DNA of 53,678 nucleotides from Polynucleobacter sp. (GTDB taxonomy: Bacteria; Pseudomonadota; Gammaproteobacteria; Burkholderiales; Burkholderiaceae), in the NCBI GenBank assembly GCA_023254115.1, contig JALQYK010000003.1, forward strand, positions 1 to 53,678, read 5' to 3'. The notes below the pieces were generated by a model that was given only the letters and a program-made list of their open reading frames with translations, searched no databases and was not told the origin of the DNA. Both the position numbers and the translations under genes were made by a program. This document shows positions 1 through 53,678 of this stretch, in pieces. Each line of letters opens with the position of its first letter. Within the stretch, counting starts at the first letter, position 1.

Positions 1-363
1 GCCTTTAATAATCTCAAGTGCCTTAATAAGCTCTTCGCCTGAGCCCACCTCTACGGCAGTTTTACCTTTGGCAAATTCAATAATTTTTGCCCCATAGCGA
101 ATGTTTAAGCAAACCTTGCCGTCAGCCGCCACGTACCACCACTGGCGTATACGCTTTTCAATTTCAATATTCTTACGCGAGCCGTCGTAGTCTTTCACTG
201 TTTTGAATTTCTTAACAGTAAAAGTACCGCCTTCCTTTTGCGCTTTGGCTAGCTGAATTTGCTCCCATACCTTAGAACCTAGCTTATTACGGCGATGAAG
301 GATGGGTGGAATTGCGGTTGGTTTTTTAGAATTTACTAATTTCAAACTATTAAGTGTGCTCAT
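1..363 (-). CDS. Hypothetical island protein, DUF6641-like (3' end cut by window edge)
   Basis: Not in ORF track; hand translation MSTLNSLKLVNSKKPTAIPPILHRRNKLGSKVWEQIQLAKAQKEG...KRIRQWWY...IRYGAKIIEFAKGKTAVEV; RBS AAAGGAG upstream; family call from memory. Confidence 0.75.
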   Translation of the reverse strand, partial: MSTLNSLKLVNSKKPTAIPPILHRRNKLGSKVWEQIQLAKAQKEGGTFTVKKFKTVKDYDGSRKNIEIEKRIRQWWYVAADGKVCLNIRYGAKIIEFAKGKTAVEVGSGEELIKALEIIKG

Positions 364-525
364 CGTTTTCTCCTTTGTGTGAATGGGCACAGTTAATTTA
401 TTGTCGGCCATTTCGAAAGAGCAACCTCTTTATGCCAAAAGCCACATATACCTAATAATCACATTCATTTCTACTCTTCTTTTATTAGGTTTTGCTAAAT
501 AACTTTATAAATTACTACTGAAACA

Positions 526-976
526 AGGGCAGTGACACCCAGTCGTTATGTCACCCTAAAGCTGGACTTAGAGTCGCAGTGATGGAAATTCTGGGCAGTA
601 GCAGAGACTTGGTATCACTATCCATTACAGGACGCCATTAGAGTTGCTTACTAATTGATACAAGAATATTTCAGCACAAAGATTAAATGAATCACGAGCA
701 AGCTCTGCTTACACAGCAACTTGCGAACAAGACATTTGTAGCCACTTAATGCTTATGTCATTGTTGCGTTTTACGGCCGCACATAAAAGGAGACAGCAAA
801 ACCGCCCTTACCCAATTGGGTTGTGCCCTAAGTGGTGTAGCAAAGAACTCAGCGAAAGTCCTTTCCTATTACTGAGCCTGTTGCTTAAGGCTCAGTGTAG
901 GTTGAATCTAGCGAAAATCAATTAAGAAAAAGAAATGTGTGAGCGCAAGCGAAACACAGGCGAATGTAGTTCGCCT
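526..976. other. Structured non-coding region (candidate ncRNA or single-strand origin)
   Basis: No ORF >=60 aa; serial hairpins at 526-557, 579-628, 698-724, 726-765, 865-901, 936-958, 958-976. Confidence 0.45.
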
Positions 977-1371
977 TATCTAAGCTCTAGTTCGTACTTA
1001 AGCGGCTCCCAATTTTCATAGTAGGAATCAATTACATTTTTAACAAAGTCATCCGTAACTTTCTTGCCGCTATCTTCATAGCGATCTATAGGAGCCTTCA
1101 TCTCATAATAAGCATTTAATATCCACTCACCGGATGGATCACATTGCTCGCTCCATAAAAATTCCCGAGCCTCATTTGTTGATAGCCAGTTATACATTTC
1201 AATTAATTTATTATGCGAATCTGCTAGCCCTAAGATATGTAGCAACAAAATTCGCCCAAACGCCTGAGTGTCACCATTTCCATACTCAAAAAATCTTCTT
1301 GTGTTGGCATTTATCCATGGGGCTAATAGATTTTCAGGGCTGTTAGGGTTGTTAAATTTATTTGTTTTCAT
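976..1371 (-). CDS. Hypothetical protein (131 aa)
   Basis: ATG-start ORF with natural composition, divergent from small integrase; no recognised motif. Confidence 0.65.
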   Translation of the reverse strand: MKTNKFNNPNSPENLLAPWINANTRRFFEYGNGDTQAFGRILLLHILGLADSHNKLIEMYNWLSTNEAREFLWSEQCDPSGEWILNAYYEMKAPIDRYEDSGKKVTDDFVKNVIDSYYENWEPLKYELELR

Positions 1372-1761
1372 AATTAATCCTATTTTTCACATATTAACTT
1401 GAATAGGTATAGGTAGAAAATCACCGCCCGAAAAGTTTCAGCCCTCCATAAATTTTTCGTAGCGCAGAAATTTAATAGTCGAAGACCCATTCAGGGTAAA
1501 TCCGTCGTTTAAGCGGTGATAAGAAACTATCGCTTAGTTAGGTAACTAAGTCCAAAATTAAACAGCTTGTAGGGCTTATAAATACGTCATGAAATATCGT
1601 GGCATAAACGCCACGAAAACATAATCTAATGTGAAAAAGATTATGTAATCAGCTAAGTCTTTGAATTTTGGAAGGTTCTTTCTTAGCCATTTTCGGTTGC
1701 TCTAACCAAACATAAGAAAACATACTGTAGCTCTGTATTTATTAGATTTCAGGGAGAACGT

Positions 1762-2328
1762 ATGTCACAAGCTAGAGTTTTAAATCCACAAGAACTACGC
1801 AGAGTTTTAGATCATGTTGCTACACGCAGGCATAGCGCACGTAATCGCGCTATGTTACTACTGACGCACTACGCGGGTATGCGAGTAGGTGAAGTTGCTG
1901 CCCTACGCATAAACGACGTTTTAAACAGCGACAACACAATTAAGGATGAAGTACGCTTGCTACCCGAGCAAACTAAGGGTAAGCATGCCCGTACCGTTTA
2001 TTTAAATGAACGCATGCGTAAAGAGATTGGCCAGTATCTGCGTGTATTACGCATTAGAGATGCCAGTAAACCTTTGTTTTATACACAGAAGCAAGCTGGG
2101 TTCTCAGCCAACTCTCTAGCCCAATACTTCTTTTACCTATATCGCAATGTGGGATTAGATGGAGCCAGCAGCCATAGCGGCAGACGAAGCTTTTTAACTG
2201 GACTAGCCAATAAAGGTACGGCGATACATATATTGAAGAGTCTAGCTGGACATAGAAACATCAGCACTACGGCTAGCTATCTATACTCGAGCCCGACTCA
2301 ACTAAAAGCGGCTGTTGAGTTGGTGTGA
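1762..2328 (+). CDS. Small tyrosine recombinase (catalytic domain only, 188 aa)
   Basis: GMRVGE (R), TKGK (K), SHSGRR (HxxR), LAGH, TASY (Y); RBS GGGAG upstream. Confidence 0.92.
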   Translation: MSQARVLNPQELRRVLDHVATRRHSARNRAMLLLTHYAGMRVGEVAALRINDVLNSDNTIKDEVRLLPEQTKGKHARTVYLNERMRKEIGQYLRVLRIRDASKPLFYTQKQAGFSANSLAQYFFYLYRNVGLDGASSHSGRRSFLTGLANKGTAIHILKSLAGHRNISTTASYLYSSPTQLKAAVELV

Positions 2329-2345
2329 TGTCGTTTTAAACGACT
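2329..2345. repeat. Island 17-bp palindrome copy 1 (TGTCGTTTTAAACGACT)
   Basis: 16/17 match, starts on the base after the integrase TGA and overlaps the stop of the convergent gene. Confidence 0.9.
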
Positions 2346-3082
2346 TTTGTGGACACGGGGAATTTGCCCTGTGCCGCACTCTGAATAATTCGTTCGGCAT
2401 TTTTCAGGTATCGCTTTACTGTAGCTCCCATTACATTTCTTCTTAAAAAATTCTCATCAGCCATTAGTTTAGAAGAGGTCATAGCAGTAGGCACCAATCG
2501 GAGATTCTCGCCAACCTTCCACAGCGGCACCTTTTTAACATCGTCTCTAGTACGCATATATTCGTCATAGACCTGAAGCGTCTTTCTCAAATTCTCTATG
2601 GTGTAATTTCTCTCTAGTGGGTAATTCGCATTACTAGACTCTAGCTTCTTGGCTGTTCTTCCACGCTTGGCTGTATGTCGCTCTTTTAATAATCTTGCGA
2701 ATCTGCTTTGAAGATATCTTTTACTTGACGTAAGCGGTGCAGCAATAATTAATACATTCTCTTTTGTCCAAGCATCATCCCACTGACTTTTATCTTCCAA
2801 TTCAGTAAGTGTCATTAAGCCCGCTTGCTCAGCAAATAAATTCGCTCCACGCTGACCTTCTGTCCACCATTTCTTAAAGTTATCTTCCCTCACGTCGCCA
2901 AAGTCTTTGTATAACTTCGCGAACTTTCCTTTGCCGCCTTTTTCGCAACAAGCCAAATAGTCATTATTGCGGCGCAGATAAGCCCACCACCAGTAATAAG
3001 GGCTTTGCTGTTGGTATGACAAAGAACGTGGTTTGTTCTTAGTTCCAAATGTAGGGTGTTGTGCGAGGAATCTTCTTAACAT
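2336..3082 (-). CDS. Hypothetical protein, possibly DUF6499/DUF2285 (FseA-like) transcriptional activator
   Basis: N-terminal WWWAYLRRNNDY resembles the WEFLRRN motif; basic C-terminal helix TVKRYLKNAERIIQSAAQGKFP. Confidence 0.55.
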   Translation of the reverse strand: MLRRFLAQHPTFGTKNKPRSLSYQQQSPYYWWWAYLRRNNDYLACCEKGGKGKFAKLYKDFGDVREDNFKKWWTEGQRGANLFAEQAGLMTLTELEDKSQWDDAWTKENVLIIAAPLTSSKRYLQSRFARLLKERHTAKRGRTAKKLESSNANYPLERNYTIENLRKTLQVYDEYMRTRDDVKKVPLWKVGENLRLVPTAMTSSKLMADENFLRRNVMGATVKRYLKNAERIIQSAAQGKFPVSTKVV

Positions 3083-3220
3083 TTTCTTAACATCTAAATT
3101 ACATAAATTAGTTTGTATGCGGTTAAGTTTATCAAAAAATAGCCTAATAGAGTCATGGCCAAGCGGTTAAATTTCTTAACAAGCAACCATATTTTTAAAC
3201 ACACAGAAAGAGAGTAAATC

Positions 3221-3991
3221 ATGAATACATTAATGAACGCAGTAGAAACAACAGCAACTAACAATGTCGTTTTAAACGACAAATCCAGCGTAGTTATTAA
3301 TGCTGGCAAATTGCTTGCTGGCATGGAAGCTAAGCGCATTAGCTGGGAACAAGGCGCTTATAGAGTTAGCAATTTGGAGCTCTATAACGTACTAGCCGAT
3401 TGTTTGTTATTTGCTGGCGAGTTGCCAGTAGCTGAATCCAAACAACGTAGTGCGGCTTTGGAAGCATTCTTTAAAGAGCGTGGCTACAAGTATAAAAAGG
3501 ACTCACACATCATTGCTCGTGTAGTTCGTGCTGTATTTGGCAATATTGACCGCCGCCGTATCAGTACTTATGTATTGGTATTGCGTCAGGCTCAAAAATC
3601 CAAAGTAGAGCCAACCCAATTAGCCCAATGGATTGAAGATGGTGGCGGCATACAAGAAATCAAGCTTTCTCGTAGCGCAACATTTGTAAGCCCAACCGCT
3701 AAAGCTTCTATTGCTAAGACTGACTTTGTGAACTTGCCTGTATTGGCAATTGCCAAGTCCGAACAGCTTAGTCAATTGGCTGATGCTGGTTTTGTTGGCG
3801 AAGATTGTGTGCTGATTGCTGAACAGTTAGCCGACGGCGGCTTTGCTATCCGAGCACTTGTTCGCAAAGAGGGCGCTGTTAATGCGGCATTCACAGCTTT
3901 GTATAGCGACATTAAGTCACAACAAGTGGCAGCCAAAAAAGAAGTCGTTGCGGCTAACGATGCTGACGGCGCTATCGCCAAACAAGCTTAA
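3221..3991 (+). CDS. Hypothetical protein (256 aa)
   Basis: Long Ala/Lys-rich ORF, RBS-like GAGAG upstream, followed by strong hairpin. Confidence 0.8.
   Translation: MNTLMNAVETTATNNVVLNDKSSVVINAGKLLAGMEAKRISWEQGAYRVSNLELYNVLADCLLFAGELPVAESKQRSAALEAFFKERGYKYKKDSHIIARVVRAVFGNIDRRRISTYVLVLRQAQKSKVEPTQLAQWIEDGGGIQEIKLSRSATFVSPTAKASIAKTDFVNLPVLAIAKSEQLSQLADAGFVGEDCVLIAEQLADGGFAIRALVRKEGAVNAAFTALYSDIKSQQVAAKKEVVAANDADGAIAKQA
3265..3281. repeat. Island 17-bp palindrome copy 2 (intragenic)
   Basis: Exact TGTCGTTTTAAACGACA encoding NVVLNDK. Confidence 0.92.
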
Positions 3992-3999
3992 CAACAACT

Positions 4000-4024
4000 A
4001 TGGGGGTGTTATGAGCACCCCCAT
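4000..4024 (+). terminator. Stem-loop between hypothetical gene and AAA+ gene (terminator or stabiliser)
   Basis: ATGGGGGTGTT-ATG-AGCACCCCCAT, 11-bp stem; weak U tail. Confidence 0.5.
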
Positions 4025-4030
4025 TAATAA

Positions 4031-4711
4031 ATGAAAGGAAACATTATGTTTATCAGAAAGGACTTTAAATATGAGCCCAACCAAATTGGTGACATCATCT
4101 GGGGCAATACTGAGAGTCGTTTGCGAATCGAAGATATTGTCAGCGGTGCCGAAGCATTACCTTACTGCGGCAAATCAGCCATTCTTCTTTACGGGGTCTT
4201 TGGAACAGGAAAAACAACCTTGGCCAAAATGCTACCTGACGCAATTGAGAATGGCAGAACAGGACAAGGACTAATCCTTCCTGAAACCTTTATCGGTTGC
4301 CAGCAAGGCTTTAATGGCCCACAAGTAATGGTGCTTATTGAGAATGTATTAAATAAAGTGTCTTTAAACACTAGCGGGCTTCACTACTTCATTTTGGATG
4401 AGGTGGATAACCTAACCAAATTGGCACAGCAAAGCTTGAAGTCTGCGCTTAATACAGACAGGGGTATTTTCATTCTCACCACAAACAACATTTCCGAGCT
4501 TGATAAAGGCTTAAAAGATCGTTGTATATTAGTTGAGATGAATGCCGCACCAGTTAGCGAGTATTTGCCATTAGCTAAAAATTTAGTAAGCGATATGGGT
4601 GTTGTTATGAGCGACATCGACCTATTGCCAACCATTTCCGCCGCCAATGGTTCATTACGCAATCTCATCCATAACATAGAGCGGCTTGCTAGACGAGCAG
4701 CCATTAAATAG
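4031..4711 (+). CDS. AAA+ ATPase of the clamp-loader clade (RFC small subunit/DnaX-like ATPase domain); start may be 4046
   Basis: Walker A GVFGTGKT, Walker B ILDEVD, AQQSLK, FILTTN sensor 1, LKDRC arginine finger, GSLRN sensor 2. Confidence 0.85.
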   Translation: MKGNIMFIRKDFKYEPNQIGDIIWGNTESRLRIEDIVSGAEALPYCGKSAILLYGVFGTGKTTLAKMLPDAIENGRTGQGLILPETFIGCQQGFNGPQVMVLIENVLNKVSLNTSGLHYFILDEVDNLTKLAQQSLKSALNTDRGIFILTTNNISELDKGLKDRCILVEMNAAPVSEYLPLAKNLVSDMGVVMSDIDLLPTISAANGSLRNLIHNIERLARRAAIK

Positions 4712-4714
4712 TTT

Positions 4715-4731
4715 TGTCGTTTAAAACGACA
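4715..4731. repeat. Island 17-bp palindrome copy 3
   Basis: TGTCGTTTAAAACGACA in the 29-bp gap between two convergent stops. Confidence 0.92.
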
Positions 4732-4740
4732 TTACGAGCA

Positions 4741-6015
4741 TCAGGCCAATTGCTCAGCAGCCATAGTAGGCGTTAGTTTGGAATAGTGCCGCTCAATCAT
4801 AGCGGCACTATTTCCCATTTGTTTAGCTAGTGTATGAATGTCGGTCTTATTCTCTAATAACTCTAACGTGGCATAAGTGTGCCGCAATGAATACAAGGTT
4901 CGCATTTGTCCATCTTGGCTCAATCCCAAGCCCGTATCTCTCATTAATCTTTTAAATGCTCCGTCAATCCTTGCTGGCTGGTGGCCATCAGCAAATACAA
5001 AGATTCGCTGGGGCACACGTGACTCAAACAATCTGTCAAACGAAATATCTTTAACGGCAAACTGTCTACTATGTAATCGCTTAAGGGCGTCAATAGCCTT
5101 ATGTTTAGCAATTAACCAACGACCGCCTGTTTTGCCACTCACCCATATACGCAAATACTTCTTATCCCCTTGTGTGTGCCACTCAATATTGTTCCAACAG
5201 ATATTCAATGCTTCAGTGCCATGCCGCATGCCTGTGTAAAACAAAATCTCCACATAGTCCCTTAACAATGGGCGGGTTAATTGCTCTATCTCCAATCTCC
5301 CATGATTAATCCAATCTTTCATGTACCCCAACAAATAATCCATCTCTTCTCGGCTAAATGCTGGGCGAGTTTTGCCTTTGTGCCCTCGTGTTGTTAGTTT
5401 TGGGATTGCCACCCTCTCACTAATCCAACCTTTATTCACTGCTGTCTGCTGTAGCTTTGTCCAAGCGCTAGAAAAGTTCATTAGAGTGCTGGCTTTTGGC
5501 ACTAGGCGCATTTGTCTATTTCGCCAAATTTCAAACTCATGAACGTCTGTGTAAGTTATTTCCTCTAGTCGTTTGTCCTGAAAATAAGGCAGAAAGTATT
5601 TTTCAATACAAGTGATGTAACTAAGGTAAACCACCTTACCAATTCCTTCATCCAAATCACGTCGCATTTCGTAGAGTGTGGCGTGCGCTATTTCTGTAAA
5701 CGTGGGTGCTTTTTGCGCAAGCCCTAGACGCTGGCGAAATCTGGCTTCATCGTATAGGTCGCAGGCAACTCGGACAGCATGTTCAATTGATGCTTGCTTG
5801 GTCGATATGCGTTCCCACGTTCCGTTTTGTCGTTTAAAACGACATTGCCAGAGAGGGCTATTTGGTCTGCGGAAGATAACAACTTCACCATCGCGCAGAT
5901 ATAACTCTGCAGGCTCTGCGTATCTAAGTTGGCTAAGTGTTGTGGGTTGGTGAAACTGAGGTGATGAGGGTAGAACTTCTAAGTTTGTAAGTTTGGTGAC
6001 TACGCCTTTAGGCAT
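4741..6015 (-). CDS. Phage-integrase family tyrosine recombinase (424 aa) with N-terminal arm-binding-like region
   Basis: GMRHGTE (R), SGKTG (K), YSLRHTY, QMGNS, IERHY (Y); N-terminal WQCRFK...RIST beta-sheet motif. Confidence 0.92.
   Translation of the reverse strand: MPKGVVTKLTNLEVLPSSPQFHQPTTLSQLRYAEPAELYLRDGEVVIFRRPNSPLWQCRFKRQNGTWERISTKQASIEHAVRVACDLYDEARFRQRLGLAQKAPTFTEIAHATLYEMRRDLDEGIGKVVYLSYITCIEKYFLPYFQDKRLEEITYTDVHEFEIWRNRQMRLVPKASTLMNFSSAWTKLQQTAVNKGWISERVAIPKLTTRGHKGKTRPAFSREEMDYLLGYMKDWINHGRLEIEQLTRPLLRDYVEILFYTGMRHGTEALNICWNNIEWHTQGDKKYLRIWVSGKTGGRWLIAKHKAIDALKRLHSRQFAVKDISFDRLFESRVPQRIFVFADGHQPARIDGAFKRLMRDTGLGLSQDGQMRTLYSLRHTYATLELLENKTDIHTLAKQMGNSAAMIERHYSKLTPTMAAEQLA
5828..5844. 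repeat. Island 17-bp palindrome copy 4 (inside integrase)
   Basis: TGTCGTTTAAAACGACA; 23-bp identity GTTTTGTCGTTTAAAACGACATT with 4711-4733. Confidence 0.92.
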
Positions 6016-6016
6016 G

Positions 6017-6053
6017 AACTTGCTGTAAAAGTTTTGATCTCATACAGCAAGTT
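6017..6053. promoter_or_regulatory. Perfect 11-bp inverted repeat immediately upstream of integrase start
   Basis: AACTTGCTGTA-N15-TACAGCAAGTT. Confidence 0.55.
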
Positions 6054-6091
6054 TAGTTTCAGAGCTTCGAATTGGGCAACTGACGATAAGG

Positions 6092-7234
6092 CTACTTATT
6101 CAAGGAAATATACGATCCATTGCGCTGGAGCAACCTACCCACTTCCCGATCTAATACCTTTTGAATAACGATTTTTAAATCGGGCCCGCATCTCTGGAAA
6201 CCAAATAACCTAGATACCTGCTGTACAAGTTCAGCATCTTCAATTTGTACACTACTTTTAACTAAATGCTCTAACGCAACAGCTATCTCAGCTGGAGGTA
6301 TGTATTCAGCCTTTTCAAGATTTTTATTAATAACGGAGGATCTATTCCGCACAACCCTGTTAACTTCTCCAGCAACAGACCAAAAGCCGCCTTCATTTGT
6401 AAGTCCATTTGCTAGCTTTAAGCCTTCAACCGTTGCCGCAACAATCCTTGCCCCAGCCTTTTCTAGGTCAAATGCCTTAGCAACTCTTCTTGCCACTTCG
6501 TCTTGATGAATTGGAGCCTCTATCTCAACAATTTTTTTAACTAGTTTTGATCTCTCATAAACAGATACTTCGTGGGGAGCCTTATTTCTTGAGAAAAATT
6601 TTTCATTAGATTCAATATAAGGAACGACTAGATCTCTTGCCTCATCGACAATTGCTTGGGGCTCAAAAATATCTACGATTGGCTCAACTACCTCTGGATT
6701 AACTTGTTTTATCTCATTAGAGTTCTGTAGAGAAGCCAAATAGTCCAATAATTTTGCTTCTTGGTCTTGGCGCCTATGGAACCAATCAGTGCTCCATATT
6801 CTGTAAATTTTCCAGCCACGACCCTCTAAAATCTCTTGTCTAAGTCTATCTCTATCTCGCGCAGATCTAGAAGAGTGATAAGTTGCGCCATCACACTCAA
6901 TACCGCAATAAAACTTGTTTTCATTGCTTGGATCGATTACCCCTATGTCGATAAAGAATCCCGCCATACCAACTTGAGGTTGAACTTTATATCCATGTTT
7001 AGCAAGAAACATAGCAACGGATTCTTCAAAATCACTATCAAATCCCTTTTCAGTGTTGATAGGAACATCAAAGTATCCTTTTTCAGCAAACTGAAGAAAT
7101 TCTTTAAATGCGTTAACGCCCAATTTTCCAGGAGCCGATTTAACATCTTCTGCTGTTATAGAAGAAAAGACAGTACACCTTTCCTTAGCACGAGAAATTA
7201 ATACATTTAGCCTTCTTTCCCCGCCTTCTGCCGC
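6092..7234 (-). pseudogene. 5'-truncated SF1 helicase / Vsr-like endonuclease (MTES_1575 type) / DUF3320 protein
   Basis: Frame extends upstream of the 7123 TTG as EGGERRLNVLISRAKERCTVFSS (helicase motif VI); DSDFEESV...IECDGATYHS...RDRDRLRQEILE...WSTDW nuclease motif; bulk of helicase missing. Confidence 0.8.
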
Positions 7235-7784
7235 CGAAGTTGGTCTTATTGCTTTTGAATGCCCACAAAATCCCGGATACCATCACGTAGCACATAGCAA
7301 TGTCTACATTGAAGAAAATTTAAGTGATGTAATTAAGGTGTTTAATAAGGAACTAAAAAGATTAATTGTTACCCAGCTACATTCTTATGCAACGCCTATT
7401 ATTAGATATGAACTAGGTGATTACGGATGCCTTCATAATTCATGCCCTTGTGGTCATGATGGCCCAACTCTTTCAGATATTTATGGTCGGAAAAAGAACT
7501 TTATAAAATGCTTGGATGGGAAACTTATTCCGTTTACTTTTTACTCAAAACCAATAAACGATATTGTTGATTTCGATGAAATCTTTTGCTATCAGCCCAG
7601 AGTTGATCAGCTGGTAATTGAGCTGGGATCAAAAAAGGAAGTGCCCTCCACTCAATTAGATAAGTTAGTTAGTTACATTAATCGTGTAACCGAGAATCAG
7701 TTTGAGGTTGTTGTGAAGTGCTTAGCAAAGATTGACTGGGCAAAAAATCCAAAAAAACTACCATTTATAAGTTATGTTGATTAA
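7227..7784 (+). pseudogene. 5'-truncated phenylacetate-CoA ligase (PaaK/CapK-like) adenylate-forming enzyme
   Basis: Frame extends upstream of 7338 as SAAEVGLIAFEC; TQLHSYATPIIRYELGD, CPCG...IYGR motifs; N-terminal two-thirds absent. Confidence 0.8.
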
Positions 7785-7978
7785 GGTTCTAGTGCATTAA
7801 AAAGTCACTCAAAACCAATCGTATTTGTCACTACAGCTATTGTGGTATGAAAAAACTTGATTTATATAGTGAATGGATGCTTCAATTGATATATCTTTAG
7901 TAGGAACATTAGAATATATCCCTATAATTTCAATTGGTTAGCGCAAACCATTTAACAAACACTCAACAGAAATCGCTC

Positions 7979-9862
7979 ATGATCCCAAATACCAATCTCA
8001 AGACCATTAGTGCAGTCGCATTATCTCTATTGATGGTTAGCACAAATGCGGTGTCACAAAATTTTTCCGGTTTAATCTTTTTTGGTGATAGCAATACCGA
8101 TAATGGTCGGTATCGTTACATACCACAGTACACAACTGGTTCAAGCGCTGGCGTATTAGCAACTACTGGGGTGTACACCACACCGGGCGGTTCGATGTGG
8201 TCAGAGTATTTGGGCGCACGTTATGGAATTGGGGTTACAACCACAGCGGCGCCTGGGGGTGGAAATAATTATTCTGCAGGTAATGCCCATGTATCTTTAT
8301 CAGGCAACAGCACAATTGGCGAAAATGCATGGTCATCTGCTCAGCAAATTACATCGTATTTAAATTCCGTTGGAGGTAGGGCGAATCCAAATACGCTTTA
8401 CACACTCTACATTGGAACAAATGATCTAAAAACACCAGCGTCAGGCTTATCAGGAACACCCAACATCGTCGATCCACAAAACATAAGTGGCTTGAATAGC
8501 TTGGCTAACGATGTAATTAGTCAGGCCAATCAGCTATCAAATGCTGGTGCCAGATATTTGCTCGTTCCAAATATTGCTTCTACCACCAAGACTCAGGCCG
8601 CCGCAACTGCGGCCAATTTTCCATGGAGCCAAACTTGGGCAGACTCGCTGGCTTACTATAACAATGCTGTATGGACTGGTATAGCTTCGCAAGGCATTAA
8701 CTTCATTCCGGCAGACTTTGCTTCGGCTGGTGATTATATTTTATTAAATCCCGCTCGATTTGGTATAACAGTTACTAGTGTTAGTACTCCGGCATGTGGA
8801 GCCGTAGCGGCAATTAATTGCACGACAGCAAATCTGGTTAGCCCAAATGCAATGAATACCTACTTCTTTGCAGACACTACTGGACACGCAACATCTGCGG
8901 TTCAAAAAATTCAAGCAGACTATGTGATTGGGCTTTTAACTGCTCCTGGCCAAGTTTCCATGCTAGCCAATCAAGCCTCTTTGGGTCAAATTACCAGCAA
9001 TGGCTCTTATCTTGAGCAAATTAATTATAGTTTTCGCGCAAGGGCTCCAAAGACGCTGGGAACTTGGGTATTAGGCTCAACGCAACAAATTAATTTAAGT
9101 GGAACCCAAGTTAGCACAAGTAGCACTCCTTATAGCGGTACAGCGGGACTTGATTACCAAGTAAGCTCCAATTGGTTGCTGGGCGGCTTTGTTGGATATG
9201 GACAATCAATGGTTAACTACAACTCCACCGGGAACTTCACTCAATCAGGAAGCACTCTAGGACTTTATGCTGGCTATCAACGAAATCAAATTTGGTTTAA
9301 CTCATTGGTGTCTTACAACGCCTTAACAAATAATGTAAATCGAATAACTCCTATTGGTATCACTAGCTTTTCAAATGCCTCCAATGTGAATGGATCAAAT
9401 ACATCGGTAGCTATTCAGACGGGCTATAACTTTAATTACCAACGACTTAACCATGGGCCCATCCTTGGTTACTCTTATGTGAATACAAACATTAATGGGT
9501 TTACTGAATCAGGAAACTTTAATAGCCTTGGGTTTGGTAGCCAACAAATTAACGCTTCAATTGGTCAAATTGGCTATCAAGCCCAACTCAAGATTGGAAA
9601 CTGGCTGCCCAACATTAAGGCAATTTATAACTCACAATTTGGAAATGCCGACCGTAACATTACAACAACCTTAACTTCTGTATCTGCCCCAAGCTATACC
9701 CTTCCGGCGCTGTCTTATGGAACAAGCTGGACTAATTTAAGTGCAGGAATTGGATATCAAATTGATCCAAAAACGATTATTCGAGGCAACTTTACCCAGC
9801 AAGTGGGTTGGCAAAATCTAAATGCCTATAGCGCCACAATTAGTATAGGTGCCTATTTTTAA
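7979..9862 (+). CDS. GDSL esterase/lipase autotransporter (EstA-like); ORF open from 7934
   Basis: Signal peptide, FFGDSNTDNG block I, IGTND block III, FFADTTGH block V, C-terminal beta-barrel ending in F. Confidence 0.9.
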   Translation: MIPNTNLKTISAVALSLLMVSTNAVSQNFSGLIFFGDSNTDNGRYRYIPQYTTGSSAGVLATTGVYTTPGGSMWSEYLGARYGIGVTTTAAPGGGNNYSAGNAHVSLSGNSTIGENAWSSAQQITSYLNSVGGRANPNTLYTLYIGTNDLKTPASGLSGTPNIVDPQNISGLNSLANDVISQANQLSNAGARYLLVPNIASTTKTQAAATAANFPWSQTWADSLAYYNNAVWTGIASQGINFIPADFASAGDYILLNPARFGITVTSVSTPACGAVAAINCTTANLVSPNAMNTYFFADTTGHATSAVQKIQADYVIGLLTAPGQVSMLANQASLGQITSNGSYLEQINYSFRARAPKTLGTWVLGSTQQINLSGTQVSTSSTPYSGTAGLDYQVSSNWLLGGFVGYGQSMVNYNSTGNFTQSGSTLGLYAGYQRNQIWFNSLVSYNALTNNVNRITPIGITSFSNASNVNGSNTSVAIQTGYNFNYQRLNHGPILGYSYVNTNINGFTESGNFNSLGFGSQQINASIGQIGYQAQLKIGNWLPNIKAIYNSQFGNADRNITTTLTSVSAPSYTLPALSYGTSWTNLSAGIGYQIDPKTIIRGNFTQQVGWQNLNAYSATISIGAYF

Positions 9863-9901
9863 ACGTCGTTGTTGCCTGAACTATGAGTATGATGTCTGAA
9901 T

Positions 9902-9918
9902 TGTCGTTTTAAACGACA
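9902..9918. repeat. Island 17-bp palindrome copy 5
   Basis: Exact TGTCGTTTTAAACGACA. Confidence 0.92.
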
Positions 9919-9947
9919 TCTACTGACGCAAGGATGAATAATTGATT

Positions 9948-9964
9948 TGTCCTTTAAAAGGACA
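9948..9964. repeat. Island palindrome variant copy 6 (TGTCCTTTAAAAGGACA)
   Basis: Two symmetric substitutions that preserve the palindrome. Confidence 0.75.
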
Positions 9965-10087
9965 CGTCATAAATCAGATGCCCCAGTCTAGAACCAAGGT
10001 GGCTGAATCCTGATTGACGGATTGAATCTGTGGGGTGTGACCGACTACGCTAAAAGCAAGTAGAGACACCATCAACAAATTCTAGTA

Positions 10088-10112
10088 AAAATAGCCCAAC
10101 TCGTGGGCTATT
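10088..10112 (-). terminator. Rho-independent terminator after tRNA 3' copy A
   Basis: Minus strand AATAGCCCA-CGAGT-TGGGCTATT followed by TTT. Confidence 0.75.
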
Positions 10113-10120
10113 GAGATTCT

Positions 10121-10174
10121 TGGTGGCCCGGGGCGGAATCGACCGGCCCCGAGGATGTCTGACTCTATTTCTAG
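10121..10174 (-). repeat. att-like site A: tRNA-Phe 3' 22 nt plus conserved arm
   Basis: TGGTGGCCCGGGGCGGAATCGA (10121-10142) identical to 14341-14362, then N9-AGGATGTCTGACTCTATTTCTAG. Confidence 0.93.
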
Positions 10175-10176
10175 AC

Positions 10177-10193
10177 TGTCGTTTTAAACGACA
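10177..10193. repeat. Island 17-bp palindrome copy 7
   Basis: Exact TGTCGTTTTAAACGACA between autotransporter stop (10194) and att arm A. Confidence 0.92.
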
Positions 10194-12542
10194 CTACAAA
10201 CCAATGGTATAGGTTGCAAGCACTGTGGTAGTTGATACCGCTTGGAATGGTTCCTGACGATAGATGCCGGTTACACCAATGCGTTGGTTCTTGAGAATGT
10301 CATAGTAACCACCAACCGTAGCAGTAGGTCTGGTTTTGACGGGATTGGGATTGAAGTTCACTGGGGTTAAGCCAGTGATGCCAGTGGCGCTGTAGGTGCC
10401 GTTGCTGGTATTGGTATCGGTTTCCACTCCGGCACTAGCAAACAAGGTAGTCTTTGGAATGCCGCGATAGCTTGCTCCTACACCAGCTAATGCGGTGGTA
10501 GCGTTGGTGTTCAGTGCTGAGTAGGTTAAGGGTGCAGTAACGGCAGAACTGGTTGCTTCGGTATAGCCACCCATATTGTTTTGGGTGTAGCGCACTCCAG
10601 CGTATGGGGATACAACCACATCAGGCAGTACCGCAAAGCCATACTTAGCGACAATTTGTGCGCCCTGACTAATCAGTTGTGAGCTGCCACTACCTGCTTC
10701 ACTTAAGCCTACGATTTGGCGAGTGATCGTGGTGTTTTTTTGTCCATAGGCGGCTGACACTTTGACTTCCGCTCCCACACCATCGGGACGTTGGCTCCAG
10801 ACGCCAAAGAGACCAATCATGGGGGTGCTATTACCTAACTGAACCGTACCAGGACCGCTCACGGATAAATTCTGATCCACCCAGGCGCCAATGCGGCTAT
10901 TGTTCTTATTTAAACGATAGGAGGCAATCAATAAGCCACTGGTGTTATTAATCCCTTCGGTCTGAACAGTCGTATTGCGGCCACCCGCACTCACGCAAAT
11001 GCCATGCTTATCAAATAAGGGACAGTCATAAGTAAAGCCATTGACCATCACGGAGTTTTGTAAGGTGTAGGTGCCTTGCAAGACTGAGGCGGTATTTGCG
11101 AGGGATTGTTGAGTGTCGGTTGTCGATGCGCCGGTGACAATTAAATCCCAAATATCTGACGACGAATTAGTGAGACTCCAACGGAAGCCATAGAATGTAC
11201 CCGAAGTGTTGGAAAGGTTGCTGGAGGTAAATCCTGAAAGTACAGAGCTGTAAGTACCCTTTTGGACACTTGAGCTAGCATAAATACCGAAAGTCGTGAT
11301 ACCACTTATTGCTGATCCTGCTAACTTTCCAAACTGCGTCGAACTATTAATAATAATGTTGTAGCTTGATGGAAGTGTTCCTGTGTAAGTTAATGCAACA
11401 CCTCCATTAAGGTTGTTTAGAGTGGAAATTCCTCCAGAGTTAGAAATCATATTTCCGAATGGAGCAAGAATTTGACCTATGTTCGTAATAACACCTAAAT
11501 TTCCTGAGTTAAATAATCCCGTACTGAATGAGGAAGAGATCTGACCGTTGTTCAGAAGCGTATCTATAGTTCCAGCATTATTAATGCCAGTCCCTCCGCC
11601 CCCAATACTTCCGCCAGTAGCATTTAGCAGTGTTGTGATGGTTGCGCCAAAATTATTATCTAAGCCGGAAGTGAGTCCTGATATAACTCCAGTATTGTTT
11701 AAGGCAGAGATGTTTCCTGAATTAGTTATTCCGTACTGACCCATTCCAACACTTCTAATAGTTCCCGAATTGGTAAGGTCAATAATGGTTCCAGAATTGT
11801 AGAGACCATTGCCTCCAGCGCCTTGGATAGTCCCGCTGTTTGTCATATTTGTAATGACGCCAATATTAGAAATCGCTGCTAATCCACCTGAGATAGTTCC
11901 GGTGCTTGAGTTATCCAGACTAATAATGGTGCCGCCACTACTATTAACAATTCCATTTCCATTATCACTAGCTCCTATGGTTCCAGTATTACTGAGAATC
12001 GAAATTGTGCTACCAGTATGATTGAGTATTCCAATACTGCCATCTCCCACACTAATAGAGCCAGAGTTGTTTAGTGTTCCAATGGTGCCTGTATCGTTAA
12101 AAATTCCAGTTCCACCATTTCCTGACAGGATAGTTCCAAGATTATTTAATGTGGTAATAGTGCTTGAAAAATTAGCTATTCCAGTTCCCGCATCACCTGC
12201 TGAGATAGTGCGAGTAATCGAGTTATTTAGAGTAGTAATCGTGCCACCAATAAGATTTACAATTCCTGACCAACCAACCACATAGATATTTCCGGTATTT
12301 GAAATGCGTAGACCGCTATAACCGCCATTTGTTACCGCATCGGAAGCTAAGGGGCTGCCTGACTGTCCAATAGATCCACTAGCAGTAATTTCCAAACATT
12401 CATTATTAGAAGTAAATGAAAATGGAGTATTCGTATTAGATGAGATTGATGTACATACTTGAGCAATAGTATTTGACGAAGCGCCTACTGCAAGCCCTCC
12501 TAAAAGGAGTATCTGAAAGATATGTTGAAACCTACTTTTCAT
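10194..12542 (-). CDS. Autotransporter adhesin-like protein (beta-helical passenger + beta-barrel)
   Basis: Signal peptide; many N(S/T)G(T/S)I and ITTLNN repeats; C-terminal barrel with SPYAGVRY. Confidence 0.88.
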   Translation of the reverse strand: MKSRFQHIFQILLLGGLAVGASSNTIAQVCTSISSNTNTPFSFTSNNECLEITASGSIGQSGSPLASDAVTNGGYSGLRISNTGNIYVVGWSGIVNLIGGTITTLNNSITRTISAGDAGTGIANFSSTITTLNNLGTILSGNGGTGIFNDTGTIGTLNNSGSISVGDGSIGILNHTGSTISILSNTGTIGASDNGNGIVNSSGGTIISLDNSSTGTISGGLAAISNIGVITNMTNSGTIQGAGGNGLYNSGTIIDLTNSGTIRSVGMGQYGITNSGNISALNNTGVISGLTSGLDNNFGATITTLLNATGGSIGGGGTGINNAGTIDTLLNNGQISSSFSTGLFNSGNLGVITNIGQILAPFGNMISNSGGISTLNNLNGGVALTYTGTLPSSYNIIINSSTQFGKLAGSAISGITTFGIYASSSVQKGTYSSVLSGFTSSNLSNTSGTFYGFRWSLTNSSSDIWDLIVTGASTTDTQQSLANTASVLQGTYTLQNSVMVNGFTYDCPLFDKHGICVSAGGRNTTVQTEGINNTSGLLIASYRLNKNNSRIGAWVDQNLSVSGPGTVQLGNSTPMIGLFGVWSQRPDGVGAEVKVSAAYGQKNTTITRQIVGLSEAGSGSSQLISQGAQIVAKYGFAVLPDVVVSPYAGVRYTQNNMGGYTEATSSAVTAPLTYSALNTNATTALAGVGASYRGIPKTTLFASAGVETDTNTSNGTYSATGITGLTPVNFNPNPVKTRPTATVGGYYDILKNQRIGVTGIYRQEPFQAVSTTTVLATYTIGL

Positions 12543-12721
12543 ACTGGTCTATATGGTTAAAGCACTAATTATTGCAGAGAACAATCTTTCACCACAAGCA
12601 AATAATTAGGAATCACTAGCTATACATCCTCGCACCGTCTCTGATATCAATTATGGCAACACTATATGACAACTAGCGCAACCCCAGTTAATTCTCACTA
12701 TGTTTACTTTACGCCAAAAAC

Positions 12722-12804
12722 AAAACCACCCGAAGGTGGTTTATGGATTCTTGGTGGACCGGGGCGGAATCGACCAGGACCTAGGATGCCTTACTCTTTT
12801 CTAG
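12722..12804 (-). repeat. att-like site B: terminator + tRNA-Phe 3' 22 nt (1 mismatch) + conserved arm
   Basis: AAAACCACCCGAAGGTGGTTT hairpin, core 12752-12773, N9-AGGATGCCTTACTCTTTTCTAG. Confidence 0.93.
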
Positions 12805-12850
12805 CCAGAACTAAATTGCCGGGCTCCTAAATTCATAAGACGATTCAACC

Positions 12851-13033
12851 CTAACTACTGGGAAATAGATAGCCGACTATTAAAAAAAATAAACTCATTG
12901 CCACAATTCCCTTAGTAATATTGGCAGCCATAAAGATTTTTTTGCTTGTCTCTTTTTGTTCCTGGATCTCCATCATTCTGATGAAAATATAAAAGCCAAT
13001 CATTAAACCAATCCAAAGCATGTCTATCCCCAA
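12851..13033 (-). CDS. Small two-TM membrane protein (start possibly ATG 13021)
   Basis: Two hydrophobic segments separated by a charged loop. Confidence 0.6.
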   Translation of the reverse strand: MGIDMLWIGLMIGFYIFIRMMEIQEQKETSKKIFMAANITKGIVAMSLFFLIVGYLFPSS

Positions 13034-13038
13034 TAAAT

Positions 13039-13176
13039 TTACTTAATAAGTGAATAAAGTCCAATAATAGAAAGTATAGGCGCTATGTTTATAAATAGAA
13101 AATATGCGATTACGCCATACACCAAGTACTTTACTAGCCTAAACATTTCATTATCGTTGTTTCCGCCACCACTCAT
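13039..13176 (-). CDS. Small membrane protein (45 aa)
   Basis: Not in ORF track; MSGGGNNDNEMFRLVKYLVYGVIAYFLFINIAPILSIIGLYSLIK; GAAAGG RBS; tandem with downstream small gene. Confidence 0.55.
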   Translation of the reverse strand: MSGGGNNDNEMFRLVKYLVYGVIAYFLFINIAPILSIIGLYSLIK

Positions 13177-13409
13177 TTTGAAAACCTTTCAATTTCGAGA
13201 CTAAAAGTAAGCGCTTCAAAAATATTTTCAACTACCACCAAGGAACACAAAACCAACTATAGTTAATTCTAATACTGTGATGGGCCTGGTGGCTTTTGAT
13301 GTATTGATGGGATCGGAGGCATTGATGATTGGCAACCATAGGTAATGTTTAAAAAAAATCAATTAGAAACCTAAATAGTTGAACAGCGTAGACTGCCCGA
13401 CCAAATAAA

Positions 13410-13486
13410 AAAACCACCCGAAGGTGGTTTATGGATTCTTGGTGGCCCGGGGCGGAATCGACCAGGGCTTAGGATGTCTGACTCTA
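13410..13486 (-). repeat. att-like site C: terminator + tRNA-Phe 3' 22 nt + conserved arm
   Basis: AAAACCACCCGAAGGTGGTTT hairpin, core 13440-13461, N9-AGGATGTCTGACTCTA, ending 1 nt from the OMP stop. Confidence 0.93.
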
Positions 13487-13487
13487 A

Positions 13488-14225
13488 TTAAAACTTATAG
13501 CCAATGCCAATGAGAAGTTGATAGGCACTAATAGAGGGATTGGTTGTCATTGTCCAAGTACTGGCACCGCCATAAGGTTGCTCATCCACATTTGAAACTA
13601 AGGATGGCTTGCTATAGCTCATGTAGTTGCCCTCAGCAAAACCATAAAAACCACCCTTTATAATTTGCTTATAGCCAAGGCCAAGAATATATCCACCAAC
13701 CGTAGATGATGGGCTGGTCCAATTACGAGCCTCGGGAGTTCCATCGCTGGCCGTCGGAGGATTGTAAGTTGCCTTAATAGAGCTGTAGCCTGCCTTAAGA
13801 TAAACCAACTTATCCTTATCTATCTCATAACCTGGTGTTATAAAAATATTAAATCGATTAGAGACTTTTAATGACTGTCCGGTAAATGTTGTATCTATCA
13901 AAGGAAAATTTGAGCTATATGTTGAGCTTCTTTGGGAGGCCAATGAATAGTCAAGGCCAATACCCAAGATAAAATTTGGCGCCACGCTAAAGTTATAACC
14001 AAGTCCAACAATGAGGGGTGCTCCACCAAAATTTTGTGTGGAGGCATTATATGTATCAGGATAAATTCGTGCCGCCTCTTTAAAGACCGCATCCAAATTG
14101 CTCGCGGAGTTATTTTCATAGCCCGTAGCAATTTGCCCATAAAAACCTTGAAACGCACTTTGAGCGAAGATGCTTGGTGAGAAAAAAAACAAGCCCAATA
14201 CCAACAGCTTTAAAAATTTATTCAT
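13488..14225 (-). CDS. Outer membrane beta-barrel protein (Omp25/OmpA-TM-like)
   Basis: Signal peptide, FQGFYG N-terminus, alternating strands, C-terminal GIGYKF. Confidence 0.88.
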   Translation of the reverse strand: MNKFLKLLVLGLFFFSPSIFAQSAFQGFYGQIATGYENNSASNLDAVFKEAARIYPDTYNASTQNFGGAPLIVGLGYNFSVAPNFILGIGLDYSLASQRSSTYSSNFPLIDTTFTGQSLKVSNRFNIFITPGYEIDKDKLVYLKAGYSSIKATYNPPTASDGTPEARNWTSPSSTVGGYILGLGYKQIIKGGFYGFAEGNYMSYSKPSLVSNVDEQPYGGASTWTMTTNPSISAYQLLIGIGYKF

Positions 14226-14307
14226 TTCTTTTCGCCATCTGTTCCAGTAATTAAGGGCATTATCACTTTACTATCATAGTAACTCAATTGGGGAAGTCCA
14301 GTAAACG

Positions 14308-14331
14308 AAAAAACCACCCGAAGGTAGTTTT
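14308..14331 (-). terminator. Terminator downstream of tRNA-Phe
   Basis: Minus strand AAAACTACC-TTCG-GGTGGTTTTTT. Confidence 0.8.
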
Positions 14332-14340
14332 AGTATTTCT

Positions 14341-14416
14341 TGGTGGCCCGGGGCGGAATCGAACCACCGACACAAGGATTTTCAATCCTCTGCTCTACCG
14401 ACTGAGCTACCAGGCC
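14341..14416 (-). tRNA. tRNA-Phe (GAA)
   Basis: 76 nt GGCCTGGTAGCTCAGTCGGTAGAGCAGAGGATTGAAAATCCTTGTGTCGGTGGTTCGATTCCGCCCCGGGCCACCA; full cloverleaf, encoded CCA. Confidence 0.98.
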
Positions 14417-14466
14417 AAGAAACGAGGATTATATACGAAACCTTTGATTAAACCCTAAAATCTGGA

Positions 14467-15135
14467 TTAATCGCCCTTAAAGTTACCAACGTCAATACCC
14501 AACGCTTTTAGTTTTCTGTATAAGTGGGTTCTCTCCAGGCCGGTTTTTTCTGAAACTTTTGTCATGCTCCCAGCAGCCCCTGCTAAGTGGTACTCAAAGT
14601 AAGCTTTTTCAAATAAATCTCTGGCTTCTCGCAATGGCAAATCAATATAACTAAGATTAAATGTCTCAGCCTCAGCCGGTGGTGGAACTAAATTTTCCTG
14701 AGACTTTAAAGTTGCTGCAGTCGTAGGTTGTGACTCAAGCTTAGCGGACGTGGCAAATAAATCCTTGGGTGGCGCCTTTTCTAGAGCCTGCTCAACTGTT
14801 TTAAGTAGTTTTTGTAGAGCAATTGGTTTCTCTAAAAAATTAACGGCTCCAATACGCGTGGCTTCAACAGCAGTGTCTATCGTTGCATGGCCAGACATCA
14901 TAACTACTGGCATTGTTAGTTGGCCATTTGTAGACCACTCTTTCAGAAGAGTTACGCCATCAACATCGGGCATCCAAATATCTAAGAGTACTAAATCTGG
15001 CTCCAGATTCTCTCTTGCATTTCTAGCTTCTTGTGCATTTTGCGCAGCAATGACCGAATGACCTTCATCAGTCAAAATTTCATTGAGCAATTCTCGTATG
15101 CCCATCTCATCATCAACAACCAAAATACTTGCCAT
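14467..15135 (-). CDS. Response regulator, REC + Fis-type HTH (betaproteobacterial NtrX/EsaR-like)
   Basis: VVDDE, LLDIWMP, FLEKP; GLERTHLYRKLK. Confidence 0.9.
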   Translation of the reverse strand: MASILVVDDEMGIRELLNEILTDEGHSVIAAQNAQEARNARENLEPDLVLLDIWMPDVDGVTLLKEWSTNGQLTMPVVMMSGHATIDTAVEATRIGAVNFLEKPIALQKLLKTVEQALEKAPPKDLFATSAKLESQPTTAATLKSQENLVPPPAEAETFNLSYIDLPLREARDLFEKAYFEYHLAGAAGSMTKVSEKTGLERTHLYRKLKALGIDVGNFKGD

Positions 15136-15143
15136 AACTTACT

Positions 15144-17375
15144 TTACTCTACCAGTTGATTGAAATATATAGAAACTTCTGCGCCTATAACTTGATTTTC
15201 TTCAATGCGATTTCGCAATTCAATTCTCGCACCATGCTCGTCAACAATTTTTTTCACCATTGCCAAGCCCAAACCCGTGCCCTTGGCTTTGGTTGTTACA
15301 TATGGCTCAAATGCTCTACTCAAAATTCTTGGGGCGAATCCCGTACCCGCATCTAATATGCTTAACTTGACAATGCCAGGACCAGCATTTGCACTTTCAG
15401 GATATGGCAAAAACTCTGTTTTTACCAATATTGAAAACTGATTGTTTTGATGTGCCTCAACGCTTGCGTCTATACCGTTCTGTATCAAGTTATGAACTAC
15501 CTGCCTGATCTGCGTTGCATCAGCCAAAATTAATGGGCAAGATGCATCTAAATCTGCTTTTACAGAGCTTCCCTCATAAAGTCCTAAAACATCCACTACT
15601 AAATTATTAATTGATAGACTTTGTAAATTAGCTTCTGGAGTTTTAGCAAAATCTCTGAAGTCATTCACCATCTGTTTCATGGCTTGAACTTGCGTCACAA
15701 TTGTCGAAGTGCTGCGCTCTAAAAACTCTTGCTGCGCAACATCTAAATGCTCTTTTAGCTTTAACTGCAATCTCTCTGCAGATAATTGAATTGGTGTTAA
15801 TGGATTTTTAATCTCATGAGCCAGTCGTCTTGCAACCTCTCCCCAAGCAATTGATCTTTGTGCAGTTATCACCTCAGAAATATCATCGAACACGATAATA
15901 TGTAGATGGCTTGGCAATGTTGTCCCTCTAACTAATAATGTAATTCCATTTTCATGTTGTGCATCTATAGCTGCAGGGTCATCTAAGATGATTTGCTTTT
16001 GCCAATGTTCAGAACTATCTGCGCTTGAAATTTTATGTTCATTGAACGCATCTTTGATAGCTACTTCAAACTTTTGCAACCGCTCTAAATGGCCTAAGCT
16101 TTTTCCAATTAAATTATCTAAAGATGTGCCAAAAATTCTAGAAGCGCCCGGATTTGAAATTACTAATTGATAGTTAGCATCTAAAACACAAACGCCAGCG
16201 GTCAAATTTGATAAAACACTTTCTGAAAAAGCTTTAGCATCCTCAAGTGAGTTTCGGGCTTCCAATAGTTGCCTAGTCATGACATTGAACTGCTTCGTTA
16301 ATAGTCCAAGCTCATCACCAGTATTAATTTCAGGCTTTGGGGAAAGGTCACCCTCTGCCACAGCTTTAGTTCCCTTGAGCAACATAATTAGTGGGTAAGC
16401 TAATTGCCGACCTAAGAGCAATGCCAAAGTCATGGCTATAAATAGAGCCAAGAACAATGTGATTGTTAGTGTGCCGATGTACATTTTTCTTAGGCCGGTT
16501 CGACCCAATGCTTTTTCTTGGTACTCAACATAAGCCTCTTGAACTGCCAGCGCATTGTTGCTTAGATTTACCGGCATCTCTTTAACTAACAATAAGAACT
16601 TGTCTTCTGATTGTTCTCGCAAGTTAAATGCGCCCATGTTGTTTGTGCCAACTATAACAACCGGTATAACCAACTTAATGGTGTACGAAGCCTTATTAAT
16701 AGCCTGATTAGGCTCATCGACTTGAGAAAAATATCCCAATGATTTTGCTTGTTGTAACTTATCAGCCTGAACCATTTCTGAAACATATGAGCTCAAGCCC
16801 AAGCTAGCGCTGGAAATGACTTTGCCGGCACTGGTAAATAATGTAACCTCCTGAATGTCGATTAATTGGCGCTGACGTGATAAGACCAAAGTCATGCCAC
16901 CCTCACCAGATGACCTTGATGCAGATTGAATCTGATTAGCTAAATCTCGGCCCTTAATCAACAAATCTGCTTTAGCAGTTTCTATAGTTGAGCGCCCTAA
17001 ATTTAAACCAGCCTCTAACGCTCTTTCAACCTTTACGTCAAACCAAGATTCAATACTGCGAGATACAAACTGTAGGGATACACCGTACAGAATCGCCCCC
17101 GGCAACACGCCCACCAACGCAAAAAACATGGCTAATTTGGCAACAAGTCTTGCGCCAAAGTACTTTTGTCTCCACCGAATGGCAATACTTGTTATCAATA
17201 CAATAATGACGGCAAGAAAAATAATGCCTACTAGAATATTTGCGGCATATAACCATGCAAAATATTCATCAAAAAATGAGGTATTTGCTGAGGCAACTGC
17301 TAAGAGGCCTAGCAAAATCAAAGCCAAAAAAACAACGATGCCTACTAAGAATGGTTTAGCTAATAGCTTTAGCAT
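15144..17375 (-). CDS. Sensor histidine kinase, NtrY-like (HAMP-PAS-HisKA-HATPase)
   Basis: RRLAHEIKNPLTPI, DAGTG, FEPYVTTK, GTGLGL. Confidence 0.93.
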   Translation of the reverse strand: MLKLLAKPFLVGIVVFLALILLGLLAVASANTSFFDEYFAWLYAANILVGIIFLAVIIVLITSIAIRWRQKYFGARLVAKLAMFFALVGVLPGAILYGVSLQFVSRSIESWFDVKVERALEAGLNLGRSTIETAKADLLIKGRDLANQIQSASRSSGEGGMTLVLSRQRQLIDIQEVTLFTSAGKVISSASLGLSSYVSEMVQADKLQQAKSLGYFSQVDEPNQAINKASYTIKLVIPVVIVGTNNMGAFNLREQSEDKFLLLVKEMPVNLSNNALAVQEAYVEYQEKALGRTGLRKMYIGTLTITLFLALFIAMTLALLLGRQLAYPLIMLLKGTKAVAEGDLSPKPEINTGDELGLLTKQFNVMTRQLLEARNSLEDAKAFSESVLSNLTAGVCVLDANYQLVISNPGASRIFGTSLDNLIGKSLGHLERLQKFEVAIKDAFNEHKISSADSSEHWQKQIILDDPAAIDAQHENGITLLVRGTTLPSHLHIIVFDDISEVITAQRSIAWGEVARRLAHEIKNPLTPIQLSAERLQLKLKEHLDVAQQEFLERSTSTIVTQVQAMKQMVNDFRDFAKTPEANLQSLSINNLVVDVLGLYEGSSVKADLDASCPLILADATQIRQVVHNLIQNGIDASVEAHQNNQFSILVKTEFLPYPESANAGPGIVKLSILDAGTGFAPRILSRAFEPYVTTKAKGTGLGLAMVKKIVDEHGARIELRNRIEENQVIGAEVSIYFNQLVE

Positions 17376-17377
17376 GA

Positions 17378-17950
17378 CTACTGCCCGCCTAAAGCTTTAA
17401 GCGAAAAATCAAAGCGATACCACTCACTTTGTAGATTCCAAGACTTAGAGTTAATTGCATTCACCTGAAATGGCTTAGCTAATTGGTTAGTATCTAAGCG
17501 CATACGTATTGAAGCTTGGTATGTTTGCGCCGGATCCAAAAGACCAGGCTCAATCACTACCCAGTCTTCTAATGTTTTAACTGCGATTAATGCCTGCTTT
17601 AATGAAGATGCACTAAAACTAAAGTTACCCAAAGTAACTCTGTATTGATTAGTTAAAGCCTGATAAGAGATCTTTGAAACGCGCTGAGTCTCAAGTAGTT
17701 TTGCATCAAACCAATACCACCTTGATTTTGTGACATAAAAATCTGTCACAAAATGCAATGTGACACCCTTGTTAACCAATTGCTCAAGCGTTGGGTTCAA
17801 CTCCAATGCAATATCAGCGTTTAAAGCCCAAGATTTATCTTGTTGCTGCAGACTAACTTTATTAAAGATGATTTGATCTGCACGCACACTCCCCATCGAT
17901 GCAATCATCGAGAATGTAATTACAAATATCAGCCTTAGTATTTGATGCAT
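17378..17950 (-). CDS. DUF4390 family protein
   Basis: RWYWFD, KPFQVNA; conserved position between rsmB and ntrY. Confidence 0.85.
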   Translation of the reverse strand: MHQILRLIFVITFSMIASMGSVRADQIIFNKVSLQQQDKSWALNADIALELNPTLEQLVNKGVTLHFVTDFYVTKSRWYWFDAKLLETQRVSKISYQALTNQYRVTLGNFSFSASSLKQALIAVKTLEDWVVIEPGLLDPAQTYQASIRMRLDTNQLAKPFQVNAINSKSWNLQSEWYRFDFSLKALGGQ

Positions 17951-17962
17951 GCGTATTGGTTA

Positions 17963-19267
17963 TTACTTTTTTTCTTTCTCAAACAGGGCATAAAAGAAGC
18001 CGTCGTGCTCTTTAGATGGCAATATTTGTCCTGGGGCATCTAATCGTAACGCATTTGGCATAGAACTCAACCACCAGCGTGCTTGCAACTCTCCCTCTTC
18101 TGGGAAAACCGAGCATGTCACATACAGCAACTTGCCGCCTGGCTTAAGCAACGACCATAGGGACGTTAATATTTTTCTTTGCATTACCTGTAGATTTCTA
18201 ATATCTACTTCTTGGCGTAAATACGTGATATCTGGGTGGCGTCTAACAATTCCAGACGCAGAACAAGGCACATCTGCCAAAATAGCATCATATTGCTCAC
18301 CATCAAACCAGCCTTTCGGTTCTGATGCATCACCCACTAAAACCCGAGCATTTTCTAATTTTAAGCGCTCTAAGTTTTCTTGAATTCTTTTAGCTCTTGC
18401 AGGATCAATCTCCAGCGCATCGAGTTGAATATCAAATAATTCTAATAACTGTGCTGTTTTTCCACCTGGAGCTGCACATGCGTCTAACACCTTTGCCCCT
18501 GGTTGCAAATTTAATAAGGCACCGGTTAACTGTGCGCCTGCATCTTGAACAGAACATGCGCCTTCAAAAAAACCTGGGATTTGATTGACTGGAACAGGGG
18601 TTGTCAATTCAATCGCGCTTGTTAACTGAACACCTGAAATAAGACTAATTTTTTTATACTCAAGACCGGCATCTTGAAGCTTTTTTAAATATGCCTCTTG
18701 TTGCTCTTTAGGAATCTGCCTTTGATTAAGCCGCAACGTAAGTGGCGGTCGATCCTTGGAAGAATCAATAATATCTTGAGCTTGCTCAGAATATGTCTGT
18801 TTAATTTTGTGCAACCACCAATCTGGATAAGAGGGGTTTTTATTTTCTGATATCTCTTGATATAAGTTTTCGTTTCTTAAAACTCTGCGCAATACCGCAT
18901 TAATTAAACCTTTTGCATAAAACAAATTCTTGTCTAAATGACAAACATTGACTGCCTCATTAACCAATGTATGCGTTGCATACATTGGTGCTCGATTCTT
19001 TTCAGGCACTAAAGAAATAGCCGCCCACAAGACATAAAGGGTTAAGCCTGGCGGAGTCTTCTGAACATACTGATTAAGTACTTCTTGAACCCAGTAGCCT
19101 CGCCTCAAAGCCTGAAATGTAATGCTTTGAACTGCAGGACGTAAACCTACCGGAACTATTTGTATAGCAGAAGTTAAGGATGTCCCGTCCTGAACCTGTT
19201 GCAATACCTTGGCCGACTCAAAAAGTGCTTTTGATAGGCTTGCGCCTTGTTGTTTGTTTTCAGACAG
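17963..19267 (-). CDS. rsmB: 16S rRNA m5C967 methyltransferase; start uncertain (CTG 19267 or TTG 19204)
   Basis: [36 protein letters not shown]. Confidence 0.93.
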
Positions 19268-20120
19268 GGTAAGTTCCAGTTCTTGCCATTTCCATCAAGC
19301 GCGACACTCTGTCATCAGTTGGTGGGTGTGTTGAAAAAAGACCCGACAATCCTCCACCAGAGAGTGGATTCATAATCATCATTTGCGCTGTTTCTGGGTG
19401 ATTCTCAACAGCGTTAAAAGATCGGTCGTTAGCATAACGATGTATCTTCTCTAACGCAGTTGCAAGTGACTCTGGATCACCGCTAATTTCTGCCCCACCT
19501 CTATCTGCCTCATACTCGCGAGCGCGCGAAATGGCCATTTGAATTAGGCTTGCAGCCAAAGGCGCCAATATGGCCACCAAAATGCTGGCGATTGGATTCG
19601 ATGGGCGACCTTCAGAATCTCTGCCGCCAAAGAACATTGCAAAATTTGCTAGGGCAGATAAAGCTCCCGCCATGGTCGCAGATATGGTTGAAATCAAAAT
19701 ATCACGATGCTTCACATGCGCTAACTCATGTGCCATCACCCCACGAATTTCTCTCTCAGAAAGTATTCGAAGAATTCCAGTTGTTGCAGCAACCGCAGCA
19801 TTTTCAGGGTTGCGACCAGTAGCAAATGCATTGGGTGCGTCTTCTTCAATTAGATAAACCTTTGGCATTGGCAATCCAGCCTTGCCAGCAAGCTCTTTGA
19901 CCATTCGATAAAAATGGGGCGCCGTTACCTCATCTACTTCGCGCGCATTCATCATGCTCAGAACCATCTTATCGGAGAACCAGTAACTAAAAAAGTTCAT
20001 GCCAAAAGCCAGAAGGAGCGCCATCAACATGCCTTGCTCACCACCAATCATTCCCCCAACAACAATAAATAGGGCGGTAATGCCTGCCATCAATGTGGCT
20101 GTCTTAAACCAATTAAACAT
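19260..20120 (-). CDS. htpX: Zinc metalloprotease HtpX
   Basis: [26 protein letters not shown]. Confidence 0.95.
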
Positions 20121-20217
20121 CTTGCAAATCTCCGCTAGGTGAATTTCTATAAATTCTAGATTCAGAAAATAGCTCTAGCATCATATGTGTGTAATTGTTG
20201 ATTTATTCAAGGGGTTG

Positions 20218-21192
20218 TTAATTTAATACATCGCCAACTTGCCACTTCATGGCTAGAGCCAACTGATCTGCTGACACTTTTTTGCCCCCTGGCTTTTGTA
20301 GCTCCGTTAAAAGAATACTACCCAAACCTGTTGCCACCTCAACACCCTCTCGGCTCATAGCAATGATTGTTCCCGGCGCGTGCAAAGACCTAGCAGAAGA
20401 TAGCGGGGATGAAAGCCAAGCCTTGATCATCACATCACCCTTTGTAAACAATGCCCCTGGGAAAGGATTAAATGCCCTAATTTTTTGATCTATTCCTTTT
20501 GCTTCATTTGTCCAATTGATTCTGGCCTCTTCTTTCAATATTTTTTTGGCATAAGTAACGCCATCAATTGCTTGAGACTTACTTACCAACTGACCATTAC
20601 GCTCGAAGTCACCCAAGGCTTTCACAATCATTTCACCACCAAGTGATGCCAATGAATCATGCAATAAAGCTGTGGTTTCTTTGTCAGAAATAGGTATTTC
20701 CTTCATGGCTATCACTGGACCAGTATCAAGGCCCAAATCCATTTGCATGATGGCTATGCCCGTCACATTGTCTCCAGCTTCAATCGCTCTATGGATTGGG
20801 GCAGCCCCCCTCCACCTAGGCAACAACGAAGCATGAATGTTTAAGCAACCCGCCCGATTTGGTCTTTCAGCAATCTCAAAAACTTCTTTAGGCAAAATCA
20901 AACCGTATGCGGCAACAACCATGACATCAAACTCACACTCACTAAGTTCTTTAAGTGCTTTTGTTGCTTCGGCAGAGTATTTACCGTCTAACCTTAAAGA
21001 TGTGGGCTGTATAACTTTGATTTGTTTTTCTACTGCAAATTGCTTGACTGGGCTAGCCTGTAGGTTCATGCCTCGGCCTGCCGGTCTATCAGGCTGGGTC
21101 ATCACCATCACAACCTGATGGCCGGAGCTATAAATGCGCTCTAAAGCTACCCTAGCAAATTCTGGTGTACCGGCAAAAACCACTCTGAGCAT
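20218..21192 (-). CDS. fmt: Methionyl-tRNA formyltransferase
   Basis: FAGTPEFA, TQPDRP, NIHASLLPRWRGAAP. Confidence 0.97.
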   Translation of the reverse strand: MLRVVFAGTPEFARVALERIYSSGHQVVMVMTQPDRPAGRGMNLQASPVKQFAVEKQIKVIQPTSLRLDGKYSAEATKALKELSECEFDVMVVAAYGLILPKEVFEIAERPNRAGCLNIHASLLPRWRGAAPIHRAIEAGDNVTGIAIMQMDLGLDTGPVIAMKEIPISDKETTALLHDSLASLGGEMIVKALGDFERNGQLVSKSQAIDGVTYAKKILKEEARINWTNEAKGIDQKIRAFNPFPGALFTKGDVMIKAWLSSPLSSARSLHAPGTIIAMSREGVEVATGLGSILLTELQKPGGKKVSADQLALAMKWQVGDVLN

Positions 21193-21701
21193 TAAATCTC
21201 ACCCGCTTTGGATTTCTTCTTGAGTTTTCCAGCAATTCGCATGCGCTTTAACGAGGATAAATACTCAACAAAAACTTTACCCTTCAAATGATCCATTTCA
21301 TGCTGAATGCAAACAGCCATTAAACCATCAGCATGAATCTCAAAAGACTTACCATCTATATCTAAGGCTCTAACTTTCACCTCGGAAGGGCGCAATACTT
21401 CGTCATAAAAATCTGGCACTGATAAACATCCCTCTTGCCATACTTTTTTTTCTTCACTAGCCCAAGTTATTTCTGGATTAATAAAAACCTGCAATTGATT
21501 TCTCTCATCCGATAAATCTATAACAATCACTTGCACGTGGGCATTTACCTGAGTTGCCGCCAAGCCAATGCCTGGCGCCTCATACATTGTTTGCGCCATA
21601 TCTGAAACTAATTGCTTAATCTTTTGATTTATTTCAGCAACAGGTTTAGCCACCGTATGCAAGCGTGGGTCAGGATAATGAAGGATAGGTAGTACAGCCA
21701 T
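21192..21701 (-). CDS. def: Peptide deformylase
   Basis: [20 protein letters not shown]. Confidence 0.97.
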
Positions 21702-21773
21702 TTCAGAAAATTCTTACATAAAGTTCAGGGAATGCTGATTGCTTGAAAAAATAGAATTGCAGACAATTTGGTG

Positions 21774-22436
21774 ATGCCTCCAATTATCTCAATCAATCAA
21801 AAACATCCCTATTATCCAAGCAGATTACTAGATTTGTCTGATGCCCCTAAAGAAATTTACTGCCTAGGCAACATTAAGGCGCTAAAAATGCCCAGCATTG
21901 CAATCGTTGGCTCGCGCAAAGCATCCAATCACGGCCTTAAATATGCCAAAACCTTTTCGCAAGCACTAGCAAATAAAGGATTTTGTATTGTCTCTGGTTT
22001 GGCTGAGGGCATTGACTCAGCAGCTCACATGGGGGCACTAGAATCAAACCACCCCATTCCAACCATTGCAGTCTGTGGCACAAGCCTAGACAAGTGCTAC
22101 CCAAGCAAAAATCGGGCTTTGTTTCAGAAAATCCATCAAATTGGCTTACTAATTTCAGAGTATCCTCCAGGCACCGCCACGAAACCGTTCTTTTTTCCCC
22201 AAAGAAACAGGCTGATTGCTGCATTGTCTTTAGGCACACTTGTTGTGGAGGCTGCCATTAAGTCTGGATCATTAATTACTGCAAAATATGCCAACGAGCT
22301 TGGTAGGGAGGTTTTTGCCATCCCCAACTCAATCTCGCGACTGAGCTCAGCTGGCTGTCACCAACTCATTAAAGATGGCGCAAAGTTAACCGAAAACCCT
22401 TCTGATATCTTTGATGAACTTAGATTTTTTGCTTAA
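21774..22436 (+). CDS. dprA: DNA-processing protein DprA (core domain only)
   Basis: AIVGSR, SGLAEGID, FPQRNRLIA, SGSLITA; between def and topB. Confidence 0.9.
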   Translation: MPPIISINQKHPYYPSRLLDLSDAPKEIYCLGNIKALKMPSIAIVGSRKASNHGLKYAKTFSQALANKGFCIVSGLAEGIDSAAHMGALESNHPIPTIAVCGTSLDKCYPSKNRALFQKIHQIGLLISEYPPGTATKPFFFPQRNRLIAALSLGTLVVEAAIKSGSLITAKYANELGREVFAIPNSISRLSSAGCHQLIKDGAKLTENPSDIFDELRFFA

Positions 22437-22547
22437 AACAGGGGCCCTGAAACAGCAATTTTTTGAAATTTTTCCTAATTTTGTATTTATCGGTTAATAA
22501 TAAAAAAAGGAAATTAATTTAATTTGACCCCTCGGGAAGTCTTTAAC

Positions 22548-25160
22548 GTGGCAAAAACTAGCACTCAATCTGGGCCCAATAAGGCTTTAATCATTGCTGA
22601 AAAACCATCAGTTGCAGCTGATATTGCTCGCGCTTTAGGTGGATTTACTAAACATGAAGATTACTTCGAAAGCGATGAATTCGTCGTTTCATCTGCTGTG
22701 GGTCATCTTTTAGAAATTGCGGCACCAGACGCCTATGAGGTTAAACGAGGTAAATGGTCTTTTGCCAACTTACCTGTCATACCACCTCACTTTGACTTAA
22801 GGCCGATTGCTAAAACAGAAGCCAGGCTAAAAGTTTTACAAAAACTAATCAAACGTAAAGACATCAATCGTTTAATAAATGCATGTGACGCTGGACGCGA
22901 AGGTGAGTTGATTTTTAGGTTGATTGCGCAACATACCAAAGCACCTCAAAAAATTGAACGCTTATGGTTGCAGTCGATGACGCCTCAAGCGATTCGCGAT
23001 GGTTTTACTAAGTTGCGAAGTGATGAAGAATTACATAACCTAGCCAATGCAGCGCGCTGTCGTTCAGAATCAGATTGGTTGGTAGGTATTAATGGTACGC
23101 GCGCCATGACTGCATTTAATAGTAAAAGTGGTGGCTTCTTTTTAACCACCGTGGGACGCGTACAAACCCCAACTTTATCAATTGTGGTTGAAAGAGAAGA
23201 ACTTATCAGAAAGTTCATTTCTAGGGACTACTGGGAGGTAACTGCTGAGTTCATCTGTGCTGCTGGCATATATCAAGGCAAGTGGTTTGACCCCAAATTT
23301 AAAAAAGAAGCTAAAGATACTGCAGCGGACCCAGAGAAAAAAGACAACCGCTTGTGGAGCGAGGCTGCAGCCGCAAGCATTGTTGCCGCATGTCATGACA
23401 AGAGCGGCAAAGTCACTGAAGAATCAAAACCTAGCACTCAAGCAGCGCCACAACTATTTGATTTAACCAGTTTGCAAAGAGAGGCAAATGCCCGATTTGG
23501 TTTTTCAGCAAAAAACACTTTAGGTCTTGCACAAGCCCTTTACGAAAAGCATAAGGTTCTTACATACCCAAGAACTGACTCGCGAGCTCTTCCAGAGGAC
23601 TATTTGCCTACAGTTACAAGCACATTAGAAATGCTTGCCGATAGCTCAGACAACTATTACCCATTTGCCTCACAAATTTTGAATAACTCTTGGGTCAAAC
23701 CAAATAAAAAGATTTTTGATAACAGCAAAATTTCTGATCACTTTGCCATTATTCCAACGCTACAAGCGCCCAAAAATCTTTCTGAGCCTGAGCAAAAGTT
23801 ATACGACCTAGTTGTGCGCCGCTTTATGGCAATATTTTTCCCTGCGGCAGAATTTAAAGTTACCACTCGCATTACCGAGGTCAGCGGTCATTTATTTAAA
23901 ACAGATGGCAAAATTTTGACAAGCCCCGGTTGGTTAGCCGTTTATGGCAAATCCATACAAGATGACAAAGAGTTGGTGCCTGTTGCGCCAAACGAAAAAG
24001 TTCAAACGGAATCCGTCAGCCCTGTTCCACTAAAAACTAAACCGCCCGCACGGTATACGGAAGCCACGCTACTTTCTGCAATGGAGGGTGCTGGTAAATT
24101 AATTGATGATGATGACTATCGTGAAGCAATGTCAGAAAAAGGGCTCGGCACCCCGGCGACCAGAGCCGCCATCATTGAGGGCTTGCTCGCTGAAAAATAC
24201 ATGGTTAGAGAAGCCCGAGAATTAATACCCACAGCCAAAGCTTTTCAATTGATGACCCTCTTGCGTGGACTTGGTGTTGAAGAGCTGACGCAACCTGCTC
24301 TAACTGGCAATTGGGAGCATAAGCTTGCCTTGATGGAAAAAGGGCAAATTGACCGTAACACTTTCATGCAAGAAATTGCTCAAATCACGCAGCGTATAGT
24401 GAAACGTGCAAAAGAATATGACAGTGACACGATTCCAGGTGATTATGCTGACCTACAAACTCCGTGCCCACACTGCGGTGGATTGGTAAAAGAAAACTAC
24501 AGGCGGTTTGCTTGTGAAAAGTGCGGTTTTTCTATCAGCAAAATACCCGGGGGCAGGGCTTTTGAATACGACGAAGCTGAAGCTTTAATTGCCAACAAAG
24601 AAATAGGCCCACTTCAAGGCTTTAGAAGCAAAATGGGACGACCATTTGCTGCCATCATTAAATTGGTTGCAATTCCAGAAGATGACAAAGATTACCCAAA
24701 TGCTGGCTTCAAGCTTGAGTTTGATTTTGGCAACAGTCAGGATGACGATGCCGAGGAAGTCGACTTCACAGGCCAAACTGCTTTAGGTGCATGCCCTAAG
24801 TGCTCCGGCGCAGTTTATGAACATGGTATGAAATACCTCTGTGAACGTAGCGTTGGACCAAGCAAGTCATGTGATTTTTCAACGGGCAAAGTTGTTTTGC
24901 AACAAGAGATTACTCGTGAGCAAGTTGCTAAGTTGCTAAGCGAAGGTAAAACAGATTTGCTAACCAACTTTAAATCTTTGCGCACTGGTAGAGGATTTAA
25001 AGCATATCTTGCACGTCAGGCGGATGGAAAAATTGGCTTTGAGTTTGAAGCGCCAGCTAAAAAGCGCGCTGGTAGCAAAGCTGAAGCTAAATCATCCGAT
25101 AAGCCCGCTTCTGCTAAGCGCGCTCCAGCAAAAAAACGTTCATCAAAAAAAGCTGATTGA
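22548..25160 (+). CDS. topB: DNA topoisomerase III (ORF open from 22524)
   Basis: IAEKPSVA, NACDAGREGE, GRVQTPT, TYPRTDS, C-terminal Zn-ribbon repeats. Confidence 0.95.
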   Translation: MAKTSTQSGPNKALIIAEKPSVAADIARALGGFTKHEDYFESDEFVVSSAVGHLLEIAAPDAYEVKRGKWSFANLPVIPPHFDLRPIAKTEARLKVLQKLIKRKDINRLINACDAGREGELIFRLIAQHTKAPQKIERLWLQSMTPQAIRDGFTKLRSDEELHNLANAARCRSESDWLVGINGTRAMTAFNSKSGGFFLTTVGRVQTPTLSIVVEREELIRKFISRDYWEVTAEFICAAGIYQGKWFDPKFKKEAKDTAADPEKKDNRLWSEAAAASIVAACHDKSGKVTEESKPSTQAAPQLFDLTSLQREANARFGFSAKNTLGLAQALYEKHKVLTYPRTDSRALPEDYLPTVTSTLEMLADSSDNYYPFASQILNNSWVKPNKKIFDNSKISDHFAIIPTLQAPKNLSEPEQKLYDLVVRRFMAIFFPAAEFKVTTRITEVSGHLFKTDGKILTSPGWLAVYGKSIQDDKELVPVAPNEKVQTESVSPVPLKTKPPARYTEATLLSAMEGAGKLIDDDDYREAMSEKGLGTPATRAAIIEGLLAEKYMVREARELIPTAKAFQLMTLLRGLGVEELTQPALTGNWEHKLALMEKGQIDRNTFMQEIAQITQRIVKRAKEYDSDTIPGDYADLQTPCPHCGGLVKENYRRFACEKCGFSISKIPGGRAFEYDEAEALIANKEIGPLQGFRSKMGRPFAAIIKLVAIPEDDKDYPNAGFKLEFDFGNSQDDDAEEVDFTGQTALGACPKCSGAVYEHGMKYLCERSVGPSKSCDFSTGKVVLQQEITREQVAKLLSEGKTDLLTNFKSLRTGRGFKAYLARQADGKIGFEFEAPAKKRAGSKAEAKSSDKPASAKRAPAKKRSSKKAD

Positions 25161-26251
25161 CGCAACTCATCTGCCAGGTGTTCAGAATACATCTGGCAGG
25201 CTAGGGCTGACCACATAACCCCTCTAGAACCTAAGGCGGTCAAAACATATAAGCCAGGGTAACCCTTTACTGGCCCCATCACTGGTAGTCGATCTTTGGC
25301 AACGCATCGGATTCCAACAAATGCATCTATTGGGTTTAGCTCTGAGGCATCATATAAATCACCAAACATTTCCTGAATTAACGCTTGGTTTTCTAAATGA
25401 CTTTTTTTCCATATTGCCAAGTCATCTTCGTTTTCATCATACGTTGAACCAACCGGCCAATGATATGAGCCGTCATCTTGTTGCGCTGGTGGCAAACAAT
25501 AAACTTTCCCAGATATAGCAACTCTTGGCATTGTTTGTGCCCAGGTACTATTGGGTGCATAACTAAATGTGGACAACTGTCCCCTAACTGGCTTTAACGG
25601 CAACTCAATTCCAGCGCTTGCGGCAACAGTTTGCGCCCCCAATCCATTCGCTAGAAATATTCGCTTGGCCGATCCAATCAACTCTTGGTTGACTCCATAA
25701 ACGTGCCAATATTTATCTTTGTACTGAATACCTGTAACAGCGCAGGACCATCTCTTTTGTTTTTCTTGTAACTCGCCCAAATGATCCTCAGCGATTTTTT
25801 TTAAATTAACCCAACCGCCCTCAGGAAAAAACGTGCCTGCCAAAGATGCGCCCGTAACTGCCAAAGATTCTGCTGCTTTTAATGGCTTAGCCATTTCTAT
25901 ATTAAATCCTTGCGATAGCAAGCGCTCACTCATTATTTTTTTATCAAACGCTTTTGGCTCACGAGGTAAGTGTAAAACCCCAGATTGTGACCAATAATCC
26001 GTCCATATTTCTCGAGCAGCTTTGAATGCTAGCATCGTTAAACGCTGTAATCTTGATGCGCCGCGACCAATATACGGATGACACAAAGCAAACCCATGCC
26101 CACTTGTACCGCGCCCCGGCCCAGAGGCACGATCAACGACCAAAAAATTTTCTATGTCATTGTTTTTTAATGATTTTACTAAAGCCGCCCCCGCCACTCC
26201 CGCACCAACAACAACAGCATCATAGGGTTTTTGGTCTTTTGGAATATTCAT
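25016..26251 (-). CDS. FAD-dependent oxidoreductase, MnmC C-terminal-domain-like
   Basis: VVGAGVAG, PVRGQ, RCVAKDRLPVMG, ALGSRG. Confidence 0.85.
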   Translation of the reverse strand: MNIPKDQKPYDAVVVGAGVAGAALVKSLKNNDIENFLVVDRASGPGRGTSGHGFALCHPYIGRGASRLQRLTMLAFKAAREIWTDYWSQSGVLHLPREPKAFDKKIMSERLLSQGFNIEMAKPLKAAESLAVTGASLAGTFFPEGGWVNLKKIAEDHLGELQEKQKRWSCAVTGIQYKDKYWHVYGVNQELIGSAKRIFLANGLGAQTVAASAGIELPLKPVRGQLSTFSYAPNSTWAQTMPRVAISGKVYCLPPAQQDDGSYHWPVGSTYDENEDDLAIWKKSHLENQALIQEMFGDLYDASELNPIDAFVGIRCVAKDRLPVMGPVKGYPGLYVLTALGSRGVMWSALACQMYSEHLADELRQSAFFDERFFAGARLAEAGLSDDLASALLPARFLAGASNSKPIFPSA

Positions 26252-26294
26252 GGCTGCCTTTATAATGCATCTCTTAGCTTATTGAACAATATTC

Positions 26295-27218
26295 ATGCAA
26301 TTAATGTGGGTCTCTGGTCCAACAGGCCGGGTTAGAAAGATATCTATTACTTTAAGAACGGTCTCTATGGCCGTGGGTATTTTTGCAGCCTTCTTAATTG
26401 CAGTTGGTGGCATTTTGCATTTTGTCGGATTAAGAATTGCGATTGAAGCAAGGCCTGAGTTAGCCCGTGCGATGGGTGGTGTTTTGACTCAAGCAGAGCA
26501 AGACAAGATTGAAGAGTCATACAAAGAACGTTTACGCCTGATCCAGGAAAAGCTTCAGGCAACCACCGATGAAATAACTCAGATCCAAAAGCTTAAGGAT
26601 CGGTTTATGGAAATGGCTACACCAGCCGCAGTTAAGTCACAGATTCCTACCTCTACTAGCGGTCGAGGCGGTCCACTAAAACTGGTTGATAGCAAAAACA
26701 AAGCTCCCGCAGATTTGATTGATGCTCTTGATGAGTCATTGCAAGACGTCAATGAGTTTAAGCGTAGCGTTGCTGAAATCAATGCTCTATGGGCAAAACA
26801 ACTAACTTGGCTCAATAGCCTTCCAACGGGCACTCCCATCAAAGGATCCTATAACTTAAGCAGCGGATATGGCCTAAGAATCGACCCATTTACTCAAGCC
26901 ATGGCAAGACACGAAGGCTTAGATTTTTCTGCCTCTGTAGGCACCCCTATAGTTGCATCTGCAGCCGGAGTGGTTAGTAGATCGGGTTGGGACTCACAAT
27001 ATGGCAATGTAGTTGAAGTAAACCACGCAGAGGGATTTAAAACGCGGTACGCACATGCCAGTCAATTATTGGTTCGCGTTGGACAAACCGTAAAACGTGG
27101 TGATGTGTTAGCAAAGGTTGGCAATACTGGTAGATCCACGGGGCCTCATTTACATTATGAAGTTATTAAAGCGGGCGCGCACATCAACCCCGTGAATATG
27201 TTTCCCAAAAATCGTTAA
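26295..27218 (+). CDS. M23 family peptidase
   Basis: HEGLD, TRYAH, STGPHLHYEV; N-terminal TM and coiled coil. Confidence 0.93.
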   Translation: MQLMWVSGPTGRVRKISITLRTVSMAVGIFAAFLIAVGGILHFVGLRIAIEARPELARAMGGVLTQAEQDKIEESYKERLRLIQEKLQATTDEITQIQKLKDRFMEMATPAAVKSQIPTSTSGRGGPLKLVDSKNKAPADLIDALDESLQDVNEFKRSVAEINALWAKQLTWLNSLPTGTPIKGSYNLSSGYGLRIDPFTQAMARHEGLDFSASVGTPIVASAAGVVSRSGWDSQYGNVVEVNHAEGFKTRYAHASQLLVRVGQTVKRGDVLAKVGNTGRSTGPHLHYEVIKAGAHINPVNMFPKNR

Positions 27219-27238
27219 TTAATCGTTTCAAATCAAAC

Positions 27239-27263
27239 AAAAAGCCCCATTAAGGGGCTTTTT
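27239..27263. terminator. Bidirectional terminator
   Basis: AAAAAGCCCC-ATTAA-GGGGCTTTTT between convergent genes. Confidence 0.85.
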
Positions 27264-27284
27264 GCTATTCACTAAACCACTCAA

Positions 27285-29153
<1,869 letters not shown>

Positions 29154-29239
29154 GGTTAAGTTAATAGTTTTGGAATACCGTAAGGATACCACTTGGGACC
29201 CTTTTTAGCCTTACAAAGGACAGTTAAGACTTCTCTTAA

Positions 29240-30121
29240 CTAACTGAACAAGCCCTCTGAAAACAGACGCTCTGCATCAGCCCTGCCTTGCTGATAAGTT
29301 AGGGGCATTAACTCATGATGAGCGTAATCCCAGCTAGAAATTGGTACTGGGTGAGACGGTTGAATATAGGTCAACCTTAGACCAGGCAACTCTTTAACAA
29401 AATAGTCGGGTTGAGAATATCTTCTCGTTAAAAGCACCAATACCTTACTTCGTGGCGAGCCTTCTGGAGAGAGGCTTAATCCATCAATTGGAACGTTATC
29501 CACCAAACCGCCATCTAATACAGCTTGCCCATCTCGGTACATGACTGGAGTAAATGGTGGCGTACATGATGATTGCAAAATTAGTTCAATTAAATCATCC
29601 TCACTTGCACAATCTTGGGCCCGAATAAATTCACGAGTAAACCCTATAGTTTTGCCTAAAGTAGGGTGCAGACTCTTTTTAAAATACTTCTCTAAGTTAT
29701 ATACCGTTAATCCAACTGCCACTGAAAGTCTTGGGCCCAACCATCGAGGCGTTTTAGCCAAACCAATTTCTATTTCTGGGCCTTTTTTAATTAAATCAAA
29801 ACGCCCACCAAGAATATTTTTTAGAGCCGCGCGGTAAATTTGATGATGTGGGAAGACGGGATCAGATGAAAACAAATTTGCCCAATTTGCGTTCTTCCTA
29901 ACCTTGTCCAAGGCTTGTGCATAATAATTTAAACCCCACTCAGCACCACTTTTTCCTGGGCGAGCATAAAAAAGGCACGCCGTGGCTGCCCCTGCGCTTA
30001 TTGCAATTAACTTTTTTGGTGTCTGAGGAATTTTTTCATTGAGCACATGCCAAAACCCTGCCTGCCACCAACAACGATTCCCACCGCCCGCCAGTACCAC
30101 TTGATCAAATTGGGAAATCAC
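29240..30121 (-). CDS. Patatin-like phospholipase
   Basis: AGGGNR, AISAG, DGG. Confidence 0.88.
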   Translation of the reverse strand: MISQFDQVVLAGGGNRCWWQAGFWHVLNEKIPQTPKKLIAISAGAATACLFYARPGKSGAEWGLNYYAQALDKVRKNANWANLFSSDPVFPHHQIYRAALKNILGGRFDLIKKGPEIEIGLAKTPRWLGPRLSVAVGLTVYNLEKYFKKSLHPTLGKTIGFTREFIRAQDCASEDDLIELILQSSCTPPFTPVMYRDGQAVLDGGLVDNVPIDGLSLSPEGSPRSKVLVLLTRRYSQPDYFVKELPGLRLTYIQPSHPVPISSWDYAHHELMPLTYQQGRADAERLFSEGLFS

Positions 30122-30124
30122 CGC

Positions 30125-31498
30125 TTACTTACCAATGCAAAAAGTGCTAAAAATTTTGCCTAATAAATCATCTGGCAAAAACTGTCCTGTAATTTTTGAT
30201 AATGCGTCTTGAGCCAAACGCATCTCTTCAGCTGCCAGCTCAACGGATGCCGTTTCTTTTTTAAGTAACAGCAAGGCGTTATTAATAAACTGCTCAGCCT
30301 CTAACAATGCTTCAATATGTCGTTGACGCGCAAGTATTCCACCCTCGGAATCTGGTTGCCAACCAGCGACACTTAATAACTCTTGCTTAAGGGCATCTAG
30401 TCCAAGGCCCGTCTTGGCAGAAACATAAAATTCATTTTGAGTATTCTTGTGCCTGCTTGAGGTTCGGTCTAGCTTATTCCAAACAATCTTGATTGGAACT
30501 TGTTTTGTTGCACAATCTTTGATCTTATTAATTAACTCTTGATCAAGCGGAGAAATTTCGGCGCCATCACTTACATCCATTAGATGCAATACTAAATCTG
30601 CTTGCTCTATAGACTTCCAAGTTCTCTCAATGCCAATTTGTTCAACACTATCTGTCGTTTCTCGTAAACCCGCGGTGTCAATAATATGTAAAGGCACACC
30701 TTCAATTTGAATTGTTTCCTTAAGGCGATCTCTGGTTGTGCCAGCAACCTCTGTAACAATTGCCACCTCTTCACCTGCCAATGCATTCATCAACGAACTC
30801 TTACCCACATTAGGCTGCCCAACCAACACAATCGTTAAGCCATCTCTAATTACTGCGCCTTGTTGAGCAGATTTCTTAACATCCTGAATGTTGCCAAGAA
30901 TATTTTTTAATCGATTGAAGACGTCGTGTTGCTCTATAAAGTCAATTTCTTCTTCTGGGAAATCAAGCGTTGCCTCTGTGAGCGCGCGCAATTCAATTAG
31001 AGCCTCTAAAAAGATTTGGATTTTTTTAGAAAATTCACCCTTTAACGACCTTGCTGCTCCTTTAGCCGCTAGAGCACTGCTTGCATCAATTAAGTCAGCA
31101 ATAGCTTCTGCTTGGGCTAAATCAATCTTATTGTTTAAGAAAGCTCGCTCCGTAAACTCTCCGGGCGCAGCCAAGCGCAAACGATAAGGTTTACCAATTT
31201 TTAAACAGTGCTCAATTAAAAGATTTAATGCTGCAACACTACCGTGACACTGAAGCTCCAACACATCTTCACCCGTGTAGGAATTGGGTCCCGGAAAAAA
31301 GATTGCTAAGCCCTCATCTATTAAATCACCTTGGTCATCTTCAAAGGTTAAGAGAGTGGCGTGGCGAGGATGAAGATCTTTATGGCAAAGGGCTTTGCTA
31401 ATTTGCAAGACCCCGGTTCCAGATAAACGAATAATTCCTACGCTAGCGCGACCCTTCGCTGTTGCTAAAGCAATAATGGGATCGCGCTGACTATTCAT
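30125..31498 (-). CDS. mnmE: tRNA modification GTPase MnmE
   Basis: GQPNVGKSS, GTTRD, DTAG, C-terminal FCIGK. Confidence 0.97.
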   Translation of the reverse strand: MNSQRDPIIALATAKGRASVGIIRLSGTGVLQISKALCHKDLHPRHATLLTFEDDQGDLIDEGLAIFFPGPNSYTGEDVLELQCHGSVAALNLLIEHCLKIGKPYRLRLAAPGEFTERAFLNNKIDLAQAEAIADLIDASSALAAKGAARSLKGEFSKKIQIFLEALIELRALTEATLDFPEEEIDFIEQHDVFNRLKNILGNIQDVKKSAQQGAVIRDGLTIVLVGQPNVGKSSLMNALAGEEVAIVTEVAGTTRDRLKETIQIEGVPLHIIDTAGLRETTDSVEQIGIERTWKSIEQADLVLHLMDVSDGAEISPLDQELINKIKDCATKQVPIKIVWNKLDRTSSRHKNTQNEFYVSAKTGLGLDALKQELLSVAGWQPDSEGGILARQRHIEALLEAEQFINNALLLLKKETASVELAAEEMRLAQDALSKITGQFLPDDLLGKIFSTFCIGK

Positions 31499-31500
31499 TG

Positions 31501-33174
31501 TTATGCGGCTTTACTACCACCATAAATTTTATTAATTTGCCACTGCTGTGCAATTGACAAGATATTGTTCACAACCCAATACAGAACCAAGCCTGCTGGG
31601 AAGAAAAAGAACATAAATGAAAACACAATTGGCATGAGCATCATCAACTTAGCCTGAACTGGGTCTGGTGGAGTTGGATTGAGCTTAGTTTGTACAAACA
31701 TAGATATTGCCATCAGGATAGGCAATAAACCAATAGGGGCGCCAAACCAAACACCAAACAATGTATCTGGTTTGGATAAATCTTGTATCCATCCCAACCA
31801 TGGTGCTGCGCGCATTTCTACTGAAGCCAATAAAACCCAGTACAAAGCAATAAACACGGGAATCTGAATTAAAACTGGAAAACAACCGCCCAATGGGTTG
31901 ATCTTCTCTTTTCGATACATTTCCATCATGGCTTGATTCAGTTTTTGTGGCTCACCTTTGTAGCGCTCTTTCATCTCTAGAAGTCTAGGTTGAACTTCTT
32001 TCATTCTTGCCATAGATTTGTAACTTGCAGCTGACAACGGGAAGAAAACCAATTTAATTAAAACGGTTAACAAAATAATTGCCCAGCCCCAGTTATTTAC
32101 AAGTGCATGAATCTTTTCTAGCAACCAAAAAATTGGTTTAGCCAAAATAGTTAGCCAACCATAGTCTTTTACTAACTCTAAACCCGGGGCCACGTTTTCT
32201 AGCACGCGCTCTTCTTGTGGGCCAACAAACAATTTAAATGTCTCTACTTTTTCTTGGCCAACGCCGAACGCATCTAATTTAGATTTAACACCAACTCGGA
32301 ATTGGTTCTTATCTAATTTTTCAACATACAAATCTTTAGAATAGGTAGAGGGCGGAACCCATGCTGAAACAAAATAGTGCTGCACCATAGCTACCCAAGC
32401 GGTCTCACCGGCTGGTTGTGTAGATGGAACTTTTGATTTTCCTTTTTCAATATCAGAAAAATCTATTTTGTGAAATTTTTCAGCATCTGTATAAACCGCT
32501 GGACCAGTAAAAGTGCTGTAAAAAGAACTTTCCTCTACCTTGCCTTTAAATGATGGCTTACCGCCGTCGCGCACAAGCTCTGCATATAAAGTTGCATCTA
32601 AATTTTGCGCGCTAATATTTTTAACCGTGTGCTTTGCCTCTACAACATAAGATCCATTATTTAAGGTATACGTTTTTTCTAAGCGCACCCCATTTTTTTC
32701 TGCAACAAGTGTGATTGAGTTATTGGCTTGATTTTTTGTGGCAGTAAAAATCTGGGTGTGATTTGGCAACTCTGCGCCAGAACCCGACACCAAACCAGTT
32801 CTCGCAAAATATTGCCTATCGTTACTGCGGTCAAATAGTAGAACTGGTGATTTATCTTCTTCTAAATGCTTTAACAAGCGAGCCTTACTAACCACTCCAC
32901 CCAATGTGTCTATTTCAAGCTCTAAAAGATCATTCTTTAAAGTTAAAAGCTCTCCTGTTTTAGGCGCGCTTATTTGCGTTGGTGCAGCCAAAGCGGTTCC
33001 GCTTGGCTTTGGCAAATCTTTAGCCCCATTATCTGTAGCAACTGCTTGTTGTTTTGCTGGTGCAGTTGATTTTGAAAACAAGGAGCCCTGACCTGTTTGC
33101 TCTTGCCATGCATTAAATAACAATAATGCGGAAATAGTAAAGATGGCCCAAAGTAGCGTTTTTCTGATGTCCAT
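31501..33174 (-). CDS. yidC: Membrane protein insertase YidC
   Basis: DYGWL, NWGWAII, NPLGGCFP, GLVLYW. Confidence 0.97.
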   Translation of the reverse strand: MDIRKTLLWAIFTISALLLFNAWQEQTGQGSLFSKSTAPAKQQAVATDNGAKDLPKPSGTALAAPTQISAPKTGELLTLKNDLLELEIDTLGGVVSKARLLKHLEEDKSPVLLFDRSNDRQYFARTGLVSGSGAELPNHTQIFTATKNQANNSITLVAEKNGVRLEKTYTLNNGSYVVEAKHTVKNISAQNLDATLYAELVRDGGKPSFKGKVEESSFYSTFTGPAVYTDAEKFHKIDFSDIEKGKSKVPSTQPAGETAWVAMVQHYFVSAWVPPSTYSKDLYVEKLDKNQFRVGVKSKLDAFGVGQEKVETFKLFVGPQEERVLENVAPGLELVKDYGWLTILAKPIFWLLEKIHALVNNWGWAIILLTVLIKLVFFPLSAASYKSMARMKEVQPRLLEMKERYKGEPQKLNQAMMEMYRKEKINPLGGCFPVLIQIPVFIALYWVLLASVEMRAAPWLGWIQDLSKPDTLFGVWFGAPIGLLPILMAISMFVQTKLNPTPPDPVQAKLMMLMPIVFSFMFFFFPAGLVLYWVVNNILSIAQQWQINKIYGGSKAA

Positions 33175-33224
33175 TGAATTTTTCTGTATTTAATTACGTA
33201 AGCAAGAATTGTAGTGTGAGATTG

Positions 33225-33455
33225 TTACTTCTTGACGGTCTTTTCTGGAACCAGATCAATGCCGCCTTTTGACCAGGGGTTGCATCGCAAAATTCTATAA
33301 ATTGCCAACCCTGTTCCTTTTATTGAACCATGCTTTTGTAACGCCTCTATTGCATAACAAGAGCACGTTGGATGAAACCTACACTGCGAACCCCAAAAGG
33401 GGCTCAGAGTCAGTTGATATAACTTAACTAAACCTTGAAGAAACCGATTAATCAC
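33225..33455 (-). CDS. yidD: Membrane protein insertion efficiency factor YidD
   Basis: CRFHPTCS, RILRCNPW. Confidence 0.93.
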   Translation of the reverse strand: MINRFLQGLVKLYQLTLSPFWGSQCRFHPTCSCYAIEALQKHGSIKGTGLAIYRILRCNPWSKGGIDLVPEKTVKK

Positions 33456-33787
33456 TTGTGCAACCCTAAAGAGGCAAGCTCTTTACGGATTTCTAATCGC
33501 TCAGACTCTCTCAATTTATTCTTTGTTTTATCCCCAATTTTTTTTCGCAACCTCAATACCACCGCTTGCGCTACATCAGCATCAGGGGATTGCCTGTAAG
33601 CCTCTCTCATCAACCGCTTTATCTTATTTCTGTCGACAGCTCTTTTGGCTAATTTCTTAGGAACGGTTAAAGCAAAGCCATCATATTCATTGAAAATATG
33701 ACACGCAATAAATTTTGTGGTTTTAGGTTTTTGAGCTAATACTGCTCGTATTAGTGTTGCATCAGAAAGGCGTGTAGAGCGAGGCAA
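33452..33787 (-). CDS. rnpA: Ribonuclease P protein component (likely TTG start 33787)
   Basis: KKLAKRAVDRNKIKR; between rpmH and yidD. Confidence 0.9.
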   Translation of the reverse strand: MPRSTRLSDATLIRAVLAQKPKTTKFIACHIFNEYDGFALTVPKKLAKRAVDRNKIKRLMREAYRQSPDADVAQAVVLRLRKKIGDKTKNKLRESERLEIRKELASLGLHK

Positions 33788-33827
33788 CGATTTGCTCGCT
33801 CTACAGTTTTCATTACTGTGCTGCTGT

Positions 33828-33962
33828 TTAAACAGCGAGGCGCTTACGTCCCTTGGCACGGCGCGCATTCAAAACATGGCGACCACCTTTTGTTTTCATG
33901 CGAACACGAAAACCGTGGGTGCGTTTACGACGAGTTACGGATGGTTGATATGTACGTTTCAT
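33828..33962 (-). CDS. rpmH: 50S ribosomal protein L34
   Basis: Hand translation [44 protein letters not shown]. Confidence 0.97.
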
Positions 33963-34036
33963 AATTATTTCCTAGCGAACCTTAGATTCTCGCTTTTTTA
34001 TACATGTTAGTCAATAGATATTTGCATATTATATTT

Positions 34037-34130
34037 TTATTCACAATCATATCTTGTTGTTTTTAATATATTTTTTAGGTTATTAACAAGTTATCCACAG
34101 GTTATCCCCTAACTTATCCTTTGTGGATAA
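34037..34130. promoter_or_regulatory. DnaA-box cluster upstream of dnaA
   Basis: TTATTCACA 34037, TTATCCACA 34091, TGTGGATAA 34122, plus degenerate boxes in AT-rich DNA. Confidence 0.85.
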
Positions 34131-34156
34131 CTTTTAAGAGCATCTACAATCCATCC

Positions 34157-35605
34157 GTGATTACTAATACTCTAATAAATTCATCCTTAAAAACAAATTC
34201 GGCTCTTGAGTCATTTTGGGAATTTGTGACAAATTCTTTTTCAAAAGAGCTTTCGCCCCAGCAATTTAAAACCTGGATCAAACCTCTTTTTGCCTTAAAT
34301 TTTGATGAAGCTACCAACGTTTTAGAGCTTGCAGCCCCGAACAGATTTAAGCTTGATTGGGCAAAAAATCAATTTAATCAAAGGTTTATTGAGCTAGCAC
34401 AAAATTATTTTGGCAAAGCTATTGTGATTGAGTGGGTGCTTGACCCTAAGATCAAATTGCTAAACACCGATGAAAAACACTCTGAGTTCATCAGCGAAAC
34501 AAGTAGCGATGGATCTCCAATATCGGCAGGCATTAGTGAGTCTTCAAACGAAATTAACGAACTGCCCAGTATTGGTATAGATGGCAGATCAAGACTTAAT
34601 CCAAACTTAACTTTTGATAGTTTTGTTACTGGTAAGGCAAATCAGCTTGCTAGAGCGGCCGCTATACAAGTTGCCAATAATCCTGGGTCCTCATACAACC
34701 CCATGTATTTGTATGGTGGCGTGGGCCTTGGTAAAACTCATCTAATTCATGCGATTGGTAATCACTTGTTACAAGAAAAGCCCAAAGCAAAAATTAGGTA
34801 CATCCACGCTGAACAATATGTATCGGATGTGGTTAAAGCGTATCAACAAAAGTCGTTTGACAAATTCAAACAGTATTACCACTCTTTAGATTTGCTTTTA
34901 ATTGACGATATTCAGTTCTTTGCTGGAAAGCCAAGGTCTCAAGAAGAATTCTTTTACGCATTTGAGGCGTTAACAGCCAACAAATCCCAGGTCATCATGA
35001 CCAGCGATACCTATCCAAAAGAAATTTCGGGAATTGATGATCGCTTAATTTCACGTTTCGATTCTGGCTTAACTGTAGCCATTGAGCCGCCAGAGCTAGA
35101 AATGCGAGTGGCTATTTTGATGAAAAAAGCTTTATCTGAAGGACTGCCACTAAGCGAGGATGTTGCTTTTTTTGTAGCAAAGCATTTACGTTCAAACGTT
35201 CGTGAATTAGAAGGTGCTTTAAGAAAAATTTTGGCTTATGTACGTTTTCATGGCAAAGAAATTACGATTGATGTTGCCAGAGAAGCCTTAAAAGACTTGC
35301 TTTCGGTACAAAACAGACAAATTTCGGTTGAAAATATTCAAAAGACAGTTGCTGATTTTTATAATATAAAAGTTGCAGACATGTACTCCAAAAAGCGTCC
35401 TGCAAACATAGCGCGACCCAGGCAAATTGCTATGTACATCGCAAAAGAATTGACTCAAAAAAGCCTACCTGAAATTGGTGAGCTTTTCGGTGGTCGTGAT
35501 CACACAACCGTATTGCATGCCGTAAGAAAAATTGCTGATGAGCGATCTAGAGATAGTCAGTTAAATCATGAGTTACATGTGTTGGAACAGTCTTTGAAAA
35601 ACTAG
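34157..35605 (+). CDS. dnaA: Chromosomal replication initiator DnaA (start uncertain; ORF open from 34121)
   Basis: [37 protein letters not shown]. Confidence 0.97.
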
Positions 35606-35884
35606 TTTTAAGGGTGTGGATATGTTTGTGGACAGCTTATGTATAACTATGGGAATAAGTACTTGGATGAGTTGTTGATAGATTGTGGACAATTCATCTA
35701 TTCATGCAAAAATAGAAAAGTTATTAAACTTTATCCAAAGGCTATCCAAAAGATATCCACAAGGTTTTAATGAAGGTAAAATACTGATTAATAAATGTTT
35801 TTTTAGTTATCCACAGAATTTGGCTGCTTTACTAACTACTACTATAAATATATATACATATAAACAATTACAGGAATAAGAACC
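35606..35884. other. oriC: DnaA boxes, DnaA-trio-like repeats and AT-rich unwinding element
   Basis: Several TGTGGA/TATCCA boxes, perfect TTATCCACA 35807-35815, then CTTTACTAACTACTACTA and TATAAATATATATAC. Confidence 0.85.
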
Positions 35885-37000
35885 ATGGAGCTGGTCAGCA
35901 CATCAAGAGACAAATTGCTTAAGCCACTACAACTAGTCAGTGGTATCGTTGAACGCAAACATACGTTGCCAATTTTGGCTAATTTGCTTTTCAAAAAAAA
36001 TGGCAATGCTGTTTCACTAATTTCTACAGACATTGAAATTCAAATCACAACTCATGCAGATTTTGGTGTTGGAGCAGATAACTTAAGTACAACTGTTGGT
36101 GCTAGAAAATTAGTAGATATCTTGCGTGCTTTACCAGAAGGACCAATGAGTCTTTCTTTGAAAGATAGCAAGATGGTTGTGCAAAGTGGAAAAAGCCGTT
36201 TTACATTGCAAACATTGGCTGCTAATGAGTTCCCAATCATGTCTGAATCTACAGATGTTTCTGCTAGTTGGGAAATGTCTCAAAAATCATTGAAGCAATT
36301 GATTAGCCAAGTGCACTTTGCTATGGCGCAACAAGATATCCGTTATTACTTAAACGGTATGTTGTTTGTTTTAGAAGGTCAAAGAATTATTGCAGTTGCA
36401 ACTGATGGACACAGATTGGCATACAGTCATGTTGACTTAGATAAAGTACCTACAGGCAATGGACAGAAACAAGAAGTCATTATTCCTCGTAAAACTATTC
36501 TTGAGTTACAACATTTATTAGACGACTCAGATGATCCAGTGGTTATTTCTTTAGCAAGTAATCAAATTAAATTTAACTTTGGTGATGTTGAACTACTTTC
36601 AAAATTAGTAGAAGGCAAGTTCCCAGATTTCCAACGCGTCATTCCAAAGGGACAGAACAATAAATTGATCGTTGATAGAGAAGCTTTACAAGCTTCTTTG
36701 CAACGAGCTGCAATTTTGACTACAGATAAATTCAAGGGTGTACGTTGTGTTCTTTCTGATAATTGTTTAACTATCCAATCAACAAATGCAGAACAAGAAG
36801 AAGCACAAGAAGATATTGAAACTCAATACAGTGGTGACAAAATTGATATTGGTTTTAATGTTTCATACTTGTTAGATGTGTTGGCTAACTTAAAGAGTGA
36901 GTCTATTCAGATTAGCTTAGGTGACTCAAACAGTAGTGCAGTTATTACCCTTCCTGATCAAGAAGGTTTCAAATACGTTGTAATGCCAATGCGTATTTAA
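35885..37000 (+). CDS. dnaN: DNA polymerase III beta clamp
   Basis: QDIRYYLNG, ATDGHRL, C-terminal VVMPMRI. Confidence 0.97.
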   Translation: MELVSTSRDKLLKPLQLVSGIVERKHTLPILANLLFKKNGNAVSLISTDIEIQITTHADFGVGADNLSTTVGARKLVDILRALPEGPMSLSLKDSKMVVQSGKSRFTLQTLAANEFPIMSESTDVSASWEMSQKSLKQLISQVHFAMAQQDIRYYLNGMLFVLEGQRIIAVATDGHRLAYSHVDLDKVPTGNGQKQEVIIPRKTILELQHLLDDSDDPVVISLASNQIKFNFGDVELLSKLVEGKFPDFQRVIPKGQNNKLIVDREALQASLQRAAILTTDKFKGVRCVLSDNCLTIQSTNAEQEEAQEDIETQYSGDKIDIGFNVSYLLDVLANLKSESIQISLGDSNSSAVITLPDQEGFKYVVMPMRI

Positions 37001-37022
37001 TAGATTTAGCAGAAAAGATTAA

Positions 37023-39990
<2,968 letters not shown>

Positions 39991-39997
39991 AACAGCG

Positions 39998-40234
39998 ATG
40001 CTGTTCATTTCTATACAAGATCTTGAGTTAGCCATTAATTTTTGGCGTAACAAATCACCTTCGCAGGGCGAGGCTCTTCAATTATGTCCGCAAGCCTCTG
40101 CTTTAGCTAAGCCTTATGCGCTTATGATTATTCAGGGAGCGCAACGTTTACCGATTGAGGCCTTAAGCGATAACGCAAAATTGGCTTGGGCTGAATATTT
40201 GCAAAATCGAGATCGCTATGGCGCAGGCCAATAA
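39998..40234 (+). CDS. DUF3717-like small protein
   Basis: LELAINFWRNKSPS...LCPQASALAKPYALMI. Confidence 0.75.
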   Translation: MLFISIQDLELAINFWRNKSPSQGEALQLCPQASALAKPYALMIIQGAQRLPIEALSDNAKLAWAEYLQNRDRYGAGQ

Positions 40235-41849
40235 TCAAGATCAAATCTTTGATCAGCCATTTGATTACATTATTGTTGGCGCAGGTAGCGCTGGTTGTGT
40301 CTTGGCAAATAGGCTTTCAAGCAATCCTAATCTTCGAGTCTTATTAATTGATGCTGGATCCAAGGACAGCTACCCTTGGATACACATACCAGTTGGTTAT
40401 TTGTATTGCATTAACAATCCTAAAACTGATTGGCTATTTAAAACATCTAATCAACCAGGTTTAAATAATCGAAGTCTTATTTATCCGAGAGGCAAGGTGC
40501 TTGGAGGATCTTCCTCAATTAATGGCATGATTTACATGCGCGGCCAAGCTGAAGATTACAACGCTTGGGCCAAAACAACTGGCGACTCATCTTGGCGGTG
40601 GGATGCCGTGCTGCCATTTTTTAAGAAGATGGAAGATTATCACGGCGGCGCCAATGAATTTCATGGGAATGGCGGACCTTGGCGCGTTGACAAGCAAAGA
40701 CTGAAGTGGAAAGTTTTAGATGTTTTTCGATTGGCTGCGTTACAGGCTGGCATACCTGCTGTAGACGATTTTAATCGTGGCGATAATTTTGGGTCATCGT
40801 ATTTTGATGTTACGCAAAAAAATGGGTGGCGCTTAAATGCATCCAAAGCTTTTTTAAATCCGATTAAATCCAGGAAAAATTTAATCGTGCTGACCAATGC
40901 ATTGGTTGATCATTTGGTGATGGATGGCAAGTCCTGCTCAGGCGTGAAATTCAAACATGCTGGCCACACATTTTTAGCTAAAGCATCAAAAGAAACTTTG
41001 TTGTCAGCTGGCGCCATTGGTTCAGTGCAAATATTAGAGCGCTCTGGGATTGGCAATGCAGAGTATTTGAAGTCGATAGGCATTAGAGTTGCCCATGACT
41101 TACCGGGGGTTGGAGAAAACCTTCAGGACCATTTACAGATTCGAATGGTTTACAAAATCAATCGCCTCAAAACGCTAAATACAATTGCCTCAAATTGGTG
41201 GGGAAAATTATTAATTGGGTTGCAGTATTTATTAACAAGATCTGGTCCCATGTCTATGGCGCCTTCACAACTAGGCTTGTTTGCCCGTTCATCAAGTGAG
41301 CATGCTCGCCCCAACATTCAATACCATGTACAGCCATTATCGTTAGATAAGTTTGGCGATCCGTTGCACACGTTTAATGCATTCACTGCCAGCGTTTGCA
41401 ATTTAAGGCCAACATCAAGGGGGTTTGTTCATATCTCATCAAAAGAAATTGACGCTTTGCCACACATCAATCCAAATTACTTAGATGCTAATGAAGATAA
41501 AAAGGTAGCTGTTGATGCGGTTAGATTTACAAGGCAAATTGTCGCGCAATCAGCGTTTGCTCAATATGCACCGACAGAGCTAAAACCAGGCAAACAATTT
41601 ACTACTGATAAGGAATTGTTGGAGCAAGTGGGTGAGATTGGCACAACCATTTTTCATCCGATTGGCACTTGCAAAATGGGTAAGTCAGATGATCCGATGG
41701 CAGTTGTGGATTCAGAGTTAAAGGTTATTGGGCTAACTGGCCTGCGAGTGGTTGATGCGAGCGTTATGCCTACCATCACGTCTGGAAATACAGCCGCCCC
41801 CACTATGATGATTGCAGAAAAAATCTCTGCGTTGTTGTTAGCCAAATAA
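40218..41849 (+). CDS. GMC family oxidoreductase (choline dehydrogenase-like)
   Basis: GAGSAG, GKVLGGSSSINGM, GENLQDH, HPIGTCKMG, GNTAAP. Confidence 0.93.
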   Translation: MAQANNQDQIFDQPFDYIIVGAGSAGCVLANRLSSNPNLRVLLIDAGSKDSYPWIHIPVGYLYCINNPKTDWLFKTSNQPGLNNRSLIYPRGKVLGGSSSINGMIYMRGQAEDYNAWAKTTGDSSWRWDAVLPFFKKMEDYHGGANEFHGNGGPWRVDKQRLKWKVLDVFRLAALQAGIPAVDDFNRGDNFGSSYFDVTQKNGWRLNASKAFLNPIKSRKNLIVLTNALVDHLVMDGKSCSGVKFKHAGHTFLAKASKETLLSAGAIGSVQILERSGIGNAEYLKSIGIRVAHDLPGVGENLQDHLQIRMVYKINRLKTLNTIASNWWGKLLIGLQYLLTRSGPMSMAPSQLGLFARSSSEHARPNIQYHVQPLSLDKFGDPLHTFNAFTASVCNLRPTSRGFVHISSKEIDALPHINPNYLDANEDKKVAVDAVRFTRQIVAQSAFAQYAPTELKPGKQFTTDKELLEQVGEIGTTIFHPIGTCKMGKSDDPMAVVDSELKVIGLTGLRVVDASVMPTITSGNTAAPTMMIAEKISALLLAK

Positions 41850-41853
41850 ATTC

Positions 41854-42642
41854 ATGGAAATTGATTTATTTAACTGGGGGACCCTACTCATTCTTTTTGC
41901 GGCTGGGTGCGCGGGCTTTATTGATGCAGCCGTTGGCGGGGGTGGGCTCATTCAGGTGCCAGCTTTATTTTCCGCCTTGCCCCAATCGATGCCCGCCACC
42001 TTGCTCGGCACCAATAAATTAGCATCGATTGGTGGAACGCTAATTGCTGCTAAAAAGTATTTAAAATCAGTTAAATTACCTTATTTCATTTTAATTCCGT
42101 GTATTGTCGCCGCATTTGTTGGCTCCTTTGGCGGTGCATATGTGGTGCGCACCATTGCCTCTGGACAGTTTAGGGCTGCTTTGCCAGTTGTTTTGTTAGC
42201 GTTATTTATTTATACCTTGCTGAGGCCCTCAATTGGATTAACCCATGCGCCACCAGATCTTGGGGTAAAAAAACTTTTTCAGGCGATTGCAATGGGCGGG
42301 GTTATCGGCTTTTATGACGGTTTTTTTGGGCCTGGCACTGGGAGCTTTTTGTTGATGGGTTTTATTCGGATATTCGGATTTGATTTCTTGCACGCTTCTG
42401 CCGCTAGCAAGTTGGTAAATGCGGCAACAAATTTTGCTGCCATCATTCTATTTGGCGCGTTTGGCCACATAGCGGTCTTTTTGGGCTTGACCATGATGCT
42501 CGCCAATATGGTTGGTGGTTATGCTGGGTCGCATTTCGCTTTGCGTTATGGCAACGGTTATATACGGGCATTATTTATGTTTGTGGTTGCGTTGCTGATT
42601 CTTAAAACTAGTTTTGACGCTTTTGGCGCCCTTAAGTTATAG
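41854..42642 (+). CDS. TSUP (TauE/SafE, YfcA-like) transporter
   Basis: GFIDAAVGGGG, LGTNK, GFYDGFFGPGTG. Confidence 0.9.
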   Translation: MEIDLFNWGTLLILFAAGCAGFIDAAVGGGGLIQVPALFSALPQSMPATLLGTNKLASIGGTLIAAKKYLKSVKLPYFILIPCIVAAFVGSFGGAYVVRTIASGQFRAALPVVLLALFIYTLLRPSIGLTHAPPDLGVKKLFQAIAMGGVIGFYDGFFGPGTGSFLLMGFIRIFGFDFLHASAASKLVNAATNFAAIILFGAFGHIAVFLGLTMMLANMVGGYAGSHFALRYGNGYIRALFMFVVALLILKTSFDAFGALKL

Positions 42643-42651
42643 CTTGTTAGT

Positions 42652-42667
42652 TGTTTCACGTGAAACA
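42652..42667. promoter_or_regulatory. parS centromere site
   Basis: Consensus TGTTTCACGTGAAACA within 20-bp palindrome, upstream of mnmG-rsmG-parAB. Confidence 0.93.
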
Positions 42668-42736
42668 ACCAGACTTTAATGATTGAGGGCTTTTGCTTTG
42701 GGTGATATCATCGCCGCCCTAGCTTGGTGATTTTCT

Positions 42737-44656
42737 ATGGACTTTTCAGTTAAATTTGATGTGATCGTAATTGGTGGTGGGCACGCTGGCTCGGAAGCTG
42801 CTTTGGCGGCTGCCAGAATGGGTTGCCGTACCCTATTATTGACGCACAGCATAGAAACCCTGGGTGCGATGAGCTGTAATCCTTCAATTGGCGGCATCGG
42901 TAAGGGCCACCTGGTTAAAGAAATTGATGCCTTGGGTGGTGCCATGGCAGAGGTAACAGATTTGGCTGGAATACAGTTCAGAATGTTGAATTCCAGCAAG
43001 GGCCCTGCCGTAAGAGCGACTCGCGCACAGGCTGACCGTGCCTTATATAAAACTGCTATGCGCAGTAAGCTAGAGAACCAAAAGAATTTGACAATATTTC
43101 AAGCTGCTATAGATGATTTAATTGTCAATGGTGATGAGGTTTGTGGCGCTATAACCCAGTTGGGGTTGAGCTTTTACGCCTCAAAGGTTGTTTTAACTGC
43201 CGGAACCTTTTTGGACGGTAAAATTCACGTAGGATTGGATAACCATTCAGGCGGGCGCGCTGGGGATCCGGCGGCTATTAGGTTGTCTAGTAGGCTTAAA
43301 GAATTAAAGCTACCCCAAGGTAGGCTAAAAACAGGCACCCCGCCTAGAGTTGACGGGCGCACGATTAATTTTTCCGTAATGCAGGAGCAGCCCGGAGATT
43401 TGGATCCGCTACCTGTTTTTTCATATTTGGGCCGTCCAGAGTTCCATCCGAAGCAACTGCCCTGCTGGATTACGCATACAAACCAAAAAACGCATGACAT
43501 TATTCGTGGCGGCTTAGATCGCTCCCCAATGTATACAGGGGTTATTGAGGGCGTTGGGCCGAGATATTGCCCATCGATTGAGGACAAAATTCATCGCTTC
43601 TCAAGTAAAGATAGCCACCAAATTTTTTTAGAGCCTGAGGGCTTAACAACCCATGAGTTTTATCCGAATGGCATTTCAACAAGCTTGCCATTTGATGTTC
43701 AGTGGGATTTGGTCAGAAGTATTCGTGGCTTAGAAAACGCGATGATTGTTCGCCCTGGATATGCTATTGAGTATGACTACTTTGATCCGCGAGGCCTTAT
43801 GCCAAGCTTAGAAACTAAAGGAATCAAGGGGTTATTTTTTGCAGGACAAATTAACGGCACTACCGGCTATGAGGAGGCGGCAGCACAAGGCCTATTGGCC
43901 GGCATCAATGCAGCGCTGAGTGCCCAAGGCAAGGAAAGTTGGTATCCAAAGCGTGACCAAGCTTATTTGGGGGTGTTGGTTGACGATTTAATTACCAAAG
44001 GTGTTCAAGAGCCCTATCGAATGTTTACCAGTCGTGCAGAATATCGTTTAAGCCTTCGAGAAGACAATGCCGACGATCGTTTGACAGAAATTGGGCGAAC
44101 CTTGGGGCTTGTTGATGATCGCCGATGGGAGTTTTTCTGCCGTAAAAAAGAGGCTGTTTCACGTGAAACACAGCGGCTTAAATCAACTTGGGTGAGTCCA
44201 AAGCTGATTAGCCCTCAGGAATCAGAGCTTTTACTTGGGCAGGTCATCACACACGAGTACTCTTTGGCTGAGTTATTAAAACGACCTGGGATAACCTATG
44301 AAACACTCACCACGGCATTTGAGGGCCGGTGGGCTGCCGAGCCACTTGATCAAGATGTTGTTTTAAGGGATCAAATTGCCGAACAGGTTGAAATAGGCGT
44401 TAAATATCAAGGATATATTGATAGGCAGGCGGCTGAGATTGCCCGCCATACATTTCATGAGGAAATGGTTTTGCCAAGCGATATTGATTACGCCAGCGTC
44501 CTTGGCTTGTCAAAAGAGGTGCAACAAAAGCTCAATTTACACAAACCAAGTACCTTGGGCCAGGCTTCAAGGGTGTCTGGAGTTACACCGGCGGCGATTT
44601 CCTTGTTGTTAATCCACCTTAAAAAAGGATTGGGTCGTCGCCCAATGGCGCATTAA
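42737..44656 (+). CDS. mnmG: tRNA modification enzyme MnmG (GidA)
   Basis: [38 protein letters not shown]. Confidence 0.98.
44155..44170. promoter_or_regulatory. parS site inside mnmG
   Basis: Exact TGTTTCACGTGAAACA encoding VSRET. Confidence 0.9.
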
Positions 44657-45351
44657 TGTCAGATGACCCAACAAAAAAAGCCCTTCTAATAGACCTGCAG
44701 GCTGGTATACAAAAACTAAATATTGATGTTAACCAGCAGCAGGCAGAGGCATTAATAGATTATTTGCTAGAGTTTCAGCGTTGGAACAAGACGCATAATT
44801 TATCGGCTATTCATGATCTTAAGGACTCCTTAGTTTTACATTTGTTGGACTCCTTATCGGTCTTGGGATATCTAGATGCATATGTTGCAGGCATTGATGA
44901 CCCATCTTCATTCAGTTTGGCTGATTTAGGTACTGGTGGTGGTTTGCCAGGCATCCCTTTAGCTATTTGTCGCCCTAATTGGGAGTTGCATCTGATGGAG
45001 GCGGTGCAAAAGAAAGCAGTATTTTTGCAACACATTGTTAACAAGCTGTCATTGGCAAATGTTAAGGTGCATGCAGCCAGAATTGAGATCAGCTCACCAG
45101 CTCTTCAAAATCAGATAAGTTGTTGTATTTCAAGAGCTTTTTCTGATTTCGGCAAGTTTTTGACCTTGTCTGCACCAATGTTAAAAGAAGGTGGCTTGGT
45201 TTGGGCGATGAAGGCGAAGTTGTTGGAGGATGATCTGAAAACTATTCCCCCAGATTGGGAAATTAAGAAAAATTACCTCTTAAGCGTACCTGGTTTAACA
45301 GCAGAAAGAAGGCTATTCGAGTTGGGTCGCGTGAGAGAATTGAGTGCTTGA
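44656..45351 (+). CDS. rsmG: 16S rRNA m7G527 methyltransferase
   Basis: WNKTHNL, HLLDSL, DLGTGGGLPG, SRAF. Confidence 0.95.
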   Translation: MSDDPTKKALLIDLQAGIQKLNIDVNQQQAEALIDYLLEFQRWNKTHNLSAIHDLKDSLVLHLLDSLSVLGYLDAYVAGIDDPSSFSLADLGTGGGLPGIPLAICRPNWELHLMEAVQKKAVFLQHIVNKLSLANVKVHAARIEISSPALQNQISCCISRAFSDFGKFLTLSAPMLKEGGLVWAMKAKLLEDDLKTIPPDWEIKKNYLLSVPGLTAERRLFELGRVRELSA

Positions 45352-45375
45352 GTTAATAATTAAATAAAGATTTTC

Positions 45376-46146
45376 ATGGCAAAGATTTTTTGTGTAGCAA
45401 ATCAAAAGGGTGGCGTAGGAAAAACCACAACTACGGTTAACTTAGCTGCCAGTTTGGCCGCTCAGAACCAGCGCGTCTTGGTGGTAGATCTTGATCCTCA
45501 AGGTAACGCCAGCATGGGCTCGGGCATAGATAAAATGGGCTTAGAGCAAAGTGTCTATCACGTTTTAATCGGAATGTCTGATGTTGCTAGCACTAGAATT
45601 AAATCAGAAACGGGCGGTTATGACGTATTGCCGGCTAACAGGGATTTAGCTGGTGCAGAAGTTGAGTTAGTTGAGTTTGAGCAGCGTGAGGAATTATTAA
45701 AAAATGCGCTGTCACCAGTGTTGGCAGATTATGACTTTGTCTTGATAGATTGCCCCCCTGCCTTATCGCTTTTAACTTTGAATGGTCTATGTGCAGCTAA
45801 TGGCGTAATCGTGCCCATGCAGTGCGAGTATTTTGCATTAGAGGGCTTGTCTGACTTGGTTAATACAATTAAGCAAGTTCACGCTAATTTGAATCCAAGC
45901 CTGACTATTATTGGCTTGTTGCGGGTTATGTTTGACCCAAGAACAACCTTGCAACAACAGGTCTCAGACCAATTAATGGCACATTTTGGAGACAAGGTTT
46001 TCAATACGATTATTCCAAGAAACGTTAGATTGGCTGAGGCCCCCTCTTATGGAATGCCAGGTGTAAATTTTGATAAGAGTTCGCGTGGTGCGCAAGCTTA
46101 TATGCAATTTGGCGCTGAAATGATTCAGCGCATTAAAACTATGTAA
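45376..46146 (+). CDS. parA: Chromosome partitioning ATPase
   Basis: NQKGGVGKTT, DLDPQGN, DCPP, RLAEAPS. Confidence 0.96.
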   Translation: MAKIFCVANQKGGVGKTTTTVNLAASLAAQNQRVLVVDLDPQGNASMGSGIDKMGLEQSVYHVLIGMSDVASTRIKSETGGYDVLPANRDLAGAEVELVEFEQREELLKNALSPVLADYDFVLIDCPPALSLLTLNGLCAANGVIVPMQCEYFALEGLSDLVNTIKQVHANLNPSLTIIGLLRVMFDPRTTLQQQVSDQLMAHFGDKVFNTIIPRNVRLAEAPSYGMPGVNFDKSSRGAQAYMQFGAEMIQRIKTM

Positions 46147-46155
46147 TGGAAAAAA

Positions 46156-47022
46156 ATGACTGCAATTAAGAAAAAAGGTGTGGGTAGAGGCTTAGAGGCG
46201 TTGTTAGGTGCAAACGATAAGCCTGCGACGTCAAACCAAGGCGTTGCAATGCTTAAGTTGGGGCAATTGCAGGCTGGCAAGTATCAGCCTCGTAAAAACA
46301 TGGTTGATGGACCCCTGCAAGAGCTTGCGCAAAGTATTAAAGAACAAGGGGTTATGCAACCGTTGTTGGTTAGACCCATTTCAGGCGGTAAGTATGAAAT
46401 TATCGCTGGTGAACGCCGTTATCGCGCAGCCACAATAGCTGGTTTAGCCGAGGTGCCAGTGCTTATTAAGCAGGCTGATGATCAGACGACCGCAGCAATG
46501 GCGTTGATTGAAAACATCCAACGTGAAGACCTAAATGCCATAGAGGAGGCAAATGGTCTTTTAAGGTTGATAGATGAGTTTGGTTATACCCATGACAAAG
46601 CTGCGCAGGCTGTAGGAAAGTCCCGCAGCGCCGTTACGAATCTTTTGCGTTTAGTTCAGTTGGCTAAGCCTGTTCAGGCAATGCTTATCAAAGGCGAGAT
46701 TGATATGGGCCATGCCCGCGCCCTTCTGCCGCTAGAGGGCGCTCAGCAAGTTAGTTTGGCCCAAAAAATTGCCATTCAGCAGTTATCGGTCCGCGATGCC
46801 GAAAAATTGGCAACCCAATTTGTTTTAGCGAAAAAGTCTCCCAGCAAAGCTAAGCAGCCTCTAAAAGTAGACCCGGACTTGAAAATGATCCAGGACAAAC
46901 TTTCTGATCAGATTAATTTGGCTGTAGAAATTAAGCAAAAACGTCGTGGCGGTGAAATATGTATCAAATTTAGTCAATTTGATGAATTAGATGGTTTATT
47001 CAAGCGTTTAGGCATTGAATAG
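46156..47022 (+). CDS. parB: Chromosome partitioning protein
   Basis: YQPR, IAGERRYRA, ENIQRED. Confidence 0.96.
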   Translation: MTAIKKKGVGRGLEALLGANDKPATSNQGVAMLKLGQLQAGKYQPRKNMVDGPLQELAQSIKEQGVMQPLLVRPISGGKYEIIAGERRYRAATIAGLAEVPVLIKQADDQTTAAMALIENIQREDLNAIEEANGLLRLIDEFGYTHDKAAQAVGKSRSAVTNLLRLVQLAKPVQAMLIKGEIDMGHARALLPLEGAQQVSLAQKIAIQQLSVRDAEKLATQFVLAKKSPSKAKQPLKVDPDLKMIQDKLSDQINLAVEIKQKRRGGEICIKFSQFDELDGLFKRLGIE

Positions 47023-47033
47023 CGCTAATCTTT

Positions 47034-47594
47034 ATGAATTACATTGACCCCAAGCCTGTAGATTCTGTAAAATCTGCGGGCTTTATGTCTGGAGATCAGC
47101 AAAAAGCTCAAGCTGTTAGAAATGCTAATTGGGACAGTGACTTAGAGGTCTTGGAGGAAATTCCACCACCCCTGAGTAAGGCTGAATTAGAGGCTCTTTT
47201 GGGCCCAGATGCCCTAAAACCTAGCAAGATAACAGTTAAGCGCTTATTGCTCCTTCAGGGTTTGGTGACATTCCTCTCGTGGGCAGCTTGGTCAGCAAAG
47301 GGTAAGCCGTTTGGCTTAGACTCTGCCGCCATATCTGCATTGTTAGGTGGTTTGGCAGCAATAGTTCCGGCAACGCTATTTGCAATGCGTGCAAAGGTAC
47401 TAAGCGGTAAAGCAAATGTTATGGGCGCCTCGGTTTTTGCGCTGATAACAGGAGAATTAATAAAGATCATTGCCACCGTAGCAATGTTCGTTTTGATAAT
47501 AGTTTTGTATCCAAAGTTGGATTGGTTACCGCTGTTATTGACTTATGTGCTGGCGCTAAAGTGTTATTGGTTAGCCTGGATACTAAGAAAATGA
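47034..47594 (+). CDS. atpI: ATP synthase protein I (start may be 47085)
   Basis: Four-TM protein with SALLGG and GELIK motifs upstream of atpB. Confidence 0.8.
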   Translation: MNYIDPKPVDSVKSAGFMSGDQQKAQAVRNANWDSDLEVLEEIPPPLSKAELEALLGPDALKPSKITVKRLLLLQGLVTFLSWAAWSAKGKPFGLDSAAISALLGGLAAIVPATLFAMRAKVLSGKANVMGASVFALITGELIKIIATVAMFVLIIVLYPKLDWLPLLLTYVLALKCYWLAWILRK

Positions 47595-47620
47595 TGGCAT
47601 ACAAGGATAGAGGGAAGTAA

Positions 47621-48487
<867 letters not shown>

Positions 48488-48498
48488 TTTTTTATTAA

Positions 48499-48789
<291 letters not shown>

Positions 48790-48804
48790 TTAGCGTAGTT
48801 ATTG

Positions 48805-48827
48805 ACGGGCGCAATTTGAGCGCCCGT
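48805..48827 (+). promoter_or_regulatory. Intercistronic stem-loop after atpE
   Basis: ACGGGCGC-AATTTGA-GCGCCCGT. Confidence 0.55.
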
Positions 48828-48861
48828 GGATATTTGTCATCGTGACCGAAAGGAACTAAAC

Positions 48862-49332
48862 GTGAACCTAAACGCGACGCTATTCGCGCAGATGGTCGTC
48901 TTTTTTATTTTATGGTGGGTAGTTGCTAAATTTGTTTGGCCTCCACTAGTAAAAGCATTGGACGAGCGAGCCACAAAAGTGGCAGATGGTTTAGCAGCCG
49001 CAGAGCGCGGTAAGGCTGATCTTGAGTCTGCAAAAAAACGCGCTGAGCAAGCATTATCAGAAGCACGTAACGAAGGTACTCAGCGTATTGCTGATGCAGA
49101 GAAGCGCGCTCAACAATCAGCGGAAGAAATCAAAGCAAACGCACAAGCTGAAGCTGCTCGCATTATTGCGCAGGCTAAAGCAGAAGCAGAGCAACAAGTA
49201 TCTCGTGCAAGAGATGCGCTTAGAACTGAAGTGGCTACATTAGCTGTTAAGGGTGCTGAGCAAATTTTGCGTCGTGAAGTAGACGCTAAAGTGCACGCTA
49301 GCTTGTTAGATCAGTTAAAGGCAGAGCTCTAA
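48862..49332 (+). CDS. atpF: ATP synthase subunit b (GTG start)
   Basis: NLNATL, KFVWPPL; AAGGA RBS before 48862. Confidence 0.95.
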
Positions 49333-49333
49333 T

Positions 49334-49870
49334 ATGGCAGATTTAGCCACCATAGCCCGCCCTTACGCTGAGGCACTTTTCCGTAGTGCAAAGCCTGCAG
49401 ATTTATCTGCATGGGCAGAGCAGTTGGAAGAGTTGGCTCAGGTTGCTGGTAATGCAGATTTGTTAGCCGTAGCTAATAATCCAAAGTTGTCTTCAGCAGA
49501 TTTGCTACAAATTTTATTGAGTAGCATCAAAGCTAAGCCGTCAGACGTGGTTAAAAATTTCGTTGAAGTGTTGACTCAAAACCATCGTCTATTAGCTTTG
49601 CCAGAAATCTCTGCGCAATTTACAGCTTTGAAGAATGCTCAAGAAGGTGCTGCAGAAGTTCTGATCACAAGCGCATTCCCGCTAAAGGGCGAAGAATTGA
49701 ATGCATTGTTATCAACATTGAAGAAGCGCTTTGGTGGAAAAGAGCTACGTCCTACAGTTACTGTAGACCCAGAATTGATTGGCGGTGTTTGTGTACAAGT
49801 GGGTGATGAAGTTTTAGATACTTCAGTGAAAGCCCGCTTAGTTTCAATGCAAGCCGCTCTTAGCGCATAA
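49334..49870 (+). CDS. atpH: ATP synthase subunit delta
   Basis: [19 protein letters not shown]. Confidence 0.95.
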
Positions 49871-49896
49871 CCGAATAAGATCCCAGGAGTAAGCAA

Positions 49897-51438
49897 ATGC
49901 AACTCAACCCATCAGAGATCAGTGAACTGATCAAGAGCCGAATTAGCGGTGTAGGCGTTGGCGCCGAAGTCCGTAATCAAGGCACAGTAATTTCCGTAAC
50001 AGACGGTATTTGCCGCGTACATGGCCTATCAGGCGTTATGCAAGGTGAAATGCTTGAGTTCCCAAATAACACATTAGGTCTTGCGCTTAACTTAGAGCGC
50101 GATTCTGTTGGTGCTGTTATTTTGGGTGAATATGAGCACATTAGTGAAGGCGACCCAGTTAAATGTACAGGCCGCATTCTTGAGGTTCCAGTTGGTCCAG
50201 AATTGTTGGGTCGCGTTGTTAATGCATTGGGTCAGCCGATTGATGGCAAAGGTCCAATCAATGCTAAGTTAACTGACGTTATCGAAAAAGTTGCGCCAGG
50301 CGTTATTGATCGTCAATCAGTTAGCCAACCAGTACAAACTGGTTTGAAATCTATTGATGCGATGGTACCTATTGGTCGTGGCCAACGTGAGTTGATCATT
50401 GGCGACCGTCAAACAGGTAAAACAGCTGTAGCGGTTGACGCGATCATTAACCAAAAAGGTAAAGGTGTATATTGCGTTTACGTTGCGATCGGTCAAAAAG
50501 CTTCAACAATTGCAAACGTATTGCGCAAGTTGGAAGAGCACGGCGCGATGGAGTACACGGTGATTGTTGCTGCTTCTGCTTCTGAATCTGCAGCGATGCA
50601 ATATTTGTCAGCATATGCTGGTTGCACAATGGGCGAATACTTCCGCGATCGCGGTGAAGATGCGTTAATTGTTTATGATGACTTAACAAAACAAGCTTGG
50701 GCATATCGCCAAGTTTCATTGTTGTTACGTCGCCCACCAGGACGTGAAGCTTATCCTGGCGACGTATTCTATTTGCACTCACGTTTGCTGGAGCGCGCTG
50801 CTCGTGTTAACGAAACGTATGTTGAGAAGTTCACTAATGGTGCCGTTAAAGGTAAAACAGGTTCATTGACAGCGTTGCCTGTTATTGAGACTCAAGCTGG
50901 TGACGTTTCTGCATTCGTTCCAACAAACGTGATTTCTATTACTGACGGCCAAATCTTCTTGGAAACAGACTTGTTTAACGCGGGTGTTCGCCCAGCGATT
51001 AACGCGGGTATTTCTGTTTCACGTGTGGGTGGTGCAGCTCAGACTAAAGTTATTAAGAAGTTGTCAGGCGGTATTCGTACTGACTTGGCGCAGTATCGTG
51101 AATTGGCTGCATTTGCGCAGTTTGCTTCTGATTTGGATGAGGCAACACGTAAACAGCTAGAGCGCGGTCGTCGTGTTACTGAATTGTTGAAGCAAGCTCA
51201 ATACCAACCACAACAAGTTTGGCAATTGGCAGCTTCATTGTTCGCAGCTAATAATGGCTTCTTGGACGATTTGGATGTGAAACATGTATTGGCCTTCGAA
51301 AAAGGTTTGCATGACCATCTTAAGAGCAAGTTTGCTGCTTTAGTTGGCCGTATTGAAGATACTAAGGATCTCTCGAAAGAAGACGAAGCCGCATTGCGTG
51401 CTGCAATCGAGGACTTTAAACGTTCAGCTTCTTTCTAA
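49897..51438 (+). CDS. atpA: ATP synthase subunit alpha
   Basis: [20 protein letters not shown]. Confidence 0.98.
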
Positions 51439-51456
51439 GAAGCGAGGAGAGCCGAG

Positions 51457-52332
51457 ATGGCCGGAACAAAAGAGATACGGACAAAGATCAAGAGCGTACA
51501 AAATACGCGCAAGATCACTAAGGCGATGGAAATGGTCGCCGCATCTAAGATGCGGCGTGCCCAAGAGCGCATGCGCAATGCCCGTCCTTACTCTGAAAAA
51601 GTAAGGAACATTGCTGCCAATTTGGGTAAAGCTAATCCAGAGTACCGCCCTGCTTATTTAGTAGAACGTGAAGTTAAAAAAGCGGGTGTGATTGTTGTAA
51701 CAACTGACAAGGGTCTATGCGGTGGTTTAAATACCAACGTATTGAGAGCTTTGACAAACACAATGAAAGACCTTGATGGTCAAGGTGTTGAGTTGTCATG
51801 TACAGCGATCGGTATGAAGGGCTTCCAGTTCTTAAATCGAATTAAAGCGAAGCTTGTTTCTCATGTAACTCAAATGGGAGACACGCCTCACCTAGAGAAA
51901 CTCATTGGTGCTATCAAAGTTCAATTGGATGCATATGAGAATGGTGAAGTGGATGCTGTTTATTTGGCATACACAAAGTTCATCAACACAATGAGACAAG
52001 AGCCAGTGGTTGAAAAACTATTGCCTTTGTCAGGTGAGCGCTTAGAACAAACAGCTGAAGAGTCTCGTGAGTATGGTTGGGATTACTTGTATGAACCAGA
52101 TCCTCAGTCAGTTGTTGACGAATTGTTGAAACGTTATGTTGAAGCATTGATTTACCAAGCAGTTGCAGAAAATATGGCATCTGAGCAATCTGCTCGTATG
52201 GTTGCCATGAAGGCTGCTTCTGATAATGCGAAAAACGTGATTGGTGAGTTGCAGTTGGTTTACAACAAAACACGTCAAGCAGCCATTACCAAAGAGTTGT
52301 CCGAGATCGTCGGCGGCGCTGCGGCAGTTTGA
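51457..52332 (+). CDS. atpG: ATP synthase subunit gamma
   Basis: [21 protein letters not shown]. Confidence 0.97.
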
Positions 52333-52347
52333 TAACGAATATTGTAA

Positions 52348-53678
<1,331 letters not shown>

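Follow-up and report, generated by a model that had tools for sequence, protein, structure and literature searches.

A worn tRNA-Phe look-alike at the ends of recombinase-free cassettes in Polynucleobacter, a possible core-type site for an integrase acting in trans

Integron cassettes hold single genes, are co-oriented and reshuffled, and carry their site right after the stop codon. Among islands that insert at RNA genes, the ssrA islands of Dehalococcoides are described, in the portion of the report compared here, as tandem units behind the RNA gene with a 3' repeat of about 20 bp that begins in the T loop and, directly upstream of it, a conserved 15-bp motif that does not align with the RNA gene; many units are without an integration module, and a DsiB serine recombinase module is common (PMC3146451). 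Additive tRNA islands, such as fGI-2 of “Ca. Methylopumilus” (PMC10872708) and those of P. asymbioticus (10.1101/2022.03.25.485477), combine recurring tRNA-end repeats with variable cargo in streamlined freshwater hosts, and the available text on the tycheposons of Prochlorococcus portrays transient tRNA-targeting tyrosine integrase elements that stack behind a tRNA and leave partial tRNAs (10.1101/2020.12.28.424599).

The window analyzed here, 53,678 nt of a Polynucleobacter sp. contig (GCA_023254115.1, JALQYK010000003.1), holds an array of this general kind behind tRNA-Phe. A first-pass annotation had identified three copies of a conserved arm, each 9 bp from a tRNA-derived core, and their coordinates were confirmed, with tRNA-Phe as the source of the core. 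The features of the window are as follows, from the head of the array onward.

14341..14416, minus strand: tRNA-Phe(GAA), the array head and the sole copy found in the assembly
14310..14331, minus strand: terminator-like hairpin behind tRNA-Phe, part of the start of the next cassette (hairpin scan, linkage)
13488..14225, minus strand: cargo C, 245 aa, without a match in Pfam or NCBIfam, stop 2 nt from arm C
13471..13485, minus strand: arm C, AGGATGTCTGACTCT, a degenerate equivalent of the tRNA anticodon stem-loop
13462..13470, minus strand: spacer C, 9 nt, in place of the 12-nt variable/T-stem stretch of the tRNA
13440..13461, minus strand: core C, the final 22 nt of tRNA-Phe, from T loop to CCA
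13411..13430, minus strand: terminator-like hairpin after core C (hairpin scan)
12851..13033, minus strand: cargo B, a candidate 60-aa ORF, no family match, stop 53 nt from arm B
12783..12797, minus strand: arm B, AGGATGCCTTACTCT
12774..12782, minus strand: spacer B, 9 nt
12752..12773, minus strand: core B, one mismatch to tRNA-Phe
12723..12742, minus strand: terminator-like hairpin after core B (hairpin scan)
10194..12542, minus strand: cargo A, a 782-aa autotransporter (PF03797), stop adjoining the palindrome below
10177..10193, no strand: 17-bp palindrome TGTCGTTTTAAACGACA, an island-specific motif, 10 nt from arm A
10152..10166, minus strand: arm A, AGGATGTCTGACTCT
10143..10151, minus strand: spacer A, 9 nt
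10121..10142, minus strand: core A
10088..10112, minus strand: behind core A, a hairpin of a second type with a T tract, resembling a terminator by eye and not called by the hairpin scan
4741..6015, minus strand: 424-aa tyrosine integrase (PF00589), whose family occurs in units that end at att sites in the anticodon loop
1762..2328, plus strand: 188-aa small tyrosine recombinase, companion of the 424-aa integrase

Cargo C is likely an outer-membrane beta-barrel protein, given its signal-like start and terminal Phe. The distances listed correct two earlier ones, which had put one cargo stop 1 nt from the arm (for cargo C it is 2 nt, with the arm as written there) and another at a distance of only the palindrome plus 2 nt. 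TTTCTAG does follow the arm in A and B, as had been reported, but at offsets that differ by 1 nt. The degenerate copy proposed at 9888 to 9901 (plus strand) did not hold up: the letters are present, but they score 6.5 bits, a chance-level value reached by 1,237 positions, have no core beside them, and were not reported by the genome profile search. The exact motif occurs in three copies in the 1.62-Mb genome, all within the window, and a fourth site with two mismatches and a 9-nt spacer lies on contig C26.

Across 101 arrays (the window and 100 relatives), tandem units bounded by tRNA 3' repeats end at 300 short sites of this type, found in 81 of the arrays, and at 52 long sites of the classical type; the median unit is 1.1 kb, and a profile search recovered 62 further decayed sites. 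With up to two mismatches, the motif is present in 34 of 151 genomes, and its reversed control gave no matches. It marks a cassette family, as had been suggested, but as a search signature it recovers only 22 of the 300 short sites exactly and 48 with two mismatches. Arm conservation was measured, free of circularity, on 143 independent cassette ends picked on the core alone. ATCCT, with at most one mismatch, lies 8 to 11 nt from the core in 133 of them, compared to 11 of 143 when the interval is shifted by 45 nt, and information drops to 0.2 bit or less past the left edge of the arm. Contrary to the earlier description of a spacer fixed at 9 bp and variable in sequence, its length is 9 nt in 85 ends, 10 nt in 48, 11 nt in 6, 12 nt in 3, and 8 nt in 1, and on the tRNA strand it has the consensus MGGCCCTGG (0.72 to 0.93 per position after the first). 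The whole junction on this strand reads (T)AGRRT-YAGRC-ATCCT-MGGCCC-TGG(T)-TCGATT...CCA-terminator, an imperfect inverted repeat around a 7-bp overlap (AGRR / T-YAGRC-A / TCCT) with the geometry of the anticodon loop; its left half-site is degenerate and often lies within the last codons of the cargo. A GTCTAG-like motif precedes 54 of the 300 short and 40 of the 52 long sites (2 and 0 in controls).

A cassette begins with the tRNA 3' end and terminator, holds about one gene, and ends with the arm. Minor arm alleles are common to partners with the same upstream neighbor at 0.46 to 0.88 and to those with the same downstream neighbor at 0.06 to 0.44 (205 and 72 pairs, which are non-independent), while terminator alleles have the opposite linkage, with the switch lying within the core. 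The arm moves together with the upstream cargo. Exchanges between neighbors fall mostly within the 22 to 23 bp identical to the tRNA, so that the single tRNA stays intact; because this stretch, rather than the arm loop, is the main exchange point, crossover does not usually take place at the arm. Of 219 comparisons between neighboring sites, only 6 gave an identical 7-nt middle. For ortholog pairs with a 4-fold-site identity of 0.45 (27 families), identity is 0.79 in ATCCT, 0.64 in the spacer, and 0.53 in the 14 nt upstream, in agreement with the earlier claim of a cassette-borne, constrained motif. The arm is slower to diverge than synonymous sites, although gene conversion could mimic constraint.

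The cassettes resemble those of integrons in being single-gene, co-oriented, and shuffled in order, with the site after the stop. The cargo stop lies inside the arm or within 3 nt of it in 62 of 101 independent cases (26 of them as a TAG overlapping the first AG of the arm), the last ORF is in sense orientation in 116 of 137 independent cassettes, all 32 families of three or more members are found at different ranks and next to different neighbors, and toxin-antitoxin pairs are the commonest cargo. Unlike integrons, the arrays have no intI beside them, an attC-type hairpin and covariation are lacking, every cassette brings a leader (78 to 295 nt) and a terminator of its own, and the site is tRNA derived. 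A conserved flank, a stop-codon junction, and this cassette anatomy are absent from those descriptions of fGI-2 and the P. asymbioticus islands that were compared (PMC10872708, 10.1101/2022.03.25.485477). Among 644 partly redundant cargo homolog matches, 297 have no detectable site after the stop; they mostly end at the same residue, and many bear decayed arm remnants, so that they may be either native or ex-cassette genes; truncation of the cargo at capture was set aside. In one instance, the match between an HU paralog and a chromosomal copy extends 6 nt beyond the stop codon, after which the sequence gives way to the arm; this single, 75%-identical case is anecdotal.

The arm had been regarded as unrelated to the tRNA. 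However, it aligns with the anticodon stem of tRNA-Phe (AGGAT-N5-ATCCT), in which the motif stands at 12-nt spacing; in register with the junction, the tRNA reads AGGAT-TGAAA-ATCCT-TGTGTCGG-TGGT-TCGATT. The arm weight matrix gives the anticodon arm of the tRNA itself 12.6 bits; 33 of 3,232,672 genome positions score at least as high. In the long sites of the same arrays, identity with the tRNA starts at the 7-nt anticodon loop, with AGAG, AGGA, CGGG, or AGGATR on the left of the loop, and elements with the tRNA 5' half have CATCCT or ACTCCT on its right. In-register hybrids also exist: five sites join the arm loop to the tRNA right half, two short-family cargos have TTGAAAA with the tRNA right half, and one reciprocal site (L059) joins a long arm to a short right half; these eight could have formed by microhomology. 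Its homology to the anticodon stem, and to that side of the anticodon-loop att sites which belongs to the element, makes the arm look more like a core-type, crossover-flanking sequence than like an arm-type site for an integrase N-terminal domain. The counterpart of the motif inside the tRNA gene is part of attB, from which lambda-type arm sites are absent. A comparable reassignment comes from the part of the mv4 preprint compared, where a presumed arm site beside the overlap of the phage turned out to be a degenerate core site. In terms of the tRNA subsites outlined in the available text of PMC4383910 and the mv4 preprint, the long sites are anticodon centered (A) with a 7-bp loop overlap, whereas the short sites have an identity block of J type, joined within a single site to a stem mimic of A type; the “damage” of Islander, a deletion near the discriminator, is absent here (PMC4383910). 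At the other tRNAs of the same genome, the same arm was not found, those tRNAs having anticodon-loop-type repeats only.

None of the 300 short units encodes a tyrosine or large serine recombinase (20 recombinase queries), and a Pfam search of 150 of the 348 cargo families turned up, in short units, only transposases of the IS type. In their tandem order between tRNA 3' repeats and in having no recombinase of their own, the short units share two traits of cis-mobilizable elements and additive islands. The 424-aa integrase family occurs in 9 of the 52 long units, which end at the anticodon loop and fit the tycheposon pattern, whereas the short units have neither integrase nor replication genes and share an altered site (10.1101/2020.12.28.424599, as far as its available text goes). 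No match to this integrase was found in 44 of 135 genomes, some of them with many sites, and a PDB search with it gave none. Divergent integrases upstream of the tRNA, at seven loci, all belong to the 424-aa family; they were rejected as an intI because they are insertions that rebuild the 5' half of the tRNA, as a displaced 5' half at three of the seven loci indicates. The recombinases of the window score far under the integron-integrase cutoff. A large serine recombinase was likewise rejected as the cognate enzyme: PF07508 is found in 20 of 135 genomes and not in that of the window, only 2 of the 135 have such enzymes near an array, on foreign high-GC islands, and no short unit has one at its tRNA-proximal edge, the position in DsiB/Ccr-type units. 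The 424-aa integrase is a candidate trans-acting enzyme for the short sites.

We give a probability of about 0.5 to the reading that the small recombinase-free cassettes stacked at tRNA-Phe throughout this genus are separated by a repeated junction, itself a worn and shortened look-alike of the tRNA from anticodon to CCA, and that the arm, as the end of this junction on the cassette side, likely serves the anticodon-loop integrase of the island as a core-type site in trans. The short site is best read, from sequence comparisons, as att derived and as the mark of integrase-less cassettes; its ancestor would be the att site of those elements, present in the same arrays, that carry the anticodon-loop integrase. 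This enzyme, transiently present, may still bind the CATCCT half-site and so help to attach new genes at the left edge of the arm and to bring the site into pairing with the tRNA gene or another site. The differing 7-bp middle (T-YAGRC-A, not TTGAAAA) would block a full crossover with the tRNA anticodon loop. Finished cassettes would probably spread by host homologous recombination, and sites would decay after a gene becomes fixed. Against this reading stand the main exchange point in the core, the degenerate left half-site, the genomes with no match to the integrase, the joint decay of arm and core, the possible origin of the hybrids by microhomology, the lack of circular cassettes, and the rarity of identical 7-nt middles among neighbors, since a characterized tyrosine integrase, according to the portion of its report compared, requires identical overlaps (10.1101/2023.11.06.565760). 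A bolder version, which we regard as less likely than not, makes the tRNA decoy a gene-capture tag and the system an integron equivalent with a visible junction at which cassettes are made: a transient tyrosine integrase would fuse the anticodon-stem mimic to the stops of arbitrary genes, the altered 7-bp middle would spare the only tRNA-Phe, and the tRNA-identical tail would let one-gene cassettes stack and shuffle. The stacked cassettes themselves are best read as an additive tRNA island, or cis-mobilizable element, in kind and as integron-like in outcome.

It is rather unlikely that the arm is read by no protein and is the scar of an old att site, kept alike by gene conversion, with cassettes entering through homologous or homology-facilitated recombination of the host that uses long homology upstream on one side and the repeat of 25 to 50 bp on the other. 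The genus is highly recombining (r/m of 7.4, with loss of mismatch repair discussed in the available text of PMC5644125), many arrays are in the genomes without the 424-aa integrase, arm and core decay together (Spearman, 0.36), 62 further sites are decayed, and four of the seven hybrids with a tRNA-type right half immediately follow the tRNA, the position expected from a double crossover. However, ATCCT is better kept than the spacer that separates it from the core, which is the wrong order for conversion tracts; a left boundary this sharp over 143 unrelated cargo ends calls for a mechanism by which new junctions form at a single place; and a purely homology-driven site would be expected to match the tRNA exactly.

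Unlikely, too, is the reading closest to the first-pass annotation, in which the motif is a genuine arm or accessory site belonging to the attP of a separate recombinase of the T-loop/junction type, rare or carried on a helper element, with the spacer as the core half-site and crossover in either the T loop or the acceptor stem. In its favor, the exchange point lies in the core and the arm on the cassette side, identity with the tRNA begins in the T loop, and the Dehalococcoides islands offer a parallel with their tandem order, T-loop repeat, upstream motif, and recombinase-less members; the Polynucleobacter motif nevertheless mirrors the anticodon stem and ends single-gene units of about 1 kb (PMC3146451, as far as compared). 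Against such an enzyme stand its absence from all short units, the rarity of large serine recombinases near arrays, the motif in the tRNA gene itself, a spacing of 9 or 10 nt, and the mv4 precedent. The site was found in none of 60 other genera, none of 56 genomes of one other family, and, as one exact pattern, in no viral contig. No terminal repeat indicative of excised circles was seen at 127 metagenome loci (flanks covered for 80), and four environmental assemblies gave no circular cassette, candidate joints with short sides or inserted letters not being counted. We found no description of the tRNA-Phe short site in a literature search that left out the main Polynucleobacter island paper (PMC5244307), which may mention the island.

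A module acting as RNA or as a folded single strand, either a tRNA-like 3' untranslated region that processes or stabilizes the cargo mRNA or an attC-like hairpin, would suit the co-oriented cargo and the short stems possible in arm and spacer, but it is very improbable, as covariation is lacking (180 of 715 cells break the arm stem, in which compensatory changes number 10 versus 7.7 in shuffles, and the spacer/core stem has 5 versus 2.9), folding z-scores run from -2.1 to +0.6, and many cargo homologs do without the site. Retroposition primed by tRNA was dropped, the polarity being wrong and the cassettes retaining their leaders.

How single genes come to be packaged into mobile cassettes is, to our knowledge, not settled even for integrons. 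Here one defined 25-bp site has been joined to at least 143 unrelated cargo ends and, with a culturable, very abundant lake bacterium and a candidate integrase in the same island, capture and shuffling can be put to a direct test. Accessory genes in the genus are also delimited by the corrected consensus; integrase-based island finders would miss the short units, since Islander, per the text compared, needs an integrase and at least 2 kb (PMC4383910). If the site is, as is likely, a docking site for a borrowed integrase, the array would act like an integron without being one.

The three window sites (A, B, and C) lie downstream of tRNA-Phe, and the core of each repeats the end of that gene:

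14341-14416, minus strand: tRNA-Phe, the sole copy in the assembly
13440-13461, downstream of tRNA-Phe: core C, copy of its last 22 nt
12752-12773, downstream of tRNA-Phe: core B, copy of its last 22 nt
10121-10142, downstream of tRNA-Phe: core A, copy of its last 22 nt

A hairpin and a T tract stand behind each core. Read on the tRNA strand, the arm is 5′ of each core, so that a cargo gene and its stop come first, then arm, spacer, core, and terminator, and then the next cargo. The first-pass annotation had located the three arms and 9-nt spacers exactly. It was also right that the cargo C stop nearly touches the arm, at 2 nt rather than 1 nt, and that TTTCTAG follows the arm in A and B, at positions that differ by 1 nt between the two. 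The degenerate copy that it placed at 9888-9901 is chance: on an arm matrix from which the window's own sites were left out it reaches 6.5 bits, a score equaled at 1,237 of 3,232,672 genome positions. On another contig of the genome (C26, 1970-2700), a long site, with its repeat starting at the anticodon loop, precedes a fourth short site, likely as the continuation of the array past the window's left end. A GDSL-esterase-type autotransporter gene (7934-9862, opposite strand), followed by two palindromes, separates site A from the integrase element. A 17-bp palindrome (2329, 3265, 4715, 5828, 9902, 9948, and 10177) is island-specific, with 49 copies per 100 kb in arrays versus 0.19 in the remaining genome (≤3 mismatches); some copies are within the integrase and neighboring ORFs, and many lie 110 nt past a core.

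Among 90 congeners, 33 matched the motif at ≤2 mismatches; 60 other genera gave no match, and neither did the control. It is, as had been proposed, a searchable signature of a cassette family; the exact motif finds 22 of 300 short sites. An exact relaxed pattern matched nothing in viral contigs. In the genome collection it matched 109 loci, of which 101 are titled Polynucleobacter or unspecific beta-proteobacteria; the other 8 are metagenome bins titled as other taxa (L135, L141, L156, L181, L189, L199, L200, and L224), which may reflect mislabeling, misbinning, or transfer. About 19 kb behind tRNA-Phe was taken from 100 of 133 relatives with a located tRNA, long contigs being preferred. Together with the window, these 101 arrays contain 300 short and 52 long sites, all picked by the tRNA core alone, with at least one short site in 81 arrays. 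A profile search added 62 decayed sites, all in identical orientation. Secondary arrays distant from the tRNA gene (L377 to L381 and L406) open with a decayed copy of nearly the whole tRNA-Phe, behind which short-site cassettes follow.

Clustering by 200 nt of upstream cargo left 143 independent ends. Of these, 133 have ATCCT (≤1 mismatch) 8 to 11 nt ahead of the core, versus 11 of 143 in an interval shifted by 45 nt. Information per position is 1.4 to 1.75 bits in ATCCT (inflated, since the alignment is anchored there), 0.4 to 0.95 bits over the ten adjoining positions, and ≤0.2 farther out. Spacing is not fixed at 9 bp as had been claimed, being 9 in 85, 10 in 48, and another length in 10 of the 143 ends. 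Ortholog pairs from 27 families, with 0.45 identity in four-fold sites, keep ATCCT at 0.79 identity and the core at 0.88, compared to 0.64 for the spacer and 0.53 for both the loop and the upstream 14 nt.

Short units have a median length of 1,085 bp and a single ORF in 141 of 300 cases. Of 137 independent cassettes, 116 end in a co-oriented ORF, whose stop is ≤60 nt from the core in 100 of the 116. Among 101 stops measured, 62 fall inside the arm or ≤3 nt from it, including 26 TAG stops that overlap the arm's first two bases. The commonest cargo types in L031 to L130 are BrnT/BrnA (20 and 18 units) and further toxin-antitoxin pairs of bacteria, together with lipid A acyltransferase, bicarbonate transporter, porins, patatin, molybdo-oxidoreductase, and ion channels. 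Cassettes are shuffled: all 32 families with ≥3 members are found at two or more ranks and behind two or more neighbors. Cassette B (12800-13400) may be present or absent within populations, as weakly hinted by four environmental assemblies where its contig depth is below that of cassette A or zero.

Minor arm alleles are shared at 0.46 to 0.88 by sites with the same upstream cargo and at 0.06 to 0.44 by those with the same downstream cargo (expected, 0.10 to 0.38; 205 and 72 pairs, non-independent). Terminator alleles show the opposite pattern, linked to downstream cargo, and the spacer and the first bases of the T loop show a weak link to upstream cargo. Thus, the usual exchange falls within the tRNA-identical block.

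The short-site consensus on the tRNA strand, (T)AGRRT-YAGRC-ATCCT-MGGCCC-TGG(T)-TCGATT, with the additional tRNA-matching T retained in 68 of 300 sites, corresponds in tRNA-Phe to AGGAT-TGAAA-ATCCT-TGTGTCGG-TGGT-TCGATT. The arm is therefore not the non-tRNA sequence it was taken for: the tRNA anticodon region scores 12.6 bits on the arm matrix, the level of 33 genome positions. Overall, the first-pass observation is confirmed in part, and its interpretation is partly supported. The long sites, whose tRNA identity begins at the 7-nt anticodon loop, are classical anticodon-loop att sites. Their element side (AGAG, AGGA, CGGG, or AGGATR) resembles the arm's left half, and a word like GTCTAG stands ahead of 54 of the 300 short sites and 40 of the 52 long ones, versus 2 and 0 in controls. 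In-register hybrids also occur: five sites join an arm-type loop to the tRNA right half, in two short-family cargos the end is TTGAAAA followed by the right half of the tRNA, and a single long-type arm runs into a short right half. Four of the seven hybrids bearing the tRNA right half adjoin the tRNA directly.

Our preferred reading, at a probability of roughly 0.5, is that the short site would descend from an anticodon-loop att site and that the anticodon-loop integrase may bind CATCCT in trans. Of the 52 long units, 9 carry the family of the window's 424-aa integrase, 8 of these with the 188-aa partner; the family is present somewhere in 91 of 135 genomes. The chief weakness of this reading is that adjacent sites have the same 7-bp middle in only 6 of 219 cases and that the usual exchange adjoins the arm rather than falling within it. 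Integrase copies upstream of the tRNA were considered as an intI and rejected; they are inserted elements that restore the tRNA 5′ half. In L368, L371, and L372 (also L367, L369, L370, and L373), the same family has inserted at the anticodon loop in the opposite orientation; it carries the 5′ half of the tRNA, and a 5′ fragment stays behind upstream.

A homology scar maintained by gene conversion and host recombination is rather unlikely. Two results speak against strong lasting selection: the correlated decay of arm and core (rho, 0.36) and 297 of 644 homolog matches (partly redundant) with no detectable site left. That the arm serves an unseen T-loop recombinase is doubtful: none of the 300 short units has a tyrosine or large serine recombinase (20 queries), and when 150 of the 348 cargo families were run against Pfam, IS transposases were the sole recombinase type in short units. 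No excised cassette circles were found in metagenome loci and four environmental assemblies. Large serine recombinases were rejected as the cognate enzyme, as only 2 of 135 genomes have one near an array, and there it lies on foreign DNA. High-GC foreign islands with such a recombinase (L115/L397 and L398) start right past the CCA end, either that of tRNA-Phe or that of a short site, and so short sites can be targets for other elements. An RNA element is highly improbable; no hairpin covariation was found in short sites.

Dehalococcoides ssrA islands already have a conserved 15-bp motif adjoining a T-loop repeat, and integrase-less units (PMC3146451), so a flank of this sort has a precedent. 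Comparison extended to work on "Ca. Methylopumilus" fGI-2 (PMC10872708), P. asymbioticus additive islands (10.1101/2022.03.25.485477), tycheposons (10.1101/2020.12.28.424599), Islander and tRNA subsites (PMC4383910), recombination in the genus (PMC5644125), and mv4 att sites (10.1101/2023.11.06.565760). A literature search found no description of this short site. What is new is the mimicry of the anticodon stem, together with units of one-gene size and junctions at stop codons. Set beside the generally known features of integrons, the array is integron-like in outcome, yet it is no integron; it belongs, as a variant, with additive tRNA islands and cis-mobilizable elements.
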